DNA from: Alphaproteobacteria bacterium
GTDB lineage: Bacteria; Pseudomonadota; Alphaproteobacteria; Bin95
DNA length: 36,703 nt
Reading direction: 5' to 3'
Assembly (NCBI GenBank): GCA_026706245.1
Contig: JAPOZD010000030.1
Location: 1-36,703 of the forward strand
Shown here: piece after piece, positions 1-36,703 of the stretch
How positions within the stretch are numbered: position 1 is the first letter of the stretch
How the letters are laid out: the number at the start of each line of letters is the position of its first letter
The notes under the pieces: model-generated
What the model saw: the letters and a program-made list of their open reading frames with translations, nothing else
Told to the model about the DNA's origin: nothing
Databases searched by the model: none
Made by a program: the position numbers and the translations under genes

Positions 1-51
1 TTCGGGAGAAAGAAACGACGCTATCTCAGATAGTTAGCACCCAACGGTGCG
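1..51 (-). mobile_element. Probable terminus of an inserted element (rest lies outside the window), related to the junction at ~33020-33076
   Basis: The minus strand reads CGCACCGTTGGGTGCTAACTATCTGAGATAGCGTCGTTTCTTTCTC. This resembles CGCACCTTCGGTTCTAAGGTATTGATACAGCGTTTGTTTTTCCTC upstream of the tandem integrases. It coincides with the abrupt end of the dehalogenase ORF and a drop in GC. Confidence 0.6.
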
Positions 52-1287
52 CTCCACGGTGTCGTAGCCCTGGTCGATCAGCATGACGACGGCGTAGCGG
101 TGATACATCTCTATCGGGCTGCCGTCCTCCCGGTGCGAGAACCAGGCGTAGCGCGGAATCTCGCAAATGCCGGTCAGGTCGGAGCCCAGGAAATAGGAGA
201 GCGCCTTGACCGCGCGCGCATTCGCCGCCGGGTCCCCATAGTGGTCCCTGTCCCATTCCGAAGCCGTTTCGCCGTCCTGGTGGGGCACCATGGCGCGGAT
301 GAGCTGCAGCTGGCTGAAGGACAGCGGGTGCTTGAAGGCGAAGCGGGCGCGCTCGCGCCGGGACTTCTCGCCGAGATCGCCCTTGGCCGCGCGGGTGAAG
401 AAGGCCGCGCGCTGCGGCACGCGCGGCACCTCCTCGTCGATGATGAGGGTGGTGGGCCGGTCCACGCGGCGGACCTGCTCCATCGGGTAGCGGCTCCAGT
501 GCGATTTCCGACGGGCCCGGCGCGCGCGCTCGCGGCCGGAGACGGCGCCGGCGATGCCCTTGCGGTAGGCCCGGTTGCGTGCGCCGGCCGCGCCCGGAGC
601 CAGCGGGCTGTCGCATTCCAGTTCGTAGTTGGTCGAGATTACGGCGAGCGCGAAGCCGCCTTCGATATAGGGGTTGAGCAGCCCGCCGCCTTGCCTGCGC
701 AGGCAGAGCCCGGCCAGCACGGCGAGCCGCTTCCGGTCGAGGCCCTCATCGCCGGCATGGTGGATTCGGGCTTCGAAGCCCATCTGGCGGATATGGCCGG
801 CGGTGCAGCCGGCGATTTCCAGCACGCGCATTTCGGCCGTGGCAGCGACGGCGTCCTCCACCCAGGCACGGGCGAGGTTGCCCCGGTCCGGCAGGGCGGG
901 ACAGGCCACCAGGATGACGACCGCATGGCTGTGGCCTTCCAGCGCCTCAGAGCCTTCCAGCCAGGCGTTCTCCGGGATCCGGCAGATGCCCACCTGGTCG
1001 GCGTCCATGAAATATGAGCAGCCCTTGATGTCCTCGGCGCGCCGGTCGAGCCGGGCCGGCACGGGCGCCGTCTCCGCCGCCGGGCCGCCCTCGGCGAAGC
1101 CGGCGAACAGCTCGCGGTAGTGCAGCACGGCCGGCCCGAGCGCGCCGCCGGCCGCCGCAGCCTCCGTCGGTCCGGCCGGCGGCTGCGCTGCCTCCGCCGC
1201 GACTACGGAGTCGTCCCGCGGCAGCACCTCCATCGGATAGGTGCCGAGATGGAACGGCCGGTTCTTCGATGCGTGGTGGAACAGCAT
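34..1287 (-). pseudogene. rdhA: Catabolic-type (NpRdhA/BhbA-like) reductive dehalogenase, 3'-truncated
   Basis: Internally duplicated module: 'RPFHLGTYPME...IKGCSYFMDADQVGICRIP' and 'SHWSRYPME...VKALSYFLGSDLTGICEIPRYAWFSH...YAVVMLIDQGYDT', as in catabolic B12-dependent dehalogenases. No Tat signal. The ORF stops just after 'DQGYDTVE', before any Fe-S cysteine motif. Confidence 0.8.
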
Positions 1288-1344
1288 GGCCCCGCCGCCT
1301 TGTCCGCGTCCGGCAGGGACTCCAGCCCGCCGCCCGCCCCGCTG

Positions 1345-2511
1345 TCAACCGGCCCCGAGCGTCTCGACGGCGTGGCGGCCGATTATGTTGCGCTGGATCT
1401 GGTTGGTGCCCTCGACGATCTGGAGCACCTTGGCGTCGCGGAAGAAGCGCTCGACGGGATTGTCGGCCGAAATGCCGGCCGAGCCCCAGAGCTGCACGGC
1501 GTCGGTCGCAACCGACATGGCGGCGTCGGTGGCCAGGCATTTAGCCATTGCCGCCCAGGGCGCGAGCGCGCGGCCCGAGACGCCCGCATCCGCAAGCGCG
1601 GCGGCCTTGCAGACCATCTGCCGGGCGGCCTCGGTGCGCATGGTCATGTCGGCCAGCATCCAGCGCACGCCCTGGAAGTCCGCGACCGGCTGCCCGAACG
1701 CCTCGCGCCCGCGCACGAACGCCGCCGCCAGGCCGAGCGCGCCCTGGGCGACGCCGACGCCGCGCGCGCCGATCATCGGGCGCGAGCGGTTGAAGGCTTC
1801 CATCACCGTCAGCCAGCCCTCGCCCTCCGGTCCGATGCGGTTTTCCTCCGGCACGAAGGCGCCGTCGAAGAAGAGCGGGCAGGAGGGAATGCCGCGCGAG
1901 CCGAGCTTGCGCTCCGGGGCGCCGACGGTCAGCCCCGGCGTCCCCTTTTCCACCGCGAACACGGAAATGCCGCGATGGCGGGCGGAGGGGTCCGTCTTGG
2001 CCGCCACCACGATGAAATCGGCTTCCGGGCTGTTGGTACACCAGACCTTGGCCCCGTCGATGCGGTAGCCGCCTTCCGTGCGGGTTGCGCGCGTCCTGAT
2101 CCCGGCAGCGTCGGAGCCGGACTGCGGCTCGGTAACGGAGATCGCGGCTTTCAGATCGCCGCTGGCGAGGCCCGGCAGCCAGCGCTCATGCTGCGCGGGA
2201 GAGCCGCCTGCGAGCACCGCCGCGAAGGGCGTCCACTGGACGAGCAGCAGGTAGGCGGTGTTGTAGCAGACGCGGCCCAGCTCCTCGATGGCGAGGCAGC
2301 CGGAGAGCACGCTGTCCGCGCCGCCATAGCGTTCCGGGAAGGGCAGCGCGAAAAGGCCGAGGTCGCGGAGCGCGGCGAACATGTCATGCGGATAGGCGGC
2401 GTCCCGGTCGATCTCCGCCGCGCGCGGCGCCACCTTCTCGCGGGCAAAGGCGCGCACCGTGTCGCGCAGCAGCCGCTGTTCCCCGCTTAGCCCGAAATCC
2501 TCCGGGATCAC
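1345..2511 (-). CDS. Acyl-CoA dehydrogenase family protein
   Basis: Motifs '[13 protein letters not shown]', '[10 protein letters not shown]', '[12 protein letters not shown]' and '[21 protein letters not shown]'. GTG start overlaps the stop of the upstream ORF. Confidence 0.93.
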
Positions 2512-2834
2512 TGCGACGCCGGCCCCTGGCCGGTCCGGTCCGAGAGCCTTGCACCCGCGAGATTGGCGCCGGCCAGGTTTGCATCGCTTAGCGAGGCGCC
2601 TGAGAGGTTGGCGTTCTTCAGATTGGCGTCTTGCAGGTTCGCTTCGGCCAGATTCGCCCCCGCAAGGTCGGCATTCTCTAGGTTCGCTTCCCTCAGGTTC
2701 GCCGCCTTCATGTTAGCCCGTTTCAGGTTGGCCCCTTGCAGGTTCGCGGCTTCCAGATTCGCGTCCTCGAGGTTTGCACCCTCCAGGTTGGCACCCGGAC
2801 AATCGGTGTTCGGCGCGACGTTGCGAGGACCCAA
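2508..2834 (-). CDS. Short pentapeptide-repeat protein (possibly a 5'-truncated remnant)
   Basis: 17 consecutive A(N/D/S/R)(L/M)xx pentapeptides from ANLEG to ARLSD. TTG start with no clear RBS. Confidence 0.75.
2538..2792 (-). repeat. Degenerate 15-bp coding tandem repeat (17 units) encoding the pentapeptides
   Basis: Recurrent AGGTT/AGATT at 15-bp spacing on the + strand (GCN AAY CTN on the - strand). Confidence 0.85.
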
Positions 2835-2842
2835 GGCAAGCC

Positions 2843-3958
2843 CTATTCGGCGGCGGCGGCGAGCGGCGGGGCGGCGCCGATCTCGACGCCGGTGTCGTGC
2901 GCCTTGAGGCGGGGCAACACCTTCTCGGCGAAGAGGCGCTGGTTCTCGCGCGCGATGTCGTAGGGCATGCCGCCATAGGAGAGCGCGGCCAGGAAGCCGC
3001 CGCAGCCCGCGCGCTCGACATTGGCGATGACGCCCTCCACCACCTCGTCCGGCGTGCCCCAGACCTGGAGGTCGGCGAGGAAGCGCACGAAGGTATCGAT
3101 GCCGTGCTTGTGGATGTTGCGGGCGAGCGCGCCGTAATATTCGTAGCCCGGAATGTCGGCCAGGCCCTCATTGTGGAACTCGTAGTGCTTGAGCGCCGAG
3201 CGGCAGTAGCCGACGATGTAGTTCTCATACATCTCGCGCGCCTTCTCGCGGTCCTCATGCACGGCGACGAAACTCGCGATGATCGGCTTCGGCGCTTCCT
3301 CGCCATTATTGTGCTGCCGGTAGAGCTCGCGGTAGTTCTCCAGCTCCTCCAGCGTCTTCTCCCAGGGCTTCTGGGCGATGATGAGGATGCCGATGCCGAG
3401 CCGCGCCATGATCTCCGCCGACTGCGGCGAGACGGAGGCCGCATAGGTGCGCCCGCGGAAGGACTTGAAGGGCTTCGGCCGGATGTCGGTCGGTGGCTGG
3501 CGGAGATGCTTGCCGTCGCTCTCGATCGTGCCGGTCTCGAGCGCGCCCATCACCGCTTCGGCATATTCGACGAAGCGCTCGCGGCTCTCGCCCATATTGA
3601 GGCGGAAGCCGTTGAACTCGACCCGCCCGAGGCCGCGCCCCATGCCGAAGATCACCCGCCCGTCCGACAGGTGGTCCAGCAGCGCAAGCTCCTCCGCGAC
3701 CCGCACCGGCTCGTGCCAGGGCAGCACGACCACCATGGTGCCTAGCCCGGCGCGCGTCGTCCGCCCGGCCATGTAGGTCAGGAACTGGGTCACGCTCGGG
3801 CACATGGTGTAGTCGGTGAAATGGTGCTCGGCCGACCAGATGCTGTCGAAGCCCATCGGCTCCGCCGCCTCGGCCAGCGCCACCTCCTGCCGCCAGACCT
3901 CGCGGTCGGTGAGTTTCCTGTCGGGATTCTGGAAAAAGCAGCTCAGGCCGACATGCAT
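2843..3958 (-). CDS. LLM-class (luciferase-like) flavin-dependent oxidoreductase
   Basis: Motifs '[12 protein letters not shown]', '[31 protein letters not shown]', 'WGTPDEV' and '[10 protein letters not shown]'. Confidence 0.92.
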
Positions 3959-4222
3959 GGCAAAGGCGCGCTCCTCGGGTCGCTTGGATTGAATTGCGGA
4001 CTAGCTTTCCTGCTACGCCGCCGCCGGTCAAGAAGCGACATGACGCCGACGGCCAGCCTTTCCGTCGAATGAAACCTGCGCCGCTGCACGCGGATTCCGG
4101 GAATTGCGATGCGGCAGCCAAGAACGCTACTGTCGAACCCGCCTCACAAGCCGCGTCGCGCGGTGGCGCGTCTTTGCGATCTTGGATCGACACTGGCGCA
4201 ATACTGCCAGGGAGAATGCGGA

Positions 4223-4906
4223 ATGCGCGCCTGCCGGATCTTCGCCCTTACGGGCCTGCTCTTGGTCTTCGCCATCGACGGAGCGCGGGCGAATGACGCC
4301 GACTCCGCAGCAGCGGTCGCGGAACTCAAGAAGCTCTACATAGAATTCCAATTGTTCAAGAACGATCCGGAATTCCACGCCGTCGGATACGGTCGGTGTT
4401 GCGAGTACTACCAGTGGATGAAGAACGTTGATGCGCTTCGAGGTGGCAACGCGAGAGACTTTCTCAGTCTATTCGGAATTCTTCCAAGCGAACTCATCGC
4501 ACTCGGTCGAGAGTATTACAATGGCAGAGGAAATGGAGAAACAGCCCAGCATTTTGAGAGCCTTATAAACTGGTCGAATGCCCCTTCTAGGGAAGGGTCC
4601 GTTGTCAAGAACGCCAACCCTAAAGCCAACGATGTGATAGGAGTATGGATATACATGCCGTCTAGCACGTGGAAGCAAACGATCGCAATTAAGCAGACGA
4701 ATGGCAAACTTGTCCAGGTTGACAGATTCCACGACGGATCGAGCCGACAACAAGAACTGGTGGAACTTACTCCGCGACGCGGCCAAACAAGGCGATTTCG
4801 TCCCAATCCGAAGTCGCCGTACGGAGAATACCTTGCGATCCTGATCGACGGCCGTCTGGCGCTTTACGATTCGGCGGGATTGATAGGAACGGCGACACAG
4901 AAGTAG
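4223..4906 (+). CDS. Hypothetical exported protein of lower GC than its neighbours
   Basis: GGAGA RBS at 4211 before ATG 4223. Signal-peptide-like start 'MRACRIFALTGLLLVFAIDGARA'. Many A/T-ending codons. No family recognised. Confidence 0.7.
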   Translation: MRACRIFALTGLLLVFAIDGARANDADSAAAVAELKKLYIEFQLFKNDPEFHAVGYGRCCEYYQWMKNVDALRGGNARDFLSLFGILPSELIALGREYYNGRGNGETAQHFESLINWSNAPSREGSVVKNANPKANDVIGVWIYMPSSTWKQTIAIKQTNGKLVQVDRFHDGSSRQQELVELTPRRGQTRRFRPNPKSPYGEYLAILIDGRLALYDSAGLIGTATQK

Positions 4907-5008
4907 TGAAACACCAACCCGTCAATCCCGGTCCTCGCCGGGAAGTGTGGAACGCTGCCGCCGGGTGCAGGTGCGACGAAATTCGGGCGCGCCTTCTCCT
5001 TCACCGCC

Positions 5009-8634
<3,626 letters not shown>

Positions 8635-8637
8635 GGA

Positions 8638-9759
8638 TCACACGCGCATCGGCATCAGCACATAGAGCGCGCTCGAATCCACCATGTCGCGCACCACGGT
8701 GGGCGCTGCCGGGTCGGCGAGCTCGAGCGCCGCCGTGCCGCCTTCGATGCGGCGCAGGATTTCGAGCAGGTAGCGGGCGTTGAAGCCGATCTCCATCGGC
8801 GCCCCGTCGAACCGCACGTCGATTTCCTCCGTCGCCGTGCCGTAGGTCGGGTCGGCGGCGGACAGCTGGACGCTGCCCGTGTCGATGGCGAGCTTGACCG
8901 CCCGGGTGCGCTCGGAGGAGATCGCCGACACGCGGTCCACCGCCTCGGCCAGTGTGCCGCTTTCGACTTCGAGCCGCTTGTCGTTGCCGGCCGGGATCAC
9001 GCGCTCATAGTCGGGGTAGGTGCCGTCGATGAGCTTGGAGGTGAGCTCGACGCTGCCGATGACGAACCGGATTCCGGTTTCGGACAGCGCGATCGAGACA
9101 TCGCCGTCCTCGCCCTCCAGCAGCTTGCGGAGCTCCTGGACCGCCTTGCGCGGCACGATCACGCCGCCCGGCATATCCTCCGCGCCCGCCGGCCTCGGCA
9201 CCTCGACCCGCGCCAGCCGGTGGCCGTCGGTCGCGACCGCGCGCAGCACCGGCACGCCCTCATGCTCCGTGGTGTGCAGGTAGATGCCGTTCAGGTAGTA
9301 GCGCGTCTCCTCGGTGGAGGCGGCGAAGCCGGTCCGGTCGATCAGGCCGCGCAGGTCCTCGGCGGCAAGCTGGAAACGGCAGGCGAACTCGGCCTTGGAG
9401 AGCTCCGGGAACTCTTCCGGCGGCAGGGCGGAAAGCGTGAAGGTGGACCGCCCGCAGCGCAGCCTTATGCGGTCCGAGCCGTCCTCGGTCTCCAGCTCCA
9501 CCTGCGCGCCGTCGGGCAGCTTGCGGGCGATGTCGTAGAGCACCTGCGCCGGCAGCGTGGTGCCGCCGCCCGAGACCGCGTCGGCGTCCACCGTCTCCAC
9601 GGCGCCCAGCTCCAGGTCGGTCGCCGAGAGGCGCAGCCGCCCGTCCGCCGCTTCGAGCATGACATTGCCCAGAATCGGGATGGTGTTGGCCCGTTCGACC
9701 ACGCTCTGCGCATGGCTGAGCGATTTCAGGAACTGGCTGCGTTCGATGGTGAGCTTCAT
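8638..9759 (-). CDS. dnaN: DNA polymerase III beta sliding clamp
   Basis: Motifs 'TIPILGNV', 'ATDLE', 'ETRYYLNG', 'VATDGHRLA', 'KLIDGTYPDY' and C-terminal 'VLMPMRV'. Confidence 0.98.
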   Translation of the reverse strand: MKLTIERSQFLKSLSHAQSVVERANTIPILGNVMLEAADGRLRLSATDLELGAVETVDADAVSGGGTTLPAQVLYDIARKLPDGAQVELETEDGSDRIRLRCGRSTFTLSALPPEEFPELSKAEFACRFQLAAEDLRGLIDRTGFAASTEETRYYLNGIYLHTTEHEGVPVLRAVATDGHRLARVEVPRPAGAEDMPGGVIVPRKAVQELRKLLEGEDGDVSIALSETGIRFVIGSVELTSKLIDGTYPDYERVIPAGNDKRLEVESGTLAEAVDRVSAISSERTRAVKLAIDTGSVQLSAADPTYGTATEEIDVRFDGAPMEIGFNARYLLEILRRIEGGTAALELADPAAPTVVRDMVDSSALYVLMPMRV

Positions 9760-9844
9760 CGTCGCTCCCGGAGCGGCTATGGTGTCCAGTGGCGGGCTTT
9801 TGTTAGCCTTCCACTATAACAGCCCCGATTCGGGAGGGGAATCC

Positions 9845-10606
9845 ATGTTGAGCACCGCCGAGTTGGAAAAATACAATGAGGACGGCTATGTGACGCCCGG
9901 TTTCCGGCTGCCCGAACGGGACCTGGAGGATATCCGCGCCCATCACGGCCGGCTGGTCGAACGCCACCCCGAATACCGCGACTACTGCCCCAACCTGCTG
10001 GCCCACGACCTGGCCTTCCTGAACTGGGCCCGCGTGCCGGAAATCCTCGACATGGTGGAGCAGGTGCTGGGGCCGGACATCGCGCTCTGGAACTCCAGCT
10101 TTTTCGCCAAGCCGGCGCTGAACGGGCGCAAGACGCCCTGGCACCAGGACGGCGAATACTGGCCGGTGCGCCCGCTCGCCACCTGCACGGTCTGGATCGC
10201 GGTCGATGCCTCGACGCAGGAGAACGGCTGCCTGAACGTGCTGCGCGGCTCGCACCGGGACAGGCGGCTGCGCGCCCACGACACCAATGATGACCCGGCC
10301 TACACGCTGAACCAGGAGCTGCGCGAGGAGGAATTCGACGAGGACCTCGCCGTGCCCATCGAGCTTGAGGCGGGCCAGGTCTCGCTGCACGACGTCTATC
10401 TGGTCCACGGCTCGGAGGCCAACAATTCCTCCAGACCGCGCCGCGGCATGACCCTGCGCTACATGCCGACCACCTCCGTGTTCGACCGCGGGATCGCCGC
10501 CGGCCTCGCCCGCGACAAGGGCCTCGTGGACCACTCCGCCCGTACGCTGTTTCTCATGCGCGGCGAGGACCGCTCCGGCCGGAACGACTTCCGCATCCGC
10601 CTCTGA
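9845..10606 (+). CDS. Phytanoyl-CoA dioxygenase (PhyH) family Fe(II)/2-oxoglutarate dioxygenase
   Basis: 'TPWHQDGEYW' (HxD), 'WIAVDAST.ENGCL', 'LVHGSEAN.S.RPRR'. GGAGGGG RBS before ATG 9845. Confidence 0.92.
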   Translation: MLSTAELEKYNEDGYVTPGFRLPERDLEDIRAHHGRLVERHPEYRDYCPNLLAHDLAFLNWARVPEILDMVEQVLGPDIALWNSSFFAKPALNGRKTPWHQDGEYWPVRPLATCTVWIAVDASTQENGCLNVLRGSHRDRRLRAHDTNDDPAYTLNQELREEEFDEDLAVPIELEAGQVSLHDVYLVHGSEANNSSRPRRGMTLRYMPTTSVFDRGIAAGLARDKGLVDHSARTLFLMRGEDRSGRNDFRIRL

Positions 10607-10613
10607 GGGAAGT

Positions 10614-11069
10614 TCAGGACGCCGCGGCGGCCTTTCCGAAAGGCGGGCAACACTCAGCGGCCGGTTTCTCGTGCCCCTCACGCGGCCCGAGCGCATCGAA
10701 CAGGGCGTCGGTGTCGTCTGTGATGCGGTACCATTCCCAGCGCAGGCCCTGCGGCTCCGTCGCCCAGACCTTGTTCTGCGTGGCGTGGCAGCAGCGCGTT
10801 TCCTGCTCGATCAGATGGTCGATGCCGGCGGCCTGGATCCGGTCCGTGGCGGCGGTAACGTCCTCCTCGCGGAAAACCTCGACGCCCAGATGATTGATGC
10901 GCTCGCCCGCGCCCGGGCGCTCGAACAGCACGAGCTTGAGCGGCGGGTTGTCGATGGCGAAATTGGCGTAGCCCGGCTTGCGCTTGTGGACCGGCGCGTC
11001 GAACATCTTCGAGTAGAAGTCGATGGCCTCTTCGAGATCGTCCACATTGAGGGCGAGTTGCAGGCGCAT
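10614..11069 (-). CDS. arsI: ArsI/CadI-family VOC metalloenzyme (putative organoarsenical C-As lyase)
   Basis: 'MRLQLALNVDDL', 'KPGYANFAI..PPLKLVL', 'INHLGVEV', vicinal 'CC', 'KVW' and 'WEWY'. AGGAGG RBS. Directly downstream of arsR. Confidence 0.85.
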   Translation of the reverse strand: MRLQLALNVDDLEEAIDFYSKMFDAPVHKRKPGYANFAIDNPPLKLVLFERPGAGERINHLGVEVFREEDVTAATDRIQAAGIDHLIEQETRCCHATQNKVWATEPQGLRWEWYRITDDTDALFDALGPREGHEKPAAECCPPFGKAAAAS

Positions 11070-11080
11070 GGCAGCCTCCT

Positions 11081-11392
11081 TCAGGGCCGGGCCGCCTTCG
11101 GCGGACACGCGCCCTGGCAGCAATTGTCGGTAAGGAACCGCAGCAACGCCTCCATACGCGGAAAGTCGGCGGCATAGACGAGCTCGCGCCCCTGGCGCGC
11201 GCGCCGCACCATGCCGGCTTCCTTCAGCGCCTTCAGATGGAAGGAGAGGGTTGCTGCGGGAATGTCGAGGGCGCCAGCAATCGCGCCGGCGGGCAGGCCC
11301 TCAGGCCCCCGCTCGACCAGCAGCCGGAACACGTCGAGGCGCGTTTCCTGCGCCAGCGCACCCAGGGCGGTGATTGCGGCGTTCTTTTCCAT
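11081..11392 (-). CDS. arsR: ArsR/SmtB family repressor with C-terminal cysteines
   Basis: 'ALAQETRLDVFRLLV', HTH 'ATLSFHLKAL' and 'FLTDNCCQGAC'. Confidence 0.92.
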   Translation of the reverse strand: MEKNAAITALGALAQETRLDVFRLLVERGPEGLPAGAIAGALDIPAATLSFHLKALKEAGMVRRARQGRELVYAADFPRMEALLRFLTDNCCQGACPPKAARP

Positions 11393-11426
11393 ATTTCCAA
11401 TATAGTCGAATTGATTAGCTTGTCAA
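11393..11426 (-). promoter_or_regulatory. sigma70-type promoter and imperfect palindromic operator of arsR
   Basis: Minus strand TTGACA (11426-11421), N16, TATATT (11404-11399). The dyad AATTCGAC-TATA-TTGGAAAT overlaps the -10 box. Confidence 0.65.
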
Positions 11427-12325
11427 GCGGCGTGTGGCGAAGACTCTCCAGGAGTGGAAACGGGGCGCCCCGTCCCGTGGAAAGCGGGACTGGCGAAGGC
11501 GAGGCGGCGGGCCATGACGCGGACGGCCTCGGGATTGCTGTCCACCAGCACGGCGCGCCGGCCGTTGCGGACTGCCGCTTCGCCGGTCGTGCCGCTGCCG
11601 GCGAAGAAGTCGAGCACCCTCTCGCCCGGATTGGAATGAACGCGCACGATGCGGTTGAGAATCGCGACGGGCTTCTGCGTCGGATAGCCGGTCTTCTCCC
11701 TGCCGCCCGGGCTCACGATGGTCTGCCACCACACATCGGTCGGCGTCTTGCCGCGCGCCGCCTTTACAGGCCCCACGAGGCCCGGCGCCCTATAGGGAAT
11801 GCGGTCTATGTCGTCATAGCGGTAGGTGTAGTTGTCCGGGTCCTTCGCATACCAGAGGATGTTGTCGTGCTTGGCGGACCAGCGCCGCTTCGAGCGCGCG
11901 CCGTAATCGTAGGCCCAGACGATCTCGTTGATGAACGAGTCCCGCCCGAAGATTTCGTCCAGCAGCACCTTGCAGTAATGCGACTCGCGACAGTCGATAT
12001 GGAGGAAGAAGGAGCCGTGGGGCGCGAGCAGCCGGTGCGCCTCCCGGAGCCGGGGTTCGATGAAGGCCGTATAGTCGTCGAAGACATCGTCCCAGGAGGA
12101 GGCGCCGAGGCGAACCGTGCGGTAGCGCCGGCCCTGGAAGCCCGTCCGGTCGCCCCCGTCGTCGCGGATCGTGCGAAGCCGTGTGCGGGCCTGCGCCTTG
12201 CCGGTGTTGAAGGGCGGGTCGATATAGATGAGATCGAAACTGCCGTCCCCGAAGCGCGGGAGCACCTCCAGATTGTCGCCAAGGTGGATTTCCAGCCCCG
12301 GCGACGCGCTTTCCGGGGCCGTCAC
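11423..12325 (-). CDS. Orphan beta-class N6-adenine/N4-cytosine DNA methyltransferase
   Basis: 'DLIYIDPPFNTG' (motif IV) precedes 'YPTQKP' and 'VLDFFAGSGTT' (motif I). GTG start at 12325 overlaps the amidohydrolase stop (GTGA). Confidence 0.9.
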   Translation of the reverse strand: MTAPESASPGLEIHLGDNLEVLPRFGDGSFDLIYIDPPFNTGKAQARTRLRTIRDDGGDRTGFQGRRYRTVRLGASSWDDVFDDYTAFIEPRLREAHRLLAPHGSFFLHIDCRESHYCKVLLDEIFGRDSFINEIVWAYDYGARSKRRWSAKHDNILWYAKDPDNYTYRYDDIDRIPYRAPGLVGPVKAARGKTPTDVWWQTIVSPGGREKTGYPTQKPVAILNRIVRVHSNPGERVLDFFAGSGTTGEAAVRNGRRAVLVDSNPEAVRVMARRLAFASPAFHGTGRPVSTPGESSPHAA

Positions 12326-14022
12326 GCCGCGCGGGCGAGCCGGCCGGGCAGCGCGCCGGTGGCCTCGCCTTCCTCGAAGGTAACCTCGCCGGCGCAGACC
12401 GTTGCCCGGTAGCCCTCGGCCCGCTGCACAAGGCGGCGGCCGCCGGCGGGCAGGTCGTGGACCATCTCCGGCGGGCGGAGCCTGAGGCGTTCGAAATCGA
12501 TGATGTTGATGTCGGCGCGGAGCCCCGGCTCCAGCCGGCCGCGGTCGCTGAAACCGTAGAGCGCGGCTGTCTCCGCCGTTTGCGCCTTCACCAGCCGGGG
12601 CAGCGGGAATCCCGGCCCCCGGCTGCGGTCCCGGCCCCAATGGGTCAGCACATAGGTCGGGATGCTCGCGTCGGAAATCAGCCCGCAGTGGGCGCCGCCG
12701 TCGCCGAGGCCGAGCACGGTGCGCGGATGGTCCATCATCCGGCGGATATCGCCGTGGTCGAGCCGGCTGTAGTTCACGAAGGGGAAGAAGATCAGCTCCC
12801 GCCCCTCGCGCTCCAGCATCCGGTCCAGTACCAGTTCGCGCGGGTCGCAGCCCTTGCGCTCCGCCTCGGCGAGCACGGAGGTTTCCGGCGCGGGCTCGTA
12901 ATCGGGCGGGTCGCCCAGGGTGAACATCTTGTGGAAGCCGCCGGTCACGTCCTGCATCAGCCGGCTGCGGTGGTTGCGGCGCTCGCCGAGCAGCCGGGCG
13001 CGGAAATCCGGCCGGCGGAGGATCGCCACCCGTTCCGCCAGCGGCAGATGGGCGATCTCCCGGTAGGCGGGCATGGTCGAGAAGGGGTGCAGCGAGGCGG
13101 AGAGGCCGAGCATGAGGCCGACCGGCCGCGCCGCCACCTGGGCATGCAGCGCCACGCCGTCGGCCGCGGCCTCCTCCAGCCAGCCGAGCACGCTCTCCCA
13201 CTGGTCGGGCCGCTCGTCGCGCTGGACGACGGTGAGCCAGCTGCGCCCGTTCGCGCGCGCCGCCATGCGGCGCAGGAGGTCGAGTTCGTAGGCCTCCTCG
13301 TCGAGGTCCGAAATCCAGCCGATGGTGCGCCCGCCGACCTTGCCCACAGCGTCGGCCAGCCCCAGCAATTCGCGCTCCTCGGCGAAGGCGCCGGGCACGC
13401 GCTCGCCGTCGGCCGTCAGGTGCGCGGTGGTGCGCGTGGTCGTGAAGCCGCGCGCGCCCGCCTCCAGCGCCTCCCGGACGATGTCGGCCATGAGGCGGAC
13501 ATCCCCCTCGCCCGCCGGCTCGTTGGCGATGCCGCGCGCGCCCATCGCATAGGCCCGGACGGCGCAATGCGGCACCTGCGCGGCAATGTCGATCGCGCGC
13601 GGGCGCGCCTCCAGCGCGTCCAGATATTCGGGGAAGCTCTCCCAGTCCCAGGTGAGGCCCTCGGCGAGCGCCGCGCCCGGAATGTCCTCCACGCCCTCCA
13701 TCATGCGGATCAGCGCATGGTGTGCGTCGGGCCGCGCCGGCGCGAAGCCGACGCCGCAATTGCCCATCACCACGGTGGTGACGCCGTGCCAGCTCGACGG
13801 CGCGAGTTCGCTGTCCCAGGTCGCCTGGCCGTCATAGTGGGTATGGACATCGACGAAGCCGGGCGTCACCAGCGCGCCGGCCGCGTCGATCTCGCGCCGG
13901 CCCGGCCCGGCCCTGCCGCCGGTCTCGGCGATGCGCCCGCCATCGACCGCGATATCGCCGGCGAAGGGCTCGCCTCCCGAGCCGTCGATGATCGTGCCGC
14001 CGCGAATGACCAGATCGTGCAT
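12322..14022 (-). CDS. N-acyl-D-amino-acid deacylase family amidohydrolase
   Basis: Motifs '[16 protein letters not shown]', '[13 protein letters not shown]', '[16 protein letters not shown]', 'GDGGAHC', 'DRGRL.PG.RADIN' and 'TGALPGRL'. Confidence 0.92.
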
Positions 14023-14033
14023 GGGGGCTTCCC

Positions 14034-15053
14034 TCAGCTGTAGAACGCCTCGAATGCCGCGCCGACGCGCTCGACATCCTCCGGCTCGATATCCCTGTGT
14101 ACCACCAGCCGCGTCACGGGGCCGGGTGTCGCTATGACGATGTTGCGCGCTTCCAGATGCTGCTTGAGCGCGGCCCCGCCCGGCAGCCCGGCATAGACCA
14201 TGTTGGTGGAGACGCGCTGCACCTCGACCACGGGCTCCAGGCGTTTCCCGAGCCGGGCGGCAAGCTCGTGGTCGTCGGCGAGGCGCGCGACATGGGCGTC
14301 GAGCGCATGCAGGCCCGCGGCGGCGAGCACGCCGGACTGGCGCATGCCGCCGCCCAGCATCTTGCGGACACGCTTGCCGCGCTGAATCAACTCCCCGTCT
14401 CCGGCGAGCACTGTGCCGGCCGGCGCGCCGAGGCCCTTCGAGAGGCAGAGCGACACGGAATCGGCTCCGGCAGCGACCGCAGCCGGGGTCCTGCCCGTGG
14501 CAGTGGCCGCATTCAGCAGCCTCGCGCCGTCGAGATGCACCCTGAGCCCGTGCTCGCGGGCAAGCGCCGCGACCTCCTCCATGTAGCCGTCCGGCAGCAC
14601 ACGCCCGAGCGTGGTGTTCTCCACCGCGATCATCCGCGGCACCGGACGGTGGAAGTCCTCCGGGCGGATTGCGGCCCGGAGCCGGTCGAGGGCCACCGTG
14701 CCGTCTTCCTCGACGGGAAGCGTGATCGGCACGATGGAGCCCACCACGGCGGCTCCGCCCGCTTCCGAGGCGACCGTGTGGTAGGTTTCGCCGGTGATAT
14801 AGGCCTCCCCGCGCCCGCAATGGCTCATCAGCGCCGTCAGGTTGGACTGCGTGCCGGAAGGCAGGAAGAGGCCCGCCTCCAGCCCCAGCATGTCCGCGAC
14901 GCGCGCTTCCAGCCGGGCGACGGTCGGGTCCTCGCCATGCACATCGTCGCCGACCTCGGCATCGGCCATGATCCGGCGCATGGCCGGCGTCGGCAGGGTC
15001 ACGGTATCGCTGCGCAGGTCGATCCGGCGATTGCCCATCCCGTTTCCGTCCAT
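14034..15053 (-). CDS. ltaE: Low-specificity L-threonine aldolase
   Basis: Motifs 'IDLRSDTVT', 'PSGTQSNL', 'HLDGARL', PLP lysine 'CLSKGLGAP' and 'GGGMRQ'. Start may be 15053 or 15038. Confidence 0.93.
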   Translation of the reverse strand: MDGNGMGNRRIDLRSDTVTLPTPAMRRIMADAEVGDDVHGEDPTVARLEARVADMLGLEAGLFLPSGTQSNLTALMSHCGRGEAYITGETYHTVASEAGGAAVVGSIVPITLPVEEDGTVALDRLRAAIRPEDFHRPVPRMIAVENTTLGRVLPDGYMEEVAALAREHGLRVHLDGARLLNAATATGRTPAAVAAGADSVSLCLSKGLGAPAGTVLAGDGELIQRGKRVRKMLGGGMRQSGVLAAAGLHALDAHVARLADDHELAARLGKRLEPVVEVQRVSTNMVYAGLPGGAALKQHLEARNIVIATPGPVTRLVVHRDIEPEDVERVGAAFEAFYS

Positions 15054-15054
15054 G

Positions 15055-16395
15055 TCAGGCTGCCTCCCGGCGGCCGAGCCAGCGGTCGAGATCGGCGAGC
15101 GCGCGGGCCGCATGCGCGCGCTTGCGTTCGCGGCCCCGGAACCGCCCGTCGAGCGGCGGGAAGAGGCCGAAATTCACGTTCATGGGCTGGTAGGTGCCTG
15201 CCGCTTCGGGCCGGGGCCCGGTGACATGGCCCAGCACGGCGCCGAGCGCCGTGGTGGCGGGCGGCGCGTCCGTCTCGCCCGCGGCGAAGCGCCCGGCAAG
15301 CAGGCCGATGGCGGCGCTCTCGACATAGCCCTCGACGCCGGTGATCTGTCCCGCGAAACGCAGATGCGGCGCCGCCTTCAGCCGCAATTGCCCGTCCAGC
15401 AGCGCCGGGGCATCTATGAAGCAGTTGCGATGGATGCCGCCAAGCCGCGCGAACCGCGCCCCTTCGAGGCCCGGCACCATGCGGAAGACGCGCGTCTGCT
15501 CGGCGTGACGCAGCTTGGTCTGGAAGCCGACGATGTTGTAGAGCGTGCCGAGCGCATTGTCCCGGCGGAGCTGCACCACGGCATGGGGTCGGCGCCCGGT
15601 GCGCGGGTCGGTCAGGCCCACCGGCTTCATCGGGCCGAAGCGCAGCGTCTCCGGCCCGCGCGCCGCCATCACCTCCACCGGCAGGCAGCCCTCGAACCAG
15701 GGCGTGAGCGCCTCCCACTCCTTGAACTCGATCCGGTCGGCCTCCAGCAGCGCTTCCACGAAAGCGTCATAGCCGGCCTCGTCGAGCGGGCAGTTGATGT
15801 AGTCGGCCCCGCTGCCGGCCGGGCCCGGCTTGTCGTAGCGGGACTGGAACCAGGCGGTGTCGAGGTCGATGGAGTCCGCATAGACGATGGGCGCGATGGC
15901 GTCGAAAAAGGCGAGCGCCTCCCGTCCGGTGAGCGCCTGTATGGCTTCGGCAAGCGCGCCGTCGGTGAGCGGCCCGGTGGCAACGATGACGGAGCCCGCC
16001 TCCGGCAGCCGGTCGATGCGCCGGCGGTCTATCGCAACGAGCGGCTCGGCCTCCAATGCAGCGGTGACGGCATCCGCAAAGTCCTCGCGATCCACGGCGA
16101 GCGCGCCGCCGGCGGGCAGCCGGGTCCTGTCGGCGCAGGCCATGACGAGCGAGTCCGCCCGGCGCATCTCCTCATGCAGCAGGCCGACGGCATTGTGCTC
16201 GGCATCGTCGGAGCGGAAGGAGTTGGAGCAGACGAGCTCGGCGAGCTTCCGCGTCCTGTGCGCGGGCGTCGGCGTTTCGGGGCGCATCTCGAAAAGCACC
16301 GAGCGCACCCCCCGCCGCGCGAGCTGCCAGCAGGCCTCCGCGCCGGCAAGCCCGCCGCCGATGACCTGGACCGGGGTATCCGCGAAGGCGCTCAT
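15055..16395 (-). CDS. trmFO: FAD/folate-dependent tRNA m5U54 methyltransferase TrmFO (Gid)
   Basis: Motifs '[11 protein letters not shown]', 'AELVCSNS', 'ATGPLT', 'FFDAIAPIV', 'FGPMKPVGL', '[13 protein letters not shown]' and 'QPMNVNFGL'. Confidence 0.97.
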
Positions 16396-16553
16396 GTCCC
16401 CTTATAGCGCGCGCCTGCGGCCCCCCGCCAGCGCACCGTTGCAGTCCCGCCGGGCCGCACCCGTCCTTGCATTCCATCGGTCGGCATGGAATCCCTCGAT
16501 TGGAGGGACTGCGACGATGGAGTCCGTCGCCTCCGGACCGGCACGGACTTGCA

Positions 16554-17261
16554 ATGGGCATTCGCGATTCTGTCATTGCCGCCCTCGGCGAAGCCGCCGA
16601 CCCGACGAGGGCGGCGCAGCAACAGGCCTACATGAAGTCCGCCATGCCCTGTTTCGGCGTATCCGTGCCGCAATGCCGGCGCATCGCCGGCTCCGTCTTC
16701 AGGGCGCACCCGTTGCCGGATGCCCCGGCCTGGGAGGCGGTAATTCTGGAGCTCTGGCGCAAGGCTGCCCGCCGCGAGGAACGCTATGCGGCGGTCGAGC
16801 TCTTGCTCTTCGGGTGTTACGCGAAATGGCTGGAACCGGCGAGACTCCCCGTGGTCGAGGAGCTGGTGGTCACCGGCGCCTGGTGGGACTTTGTCGATCC
16901 GATCGCCAGCCGGGGCGTGGGGACCATGCTTGCCGCCCATCCCGGCCCGACGAAGGCCGTGCTGCGCGAATGGGCGAATGACGACGACATCTGGAAGCGG
17001 CGCACGGCGATCCTCGCCCAACTCCGGGCCAAAAGAGCGACGGATACGGCGCTGCTGGCCGACGCGATCCGGCCGTCAATCGGGGAGCCGGAGTTCTTCC
17101 TGCGCAAGGCTATCGGCTGGGCGCTGCGCGAATATTCCAGGACCGATCCGGCCTGGGTGACGGAGTTTGTCGGGGCTCATGCCGGGCTCTCCGACCTGAG
17201 CCGGCGTGAAGCGCTGAAGCTCCTGCAGCGCGGAAAGCGCCGGCCGCATCCGCAGAACTGA
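16554..17261 (+). CDS. DNA alkylation repair protein (AlkD-like HEAT-repeat family)
   Basis: Motifs 'QQAYMKS', 'REERY', 'GAWWDFVD', 'DDIWKRRTAIL' and 'EFFLRKAIGWALREYS'. Start codon uncertain. Confidence 0.88.
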   Translation: MGIRDSVIAALGEAADPTRAAQQQAYMKSAMPCFGVSVPQCRRIAGSVFRAHPLPDAPAWEAVILELWRKAARREERYAAVELLLFGCYAKWLEPARLPVVEELVVTGAWWDFVDPIASRGVGTMLAAHPGPTKAVLREWANDDDIWKRRTAILAQLRAKRATDTALLADAIRPSIGEPEFFLRKAIGWALREYSRTDPAWVTEFVGAHAGLSDLSRREALKLLQRGKRRPHPQN

Positions 17262-17283
17262 AGATCGGGGCTTCGTTCGTCCC

Positions 17284-18975
17284 CTACGGCAGCCGGTCGC
17301 CGTCCTCGTAGCCTTGCCAGGCGCTGATCTGGAGCGGCGAGGCGCGCACATGCAGCACGACCGGGCGCGAGCGCACCGCGAAGGCCTTGGCCACCGCATC
17401 GGCCACCTGCGATTCCGCCTCGATGGTGATGCCCTCCGCGCCGAAGGAGCGCGCCCAGGCGGCGAAATCGGGGTTGGTGAGGCGCGTGCCGGCCATGAAG
17501 GGACGGCCCGGATAGCGCATGTGGCTGTGCATGCCGATAGTGCCGTACATGCCGTTGTCGGCGATCACGGCGATGGGGCAGGCGCCGTACTGGCAGGCGG
17601 TGGCGAGCTCGTTGCCCATCATCAGCGCGCCGCCGTCGCCCATGAAGGCCACCACCTGCGTGCCCGGCCGGCGCATCGCGGCGGCGACCGCCATCGGCAT
17701 GCCTGAGCCCATCGCGCCCACCACGGACGCCAGGAACACCTGCCCCTGCCGGAAGCCGATATGGCGGTGCAGGAAGGTCGCGAAATTGCCGGCGTCGGAT
17801 GTGACGGTGGCGTCGGGAGCAAGATGCCTGCCGATCTCCGCCACGACGGCCGAGAAGTTCACCCCGTCCTCGCGCGGCTCCCAGGGCCGTTCCAGCAGGC
17901 GGCGGTGGGTGTCGTGCAGCCCGTCGATCCAGCCGCGGCGTCGCTCGCCGTCGGCGGGCGCGGGCCGGGCGAGCAGCGCCTTCACGACCTCATGCGGGCT
18001 CGCCGCGATGCCGAGCGTCGGGCGCCAGACGCGGCCGATCTCGTTCGGGTCCGGCCAGATGTGGACCAGCGGCAATTGCGGCTCGGGCGCGGTCGGGAAG
18101 GTGTAGGACTGGCTGACGCTGTCGGTCAGCCGCTCGCCGAGCGCGATCATCAGGTCCGCGCGCTTCATCTCGTCGAGCAGCTCCTTCGGCACCCGGATGC
18201 CCATATAGCCGCCATGGTTCGGGTGGTCGTAGTCGAAGAGCTGCGGCCGGCGGTGGGTCGGCACGACCGGCAGCACCCAGCTTTCCGAGAGGCGCACCAG
18301 GTCGCCGAACAGCGCCGGGTCGCGCACTGCATCCGCCATCGCGCCGCCGCCGGCCAGCAGCAGCGGGCGCTCGGCCGCCTCGATCATGGCGATGAGCGCG
18401 TCCACGTCATCGGGCCGGGGGGCGGGGATCGGGCGCGGGCGCGGCGGGGCGAGGGTCGCGTCGGTCTCCTCGTCGAAAATGTCCTCCGGCAGGATCACCG
18501 CCACCGGGCCCGGCGTGCCGGACTCGGCGAGGTGGAAGGCGCGCGCCATCGCCTCCGAGGCCTGCTCCGGCTCGTTCACCTCGATCACGTCCTTGGAGAT
18601 GTCGGAGAGCAGGCGGGAATAGTTCTGCTCCTGGAGGGCGAGGCGGCCCATGTCGCGCCGCTCGACCTGCCCGATCAGCATCACCAGCGGCGTCGCGTCG
18701 TGAAAGGCGGTGTGCATGGCGACCAGCCCGTTGGCGAGGCCGGGGCCGCGCGAGACCATGGCGACGCCCGCGCGGTCCCGCATCCGTCCGTCGGCAGCCG
18801 CCATGAAGCCCGCGCCCGCCTCGTGCCGGCAGACCGCGACCTGGATCGAGTTGCGCTCGACCATGGTGCTGGTGAGGCCGATATAGCTCTCGCCGGGCAC
18901 GCAATAGACGCGGTCCACATCGTGCGCCTCCAGGCTTTCCACCAGCAGGCGGGCAACGGTTCTGTTCTCCGGCAT
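17284..18975 (-). CDS. Thiamine-diphosphate-dependent enzyme (acetolactate synthase large-subunit-like)
   Basis: Motifs 'VPGESY', 'CRHEAGAGFMA', 'SRGPG', 'GAMGSGMP', ThDP motif 'GDGG...DNGMYG' and 'NPDFAAWARSFG'. Confidence 0.92.
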   Translation of the reverse strand: MPENRTVARLLVESLEAHDVDRVYCVPGESYIGLTSTMVERNSIQVAVCRHEAGAGFMAAADGRMRDRAGVAMVSRGPGLANGLVAMHTAFHDATPLVMLIGQVERRDMGRLALQEQNYSRLLSDISKDVIEVNEPEQASEAMARAFHLAESGTPGPVAVILPEDIFDEETDATLAPPRPRPIPAPRPDDVDALIAMIEAAERPLLLAGGGAMADAVRDPALFGDLVRLSESWVLPVVPTHRRPQLFDYDHPNHGGYMGIRVPKELLDEMKRADLMIALGERLTDSVSQSYTFPTAPEPQLPLVHIWPDPNEIGRVWRPTLGIAASPHEVVKALLARPAPADGERRRGWIDGLHDTHRRLLERPWEPREDGVNFSAVVAEIGRHLAPDATVTSDAGNFATFLHRHIGFRQGQVFLASVVGAMGSGMPMAVAAAMRRPGTQVVAFMGDGGALMMGNELATACQYGACPIAVIADNGMYGTIGMHSHMRYPGRPFMAGTRLTNPDFAAWARSFGAEGITIEAESQVADAVAKAFAVRSRPVVLHVRASPLQISAWQGYEDGDRLP

Positions 18976-19070
18976 GGGCGTGACTGTCCTCTTCCCCGAA
19001 ATTCCGCGCGACCCTAGCCGCCTTCGCCCGGCCTGCAAATGCGGCGGATTGCGGAGCGGGCGGCGGTGCT

Positions 19071-19634
19071 TCAGGCCTCGGCGTCTTCCTGCCTCGCCAG
19101 GACCGATGCGCGCGCCTGCTTCATCGGCAGGAACATGCGCGCCGGATCGCTCGGAAAGGCGGCAAAGCCGAAGCCTTCGTACCACGTCTTGCGGCGCGCG
19201 AAGTCTTCCTCGCCGCCGTCGGCGATGACATCGAGAAGGATCGCATGACAGCCGGCCATGTCGGAAACCGCGCACGCCTTCTCGAAGACGTGGTGCATCA
19301 GGATTCCCCCGAGGCCCCTGCCCTGCGCTGTCCTGTCCACCGCAACCTGTCCGAGGAACAGCACCGGGATTTCCCCGTGGTCCGGCGCCCCGCGCGGCCG
19401 GCGCTTCATTTCGCCTGCATTCATCATGCCGAGATTGATTGCGTGGTATCCGAGGATGCGCGCGCTTCCTTCCTGAACAACGACATAGACGCGAGTCATG
19501 TCGTCCTTTTGCTGCTTCCGCGCGGTGAGCTTGAGATAGTTGTTCAGCCGGCCTACACCGCAGTCGAAAGCGGCGCGGTCATGCCGCGCCGCATCGAAGA
19601 GTTCAATCCGGAGCGCCGGCGGGTCAGTCGGCAT
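19071..19634 (-). CDS. GNAT acetyltransferase toxin (TacT/AtaT-like)
   Basis: 'HDRAAFDCG...LNNYL', 'ILGYHA', acetyl-CoA motif 'LGQVAVDRTAQGRGLG' and 'WYEGFGF'. Overlaps the DUF1778 gene. Confidence 0.88.
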   Translation of the reverse strand: MPTDPPALRIELFDAARHDRAAFDCGVGRLNNYLKLTARKQQKDDMTRVYVVVQEGSARILGYHAINLGMMNAGEMKRRPRGAPDHGEIPVLFLGQVAVDRTAQGRGLGGILMHHVFEKACAVSDMAGCHAILLDVIADGGEEDFARRKTWYEGFGFAAFPSDPARMFLPMKQARASVLARQEDAEA

Positions 19635-19932
19635 GAACCACGCGCGAACGGTAGTTCCGGGATGCTTCCATTGCGCGCGGGGTCGGAGCGGGCGGCGCGT
19701 CGAGCGCCGCGGCGAATGCCTCGGCGTCCTCCGGCGTCAGGACATGCCGGGACTGGAGTTCCAGCACCCGTATCGCTTCGCGCTCGATCGCGGCGCGCAG
19801 GAATGCCGACTTGTCCACGGCAAGGGCGAGCGCGGCACGTTCGATCAGGTCCGCCAGGCGGTCGTCGTGACGCAGCTGGGTCGTTCTGGCCCGCCTCGCC
19901 GGGGTGTGCGCTTCGGCATCGAAGTTCAACAT
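19624..19932 (-). CDS. DUF1778 ribbon-helix-helix antitoxin (TacA/AtaR-like)
   Basis: 'LIERAA...DKSAFLRAA...A..VL...LT.ED..AF..ALDAPP.PT' pattern, upstream of and overlapping the GNAT gene. GGAAAGGGG before ATG 19932. Confidence 0.88.
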   Translation of the reverse strand: MLNFDAEAHTPARRARTTQLRHDDRLADLIERAALALAVDKSAFLRAAIEREAIRVLELQSRHVLTPEDAEAFAAALDAPPAPTPRAMEASRNYRSRVVHAD

Positions 19933-19955
19933 GTCGGCCCCTTTCCGATACCGCC

Positions 19956-19984
19956 TTTGTAATGCTATCTGCACTACAGGTCAA
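19956..19984 (-). promoter_or_regulatory. TA operon promoter with inverted-repeat operator
   Basis: Minus strand TTGACC-N17-TACAAA. The dyad TGTAATGC-TATCT-GCACTACA (19958-19978) fills the spacer. Confidence 0.6.
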
Positions 19985-20067
19985 GCGCCAGTCCGCGGCC
20001 GCGCATTTCCTTGCCGCCCCGGGAACCGGAAGTTACGGTCGGCACCGTCGCAGAGGGGTTCGAGCCC

Positions 20068-21297
20068 ATGGACGAATTCACGATCAGGGGCAAGGTGGCG
20101 GTCGCCGGCGTCGGCGAGACGACCTACTGGAAACACAGCCAGAGTCCTCACGCCGAGTTCAAGCTGGCCTTGATGGCGATTCTGGCGGCGGCGGAGGACG
20201 CCGGCATCGATCCGACCGAGATCGACGGCTTCGCCTCCTATTCCAACGACCGCAACGACCCCTCGCGCATCGCTGCCGCGCTCGGCTGCCGGGAGCTCGC
20301 CTTCTCCAACATGCAGTGGGGCGGCGGCGGGGGCGGCGGGTCGGCCGCCATCGCAAACGCAGCCGCGGCCATCGCCTGCGGCTATGCGCGCTGCGTGGTC
20401 GTGTTTCGTGCGCTCGCCCAGGGACAGTTCCAGCGCTTCGGTCAGGCGGCGGCGGGTGGTGCTGCGGCCGGCCACGACGCCTTCACCGTGCCTTACGGCG
20501 TCATGTCGCCCGCGCAGAAATACGCCATGCGCTACCAGCGCTTCGCCCATGAGCACGGTATCGAGAGGTCCGCGCTCAGGGCGATCTCAATGGCCTCCTA
20601 CCACCATGCGCAGCAGAACCCGCGCGCCGTGATGTACGGCCGCCCGCTCTCCGAGGAGGATTACGACGCCTCGCGCTGGATCACGGAGCCGTTCCGGCTG
20701 TTCGACTGCTGCCAGGAGAATGACGGCGCAGCGGCCATCCTGCTCGTGGCGGCCGAGCGCGCGCGCGACCTGCCGCACAGGCCCTGTTACCTGCTGGGCG
20801 CGGCGGCGGGCTCCGAATACCGTAACGGCGCACCGGTCCACAACGCGCCGCTCTACGGCACCTCCAGCTTCACCACCGTCGCCCCGCGCGCCTTCGCCAT
20901 GGCGGGGATCGGGGCGGCGGACGTGGATGTGGCGCAGTCCTACGAGAACTTCACCGGCGGCGTGCTGATGAGCCTGGTCGAGCACGGCTTCTTCGCGCCG
21001 GAGGAGGCGAACGACTTCCTCACCCTCGATAATCTGCGCGCCGACGGCGGCGCAGGAACGCCGCCCAAATCCGATAGGCGCCCCGGAGGGCGCGGCGGAA
21101 AGCTGCCCCTCAACACCAGCGGCGGCAACCTCGCCGAGTGCTACATGCACGGGCTGGAACTGAATATCGAGGCGGTGCGGCAGGTTCGCGGCCTCTCGCC
21201 CAACCAGGTGGAAGGCGCCGAGATTTCCGTCGTCGGTTCCGGGCCGATGGTGACGCCCGTCAGCAGCACCGTGTTCGGGGCGGAGGCAACGCTGTGA
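20068..21297 (+). CDS. SCP2-thiolase-fold protein, Ltp2-like (probable acyl-CoA retro-aldolase)
   Basis: Motifs 'VAVAGVGET', 'HAQQNPRA', 'FDCCQENDGAAA', 'QSYENFT' and 'PLNTSGGNLAECYMHG'. A Gly-rich loop replaces the thiolase catalytic Cys. Paired with a DUF35 gene. Confidence 0.85.
   Translation: MDEFTIRGKVAVAGVGETTYWKHSQSPHAEFKLALMAILAAAEDAGIDPTEIDGFASYSNDRNDPSRIAAALGCRELAFSNMQWGGGGGGGSAAIANAAAAIACGYARCVVVFRALAQGQFQRFGQAAAGGAAAGHDAFTVPYGVMSPAQKYAMRYQRFAHEHGIERSALRAISMASYHHAQQNPRAVMYGRPLSEEDYDASRWITEPFRLFDCCQENDGAAAILLVAAERARDLPHRPCYLLGAAAGSEYRNGAPVHNAPLYGTSSFTTVAPRAFAMAGIGAADVDVAQSYENFTGGVLMSLVEHGFFAPEEANDFLTLDNLRADGGAGTPPKSDRRPGGRGGKLPLNTSGGNLAECYMHGLELNIEAVRQVRGLSPNQVEGAEISVVGSGPMVTPVSSTVFGAEATL
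21045..21098 (+). repeat. 48-bp in-frame double-hairpin insertion flanked by CGGCGG direct repeats
   Basis: GGCGGCG-CAGGAA-CGCCGCC (21046-21065) and GCGCCC-CGGA-GGGCGC (21078-21093). CGGCGG occurs at 21045 and 21093. Confidence 0.55.
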
Positions 21298-21722
21298 GCC
21301 ACCTGCCGGAGGGAATGCCGCGCCCGCTCGCGGACGAGCTGACGGAACCCTTCTGGGCCGCGGCGCGCGAGGAGCGGCTCGTGGTGCAGCGCTGCGGCGA
21401 CTGCGAGACCTGGCAATGGGGCCCCGAATGGTGCTGTCATGCCTGCCGGTCCTTCGAGATGGGCTGGGCGGAGGCCCCGACCAGGGGGCGCATCTATTCC
21501 TGGGAGCGGAACTACCACCCGGTGCATCCCGCGCTCCGCGGCCGGGACCCCTATGTCGTCGTGCTGGTGGAACTGCCGGAGGCGGGCGGGGTGCGCATGG
21601 TCGGCAACCTCCTCGGCGACCCCATGCAGGAAGTCCGCATCGGCGCGGAGGTCGAGGCCGTCTTCGAGCACCATGACGAGGCGGACCCGCCCTACACGCT
21701 GGTCCAGTGGCGGTATGTCTGA
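21294..21722 (+). CDS. DUF35/ChsH2-like Zn-ribbon + OB-fold protein
   Basis: 'PFWAAA....LVVQRCGDC...CHAC', 'GRIYSW', 'PYVVVLVEL.E..GVRMVGN' and 'IGAEVEAVF'. GTG start overlaps the thiolase stop. Confidence 0.9.
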   Translation: MSHLPEGMPRPLADELTEPFWAAAREERLVVQRCGDCETWQWGPEWCCHACRSFEMGWAEAPTRGRIYSWERNYHPVHPALRGRDPYVVVLVELPEAGGVRMVGNLLGDPMQEVRIGAEVEAVFEHHDEADPPYTLVQWRYV

Positions 21723-21748
21723 GGAAGGAACCTTCCGGCCCTGACCCG

Positions 21749-22417
21749 TCAATCCGGATCGGCTGTTTCCGCCGCCTCGCCACCCGTCTCTTCCGCCTCG
21801 GCCGTTTCCGGCGCCTTCGCGACGCCGACCATTGCGGGCCTCAGCAGGCGGTCGTGGAGGAGGTAGCCGTCCTGGATGACCTGGACGACCGTGCCGGGCT
21901 CGGCGTCCGCGGTCTCCACCTCGAACATCGCCTGGTGGCGGTTGTGGTCGAAGCGTTCGCCCTCCGCCTCGATGCGCGCGATATGATGGCGGGCGAAGGC
22001 CTGCGCAAACTCGCGCTCCACCATCCCGACCCCCTCCAGCAGCCCGTCGCCGCCGCCGCTCTCCAGCGCCCGGCGCAGATTGTCGGCGACGCCCAGCAGG
22101 TCGCGCGCCAGCCCTGTGGCGCCGTAGCGCGACGCCTCCTGGCGCTCGCGCTCGCTCCGCCGGCGCATGTTCTCGACCTCGGCGAGCGCGCGCAGCCGCT
22201 CGTCCCTGAGCGCCTGCGCTTCTGCCTCGAGCTCGGCGATGCGCGCCGCCTGCTCGGCGAGCGGGTCGAACTCCTCCGCGCCCGCGTCCTTCGGTTCCGC
22301 ATCCGCCGAATCCGGTGCGGACGCTTCCTCCGCGGCCGGCGCTTCGTCGTTCGCCGCAGCCTCCGCCTCCGGCGGGGCCTCCTCTTCCGTTTCCGGCTTG
22401 CGCTTCCCGTCCATCAT
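21749..22417 (-). CDS. grpE: Nucleotide exchange factor GrpE
   Basis: Motifs 'LRALAEVENMRRR', 'DLL.VADNL.RAL', 'FDHNRHQAM' and 'GYLLHDRLLRPAMVGVAK'. ATGA overlap with hrcA. Confidence 0.97.
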   Translation of the reverse strand: MMDGKRKPETEEEAPPEAEAAANDEAPAAEEASAPDSADAEPKDAGAEEFDPLAEQAARIAELEAEAQALRDERLRALAEVENMRRRSERERQEASRYGATGLARDLLGVADNLRRALESGGGDGLLEGVGMVEREFAQAFARHHIARIEAEGERFDHNRHQAMFEVETADAEPGTVVQVIQDGYLLHDRLLRPAMVGVAKAPETAEAEETGGEAAETADPD

Positions 22418-23490
22418 TCGTCCCACCCTCTCTCGGGAGCCAGCATGCGTTCGATCACCCGCGCCGTATAGTCCACCATCGGCACGATGCGGGCATAATT
22501 CAGGCGCGTCGGCCCGAGCACGCCGATGGCGCCCACAACGCGCTCCTGCCCGTCGCGATAGGGGCTGACCACCATCGACATGCCTGTCTGGCGGAAGACC
22601 GTGTTCTCCGCCCCGATGAAAATCTGCACCCCTTCGCCCGTCTGGGCCGCCTCCACCAGGCGCAGTATGTTCTCGCGCGTCTCAAGCGCATCGAACAGGC
22701 CGCGCAGCCGCTCAAGGTCCTCGACCGCATGCACGTCGTCCAGCAGGCGCGCCCGGCCGGTCACGATCAGCCGTCCGCCGTCCTGGCTGCGCTCCCCGGC
22801 CCAGACGGCAAGCCCGGCTTCGACGACGCCCTGAGCCAGCTCGTCGATCTCGGCGCGGTGGTTCTCCAGCTCCGCGCGGATTTCCAGCAGCGCCTCCTCC
22901 AGCGTGCGCCCGGAGAGCCGGGACTGGAGATAGTTGGCGGCGCGCTGCAGCGCATCCGCGGGCAGGCCGGGCGGCAGGGCGAGCACCCGGTTCTCCACCT
23001 GGCCGGCCTCGTCCACCAGCACGGCCAGCGCGCGTCCCTCGCCCAGATTGACGAACTCGATATGGTTCAGCCGCTCGGCCCGTTTCGGCGCCACCACCAG
23101 GCCGGCATGGCGCGTAAGGCCCGCCAGCAGGCGACTCGCCCGCTCGAGGCTCTGCTCCAGCGTGGTGCCCGCCCCGGCCGAAAGCGCCTCGATATCGGCG
23201 CACTCGCTCTCGGTGAGTCCGCCCGTCTGCATGATGCCGTCCACGAAGAGGCGCAGGCCGCCATCGGTCGGCAGCCGCCCGGCGGAGGCATGGGGCGAGA
23301 ACAGGAGGCCCAGCTCCTGGAGGTCCGCCATCACGTTGCGGATCGTGGCCGGCGAGAGCGGCCGGCCGAGCTTGCGCGCGAGCGTGCGCGAGCCGACCGG
23401 TTCGCCCGTCTCCATCCAGGCATCCACGATCAGCCCGAAGACCTCGCGCGAGCGCGCATCGAGATCGGCAAGTCCCGGCGAGCCGGCCAT
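22414..23490 (-). CDS. hrcA: Heat-inducible transcriptional repressor HrcA
   Basis: Motifs '[10 protein letters not shown]', '[12 protein letters not shown]', '[10 protein letters not shown]', 'IFIGAEN' and '[10 protein letters not shown]'. Confidence 0.97.
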
Positions 23491-23523
23491 GCGACAAAGA
23501 CTCTTCCAAGCGGTGCCCGGAGG

Positions 23524-23552
23524 ATTTAGGAACCCGCCGGGCAGGCGTCAAC
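23524..23552 (-). promoter_or_regulatory. Candidate RpoH (sigma32)-type promoter for hrcA-grpE
   Basis: Minus strand GTTGAC-N16-CCTAAAT, close to the alphaproteobacterial RpoH pattern CTTGAA-N15/16-CCTATAT. Confidence 0.45.
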
Positions 23553-23587
23553 CGGGCGCCCGGCTCCAGGAGGCGAGCAACGATCCC

Positions 23588-24316
23588 ATGACCGAACCCG
23601 TCCGTCCCTCGGGACGCCGCCCCGACGAACTCCGCGCCGTCCTGCTGGAGCCCGGCTGGGCGCCCTATGCGGAAGGCTCCTGCCTCGCAAGCTTCGGGGC
23701 GACGCGCGTGCTGGCCGCGGCCTCGGTGGAAACCCGCGTGCCGCCCTGGCTGCGCGGGCGCGGGCGCGGCTGGATCACGGCCGAATACGGCATGCTGCCG
23801 CGCTCGACGCATGAGCGCACGGACCGCGAGGCGGCGCGCGGCCGCCAGAGCGGCCGCACGCAGGAAATCCAGCGCCTTATCGGCCGTTCGCTGCGCGCCG
23901 TTGCCGACCTGCAAGCGCTCGGCGAAATCCAGATCCGCATCGACTGCGATGTGCTGCAGGCGGACGGCGGCACCCGCACCGCGGCCGTCACCGGCGGCTA
24001 TGTGGCGCTCGCGCTCGCCTGCCGGCACCTGCAGCGGATCGGCGCGGTGAAGAAGCCGGTGCTGACTGACTCGGTCGCCGCCGTCTCCTGCGGGCTCTGG
24101 CAGGGCACGCCGGTGCTCGACCTCGACTATGCCGAAGACAGCGCGGCGGAGGCGGACGCGAATTTCGTGCTGACCGGCCCGGGCGCGCTGGTCGAAGTGC
24201 AGGCGACGGCCGAGAAGATGGCTTTTCCGCGCGATCGGCTCGACGCCCTGCTGGATCTGGCGGAGGCCGGCTGCGCCCGGCTCGCGGAGGCGCAGCGCCG
24301 CGCGCTCGGGCCGTGA
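23588..24316 (+). CDS. rph: Ribonuclease PH
   Basis: Motifs '[11 protein letters not shown]', '[14 protein letters not shown]', '[17 protein letters not shown]', '[12 protein letters not shown]' and 'LDLDYAEDS'. Confidence 0.98.
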
Positions 24317-24903
24317 CCCGGCGGCTCGACGGCAAGCGGCTCGTCATCGCCAGCCATAATGCCGGCAAGGTTCGGGAGATTGCGGACCTGCTGGCGCCTT
24401 TCGGCATCGAAGGCGTGGCGGCTTCCGCGCTCGGCCTGCCGGAGCCGGAGGAGACGGGCGCGACCTTCCTCGCCAATGCCGAACTCAAGGCCCGCGCTGC
24501 CGCGGCTGCCGGCCTGCCGGCGCTCGCCGACGATTCGGGCCTCGCCGTTACGGCGCTCGGCGGCGCGCCCGGCATCTACTCGGCCCGCTGGGCCGGCCCC
24601 GACCGTGACTTCGCGCACGCCATGGCGGAAGTCCATTACCGGCTCCGCGATCGGCCGCGGGAAGCTGCTTTCGTCGCCGCGCTCGCGCTCGCCTGGCCGG
24701 ACGGGCATGTCGTGTGCTTCGAAGGCCGCGTGGAGGGCCGGCTGGCCTGGCCGCCGCGCGGGGACCGGGGCTTCGGCTACGACCCGGTCTTCGTGCCGCA
24801 CGGCCATTGCGAGACCTTCGGCGAGATGGACCCGGAGGCGAAGGCGCGCATAACCCACCGCGCGCGGGCCTTCGAGAAATTGGCGGCAGCCTGTTTCCCA
24901 TGA
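24313..24903 (+). CDS. rdgB: dITP/XTP pyrophosphatase (Ham1 family)
   Basis: Motifs '[10 protein letters not shown]', '[11 protein letters not shown]', 'LADDSGL', 'PGIYSARW', 'GFGYDPVF' and 'HRARA'. Confidence 0.96.
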
Positions 24904-26030
24904 TGGACCGGGGCTTCGCCGTCTATGTGCATTGGCCGTTCTGCGAGTCCAAATGCCCCTATTGCGATTTCAACAGCCATGTGCGCGAACGGGTGGACCA
25001 GTCTGTCTGGCGCGAGGCCCTTCTGCACTCGCTTGAAAGCTGGGCCGGGGAGACCCCCGGGCGTACGGTCGGCAGCGTCTTTTTCGGCGGCGGCACCCCT
25101 TCGCTGATGGACCCGGAGACCGCCGGCGCGGTGCTGGAGCGGGTGCGGGCGCTCTGGCAGGTTGCGGACGGTCTTGAAGTCACGCTGGAGGCCAATCCGG
25201 GCTCGGTCGAGGCCGGCCGCTTCCATGCCTTCGCCGAGGCGGGCGTCAACCGGCTTTCGCTCGGCGTGCAGTCCTTCCGGGACGGTGAGCTGGCCTTTCT
25301 CGGCCGCCGCCATGACGCCCGCGCCGCCCGCACCGCGCTCGAACTGGCGCACCGCACTTTCCCGCGCGTCTCCTTCGACCTGATCTATGCGCTGCCCGGC
25401 CACACGGCGGCGGAATGGGCCGCCCGCCTTGACGAGGCGCTCGGGCTCGCGGGCGAGCATCTCTCGCTCTACCAGCTCACCATCGAGCCCGGAACGGCCT
25501 TCGCGCCGCGCGCCGCGCGCGGCGATTTCGTGCTGCCGGAAGAGGACGAGGCGGCCGCGCTCTACGAGACCACGCAGGACCGCCTGGCGGCCGCCGGCCT
25601 GCCGGCCTACGAGATATCGAACCACGCCCGGCCGGGCGCGGCCTGCCGGCACAACCTGACCTACTGGCGGGGCGGGGAGTGGGTCGGCGTCGGGCCCGGC
25701 GCGCACGGCCGCATCGATACGGAAGAAGGCCGCATCGCCACCGCCGAGCGCCGCGCCCCGGAGGCATGGCTGGCCGAGACCGGCTACCGGGGCCGGGCCG
25801 TCGGAGAACGCCGCCTGCTCGAACCGCTCGAAGCGATGCAGGAGCGCATTCAGACCGGCTTCCGGCTGGCGGAAGGCATTCCGGCAGCCGGGCTTGCGCC
25901 GGCCATCGACGCGGACCGGCTTGCGCATCTGCGGGCCGAGGGGCTGCTCTCGGCGCGGACGGACCGCCTCCAGGCGACCCCTGCCGGACGGCAGCGGCTC
26001 GACGCGGTGGTTCGCTACCTGCTCATCTGA
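24900..26030 (+). CDS. hemW: Radical SAM heme chaperone HemW
   Basis: Motifs '[18 protein letters not shown]', 'FFGGGTPS', 'YEISNHA', HemW-type 'HNLTYW' and 'GVGPGAHG'. Confidence 0.95.
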
Positions 26031-26469
26031 GATGGGCGTCGAGCATCCAGGCCGTCTTGTCGTGCTCCGTCATGCGCCCGATCATCATGTCCACCGTCAC
26101 CTCATCGCCTGCCTCCTCGGCGGTTTTCAGCAAGGCGCCCGCCTCTCCGGAAAGCCTCCGGTGGTCTTCGGCAAGCGCGGCGACCATCTCCTCGGCGGAA
26201 GGCGGGGCTGCGGGCGCATCGCCGACGGGGCTAAGCGCCGCAAACGCCCCGAGCCCGCCCGGCGCATGGTCGCCAAGCGCGCGGATCCGCTCCGCCAGCG
26301 TGTCCGATGCTTCCTGCAGCGCGCCGTACTGCCCCTCGAACAGGCCGTGCAGGGCGGCGAAATGCGGCCCCTCGACATTCCAGTGGAAGTTCTGCGTCTT
26401 GACCGCGAGCGCGGCGGTGCCGGCGAGCACGCGGGCCAGTCCGGCAGTTACAGGGGTGTTGCGGGCCAT
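26023..26469 (-). CDS. dps: Dps family DNA-protecting mini-ferritin
   Basis: 'NFHWNVEGPHF..LH.LFE.QY', 'DTLAERIRALG' and 'HDKTAWML'. GGAGG RBS favours ATG 26469. Confidence 0.94.
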   Translation of the reverse strand: MARNTPVTAGLARVLAGTAALAVKTQNFHWNVEGPHFAALHGLFEGQYGALQEASDTLAERIRALGDHAPGGLGAFAALSPVGDAPAAPPSAEEMVAALAEDHRRLSGEAGALLKTAEEAGDEVTVDMMIGRMTEHDKTAWMLDAHLR

Positions 26470-26483
26470 CGCCGCCTCCATTG

Positions 26484-26526
26484 TTTGGAATGATTCCAAT
26501 TTAGGATGCGGATAGCCGGATTCAAG
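26484..26526 (-). promoter_or_regulatory. Irr-type iron control element (ICE) adjoining a candidate RpoH-type promoter of dps
   Basis: TTTGGAATGATTCCAAT (26484-26500) matches 16/17 positions of TTTRGAAYNRTTCYAAA. Minus strand CTTGAA-N15-CCTAAAT spans 26526-26499. Confidence 0.7.
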
Positions 26527-26535
26527 GTGTCGCCC

Positions 26536-27963
26536 TTAGGCAAAGCGCATCAGGAAACGGACAAGGCGGCGGGTCCGTGGGCCGAACAGCGTATCGGTGT
26601 AGTAGCTGCCGGCGGCGCGTTTCGACACCTCGCCGAGCGTCGGATAGGGTGCGATCATGCCCGCCAGCGCCCCGATGCGGAGCTTCTGGGAGACCGCCAG
26701 CACCCATGGCTGGATGAGCTCGCCCGCATGGGGGCCGACAATGGTGGCGCCGAGCACTCGGCCGCCCGGCGCGACCATTGCCTTGACGAAGCCCTCCGTG
26801 TCGCGCTCCGCCCGGGCGCGGTCGTTTTCGGCGAAGTCGTGGCGCAGCACGCGCGCCTTCTTCCCGAAGCCGTCCTTCGCCACCGCCTCGGTCATGCCGA
26901 CATGGGCAAGCTCGGGGTCGGTATAGGTGACCCATGGCGCGGCGGTCGTGTCCGCCCTGGCCGGCAGGCGGAAGAGCGCATTGCGGATCGCGATGCCGGC
27001 ATGATAGCCGGCCACATGCGTGAAACGCAGCCCGCCGGCCACATCGCCGACCGCGAGCACGCGCTTGTCCGAAGCGCGCAGCCGGCCGTCCACCGTCACG
27101 CCCTCGGGCGTCCAGGCGATGCCGCCGGCGTCGAGGTCGAGGCCCTCCAGGTCCGGCTGGCGGCCGGCCGCAACCAGCAGGTGGCTGCCCTCGACCGTCT
27201 CCGGCCGGCCGGCCGCCTCGAAATGCAGGGTTATGGCCCCGGATCCGCCCGACGCCTCGCTCACCTCCGCATGTTCATGAAGCCGCACGCCTTCCGCGAC
27301 GAGGCGCGCGCGGATGAGCGCGGCGGCGTCCCCGTCGTCGCGCGGCAGGATCGGCCCGTGCTGCACGACCGTCACCGCTGCGCCGAGCCGGCGGTGCGCC
27401 TGGGCGAGCTCGATGCCGACCGGGCCGCCGCCCAGCACCAGCAGATGCGCCGGCGTCTCCTCAAGGTCGAAGATCGTCTCATTGGTGAGGAAGGCCACCC
27501 GGTCGAGGCCGGGAACGGGCGGCACCACCGGCCTGGAGCCCGTCGCCAGCACGATCCAGCGCGCCCGAGCGCGAACGCCGCCGCCTTCGAGCAGCCGCCT
27601 GCCGACGAAGCGGGCCGGCGCCTCGATCACGCGCACGCCAAGCCCTTCGAAGCGCTCGACGCTGTCATGCGGCGCGATGGCGGCGATGACCCCCTGCACA
27701 TGGCGGCGGAGCGCCGCCGGATCGACCTTCGGCGTCTCTGGCGCGATGCCGAAGCGGCCCGCATTGCGCAGCGCCGAGGCGGCATGGGCGGCGGCAATGG
27801 TGGCCTTGGACGGCACGCAACCGTAGTTCAGGCAGTCGCCTCCCATGCGGCCTTTCTCGAACAGCAGCACCGAGGCGCCCATCTGCGCCGCGCCTGCGGC
27901 CACGGAGAGCCCGCCGGAGCCGCCGCCGACCACCGCGATATCGACCCGGACCGTTTCCGTCAT
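26536..27963 (-). CDS. Class-I pyridine nucleotide-disulfide oxidoreductase (MerA/lipoamide dehydrogenase-like)
   Basis: 'VVGGGSGG', redox pair 'GGDCLNYGCVPSK', 'GGGPVGIE', 'YTDPELA' and 'PYPTLGE'. Lacks the C-terminal CC of MerA. Confidence 0.9.
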   Translation of the reverse strand: MTETVRVDIAVVGGGSGGLSVAAGAAQMGASVLLFEKGRMGGDCLNYGCVPSKATIAAAHAASALRNAGRFGIAPETPKVDPAALRRHVQGVIAAIAPHDSVERFEGLGVRVIEAPARFVGRRLLEGGGVRARARWIVLATGSRPVVPPVPGLDRVAFLTNETIFDLEETPAHLLVLGGGPVGIELAQAHRRLGAAVTVVQHGPILPRDDGDAAALIRARLVAEGVRLHEHAEVSEASGGSGAITLHFEAAGRPETVEGSHLLVAAGRQPDLEGLDLDAGGIAWTPEGVTVDGRLRASDKRVLAVGDVAGGLRFTHVAGYHAGIAIRNALFRLPARADTTAAPWVTYTDPELAHVGMTEAVAKDGFGKKARVLRHDFAENDRARAERDTEGFVKAMVAPGGRVLGATIVGPHAGELIQPWVLAVSQKLRIGALAGMIAPYPTLGEVSKRAAGSYYTDTLFGPRTRRLVRFLMRFA

Positions 27964-28091
27964 CCGCCCGTCTCCCTGCCGCTCGGTATGCCGGACCGTT
28001 TCATGCTTGTCTTCCTTTCGGCAAGCCCGGATACTTTATGTGGGTACTCTAAGTCCTTTCTTCGCCCCGGAGCCACGCCGGAGGGCGTTCC

Positions 28092-30557
28092 ATGAACGCC
28101 TCGTCCCTCGAAGAAACGGTCCGGCGCGCTGGTGAATTGCTCGCCGCCGGCGACCATGAACAGGCGGCACCGCTCTATGAGCGGATGCTGGAGGCCGAAG
28201 ACGGCCGCGCCGAGGGCCATCTGGGGCTGGCGCGAACGCATTTCGGGCAGGGCCGCCCCGATGAGGCCGCCCGGCATTTGCGTTCGGCGGCGGACTTGCG
28301 GCCGGGCGACGCGGAAATCCAGGGAGAGCTCGCGCTGGTACTGCGCCGGCTGGGCCTCACTGGCGAGGCGTCGGTCGCGGCGGCCCGCGCCGCGCAGCTC
28401 GCGCCGCAGGAGATCGACTTCCACTGGCTGAACGGCGCCCTGCTGCTCATGAACGGGCGCTACGCCGAAGGCTGGGCCGCATGGGGGCAGGCCCGGGTGC
28501 TGGAGGACGCCACCGCCGATACCAGCCGCTATCGGCCGCCGCGCTGGGACGGCCGGCGGCTCGACGGCGAAACCCTGCTGCTGGATGCGGGCGGCAATGA
28601 CATCGATGCCGTGCAGTTTTGCCGCTACCTGCCTGCCGTGCGGACCCGCGGAGCGCTTCCGGCCATTGCCTGCAGCGAATCGGCGGCGGAGCTGCTTTCC
28701 GGCCTGCCGGGCCTGCTCTGGCTCGCCGCCCCCGGCGAAAACCGTCCGCCCTACGACCTTACGGTCAGTTTCGACGACCTGCCGCGCCTGTTCGAGACGA
28801 CGCCGGCCACCGTTCCGCCGCCCGCCGGCATCGAGGTCAATCCGCGGCAGCGGCGATACTGGCAGGAGACGCTGGCCGGCGCGCCTTCGCCGCGCGTGGC
28901 GGTCGCCTGGACCGGGGCGGAGGCCTGGCCGGAAGGGCTGCTCGAAATCGCCGGCGCCCGCTTCTACACCTTCCTCGAGCCCGTGCCCGGCATGACGCCG
29001 CTTTCCGGGGAGCCGTTCGCGCTGGATGCCGCCGCCGCGATGCTCGAAGAGTTCGAGATGGTGGTAAGCGACGACAACCCGATCGGCCACCTCGCGGGCA
29101 CGCTCGGCCGGCCCTGCTGGATGATGCTCGACATCGCGCCCGACTGGCGCTGGCTCCAGGCCCGGCGCGATACGCCGTGGTATCCGTCCATGCGGCTGGT
29201 GCGGCAGGAACGCGCGGGCGACTGGAGCGCGCCGCTTGCCATCGTGCGGCGCGAAATCGAGCGCGGACTCGCCAGGCATGCGGACCGGCTCGCCGCCGCC
29301 GAGGCCGCGCTGGCCGACGGGCAGGTGCGGCGCGCGGCGGCGCTGCTCGGCGCGGGCGGCCATTCCTGGCGCGGAGATGCGCGGATGCACCGCCTGCTCG
29401 GCGACCTCGCCCTGGCGCAGGGCCGCCTGGACGATTCCGCGCGCGCGCTTCACCGCGCCGTGGCCGCCGCGCCGGGCGACGCCGCGGTCCACGGCGCCTT
29501 CGCCGGCGTGCTGGCGCAGCTCGGCGCTCACCGCGACCGCGAGCGGATGGCGGCCCGCGCCGTGGCGCTGGATCCCTCCGCCCCGGAACCGCGCCTCCTC
29601 CACGCCGATGCGCTGGAAGCGCTCGGCCGGTCCGACGAGGCGCTTGCCGTCTATACCGACGCCCACGACCTTGCGCCGAAGGACCGCGCCACCGCCGCCG
29701 CGCTGTCCTCGGCGCTGCTGAGGCGCGGCAATTTCGACGCGGGACTGCCGCTGCTACCGACGGGCCCGTTGCCGCCGGCAGGGCTCCAGGCTACCGCGGG
29801 CGCGGACGTCATCATCGATGCGGTCAATGACGACATCGAGGCGGTCTGGCTGCTGCGCTATGCGCCGCTGCTGGACTCGGCCGAGCGCGTGCTGGCGGCG
29901 GTGCGGCCGGGGCTCCAGCGCCTGGTCACGGGCCAGTCCGGTGTGGATGGTGTGCTCGTCGCCGGACAGGCCCGGCCGCAGGGCGCGCTGACGCTCCCGG
30001 CCGCAGCGCTGCCGCGGCTGTTCGGCACGACGCTCGAGACGATCCCGGCCGATATTCCCTATTTTCGGGCAAACGAGATGCTGGCCCGGCACTGGCGGTC
30101 GCGCTTCGCGCGCCCGGCCCGGCTGCGGGTGGGCATCGCCTGGGGCGCGCGTCCGCTGCTGGAGGCGATGGCGCCGCTCTTCGACATCGAGGGCGCGGCC
30201 TTTTTCAGCCTAGAGACCGAGTCCGGCTCCCGGACGCTGGCCGCGCTCCGCAGCCGGGCCGGCATCACGGACATTTCGACCCGGATCACCGATGCGGCCG
30301 AACTGGCCGCGGCGATCTCCGCCCTCGACATGGTTGTCGGCCCGGACGGCCCGGCGGTGCATGTCGCCGGCGCGCTCGGCGTGCCGGCGGCCGTGCTGCT
30401 CACCCGCCCGGCGCACTGGCGCTGGCTTTCCGACCGGAACGACAGCCCCTGGTATCCCCTGTCCCGTCTGTTTCGCCAGCGGCGTCTGGACGATTGGACC
30501 GACCCCGTCGCGGAGTTCGCCATCGTGCTCAAGCAGGCCGTGTTCGATGCCGACTGA
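28092..30557 (+). CDS. TPR + glycosyltransferase (GT9-like) protein with the whole module duplicated
   Basis: Two TPR-like helical tracts. Each is followed by 'D...F/L.RY.P', 'LPRLF.TT..T.P', 'RV.(V/I)AW', 'HLAG.LG.P' and 'WRWL..R.D(T/S)PWYP..RL.RQ....DW..P'. Confidence 0.8.
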   Translation: MNASSLEETVRRAGELLAAGDHEQAAPLYERMLEAEDGRAEGHLGLARTHFGQGRPDEAARHLRSAADLRPGDAEIQGELALVLRRLGLTGEASVAAARAAQLAPQEIDFHWLNGALLLMNGRYAEGWAAWGQARVLEDATADTSRYRPPRWDGRRLDGETLLLDAGGNDIDAVQFCRYLPAVRTRGALPAIACSESAAELLSGLPGLLWLAAPGENRPPYDLTVSFDDLPRLFETTPATVPPPAGIEVNPRQRRYWQETLAGAPSPRVAVAWTGAEAWPEGLLEIAGARFYTFLEPVPGMTPLSGEPFALDAAAAMLEEFEMVVSDDNPIGHLAGTLGRPCWMMLDIAPDWRWLQARRDTPWYPSMRLVRQERAGDWSAPLAIVRREIERGLARHADRLAAAEAALADGQVRRAAALLGAGGHSWRGDARMHRLLGDLALAQGRLDDSARALHRAVAAAPGDAAVHGAFAGVLAQLGAHRDRERMAARAVALDPSAPEPRLLHADALEALGRSDEALAVYTDAHDLAPKDRATAAALSSALLRRGNFDAGLPLLPTGPLPPAGLQATAGADVIIDAVNDDIEAVWLLRYAPLLDSAERVLAAVRPGLQRLVTGQSGVDGVLVAGQARPQGALTLPAAALPRLFGTTLETIPADIPYFRANEMLARHWRSRFARPARLRVGIAWGARPLLEAMAPLFDIEGAAFFSLETESGSRTLAALRSRAGITDISTRITDAAELAAAISALDMVVGPDGPAVHVAGALGVPAAVLLTRPAHWRWLSDRNDSPWYPLSRLFRQRRLDDWTDPVAEFAIVLKQAVFDAD

Positions 30558-30603
30558 GACGCGGACCCTCGATTGCCGCGCCCGGTCCGGGCTATATTGC
30601 GGC

Positions 30604-30679
30604 GGGCCCGTAGTTCAGCGGTTAGAACCCGCCGCTCATAACGGCGTTGTCGCAGGTTCGAATCCTGCCGGGCCCACCA
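30604..30679 (+). tRNA. tRNA with CAT anticodon, most likely tRNA-Ile2 (lysidine-modified)
   Basis: 76-nt cloverleaf: GGGCCCG/CGGGCCC acceptor stem, CTCATAA anticodon loop, GGTTCGAATCC T-arm and encoded CCA. Paired G1-C72 and no GGG/CCC anticodon stem argue against fMet. Confidence 0.93.
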
Positions 30680-30704
30680 GCCGCCCGCTCATCGACCCGG
30701 CCGC

Positions 30705-31187
30705 GTGAGCGCCGTCCGCCTCTACCGGGCGCGCGCCGACGACCGCTCGCTCGCTTGGACCGTCGATGCCTGGCGGCGGCTCGGCCTCGGCCCCGGCACG
30801 GCGCTGTTCACCACCGCGCAGGGTGTGCGGGTCGCCCCGTTCGAGGCCGGCCCGCCGATGGTCGGGGCTGCCTTCGACGCGCGCATGATGTCCGAACGGG
30901 CGGAGCTGCGCTGGCTCGCCGCCGGACGCCGGGAGGGCCTGCGCATCGGCCCGGCGGTGCTGGTCGGCGAGGTCGCGACCCCGCTCATCGAGGGGTTCGC
31001 GCGCCTTGACCCGCACGACGCCCATCCGCGCGAGGTCGGCTACACGGTTCAGGCGCTCCTCGAAAGCGCGGGCCGCCCGGTTTCCGTCGCGCTCCGCCTT
31101 GTCGAATATGTCGATTCCGCCGACCCCGACCATCCCGGCCGCGTGGACGAACGCCTCGCCGCCGCCGTGGTCCTGCCGGACCCGTAG
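30705..31187 (+). CDS. Hypothetical protein resembling type III-D CRISPR accessory Csx19 (TIGR03984-like)
   Basis: 'AFDARMMSERAELRWL', 'G.AVLVGE' and 'LRLVEYVD...D..GRVDERL' follow the order of motifs I recall for Csx19 (FEAR.F....ELRW; L...EY...D..G......ERL). Recognised from memory, not from a search. Confidence 0.55.
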   Translation: MSAVRLYRARADDRSLAWTVDAWRRLGLGPGTALFTTAQGVRVAPFEAGPPMVGAAFDARMMSERAELRWLAAGRREGLRIGPAVLVGEVATPLIEGFARLDPHDAHPREVGYTVQALLESAGRPVSVALRLVEYVDSADPDHPGRVDERLAAAVVLPDP

Positions 31188-31429
31188 CTCCGGCGGCCGT
31201 CGATCGGAACCGAGGGCGAGGGCCGGACAACCGATGCGCCCGCCATGCTGCGCGGCCGGAGGACAGACGGCGACCCGAAGGTCCCGGCCGTCGCGCCGGG
31301 ATGCGCGATAATCCGCGTGTCACCGCCGGTTCCGGCGCGCGGTCACTGCGCTCCCCCCGCATTTGACTTCTCCCGGCGCCGGCTCGACACTCGCCGGGTT
31401 CCTGCCCCGGAAAGCCCAGGGAGACGCCG

Positions 31430-32506
31430 ATGCGCACGGCTTTCGGAACCCGGTCGACGCGCCGCCGCTTCCTCGCAGGCACGGGCGCTGCGGCGGCGGG
31501 CCTCGCCTTCCTGCCGCAAGCGGCGCCCGCCGGCGAGGAGCCCCGGCTCAATTTCTACAACTGGGACACCTATGTCGGCGAGACCACCCTTGCGGACTTC
31601 AAGGCGCTGACCGGCATATCGGTCCGGATGGACCTCTACGCGGACAATGACAAGCTGTTCGCGAGGCTGAAAGCCGGCAATCCCGGCTACGACGTGATCG
31701 TGCCGACCAACGATTTCGTCGAGCGCATGATCGCCGCCGGCATGCTGATGCCGCTCGATCATGCGGCCATCCCCAACATGGCGAATATCGAGCTTGCCTT
31801 CCGGGACGCCGCCTACGACCTCGGCCGGCGCCACTCCGTCCCCTACATGTGGGGCACGATGGGCATCGGCTACCGCAAGTCCCGCTGCGACGGCGCGCCC
31901 GACAGCTGGCGCTGGCTCTACGACTCGGACCGCTACAGCGGGCGCTGCGCGCTGCTCAGCGAGGCGGGGACGGTACTGGGCGCGGCCTTCAAATATCTGG
32001 GCCATCCGCTCAATTCGGCCGACCCGAAGCATATCGAGGCGGCGGAAAAGCTGATTGTCGCGCAAAAGCCGCATCTCAAGCTGTTCGCGCCGGACAACGG
32101 GCAGGACCTGCTGCTTTCCGGCGAGGTGGACATCGCGATGGAGTGGAACGGCGACATTCTGCAGGCGATGGCGGAGGACGGCGATATCTCCTATGTCGTG
32201 CCGCGCGAGGGGTCGATCCTGTGGGAGGACGTGCTTGCCATCCCGAAAGGCGCGCCGCATCCCGAAAACGCGCACGCCTTCCTGAACTTCATCCTCGACG
32301 CCGAGGCGGGCGCGGCCATTGCGGAGACGATCCGCTATGCGACGCCGAACGCCGCCGCCAGGGCGCTGCTGCCGGAAAGCTACACGGGGAACCCGGGCAT
32401 CTTCCCGGACGATGAGACGCTCGCGGTCTGCGAGCCGGCGCTCTATCAGGGACAGGAGGTTGCGCGGCTCTACGAAGCGGCCTGGACCCGGATCCGGGCG
32501 GCCTGA
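31430..32506 (+). CDS. PotD/PotF-family polyamine ABC transporter substrate-binding protein (Tat signal)
   Basis: 'TRRRFLAG', 'LNFYNWDTY', 'GYDVIVPT', 'SVPYMWGTMGIGY', 'WNGD', 'PREGS..W.D' and 'AHAFLNFIL'. Confidence 0.92.
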   Translation: MRTAFGTRSTRRRFLAGTGAAAAGLAFLPQAAPAGEEPRLNFYNWDTYVGETTLADFKALTGISVRMDLYADNDKLFARLKAGNPGYDVIVPTNDFVERMIAAGMLMPLDHAAIPNMANIELAFRDAAYDLGRRHSVPYMWGTMGIGYRKSRCDGAPDSWRWLYDSDRYSGRCALLSEAGTVLGAAFKYLGHPLNSADPKHIEAAEKLIVAQKPHLKLFAPDNGQDLLLSGEVDIAMEWNGDILQAMAEDGDISYVVPREGSILWEDVLAIPKGAPHPENAHAFLNFILDAEAGAAIAETIRYATPNAAARALLPESYTGNPGIFPDDETLAVCEPALYQGQEVARLYEAAWTRIRAA

Positions 32507-32566
32507 CCGCGGGCCGGGCACGCCGGGAGCCGGACGAAACGATCCTACCTGAAGCGGGGTCCTAGC

Positions 32567-33043
32567 ATGACCGATACCGGAACACCGAAACGCAAGCTGA
32601 TCGAAGGCCGGCCGGCCCTGATCGTCATCGACATCCAGCAATCCGCCTTCGTGGAGAAGGAGGTCCGCTCGATCCCGCACATGCCGGACTATGCCGAGCG
32701 GGTCGCCCGCGCCCGCTTCGCCATCGACCGGGCGCGCGAGACGGGAATCCCGATCGTCTTCATCCAGGAGATCCACCGGGCCGACCTTGTGGATTTCGGC
32801 CGCGAGCTCGACGGCAGCGAGGACATCCACTGCCTCGACAACAACCCGGAAACGGCGCTGGCGAAGGAGGTGACCGGCTTCCGCGAGGGGGATTACCTCA
32901 TCCAGAAGCGCCGCTATTCCGCCTTCTACGGCACCGATCTGGAAATCCTGCTGCGGGGGCTCGGGGCCGACACCCTGCTGCTGACGGGCGGGCTGACCGA
33001 TGTCTGCGTCCACTACACCATCGTGCCGCACCTTCGGTTCTAA
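32567..33043 (+). pseudogene. Isochorismatase-family cysteine hydrolase, 3'-truncated by an insertion
   Basis: Motifs 'PALIVIDIQ', 'KRRYSAFYGTDL..LLRGLG.DTLLLTG' and catalytic 'TDVCVHYT'. Ends seven codons later, lacking the C-terminal strand/helix region of the fold. Confidence 0.8.
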
Positions 33044-33072
33044 GGTATTGATACAGCGTTTGTTTTTCCTCG

Positions 33073-33127
33073 TGCAATCGCAGGTTCGGGGCGGGAATGC
33101 AACCGTGTTTTCCCCCGCCTGCAAGCG
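33073..33127 (+). repeat. Three TGCAANCG direct repeats (candidate arm-type integrase sites)
   Basis: TGCAATCG at 33073, TGCAACCG at 33098 and TGCAAGCG at 33120, between the junction and the first integrase ATG. Confidence 0.5.
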
Positions 33128-33145
33128 GATGCAGGAGGAAAATGC

Positions 33146-34264
33146 ATGTCAACCGCCCGCCTCACAGAGAGCCGGATCGAGGGCTTCGGGCCCCGCAAAT
33201 CGCCCTATGACGTCCGTGATAGCGGGCTGAGGGGCTTCGGCGTTCGCGTCCTTCCCTCGGGGGCCAAACGCTACTTTATCCACAGCCAGCATGAGGGCCG
33301 CCGGGTCTGGAAGACGGTGGGCGACGCCCGCAGCATGGACATCGACGAAGCCCGCCGGCGCGCTGCGGCGGTGCTGGCCGCGCTCCGGCGCGACGAGGCG
33401 CCCGTCCTGCCGGAAGAGAGGCTGTTCGAGGCCGTGGCGGAGGAAGTCTTCGAGCGCTACGGACGGCGCTGGAAGCCCGGAACCCTGAAGGTCAACCGGA
33501 ACTATCTGCGCAGCACGATCCTTCCGTGGTTCGGCGGGATGAACATCGCCGACATCGCAAGGCAGGACGCGCAGCGCTGGTTCGCCTCCCTGCATGCGAC
33601 GCCGGTGGCGGCCGACCGGTCGGCGCCGATCCTTTCCGTCATCATGCGCCAGGCCGAGGTCTACGGCTACCGCCCGGAGGGCAGTAACCCCTGCACCGGC
33701 ATCCGACGTTACCGGCGCAAGGGAAGGGAGCGGTTCCTGTCGGAGCCGGAGCTTCGCCGGCTCGCGCAAGTGCTGGACCGTCACGAGGCGCGCCGTCCCC
33801 GCAAGGCGGCGTTCGTGCGCCTGCTTCTGCTGACCGGCTGCCGCAAGACCGAGATCGCGACGCTGGCCTGGTCCGACTACCGGGACGGGCGGCTGTTCCT
33901 GCGCGACGGCAAGGCGGGGCCCCGGACGGTCTGGCTGTCCTCCCCGGCGCGCGCCGTGCTGGGCAGTCTTCCGCGTGAGAACAAATGGGTCTTTCCCTCG
34001 CCGCGTGGGCAGGGCCCCATGACAGCGGCCGTTTTCGACAAGTTCTGGGGCCGGGTTCGGGAGGAGGCGGGGATCGCCGATGTCCGGCTTCACGACTGCC
34101 GCCATACATATGCCAGCATCGCCATCATGGCTGGCGAGAGCGTCACGACCACGGCGCGGCTGCTCGGACACAACGATGCCGGAACGACGCTGAAATACGC
34201 CCATTTGTCCGATCGCTCGGTGCGCGAGGCCGCCGACGCCCTTGCCGGCATTCTCGGGAGTTGA
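33146..34264 (+). CDS. Tyrosine integrase 1 with N-terminal arm-DNA-binding (DUF4102-like) domain
   Basis: 'YDVRDSGLRGFGVRVLPSGAK'. Catalytic set: 'TGCRKTEI', 'DGKAG', 'HDCRH' and 'LLGH....TTLKYAH'. AGGAGG RBS. Confidence 0.93.
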   Translation: MSTARLTESRIEGFGPRKSPYDVRDSGLRGFGVRVLPSGAKRYFIHSQHEGRRVWKTVGDARSMDIDEARRRAAAVLAALRRDEAPVLPEERLFEAVAEEVFERYGRRWKPGTLKVNRNYLRSTILPWFGGMNIADIARQDAQRWFASLHATPVAADRSAPILSVIMRQAEVYGYRPEGSNPCTGIRRYRRKGRERFLSEPELRRLAQVLDRHEARRPRKAAFVRLLLLTGCRKTEIATLAWSDYRDGRLFLRDGKAGPRTVWLSSPARAVLGSLPRENKWVFPSPRGQGPMTAAVFDKFWGRVREEAGIADVRLHDCRHTYASIAIMAGESVTTTARLLGHNDAGTTLKYAHLSDRSVREAADALAGILGS

Positions 34265-34267
34265 GCG

Positions 34268-35446
34268 ATGCCGGACCGCAGGAGGCTCACCGATGCCGGC
34301 ATTGCGCGGCTCCGGGCCGGGGCGCGCGAATATACCGTATGGGACACGCAGGTCGCCGGTCTCGGCGTGCGGGTGCGTCCCTCCGGCAGCCGGACCTTCA
34401 TCTACCACCGCAAGACGGGCCGGGGCGTGCGGAAACTGTCTTTCGGCCCGGCGGCGCTCAGCGAGGTGGAAGCGGTGCGCCGCGCCTGCATGGAGGCGGC
34501 GGCAAGCGGGGACACGGGCGCCAGTAACGAGCCTCGCGAAAAGGCGCCCCGGTTCCGGGACTTCGTCGCCGGCCCGTGGAGGAGGGACCGCTTCGCGCGC
34601 TGCAAGCCCTCCACGCAGAGAAACTTCGACGGCCTCCTGGAGCGGCAGTTGCTCCCGGCCTTCGGGGCCCGGCGCATCGACCGGATCGCCCGGCGCGCGG
34701 TCATCCGCTGGTTCGAGGCCTGCAGCCGGACCGCGCCGGGGACGGCCAATGCCGCTCTCGACCTGCTCGGTCACATCCTCAACCATGCGCTGGCGCTCGG
34801 GCATATCGGGACCAACCCGACAAGAGGCATCGCCCGCAATCCGGGCCGGAAGATGACGCGCTTCCTGTCGCGCGAGGAGATCGCCCGCCTCCACCGGGTC
34901 CTCGACCGCCATGCCGCAGGGTCCCGGTCGGAAGCGCAGCAGGCCGACACGATCCGCCTGCTGCTGCTCACCGGCTGCCGCAAGGGTGAAATCCTGCGTC
35001 TTCGCCGGGAGGAAGTGAAGGGCGACCGGCTGGAGCTCCAGGACAGCAAGACCGGGCCCCGAACGCTCCTGATCAACGGCCCGGCCAGGGAGAGCGTCGC
35101 GCGCCGCATGGCGGAAGGGACCGGCCCCTGGCTGTTCCCTTCTGTCAGGGACCCGTCGCGGCCCCAGTGCCGGGGCCTGCCCTTCTGGTACCGGGCGCGC
35201 CGCGAGGCCGGGATCGAGGATGTGCGCCTGCACGATCTGCGCCATACGGTAGCCAGCCAGGCGGCGATGAACGGCGTTCCGCTGCCCACGGTCGCCGGCC
35301 TGCTCGGCCACAGCAATGTGCGCATGACCATGCGCTACGCCCATGTCGGGGACCGCGAGGTCGAAGCGGCGGCCGAGCGGGTTGGCCGGGCCATCATGTC
35401 CATGATGGGCGGCACCGAAAATCTGCCCAGCTGCGGAACCCGTTGA
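34268..35446 (+). CDS. Tyrosine integrase 2 with N-terminal arm-DNA-binding domain, paralogue of integrase 1
   Basis: 'YTVWDTQVAGLGVRVRPSGSR'. Catalytic set: 'TGCRKGEI', 'DSKTG', 'HDLRH' and 'LLGHSNVRMTMRYAH'. Confidence 0.93.
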   Translation: MPDRRRLTDAGIARLRAGAREYTVWDTQVAGLGVRVRPSGSRTFIYHRKTGRGVRKLSFGPAALSEVEAVRRACMEAAASGDTGASNEPREKAPRFRDFVAGPWRRDRFARCKPSTQRNFDGLLERQLLPAFGARRIDRIARRAVIRWFEACSRTAPGTANAALDLLGHILNHALALGHIGTNPTRGIARNPGRKMTRFLSREEIARLHRVLDRHAAGSRSEAQQADTIRLLLLTGCRKGEILRLRREEVKGDRLELQDSKTGPRTLLINGPARESVARRMAEGTGPWLFPSVRDPSRPQCRGLPFWYRARREAGIEDVRLHDLRHTVASQAAMNGVPLPTVAGLLGHSNVRMTMRYAHVGDREVEAAAERVGRAIMSMMGGTENLPSCGTR

Positions 35447-35557
35447 ATTTATCGAACACTGGAAAGTTGACAGCCCCATCACCCTCCGCTGCCCGGCAAC
35501 ATCGGACGACGACCAGCATAGCTGAGGCAGCCGCCCCGCAGTTGCCTTGCCTTTGGG

Positions 35558-35585
35558 CTGTCCGATAATCCGTCCTATCTGCCAG
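35558..35585. other. Degenerate lox/dif-like crossover site at the 5' end of the Cre-like gene
   Basis: CTGTCCGATAA-TCCGTC-CTATCTGCCAG: 11-bp arms (8/11 complementary) around a 6-bp spacer. Confidence 0.4.
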
Positions 35586-36477
35586 ACAGGCGGCCGGCCC
35601 CGCTCGCGATCCCCGACCGGGCCGCCCAGGACCGCCACAGGCAAGCGCAGCGCAACGCATGGTCGCCCCATACCCGCCGCGCCTATCTCGCCGCCTGGCG
35701 GCGCTGGGAAGCATGGGCCGGCGAGCGCGGCCTGGAGACGCTCCCGGCCAACCCGGACCATATCGGCCTGTTCCTCGCCGCGCGCCGGCTCGCCGGCGTC
35801 GGCCTCGACGCGGTCCGCCAGGACGCCGCCGCCCATCGCCTCGCCGGCCAGGACAACCCGTGCGCCGCGGCCGACGTGACGCTCGCCCTGCGCGGCTATG
35901 CCCGCGACGACGCCGGGCGCGAGGTCCGCTAGGCTCGCCCGCTCGATACCGAGGCCGTCATGGCGATCCGCCTGCACCTTCGCGGCCGGGTCAACCGGTC
36001 CGCCCGCGCCGCCCGCGACATGGCTCTTGTCTCCGTCATGGCCGACGCCGGCCTCCGGCGCTCCGAAGCCGCCGCCCTGCTATGGAGCGACATTGCCGGG
36101 CCGGAGCCGGACGGGTCCGGCCGCGTCACGATCCGGCGCTCCTACAAGCCATATAACCCGGCATTTCGGCCTTGCCGTCTCACTAAAACACTACTATACA
36201 CGTCTTCGATGCGAGGAAGAACGACTTTCCACCTGAATGCCTACAAGCAATGTAACTCGATTTGTTCAGGCGCACCATCGCGCGCCGGATCGCGGCGCTC
36301 GCCGAAGCCGCCGAGCTCGGGCCGGGCTACTCCGGCCGCGTCGGCATGGCGATCCGCATGACGCGCGAGGGCGCTCCCAACGCCGTCGTCATGCGCCAGG
36401 GACGATGGGAGACGCCGGAAATGGTCGCCCGATACACGCGATCCGAAGCCGCCGGCGAGGCGCTCAAATATCTCTAA
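35582..36477 (+). pseudogene. Cre-like tyrosine recombinase pseudogene
   Basis: One frame reads 'SPHTRRAYLAAWRRWEAW...LPANP...AHRLAGQDNP...LRGYAR', then an in-frame TAG at 35930, then 'RDMALVSVMADAGLRRSE...GRVTIRRS'. Foreign sequence fills ~36141-36268. Another frame resumes 'RTIARRI...GYSGRVGMA...QGRW....MVARY'. No start codon found. Confidence 0.85.
36141..36256 (+). repeat. Pair of 17-bp imperfect direct repeats bracketing an AT-rich promoter-like segment
   Basis: CCTACAAGCCATATAAC (36141) and CCTACAAGCAATGTAAC (36240), 15/17 identical. TTGCCG-N17-TATACA lies at 36172-36200. Confidence 0.55.
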
Positions 36478-36703
36478 CCGGGCGAGCGCGATCCACCCGC
36501 CGCGCGCTCTAGCTCCCGGATCAAGTCTTTGCTAATGTTTGTGCCATCGACTAATCGATACAGCAGAATACAGCAGAACACAAAAGAGACACCGTTATGA
36601 GTGCATTGGATCGCCCCGAAGACCGAGTAAAAAAACAATCGGCCATAAACTGCATCAAAGACAACAGCAAAGCCAAATGGCGCGCCCAAGGAATTGGAGG
36701 CAG
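36474..36703 (-). other. Low-GC sequence, possibly the 3' end of a foreign gene entering from beyond the window
   Basis: Sharp GC drop after ~36520 and an open, hydrophobic minus-strand frame ending at 36474. No family recognised. Confidence 0.3.

Follow-up and report, generated by a model that had tools for sequence, protein, structure and literature searches.

Ends of two twin-integrase islands, very probably members of one multi-copy family, cut a reductive dehalogenase gene and an isochorismatase-family gene in an alphaproteobacterial genome

The window analysed here, the whole stretch of 36,703 nucleotides, begins at the broken end of a dehalogenase gene and holds, 33 kb further on, twin integrase genes preceded by a second broken gene; the question is whether both breaks were made by elements of one family. 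The original prediction rested on the likeness of the two junctions, quoted from the reverse strand of bases 69-1 and from bases 33008-33076, and both strings proved right letter for letter. Their ungapped agreement at 41 of 69 positions is the best match of the 69-mer in the window on either strand (runner-up 33), and in 200 first-order Markov shuffles of the window it is never equalled (maxima: mean 34.2, s.d. 1.1, top 38). It is proposed that window bases 1-51 very probably are the attL-side end of a second island (element 2), of a subfamily diverged from that of the island starting at 33026 (element 1), inserted in an NpRdhA-type gene at ACACC/ATGGA, with the other half of the gene and the right end of the island on contig C224. 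With N5 denoting the five bases that follow ACACC, the left-hand side of the window reads on this proposal as follows.

1..33, minus strand: sub-terminal left end of element 2 (blastn), with a CTATC-TGA-GATAG palindrome and a T-rich tract, up to the contig break
34..36, minus strand: TAA contributed by element 2, closing the cut dehalogenase frame
34..1287, minus strand: 5' fragment of an NpRdhA-type reductive dehalogenase gene, 415 native and 2 foreign residues
37..50, minus strand: left-end terminal palindrome of element 2, GCACC-GTTG-GGTGC
53..57, minus strand: N5 of element 2, GTGGA, first base foreign, bases 2-5 those of the target
58..62, minus strand: ACACC core of attL of element 2, common to the empty site and to attR on C224

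The dehalogenase gene is truly cut, since its orthologues are uninterrupted and its displaced 3' half is found on C224. The fragment ends at residue 415 of about 750; it is matched weakly by TIGR02486 (NCBIfam), and NpRdhA itself (PDB 4ras, 704 aa) aligns through its residues 4-412 to query residues 5-415 only (E 6e-99). Orthologues from the same genus stay open for 721-1050 aa and match residues 1-415 of the 417. Seven rdhA orthologues in sister genomes have the empty site, in which N5 is ATGGA as it is in attR (C224:175-189), and one orthologous locus spans both C21:52-2512 (the window contig) and C224:175-1167, with an overlap of 11 bp. Directly behind a conserved element right end on C224 lies the rdhA 3' half, a 332-aa open frame whose DNA spells a CxxCxxCxxxCP word; the gene is of the NpRdhA type, its N-terminal half being in the window and its cobalamin/2x[4Fe-4S] catalytic half on C224.

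The right-hand junction belongs to element 1, whose features are listed below; the TGCAA words in its non-coding region are candidate arm-type integrase sites or part of a promoter region.

32567..33043, plus strand: 5' fragment of an isochorismatase-family hydrolase gene, about 153 native residues, cut just past the conserved Cys motif
33015..33024, plus strand: attL of element 1, ACACC with N5 ATCGT
33028..33043, plus strand: palindrome GCACC-TTC-GGTTC of element 1, followed by TAA
33044..33145, plus strand: left-end non-coding region of element 1, TGCAA at 33073-33077, 33098-33102 and 33120-33124
33146..34264, plus strand: int1, tyrosine integrase with an Arm DNA-binding domain (PF00589, PF13356, PF14659, PF22022; XerD alignment)
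34268..35446, plus strand: int2, paralogous tyrosine integrase, 40% identical to int1 and starting 3 nt past its stop
35447..36703, plus strand: start of the element 1 cargo; the island goes on at C258:12383-8868
C258:8867-8858, minus strand: attR of element 1, ACACC TTCGT, the same as the host

The isochorismatase-family gene is split and not naturally short, and here too the displaced 3' half was recovered, on C258. Nine orthologues from the same genus match residues 1-153, five orthologues show the empty site, and one orthologous locus aligns to C21 up to 33024 and then to C258:8867-7599, with an overlap of 10 bp; the fragment covers positions 2-132 of the 175 in the PF00857 profile, less than the full domain. 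Int1 and Int2 both match PF00589 (E 3e-20 and 9e-21) and both carry the TGCRK.E, HD.RH, LLGH and (K/R)YAH motifs, across which Int1 aligns to XerD; read with the XerD catalytic residues, whose assignment we take as given, each has the complete R..HxxR..H..Y set. The recombinase models matched in NCBIfam were generic ones only. A third tyrosine recombinase in the window consists of broken, copy-specific remnants (35960-36477), window 35659-36156 has no Pfam match, and an Rfam gathering scan of the window gave one tRNA and nothing else.

The description of element 2 as a second, diverged member of the same family agrees with both its left-end matches and the integrase subfamily of the copies matched. 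By blastn, window 1-52 is 87-95% identical to a stretch about 70 nt upstream of int1 in five other copies (C421 twice, C128, C397 and C17), and C303 matches as well, with no integrase found there by tblastn; int1 of this subfamily is about 60% identical to that of the window's pair, so the description is right. To the left, no contig of the assembly continues base 1, the only matches being those of 87-95% to other copies: the island is present in many copies, and the assembly broke off here at a repeat it failed to bridge. It ends inside the repeat, and the integrase genes of element 2 are absent from the assembly; the element is therefore inferred from its two ends only.

A common layout emerges from the family: ACACC+N5, a palindrome of 13-14 bp (GCACC..GGTGC), a stop codon, TGCAA repeats, two tyrosine integrase genes, cargo, a conserved right end and, at the far end, ACACC+N5 again. 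The junction scan that had been suggested beats its shuffled controls, a regular expression giving 12 matches in genome G000, all of them left ends, against 0-1 in 10 shuffled genomes. G000 thus has 12 motif-bearing left ends, besides the C303 variant, and eight resolved end pairs; sister genomes carry 6-22 islands each, and relatives of the family occur in many uncultured Alphaproteobacteria, the PLSDB plasmids yielding just relatives of at most 41% identity. The palindrome arms are GCACC/GGTGC in 72 of 101 unique junctions, GCATC/GATGC in 13 and GCACC/GGTTC in 13, and a stop codon comes after the palindrome in 100 of the 101. Of 79 left ends, 77 have one to four TGCAA words, where 0.1 would be expected per 120 nt. 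The order int1-int2 holds in 77 of 80 related loci, and no third gene is conserved. Homology among 11 copies in G000 ends at the int2 stop. In some copies a frameshifted DUF5372-like frame comes after int2, which may or may not be the remnant of a third gene; a literature search for DUF5372 found nothing. The cargo varies from 7 to over 23 kb and includes transporters, toxin-antitoxin pairs, putative mobilisation genes and, in one island, an SSB gene, most cargo frames having no Pfam match; right ends were found within 19 kb in just two of 16 loci (L015 and L020), the others being longer or diverged. Host genes cut by the islands include a dehalogenase, a hydrolase and an MBL-fold gene.

Set against the family, some features shared by the two window junctions turn out to be particular to them. 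The shared target is confirmed as ACACC, present in 91 of 100 unique family junctions (ACAC in 98); the 9/12 agreement of the host flanks is numerically correct, but positions -12 to -1 are unconserved across the same 100 junctions and the flank letters beyond ACACC do not hold generally. Both host frames do end at a TAA seven codons past an in-frame ACC; a stop in frame with ACACC is ruled out as a family rule because the distance between the two varies from 19 to 21 nt in the 12 G000 junctions. Both window insertions likewise have the same orientation relative to the host gene, but this is no family rule: by the longest open flank frame, a rough measure given shadow frames in G+C-rich DNA, 34 of 94 flanks are sense with ACC in frame, 19 are otherwise sense and 32 antisense, and nine have no frame of at least 80 codons.

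As in other integrative elements moved by tyrosine recombinases, the target core recurs as a direct repeat: all eight resolved islands carry ACACC+N5 at both ends, and orthologous empty sites, with one copy, are available for six; six of the pairs were checked by host continuity, two of these having been found without recourse to N5 similarity. Bases +2 to +5 of N5 are identical between attL and attR in all eight pairs. Base +1 is unlike in four, and in each of these attR has the host base, so that the foreign base lies in attL by 4:0 (two-sided p 0.125 against the half expected in attR under random heteroduplex segregation); all four mismatches come from G000, the other genomes giving none in two pairs and one in 13 comparisons of attL with an empty site. 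N5 of attL equals that of the empty site at five of six and at four of seven sites, and is one base off at the rest; the comparison leaves out L110 (81% identity, site unreadable) and L031, where G000 itself is occupied and so offers no empty site. From genome to genome the insertion sites vary. At L015, a 7.2-kb element of a relative, a contig from run X2 opens with the last 16 letters of left host flank and passes straight into the right junction, as would fit the empty-site form; no excision or circular joint is listed among the L015 contigs, Logan contigs being blind to rare forms. The idea that an element sequence guides the choice of N5 by pairing with it is rejected for the left end, where no aligned column in 93 left ends exceeds 44% match or complement to any N5 position; three right ends about 80-86% alike flank different N5.

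We propose that Int1 and Int2 would act together on a circular form of the island in the manner of XerC/XerD, as suggested by the Arg/Lys/His-x-x-Arg/His/Tyr set that both have kept. The joint of the circle would read right end-ACACC-N5-left end; conservative strand exchange would join it to a chromosomal ACACC-N5, the staggered cuts taking in N5 and the last part of ACACC. Recognition of ACACC would fall to the proteins and that of N5 to pairing between the strands, and tolerance of a mismatch at the first N5 base could yield the imperfect 10-bp repeats. Core-adjacent and arm-type binding is likely to involve the palindrome, the TGCAA repeats and the sub-terminal AGATAG/TACAG words. On excision, by analogy with GInts, the island might adopt the N5 of the site it last occupied, so that target choice would drift and spread to many ACACC sites would become possible; rewriting of such an overlap has been shown experimentally for GInts, according to the GInt paper. 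A strict requirement for N5 homology predicts the same N5 in close relatives, and several close pairs differ: L064 and L065 are 98.3% identical over 1.2 kb with N5 ATTAT and CAATC, and L033 and L039 are 95.8% identical with GGGCA and GACAG. To account for this, either conversion of one copy by another or rewriting at high frequency has to be assumed.

The same near-identical elements at unrelated N5 would sit easily with an unlikely competitor, in which islands enter any ACACC whatever its N5 and the 10 bp of ACACC+N5 are duplicated from the target, an outcome like that of a transposon, by repair synthesis or by exchange of one strand followed by replication. The target bases +2 to +5 at both junctions of every pair, the agreement of attL with the empty sites, an N5 near background composition across 98 junctions and the lack of any element column covarying with N5 are all in keeping with duplication. 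Such a copy would, however, be perfect when made, and four of the eight G000 pairs differ, at +1 alone. Some lineages also keep an extended target (three A1-type elements in two genes, all at ACACC-W-TCGT), L096 and L102 have GGAATACACCTTAGC in common, and agreement at all of +2 to +5 is seen in 3 of 24 close pairs whose flanks differ, the figure for distant pairs being 14 of 3583; moreover, we know of no tyrosine recombinase that makes target duplications.

Less probable still is recombination through folded single-stranded ends in the style of integron attC or CTX-phage attP, the palindromes acting as hairpins, one strand being exchanged and replication finishing the process. An AT-rich palindrome abuts ACACC at the right end, paired changes keep the left palindrome intact (GCATC/GATGC in 13 of 101 junctions against about 2 expected from the marginals) while its loops vary freely, and an SSB gene in one cargo and a NikA-like relaxosome gene near the right end would fit single-stranded intermediates; but symmetric change is equally expected of a duplex site that binds a dimer, the stems are just 5 bp and GGTTC breaks the pairing in 13 of 101 junctions, and exchange of one strand predicts the element's N5 in attL, where it is absent beyond +1. 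There is next to no chance that the two junctions bound a single composite unit as its inverted ends, with the 33 kb between them mobile, or that they are a chance likeness of natural gene ends. They do face each other, inverted across the window, but in genome G008 the two genes are likewise separated by about 31 kb of syntenic chromosome (30.5 kb there, 31.3 kb in the window, same relative orientation) and the two 3' halves lie on other contigs, each following a right end of its own; orthologues run past both cut points, and the shuffle controls speak against chance.

Several known elements resemble these islands. Tn916 and CTnDOT are tyrosine recombinase elements with a short conserved word and about five variable bases at the crossover and with many targets; they differ in having unlike flanking coupling sequences (one old, one new) and a single integrase with Xis-type helpers. 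GInts, as described, are cargo islands with an operon of recombinase genes at one end and with imperfect hybrid direct repeats of 10-11 nt, staggered cuts and heteroduplex repair rewriting the site toward the last target; unlike GInts, which need four genes, ginABCD (three recombinase-like), and are inserted at one defined gene per host, the present islands have two paralogous, similar-sized, arm-domain integrases and 6-22 or more copies at various ACACC sites. Compared by description of the gin genes, the content differs, there being two genes and no conserved third. SEs (strand-biased circularizing integrative elements) likewise have a pair of catalytic tyrosine recombinases at the left end and semi-specific targets; beside the terminal motifs a short spacer records target and donor, and the variable cargo is about 7-16 kb (PMC10214605). 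By the same account they have an intA-tfp-intB-srap core with one large recombinase, one or two copies per replicon, reports from Gammaproteobacteria only, and unlike 6-bp spacers (target in attL, donor in attR). In the present islands both ends carry the target N5, with the one foreign base in attL. The islands thus depart from SEs in gene content and in having N5 alike at both ends.

Tn554 also has two adjacent tyrosine recombinase genes and orientation-specific insertion without inverted repeats or DDE machinery, but its recombinases are one short and one long, TnpC is present in addition, its hosts are Firmicutes (Actinobacteria for its relatives) and it has one preferred site, as summarised in PMC10214605 and PMC3414803. 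RIT and BIM elements (PMC3414803) have tandem tyrosine recombinase genes, are largely from Alpha- and Betaproteobacteria and have a mobility deduced from distribution; RITs differ in having three recombinases, and BIMs, from Betaproteobacteria, in having one together with an unrelated second protein. That paper gives neither of them an ACACC core or twin-integrase ends (PMC3414803), and with two genes, not three, the islands are not RITs. No account of twin-integrase islands was found in the literature searched; relatives could be listed in supplements to the papers on GInts, SEs and RITs. Of the hallmarks of an integrative mobilizable element (IME), a relaxase or an oriT, there are traces at most: a NikA-like RHH gene adjoins the right end at L121:489-1001 (E 2e-6), and frames in C404 and C237 resemble it by eye; no relaxase domain was found in the cargo frames examined, the downstream frame on C258 running into N.

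Because its integrase recognises one long site, an integrase-borne genomic island is usually present in a single copy. In this family a module of two integrases, using a fixed word of 5 bp and a free segment of 5 bp, is found at a dozen or more sites per genome in many uncultured Alphaproteobacteria, and its multiplicity accounts for assemblies in hundreds of contigs and for the truncated look of genes at contig ends. Triplets of attL, attR and empty site form a natural series in which to study what tyrosine recombinases give up in specificity to gain in spread, and to decide between homology reading and duplication of the overlap. Tentatively, the twin-integrase islands may form an undescribed class of tyrosine-recombinase transposon, targeting ACACC plus five bases that are copied from or rewritten by each site, with paired integrases that each handle one side; if so, a system of site-specific recombinases would multiply as insertion sequences do, to 6-22 or more copies per genome.

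The left end of the window is very probably what the original prediction proposed, namely the junction of a second, diverged member of the twin-integrase family whose right-hand copy begins near 33026. The two strings compared there (the reverse complement of 69-1 and positions 33008-33076) were re-read as quoted, and their ungapped identity of 41/69 was confirmed. When the 69-mer was slid along both window strands only one placement scored more than 33 matches, and 200 first-order Markov shuffles gave best scores with a mean of 34.2, a standard deviation of 1.1 and a maximum of 38. The proposed genome scan, run with a junction expression (ACAC[CA], 5-9 nt, GCA[CT]C, 3-5 nt, G[GA]T[GT]C, stop), returned 12 matches in the source genome G000 (455 contigs, 3.49 Mb, about 70% G+C), all 12 at element left ends, and 0-1 in ten shuffled genomes. 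Since the window is the complete contig C21 (36,703 bp), its base 1 is a contig end. A tblastn search of G000 with both window integrases revealed tandem integrase pairs whose first integrase is 79-85% identical to the window's on contigs C385, C26 and C227 (A-type), and pairs about 60% identical on C421, C17, C200 and C128 (B-type); contig C231 ends about 40 codons into the second gene, and the other matches are a stub of 48 residues on C397, a lone distant gene on C268 and, on C421, an incomplete second copy. Window 1-52 has counterparts of 87-95% identity some 70 nt ahead of the first integrase on C421 (twice), C128, C397 and C17, and one more on C303. These counterparts belong to the 60% subfamily, so the element on the left is related to, but diverged from, the one on the right; it is known from its ends, its integrases lying outside the assembly. 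The further left end at C303:395-433 (minus strand) differs in its terminal palindrome, which is GCCCGC..GCGGGC and precedes TAA, and tblastn found no first integrase beside it.

Two host gene fragments abut the junctions:

1287-34, minus strand: 5' fragment of the reductive dehalogenase gene rdhA, identified by alignment to the 4ras chain; a Pfam search of this frame gave no match
32567-33043: 5' fragment of an isochorismatase-family gene, covering profile positions 2-132 of 175 only

Residues 5-415 of the dehalogenase frame align with residues 4-412 of the 704-residue chain of 4ras (E 6e-99), which we take to be the NpRdhA reductive dehalogenase. The match recurs in 15 of the 16 other genomes of the genus, and 13 full-length orthologous matches span query 1-415 of 417 within open frames of 721-1050 codons. 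Seven orthologous loci carry the uninterrupted site GGCTACG-ACAC(C/G)-ATGGAG-GGGGCGAGC; locus L002, uninterrupted, aligns to C21:52-2512 and C224:1167-175 with an overlap of 11 bp, and the 332-codon open frame on C224 contains the iron-sulfur half of the dehalogenase. Likewise, nine same-genus isochorismatase orthologues match residues 1-153 of 158, five of them reading across the cut as GTCCACT-ACAC(C/T)-TTCGTC-GA.GGCCA, and in locus L010 the alignment passes from C21, ending at 33024, to C258:8867-7599, with an overlap of 10 bp. Both genes are cut, as had been predicted: the dehalogenase orthologues continue past residue 415 and the displaced 3' half lies on C224, while the isochorismatase orthologues are uninterrupted and the remainder of that gene lies on C258. 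The rdhA cut (window 58-62; C224:175-189) coincides with the boundary between the N-terminal non-catalytic domain and the catalytic half, where the 4ras alignment domains stop at 412 and resume at 415. The 3' half opens with an in-frame ATG directly after ACACC (C224:175-189), and separate translation of this catalytic half is conceivable. The two genes keep their relative orientation in genome G008, where 30.5 kb separates them (31.3 kb in the window); this synteny shows the 33 kb between the junctions to be ordinary chromosome and rules it out as a mobile unit. A tRNA gene at 30604-30676 (Rfam RF00005, 68.9 bits), 2.3 kb ahead of the isochorismatase insertion, was left unused as a target by the right-hand element, unlike in many integrase islands.

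The 174 bases ahead of the rdhA 3' half on C224 are repeated on C404, C273 and C309 (86%, 85% and 71% identity, respectively, over 174-179 right-end bases), and the mutual homology of these three extends to about 420 bp, as far as the contig ends. Right ends of the A subfamily lie on C237, C324 and C258, with one further right end on C280. Eight pairs of integrase-proximal (attL) and other-end (attR) junctions were resolved in G000, and host continuity was verified with orthologues in six: rdhA, isochorismatase, an MBL-fold gene (C385/C237), C421/C309, C17/C280 and C227/C324. ACACC and the next five bases (N5, positions +1 to +5) stand at both ends in 8/8 pairs, with +2 to +5 identical in 8/8, C17/C280 and C227/C324 having been paired from synteny alone and the others partly by N5 similarity; identity mostly ends after +5. 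Position +1 is unlike in four of the eight, all from this one fragmented assembly: attR carries the orthologue base (A, T, A, T) and attL carries G, A, T, G.

Relatives of the first integrase (int1) occur in 15 of the 16 other genomes of the genus, and the strict word GCACC-N3-5-GGTGCTAA numbers 22, 14, 11, 9 and 6 copies across five complete sister genomes (reversed control 0-2). A scan with one genome per species gave at least 593 stretches, at least 551 of them encoding relatives; the 80 loci kept belong largely to assemblies labelled Alphaproteobacteria, Rhodospirillales, Defluviicoccus, Paracoccaceae or Amylibacter, plus a few bins with other labels. Insertion sites are polymorphic. G000 is empty at five sites (six loci) occupied in G009 and G015 and at seven further sites occupied elsewhere, with the opposite state at rdhA; the isochorismatase site is occupied in G016 too, the element there (L031) having an int1 of 85% identity. 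One chromosomal site, GAAGGGA-ACACC-GGATA, is empty in G000 (C344) and holds an A-type element in G009 (L020) and a B-type in G015 (L026), their int1 being about 60% identical. A contig of sequencing run X2 has 16 letters of the L015 left host flank immediately ahead of the right junction, which only hints that it may be the empty-site form within the same sample. The left flanks of two ACACA-type elements of G015, L027 and L029, match 6 and 22 G000 contigs, respectively, at about 70-81%, and these elements seem to target a multi-copy host family.

The DNA common to the copies comprises about 120 nt before int1 through the end of the second integrase (int2), plus the right end, and nothing else. 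From outside inwards, the left end consists of ACACC, N5, 1-3 bases, a palindrome of 5+5 bases around a 3-5 nt loop and a stop codon, followed by a second small palindrome, a T-run and TGCAA words some 75, 50 and 25 nt ahead of the start of int1. The palindrome plus stop is present in 77 of the 80 kept loci, and int2 follows int1 in 77 of 80. Among 101 unique junctions the arms are GCACC/GGTGC in 72, GCATC/GATGC in 13, GCACC/GGTTC in 13 and others in 3, and the next triplet is TAA in 90, TGA in 8, TAG in 2 and TAT in 1. Among 100, ACAC occurs in 98 and ACACC in 91, the word's spacing to the palindrome is 7 nt in 57, 8 nt in 20 and 6 nt in 19, and host flank and N5 composition approximate background. 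Aligned end to end, the two integrases share 40% identity, and each retains the recombinase motifs, int1 additionally having an arm-type DNA-binding domain.

Of the two complete relatives, L015 is 7.2 kb long and L020 13.5 kb; the C128 copy exceeds 23 kb. Cargo varies from copy to copy, its annotation being sparse:

L020: TRAP transporter, SDR fragment, SRAP domain, IS630-type HTH, TacA antitoxin
L015: SSB

In the window's element, a NikA-like ribbon-helix-helix gene at the right end points inwards (L121:489-1001, E 2e-6), with similar frames, judged by eye, on C404 and C237. No relaxase was identified near it, part of that C258 region being N; the run of N falls at about 1120-1795 of L121 (G000:C258:8868-12383), in the frame after the NikA-like gene. 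Downstream of int2, remnants of a third tyrosine recombinase at 35960-36477 form two frames (PF00589, E 0.004 and 1e-4) with some 120 nt of G+C-poor filler between them, around 36140-36260, and look like a broken gene particular to this copy; the final 220 window bases are also low in G+C. A short DUF5372 frame (Pfam, E 3e-5) straight after int2 in L015 (3286-3501) and also in L019, L020, L034, L035 and L050, six distinct A-type copies, is divided over two frames and absent from G000, and perhaps represents a third gene of the integrase module in decay. By eye only, C237:3-956, in the right part of the C385/C237 element, resembles a group II intron reverse transcriptase. In contigs of runs X2-X4, L015 position 5405 is rejoined to 3707 with CAG between, which suggests a tandem or circular form of this internal cargo segment.

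Taken together, the enzymes, the hybrid nature of the repeats and the existence of empty sites argue for conservative site-specific recombination, in which a circular joint (right end-ACACC-N5-left end) would recombine with a chromosomal ACACC-N5. ACACC would be the word read by protein and N5 the exchanged segment, which may also take in the final C or CC of ACACC, giving a 6-7 bp overlap. Within our high overall confidence in the identity of the junction, we put an exchange tested by pairing, as judged from sequence comparison, at about an even chance. It is favoured because the foreign +1 base in attL cannot stem from duplication of ACACC+N5 at the target, the less probable rival; because the A1 lineage uses ACACC-W-TCGT at two genes in three elements; and because 3 of 24 close element pairs with unlike flanks agree at all of +2 to +5, versus 14 of 3583 distant ones. 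Near-identical elements with unrelated N5 exist and speak against a strict pairing model. Folded single-strand recombination of the element ends is another, still less probable alternative. For pairing-tested exchange, frequent hopping, or gene conversion between copies, could decouple N5 from the element body, a step for which GInt offers a precedent: the GInt paper reports that about half of excisions rewrite the element site to the overlap of the last target and that overlap identity raises integration tenfold.

No published description of such a twin-integrase element was found in the literature searched, which was incomplete and excluded supplements. Among plasmids of cultured bacteria, relatives reach at most 41% identity and are annotated as plain integrases, at least one in a tandem pair. 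Tandem integrases on a Polymorphobacter plasmid (L137, NZ_CP080245.1, 3219-5854) overlap by 4 nt and are about 40% identical to int1, with ACACC about 65 nt before the annotated integrase start; this pair is a possible remote relative of the module in a cultured bacterium. GInt, SE, Tn554 and RIT are likewise mobilised by several tyrosine recombinases. The present family falls outside their gene-content definitions, having two paralogous arm-domain integrases without a conserved third or fourth gene, and differs from them in copy number, in host group and in carrying like N5 at both ends.

Follow-up and report, generated by a model that had tools for sequence, protein, structure and literature searches.

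An island interrupting an isochorismatase gene carries a conserved pair of arm-type tyrosine integrases

We analysed a 36,703-nt stretch of DNA (the window; contig JAPOZD010000030.1 of the alphaproteobacterial assembly GCA_026706245.1), and consider it fairly probable that it holds the integrase-proximal end of an island of ~30 kb, from a large site-specific integrative family whose paired integrases act together. The invariant core of the family comprises a left end of ~120 bp, an int1-int2 operon and a conserved, AT-richer right end of ~250 bp, and the sequence between operon and right end is variable cargo. The features of the window are as follows.

1-62, minus strand: left end of a second element, of a different subfamily; 37-50 is the palindrome and 58-62 is ACACC in reverse complement.
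32567-33024, plus strand: 5′ three quarters of an interrupted isochorismatase-family gene (PF00857 profile positions 2-132 of 175).
33015-33024, plus strand: attL core, ACACC followed by ATCGT, from filled/empty comparison; the crossover region and one arm of a 10-bp imperfect direct repeat.
33025-33145, plus strand: left end of the element, kept upstream of every int1 copy.
33146-34264, plus strand: int1, arm-type tyrosine integrase of 372 aa.
34268-35446, plus strand: int2, arm-type tyrosine integrase paralogous to int1, 392 aa.
35447-36703, plus strand: start of the variable cargo; the contig stops inside the element.

Integrase genes. The initial annotation, made from the letters and an open reading frame list, had described two paralogous integrases 3 bp apart with full catalytic sets, and the reading frames (same strand, 3 bases from int1 stop to int2 start), domains and residues agree with it. 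Both proteins match Pfam Phage_integrase (PF00589; E 3e-20 for Int1, 9e-21 for Int2) and SAM-like/central domains. Int1 matches Arm-DNA-bind_3 (E 4e-8), and Int2 gave no Pfam arm-domain match at E ≤ 0.01; an arm domain in Int2 is predicted from its alignment to Int1, which begins at residue 6 (39.7% identity over 370 aa), and from its nearest Atlas clusters, where 92-100% of members have Arm-DNA-bind_3. The catalytic residues, in own numbering for Int1/Int2, are R233/R238, K256/K261, H316/H322, R319/R325, H342/H348 and Y351/Y357. The pair thus has the arm-type (lambda/P4-like) makeup of arm-binding N-domain, core-binding domain and R-K-H-R-H-Y catalytic domain. Across 60 pairs the lengths are 367-378 aa for Int1 and 373-457 aa for Int2.

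Insertion site. The PF00857 match of the isochorismatase reading frame (32567-33043) ends at profile position 132 of 175, and orthologues in 11 same-genus genomes can be aligned only up to residue 147-157 of 158. Intact orthologues are present in genomes of the genus. The missing 3′ part lies on contig C258 of the same genome (8867-8114). Intact genes read CACTACACCTTCGT up to the break and CGATGG after it, and the window reads CACTACACCATCGTGCCGCACC at the same point, which places the break at 33015-33024, 122-131 bp upstream of the int1 ATG; the right end on C258 has ACACCTTCGT as the counterpart of the attL core. The junction near int1 had indeed been read as cutting this gene. The nearby tRNA gene had been discounted as the insertion site, correctly: tRNA-Met (30604-30679) is 2.3 kb from the junction and the insertion lies inside a gene. 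A proposed preference for coding genes also finds backing beyond this gene, with insertion within coding sequence at no fewer than 38 of 67 left junctions. That count comes from a crude GC3 call that demands a frame open throughout the 300 flanking bases, which undercounts insertions near gene starts, and is therefore a lower bound. A related junction had been noted at the window start; positions 1-62 are the left end of another copy, to which five other contigs have a match of 82-90% in the region upstream of int1, and the integrases of that element would lie beyond the contig start.

Mobility and copy number. Ten genomes of the same genus have the empty site, as do contigs of two of the four sponge-metagenome runs compared. 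In the third run (X1) a contig bridges the filled junction, and in the fourth (X7) none of the contigs crosses the junction with sufficient sequence on either side to be counted. Integrase matches number from 5 to at least 64 per genome of the genus. The genome of the window has 12 left ends, and a strict left-end pattern found 9 in genome G009 and 15 in genome G016 (control matches 0 and 3). Tandem and head-to-head arrays of elements occur at loci L040, L052 and L057. The unit had been called transposon-like, which holds for its mobility and multiple copies; it is no classical transposon, and looks more like an integrative mobilizable island with site-specific insertion. With dozens of matches per genome, islands of 7-31 kb and gene disruption, the family seems to have a major part in shaping the genomes of sponge symbionts.

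Pairing. Each of the nine int1-type genes in the genome of the window (≥57% identity) is followed by an int2-type gene, one of them cut by a contig end. The 80 loci taken from other genomes contain 67 near-full int1-type genes; int2 follows in full at 55, disrupted at 5 and cut by the locus end at 2, while 3 have no room for int2 and 2 lack any. Hence 62 of 64 evaluable relatives are paired, always int1 then int2, at a spacing of 3 to about 60 bp and with a single left end for each pair. In a tree of 60 pairs, including one from the Shewanella oneidensis MR-1 megaplasmid, one branch splits int1 from int2 (SH-aLRT 99). The two distance matrices correlate at r = 0.98, a value reached by none of 999 permutations, although co-divergence is expected of any two linked genes and is no proof of functional coupling. 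The pair is accordingly no chance neighbourhood of mostly solitary homologues, and the separate co-evolving clades that the initial annotation proposed to look for are present. These comparisons support the pair as an obligate, co-inherited module and the conserved engine of the element family.

Ends and core. Both ends were mapped for 14 elements of 7.2 to 30.8 kb, from 7 of the 12 left ends in the genome of the window, 4 of 15 in G016 and 3 of 9 in G009. For G009 and G016 the search reached 20 kb downstream from every left end. One right end, the fourth in G016, lies 30.8 kb away from its left end and was located via the other flank of the interrupted gene. Right ends in the genome of the window were sought genome-wide by motif and repeat. 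Since the 10-mer search with up to two mismatches is very noisy, only matches with a low-GC, family-like right terminus were retained; the right end at L124 was accepted on an exact 10-mer and low GC alone. Blastn of the C258 right end against its own genome gave one weak relative only, because right ends differ between subfamilies. Direct repeats sought in flanks of 5 kb around the 80 loci were chance-like matches only, as the elements are larger than these flanks.

Comparison of filled and empty sites, the proposed route to the ends and the target motif, yielded the attL core of the window. A 10-bp repeat, ACACC plus five further bases, stands at all 14 attL/attR pairs (11 perfect, 3 with one mismatch). 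Target choice had been thought relaxed; this core, with five element-specific bases at every paired end, speaks against that. Of 67 distinct left junctions, 52 have ACACC as the motif, 7 have ACACG and 3 have ACACA, and a C stands directly before the palindrome stem in 66. The left end next to int1 in the window has, after this invariant C, the palindrome GCACC-TTC-GGTTC (33028-33040), TAAGG, TTGATACAGCG, a TTCCTCG motif (33066-33072), TGCAA repeats and the int1 ribosome-binding site. Of 7 elements, 6 have an inverted CGAGGAA motif close to the right end. GC content was computed for nine right ends and is 41-57% over the last 150 bp (for some, 120 bp) up to the right junction, in a genome of ~70% GC.

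The stems of the palindrome are GCACC/GGTGC at 48 of the 67 sites and doubly changed, GCATC/GATGC, at 9; the other 10 have single mismatches, and loops are of 3, 4 or 5 bases. The double change requires at least five switches on the int1 tree. The two arms covary, which would also be expected of a symmetric protein-binding site, and the stem is only five bases long. The core itself is asymmetric: the ACACC arm is present in element and target, and the palindrome arm belongs to the element only, the target side there being unconserved.

These features suggest a mechanism. Excision and integration would take place by tyrosine-recombinase exchange within the 10-bp core, via a putative circular intermediate. 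ACACC, common to the family, is probably read by protein, and the five bases after it, which would have to match the target nearly, are probably read by strand-exchange homology. Int1 and Int2 may form a heteromeric recombinase in the manner of XerC/XerD, with one paralogue for the ACACC arm and the other for the palindromic arm (C-GCACC-loop-GGTGC-TAA) as the putative assignment, and with the arm-binding N-domains bridging to the subterminal repeats TTCCTCG and CGAGGAA. A heteromer with one protein per half-site would be compatible with the asymmetric core.

The five-base word is partly inherited between related copies. Elements 90-95% identical at different sites have on average 2.38 of the 5 bases in common, compared with 1.34-1.41 for more distant pairs. 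There are exceptions, pairs 94.5% and 95.8% identical with 0 and 1 bases in common, and such divergent words in close elements make a purely conservative homology model insufficient. The three attL/attR mismatches are always at the first base after ACACC, and there the empty sites in sister genomes agree with attR and not attL; this polarity in three of three has p = 0.125 under a 50:50 expectation. Exchange may be strand-biased, with the element keeping its own word at attL. As a tentative extension of the paired-integrase reading, these could be two-component integrases with a split address, ACACC read by protein and an element-borne five-base word read by homology, the word drifting or being swapped. 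If that were true, the family would be naturally re-targetable, which would explain the dozens of different genes colonised per genome, and retargeting of a natural integrase by a change of overlap would be of interest for genome engineering.

It is also possible, if rather unlikely, that only one of the integrases integrates and excises and that its paralogue is accessory, with a role in directionality or regulation, in resolving tandem copies or multimers, or in providing a second att specificity. Lone arm-type integrases suffice in classical islands and phages, and all relatives in the phage database are solitary (one place per record, <30% identity). Moreover, the copies compared have no conserved excisionase-like gene after int2, and directionality could sit in a paralogue. 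However, R, K, HxxR, H and Y are retained in 59-60 of 60 relatives of each paralogue over deep divergence, and in both the arm, core-binding and catalytic regions are full-length. Catalytic residues should be lost from a paralogue with a purely regulatory role, as has happened in GinC and Tfp according to the parts of the reports at hand (PMC5385486, PMC10214605). The asymmetric core, too, suits two specificities.

Cargo and mobilization. The DNA after int2 has no similarity between copies, and no third gene is conserved. A third tyrosine-recombinase gene in the cargo of the window, at about 35640-36477, is decayed and has an in-frame TAG (35930-35932). Both of its fragments give weak Pfam Phage_integrase matches; by eye, a solo right-end remnant of another family member lies inside it (about 36142-36268). 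The sister element in G016 lacks this gene. No conjugation gene had been visible in the window, because the contig ends inside the element; that impression does not extend to the whole island, since its remainder on C258 includes NikA-like genes and the coding sequence for the C-terminal portion of a TrwC-type relaxase. The complete G016 sister has a full TrwC relaxase-helicase and a NikA-like gene. The relaxase would make the element a mobilizable island, and some family members are probably of this kind: TrwC matches are on only 4 contigs of the genome of the window, against 12 left ends, and a 7.2-kb G009 element has an SSB gene and no recognised relaxase. In C258, C237, G016 and C404 there is a NikA-like ribbon-helix-helix reading frame within the element, 170-510 bp from the right end. 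Four further right-end contigs are not long enough for a judgement, and reading-frame picking gave none near the right ends of the G009 elements, where the SSB gene is found instead. The NikA-like frame was not counted as a core gene.

We think it very unlikely that one member of the pair is a mobilization protein, a MOB_M-type relaxase nicking an oriT formed by the palindrome. MOB_M relaxases are related to tyrosine recombinases and sometimes annotated as integrases, and lie near an integrase in 96% of cases, according to the portion of the preprint available (bioRxiv 10.64898/2026.01.13.699239), and here a conserved inverted repeat does adjoin the integrase genes. On the other side, existing profiles systematically miss MOB_M relaxases by the same account, and Int1 and Int2 both score ~1e-20 on Phage_integrase, with 40% identity between the two over their full length. 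None of the relaxase or mobilization models of NCBIfam was matched, and the elements examined have ordinary TrwC relaxase and NikA-like genes for mobilization.

Known systems. Integrative elements with several recombinases (Tn554, GInt, SE, RIT) form a small group whose mechanisms have yet to be resolved. The int1-int2 family is set apart from all four by descriptions of their defining features and is apparently undescribed; we found no account of tandem arm-type integrase elements in the article texts covered. That the pair fits none of XerCD, RIT and Tn554, as the initial annotation held, is borne out by gene number, arm domains and protein lengths.

The nearest in layout are GInts, whose operon ginABCD has three recombinase-like genes, one without a catalytic residue, and a small HLH gene, all four essential; in pseudomonads they occupy a single site, in an ABC-transporter gene, and the hosts reported in the sections at hand are Gamma- and Betaproteobacteria (PMC5385486, Bardaji et al. 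2017). Both have a 5′ recombinase operon, then variable cargo, then a short AT-rich far end, with flanking 10-11 nt imperfect direct repeats and insertion inside a gene, and the likeness extends to att variants, which in GInts can shift specificity (same source). In contrast to GInts, the int1-int2 family has two conserved recombinase genes, both fully catalytic, and no further conserved gene (the third recombinase is decayed cargo), and is inserted at many sites having ACACC in common.

In strand-biased circularizing integrative elements (SE) the genes run intA-tfp-intB-srap, the Tfp between the recombinases being non-catalytic; one recombinase is ordinary and the other large, six bases differ between attL and attR (footprint and fingerprint), and the passages available report them only in Gammaproteobacteria, at 1-2 copies per replicon (PMC10214605, Idola et al. 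2023). They share with our elements two catalytic tyrosine recombinases at the left end, imperfect-inverted-repeat termini and few selected targets (same partial source), as well as the hint of strand polarity at junctions (3/3 in the int1-int2 elements). Unlike in SE, attL and attR are near-identical, and nothing lies between int1 and int2, both catalytic.

Tn554 has two adjacent tyrosine recombinases, both required, and is site-specific; as far as the excerpts describe, Tn554-like elements have one abnormally long partner (>600 aa), usually tnpC, and occur in Firmicutes and Actinobacteria (PMC3414803, PMC10214605). The adjacency and site-specific insertion recur here; the Tn554 recombinases, in those excerpts, are not arm-type paralogues of each other, whereas our proteins have 372 and 392 aa and no conserved third gene accompanies them. 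RIT elements have three consecutive simple (Xer-like) recombinases, RitA, RitB and RitC, described in the parts at hand as without arm-binding domains or cargo islands; multiple co-oriented tyrosine recombinases and occurrence in Alpha- and Betaproteobacteria are common ground (PMC3414803, PMC8138268), and two genes and an Arm-DNA-bind_3 N-domain are the difference. BIM elements were rejected as a match, having, in the part of the source at hand, one recombinase and a non-recombinase (PMC3414803).

With XerC/XerD at dif the resemblance, in our working model only, is that of two paralogues each on a different half of one asymmetric core; unlike Int1 and Int2, the Xer proteins are chromosomal housekeeping recombinases, without arm-binding domains, not part of a mobile element and usually encoded by non-adjacent genes. 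CTnDOT/NBU-type elements have a short conserved box beside a variable overlap region and many possible targets, with a single integrase and overlap homology that is largely dispensable. In the int1-int2 elements, unlike these, the five-base word is identical in 11 of 14 pairs and one base off in 3 (on CTnDOT/NBU integration, see the abstract of PMC2817482).

For the pair to be a diverged GInt, SE, Tn554-like or RIT member is most improbable. The tripartite GInt-like layout, the imperfect direct repeats and the insertion into a gene would fit. Against it stand two recombinase genes in place of three, both catalytic, with no conserved third or fourth gene, and proteins of about 370-390 aa without a long TnpA-type partner or TnpC; GmtZ, the gamma-mobile-trio model of NCBIfam, gives 19 bits where its cut-off is 600, and ginC-ginD blocks are reported, in the part of the paper at hand, not to be found in Alphaproteobacteria (PMC10214605). 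Chance juxtaposition or tandem accretion of two single-integrase elements, which the arrays at L040, L052 and L057 might bring to mind, has next to no probability given the tight spacing and constant order, the two reciprocal clades with one common history, the single left end per pair and the near-universal pairing.

Among multi-recombinase elements, two full-length, arm-type, catalytically intact paralogues make an architecture of their own. With hundreds of copies, many filled and empty sites and a clear asymmetric 10-bp core, the family offers natural study material. Cultured Shewanella, Vibrio, Photobacterium, sphingomonads and Rhodobacterales have related pairs on plasmids, which makes experiments feasible. 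In similar habitats, MAG contigs that bear the label of other phyla also have relatives.

Boundaries, flanking repeats, empty sites and copy number together establish that int1 and int2, two adjacent tyrosine integrase genes, belong to an integrative element that moves through tyrosine recombination at a core of ACACC plus five bases (ACACC+N5). The window is one entire 36.7-kb contig (C21) of a fragmented source assembly with 455 contigs, 3.49 Mb and ~70% GC. Its relevant features are:

32567-33043, isochorismatase-family ORF directly upstream of int1, with a profile match ending at position 132 of 175
33146-34264, + strand, int1, 372 aa
34268-35446, + strand, int2, 392 aa, starting 3 bases 3′ of int1
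30604-30679, tRNA-Met, the sole tRNA of the window, 2.3 kb from the junction
1-62, − strand, second left end, of a different subfamily

The ORFs, the Pfam hits and the curtailed profile match agree with the initial annotation that two integrase genes adjoin a broken isochorismatase gene; it was also right that the tRNA is not the insertion site, the junction lying in the isochorismatase gene. Int1 and Int2 alike match the Phage_integrase catalytic domain and SAM-like/central domains. Int1 also matches Arm-DNA-bind_3; the profile search gave no arm-domain match for Int2, which aligns with Int1 from residue 6 (39.7% identity over 370 residues) and whose nearest Atlas clusters have the arm domain in 92-100% of members.

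Same-genus orthologues of the isochorismatase gene are uninterrupted and read ...CACTACACCTTCGT|CGATGGCC, where the window reads ...CACTACACCATCGTGCCGCACCTTCGGTTCTAAGG. The absent 3′ part of the gene is on C258, another contig of the source genome, where it follows a right end of higher AT content, ...CTAACTATGTTAGGC ACACCTTCGT CGACGGCC. The two junction sequences thus give ACACC(A/T)TCGT as the repeat on either side of the element. A related element (int1 85% identical) occupies exactly the same isochorismatase site in G016, a complete genome of another species of the genus, where it spans 30.8 kb with the same flanking repeat (G016:C4:999727-1030517; loci L093/L094). This sister element encodes a 1510-aa TrwC relaxase-helicase, a NikA-like protein, McrBC, a LysR regulator, an MFS transporter and an AMP-binding enzyme. 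On C258, the source genome's own element has NikA-like ribbon-helix-helix genes together with the C-terminal portion of a TrwC-type relaxase, so the earlier remark that no conjugation gene is visible reflects the contig end and fails for the element as a whole. A run of N within this cargo (L095, on C258, ~2030-2650) breaks the relaxase-region ORFs. A blastn comparison of window 35447-36703 with the sister cargo right after int2 gave no match; the shared site with unrelated cargo could be due either to independent insertion at a preferred site or to cargo turnover.

The window stretch is present in sponge and marine metagenomes, and evidence that the element moved recently comes from contigs (rather than reads) of four sponge-metagenome runs, which were compared with 32400-33700. 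The filled junction is bridged in run X1 by a 698-nt contig covering 32820-33517. Contigs of runs X2 and X3, from two studies, match up to 33024 and then continue CGACGGCCATCAGGGCGAC..., the empty site; they differ at 2 of 74 and 3 of 267 matched bases. One contig of run X7 extends only 20 letters beyond the junction and is not counted as bridging. Further metagenome contigs place the same left end beside other host sequences.

The source genome holds many copies. By tblastn, int1-type genes of 57-85% identity lie on eight further contigs, each with an int2-type gene directly behind it (incomplete in one case, where the contig ends), and a common left end is found ~105-125 bp upstream of every int1. 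A strict left-end pattern finds 12 such ends, each against different host sequence. One is at window 1-62, confirming the related junction suspected at the window start; there the contig starts inside another copy, whose left end adjoins an ORF of 417 aa (34-1287, minus strand; no Pfam match) at its 3′ end. A strict left-end pattern finds nine ends in G009, another genome of the genus, and 15 in G016 (reversed control, 0 and 3). Of 16 further same-genus genomes searched, 15 have matches at E≤1e-40, with counts per genome from 5 up to 64 or more; pairs number about half of this, because both paralogues hit.

We collected 76 left ends, which collapse to 67 distinct sites. The host-side motif is ACACC at 52 of these, ACACG at seven and ACACA at three, while two have no ACAC; a further three, whose last ACAC sat right at the border of the scanned region, have no spacing value. 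The motif precedes the element's stem by 6-9 bases, and the base before the stem is C in 66 of 67 sites. Coding flanks are clear at ≥38 of the 67, a crude lower bound, in either orientation relative to int1. Right ends were sought within 20 kb downstream of each left end in G009 and G016, by the other flank of the interrupted gene for a fourth G016 end 30.8 kb off, and genome-wide by motif and repeat in the source genome. This paired both ends of 14 elements (7 of 12 left ends in the source genome, 3 of 9 in G009 and 4 of 15 in G016). All 14 have ACACC plus five bases at both flanks, a target motif that contradicts the relaxed target choice initially supposed. The repeat is perfect in eleven pairs; in the other three a single base differs, each time the one directly following ACACC. 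Outside the ten core bases the flanks diverge: element sequence (C-GCACC...) comes next on the left, host sequence on the right. Sister-genome empty sites for the three imperfect cases have the attR (right junction) base and not the attL (left junction) base; the five attL bases are therefore element-derived and the five attR bases target-derived. On these sequences the process appears to be site-specific exchange between similar cores, not target duplication.

Related elements tend to have a common five-base word even where their sites differ, for example WTCGT in the clade that includes the window's element, NGACG in a second clade and TTCAT in L046/L047. Pairs of 90-95% identity share a mean of 2.38 of five word bases, versus 1.34-1.41 in more distant pairs, and some closely related pairs share none, a rapid change of the word.

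Right after the core, the element has GCACC, a loop of 3-5 bases (3 in 55 sites, 4 in 11, 5 in one), GGTGC and TAA. Of the 67 stems, 48 are GCACC/GGTGC, nine are the doubly changed GCATC/GATGC and 10 have single mismatches. The int1 tree requires at least five switches for the double change and at least four for loop length, counts from a quick tree that weak branches or end exchange between elements may inflate. Complementarity of the arms is clearly constrained. The variable spacing may speak somewhat more for folding of a strand than for a rigid site bound by a dimer, but the stem has only five pairs. Such conservation is not seen on the target side; the core is therefore asymmetric. TTCCTCG, ~40 bases into the left end, recurs inverted as CGAGGAA ~75 bases inside the right end in six of seven elements compared; these are candidate arm-type sites. 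Right ends of one subfamily have ~250 conserved bases and the terminus T(T/C)NGGC; those of another end ...AAATCTCATTTGAGATTT.

A scan of one genome per species gave 115 relatives, and the best 80 loci among them were analysed. These include 67 near-full int1-type genes, 55 with a full int2 after them; of the others, five have a disrupted int2, two an int2 cut by the locus end, three no room and two, distant matches of 36-41%, no int2. In these loci int1-type genes are mostly paired rather than solitary. In an alignment of 60 complete pairs, 59-60 of 60 Int1 and 59-60 of 60 Int2 retain the catalytic Arg, Lys, His-x-x-Arg, His and Tyr, as the initial annotation had read for the window, and both proteins look active. 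A maximum likelihood tree (quick search) of the 120 proteins parts Int1 from Int2 by a single branch (SH-aLRT 99), giving the separate clades whose existence had been in question. The Shewanella oneidensis MR-1 pair divides as other pairs do, one member on each side, and the duplication therefore predates spread across Alpha- and Gammaproteobacteria. Patristic distances in the two halves correlate at r = 0.98 (0 of 999 permutations as high), which shows linked inheritance and does not by itself demonstrate functional co-evolution. Chance juxtaposition is excluded by these reciprocal clades and by the pairing of 62 of 64 evaluable int1-type genes.

The most economical reading is that Int1 and Int2 would form a XerC/XerD-like heteromer, one paralogue acting on the ACACC arm and the other on the palindromic arm. 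We infer this from the universal retention of the pair, the tight coupling of the genes (a gap of 3 bases in the window, a 4-base overlap in the two plasmid regions examined), the intact catalytic residues of both proteins and the association of the pair with an asymmetric core. In the main rival reading one integrase suffices, and its paralogue serves in an accessory or separate capacity. That either paralogue acts like a relaxase is unlikely, since both have ordinary integrase profiles and the elements examined carry a TrwC relaxase.

GInt has the closest layout, with an operon at one end, cargo and an AT-rich far end, and likewise shows 10-11 nt imperfect repeats and insertion into a gene (PMC5385486); its defining ginABCD set is absent here. 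Also absent are the gene order intA-tfp-intB-srap of SE (PMC10214605), the long-plus-short recombinase pair plus tnpC of Tn554-like elements and the RIT recombinase trio. The NCBIfam gamma-mobile-trio integrase model scored far below its cut-off. A literature search, with supplementary tables outside its scope, found no description of such elements. We file the paired-integrase family among multi-recombinase integrative islands.

Most of the 80 loci come from uncultured Alphaproteobacteria, with a few contigs assigned to Dehalococcoidia, Vicinamibacterales, Thiotrichales or Paracoccaceae by their labels. In L049, L070, L088 and L086, Int1 relatives of 60-92% identity lie on MAG contigs that bear the labels Dehalococcoidia, Vicinamibacterales, Thiotrichales and Gammaproteobacteria, which reflects either transfer between phyla that share a habitat or errors in binning. 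Plasmid records with two matching places (33-41% identity) include the MR-1 megaplasmid, Vibrio, Photobacterium, Aliivibrio, sphingomonads and Rhodobacterales; annotation in the two regions examined is generic only. Relatives in enterobacteria and phages occur singly, at under 30% identity. Upstream of the MR-1 pair (L091, 5800-6000), ACACC is followed by a T-rich TTGTTTTTTCTC-like stretch and the GCACC/GGTGC palindrome is absent; the ACACC box may have arisen before the palindrome did.

Elements also occur close together. On contig C421 of the source genome (L126), left ends at 2409 (−) and 3991 (+) belong to divergently oriented elements with only 1.6 kb of host DNA between them, and L040, L052 and L057 have integrase pairs in tandem or head-to-head arrays, truncated int1 copies included, which suggest insertion beside or into resident copies. 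In the window cargo, a third tyrosine-recombinase gene (~35640-36477) is decayed, with an in-frame TAG at 35930-35932 and its middle replaced. The ~127 bases at ~36142-36268 resemble, by eye, the G016 sister right end (CGAGGAA ... GCCTACAAGC ... TTCAGGC, then GCACC ATCGC) and look like a solo right-end remnant of a nested insertion, deleted later. The AT-rich contig end (36480-36703) has no other match in the source genome at E≤1e-5. Two G009 elements have an SSB gene ~1.8 kb inside the right end (L104, 5086-5511, Pfam PF00436; L110, 9188-9613), with ~1.7 kb lacking a clear ORF between it and the conserved right terminus.
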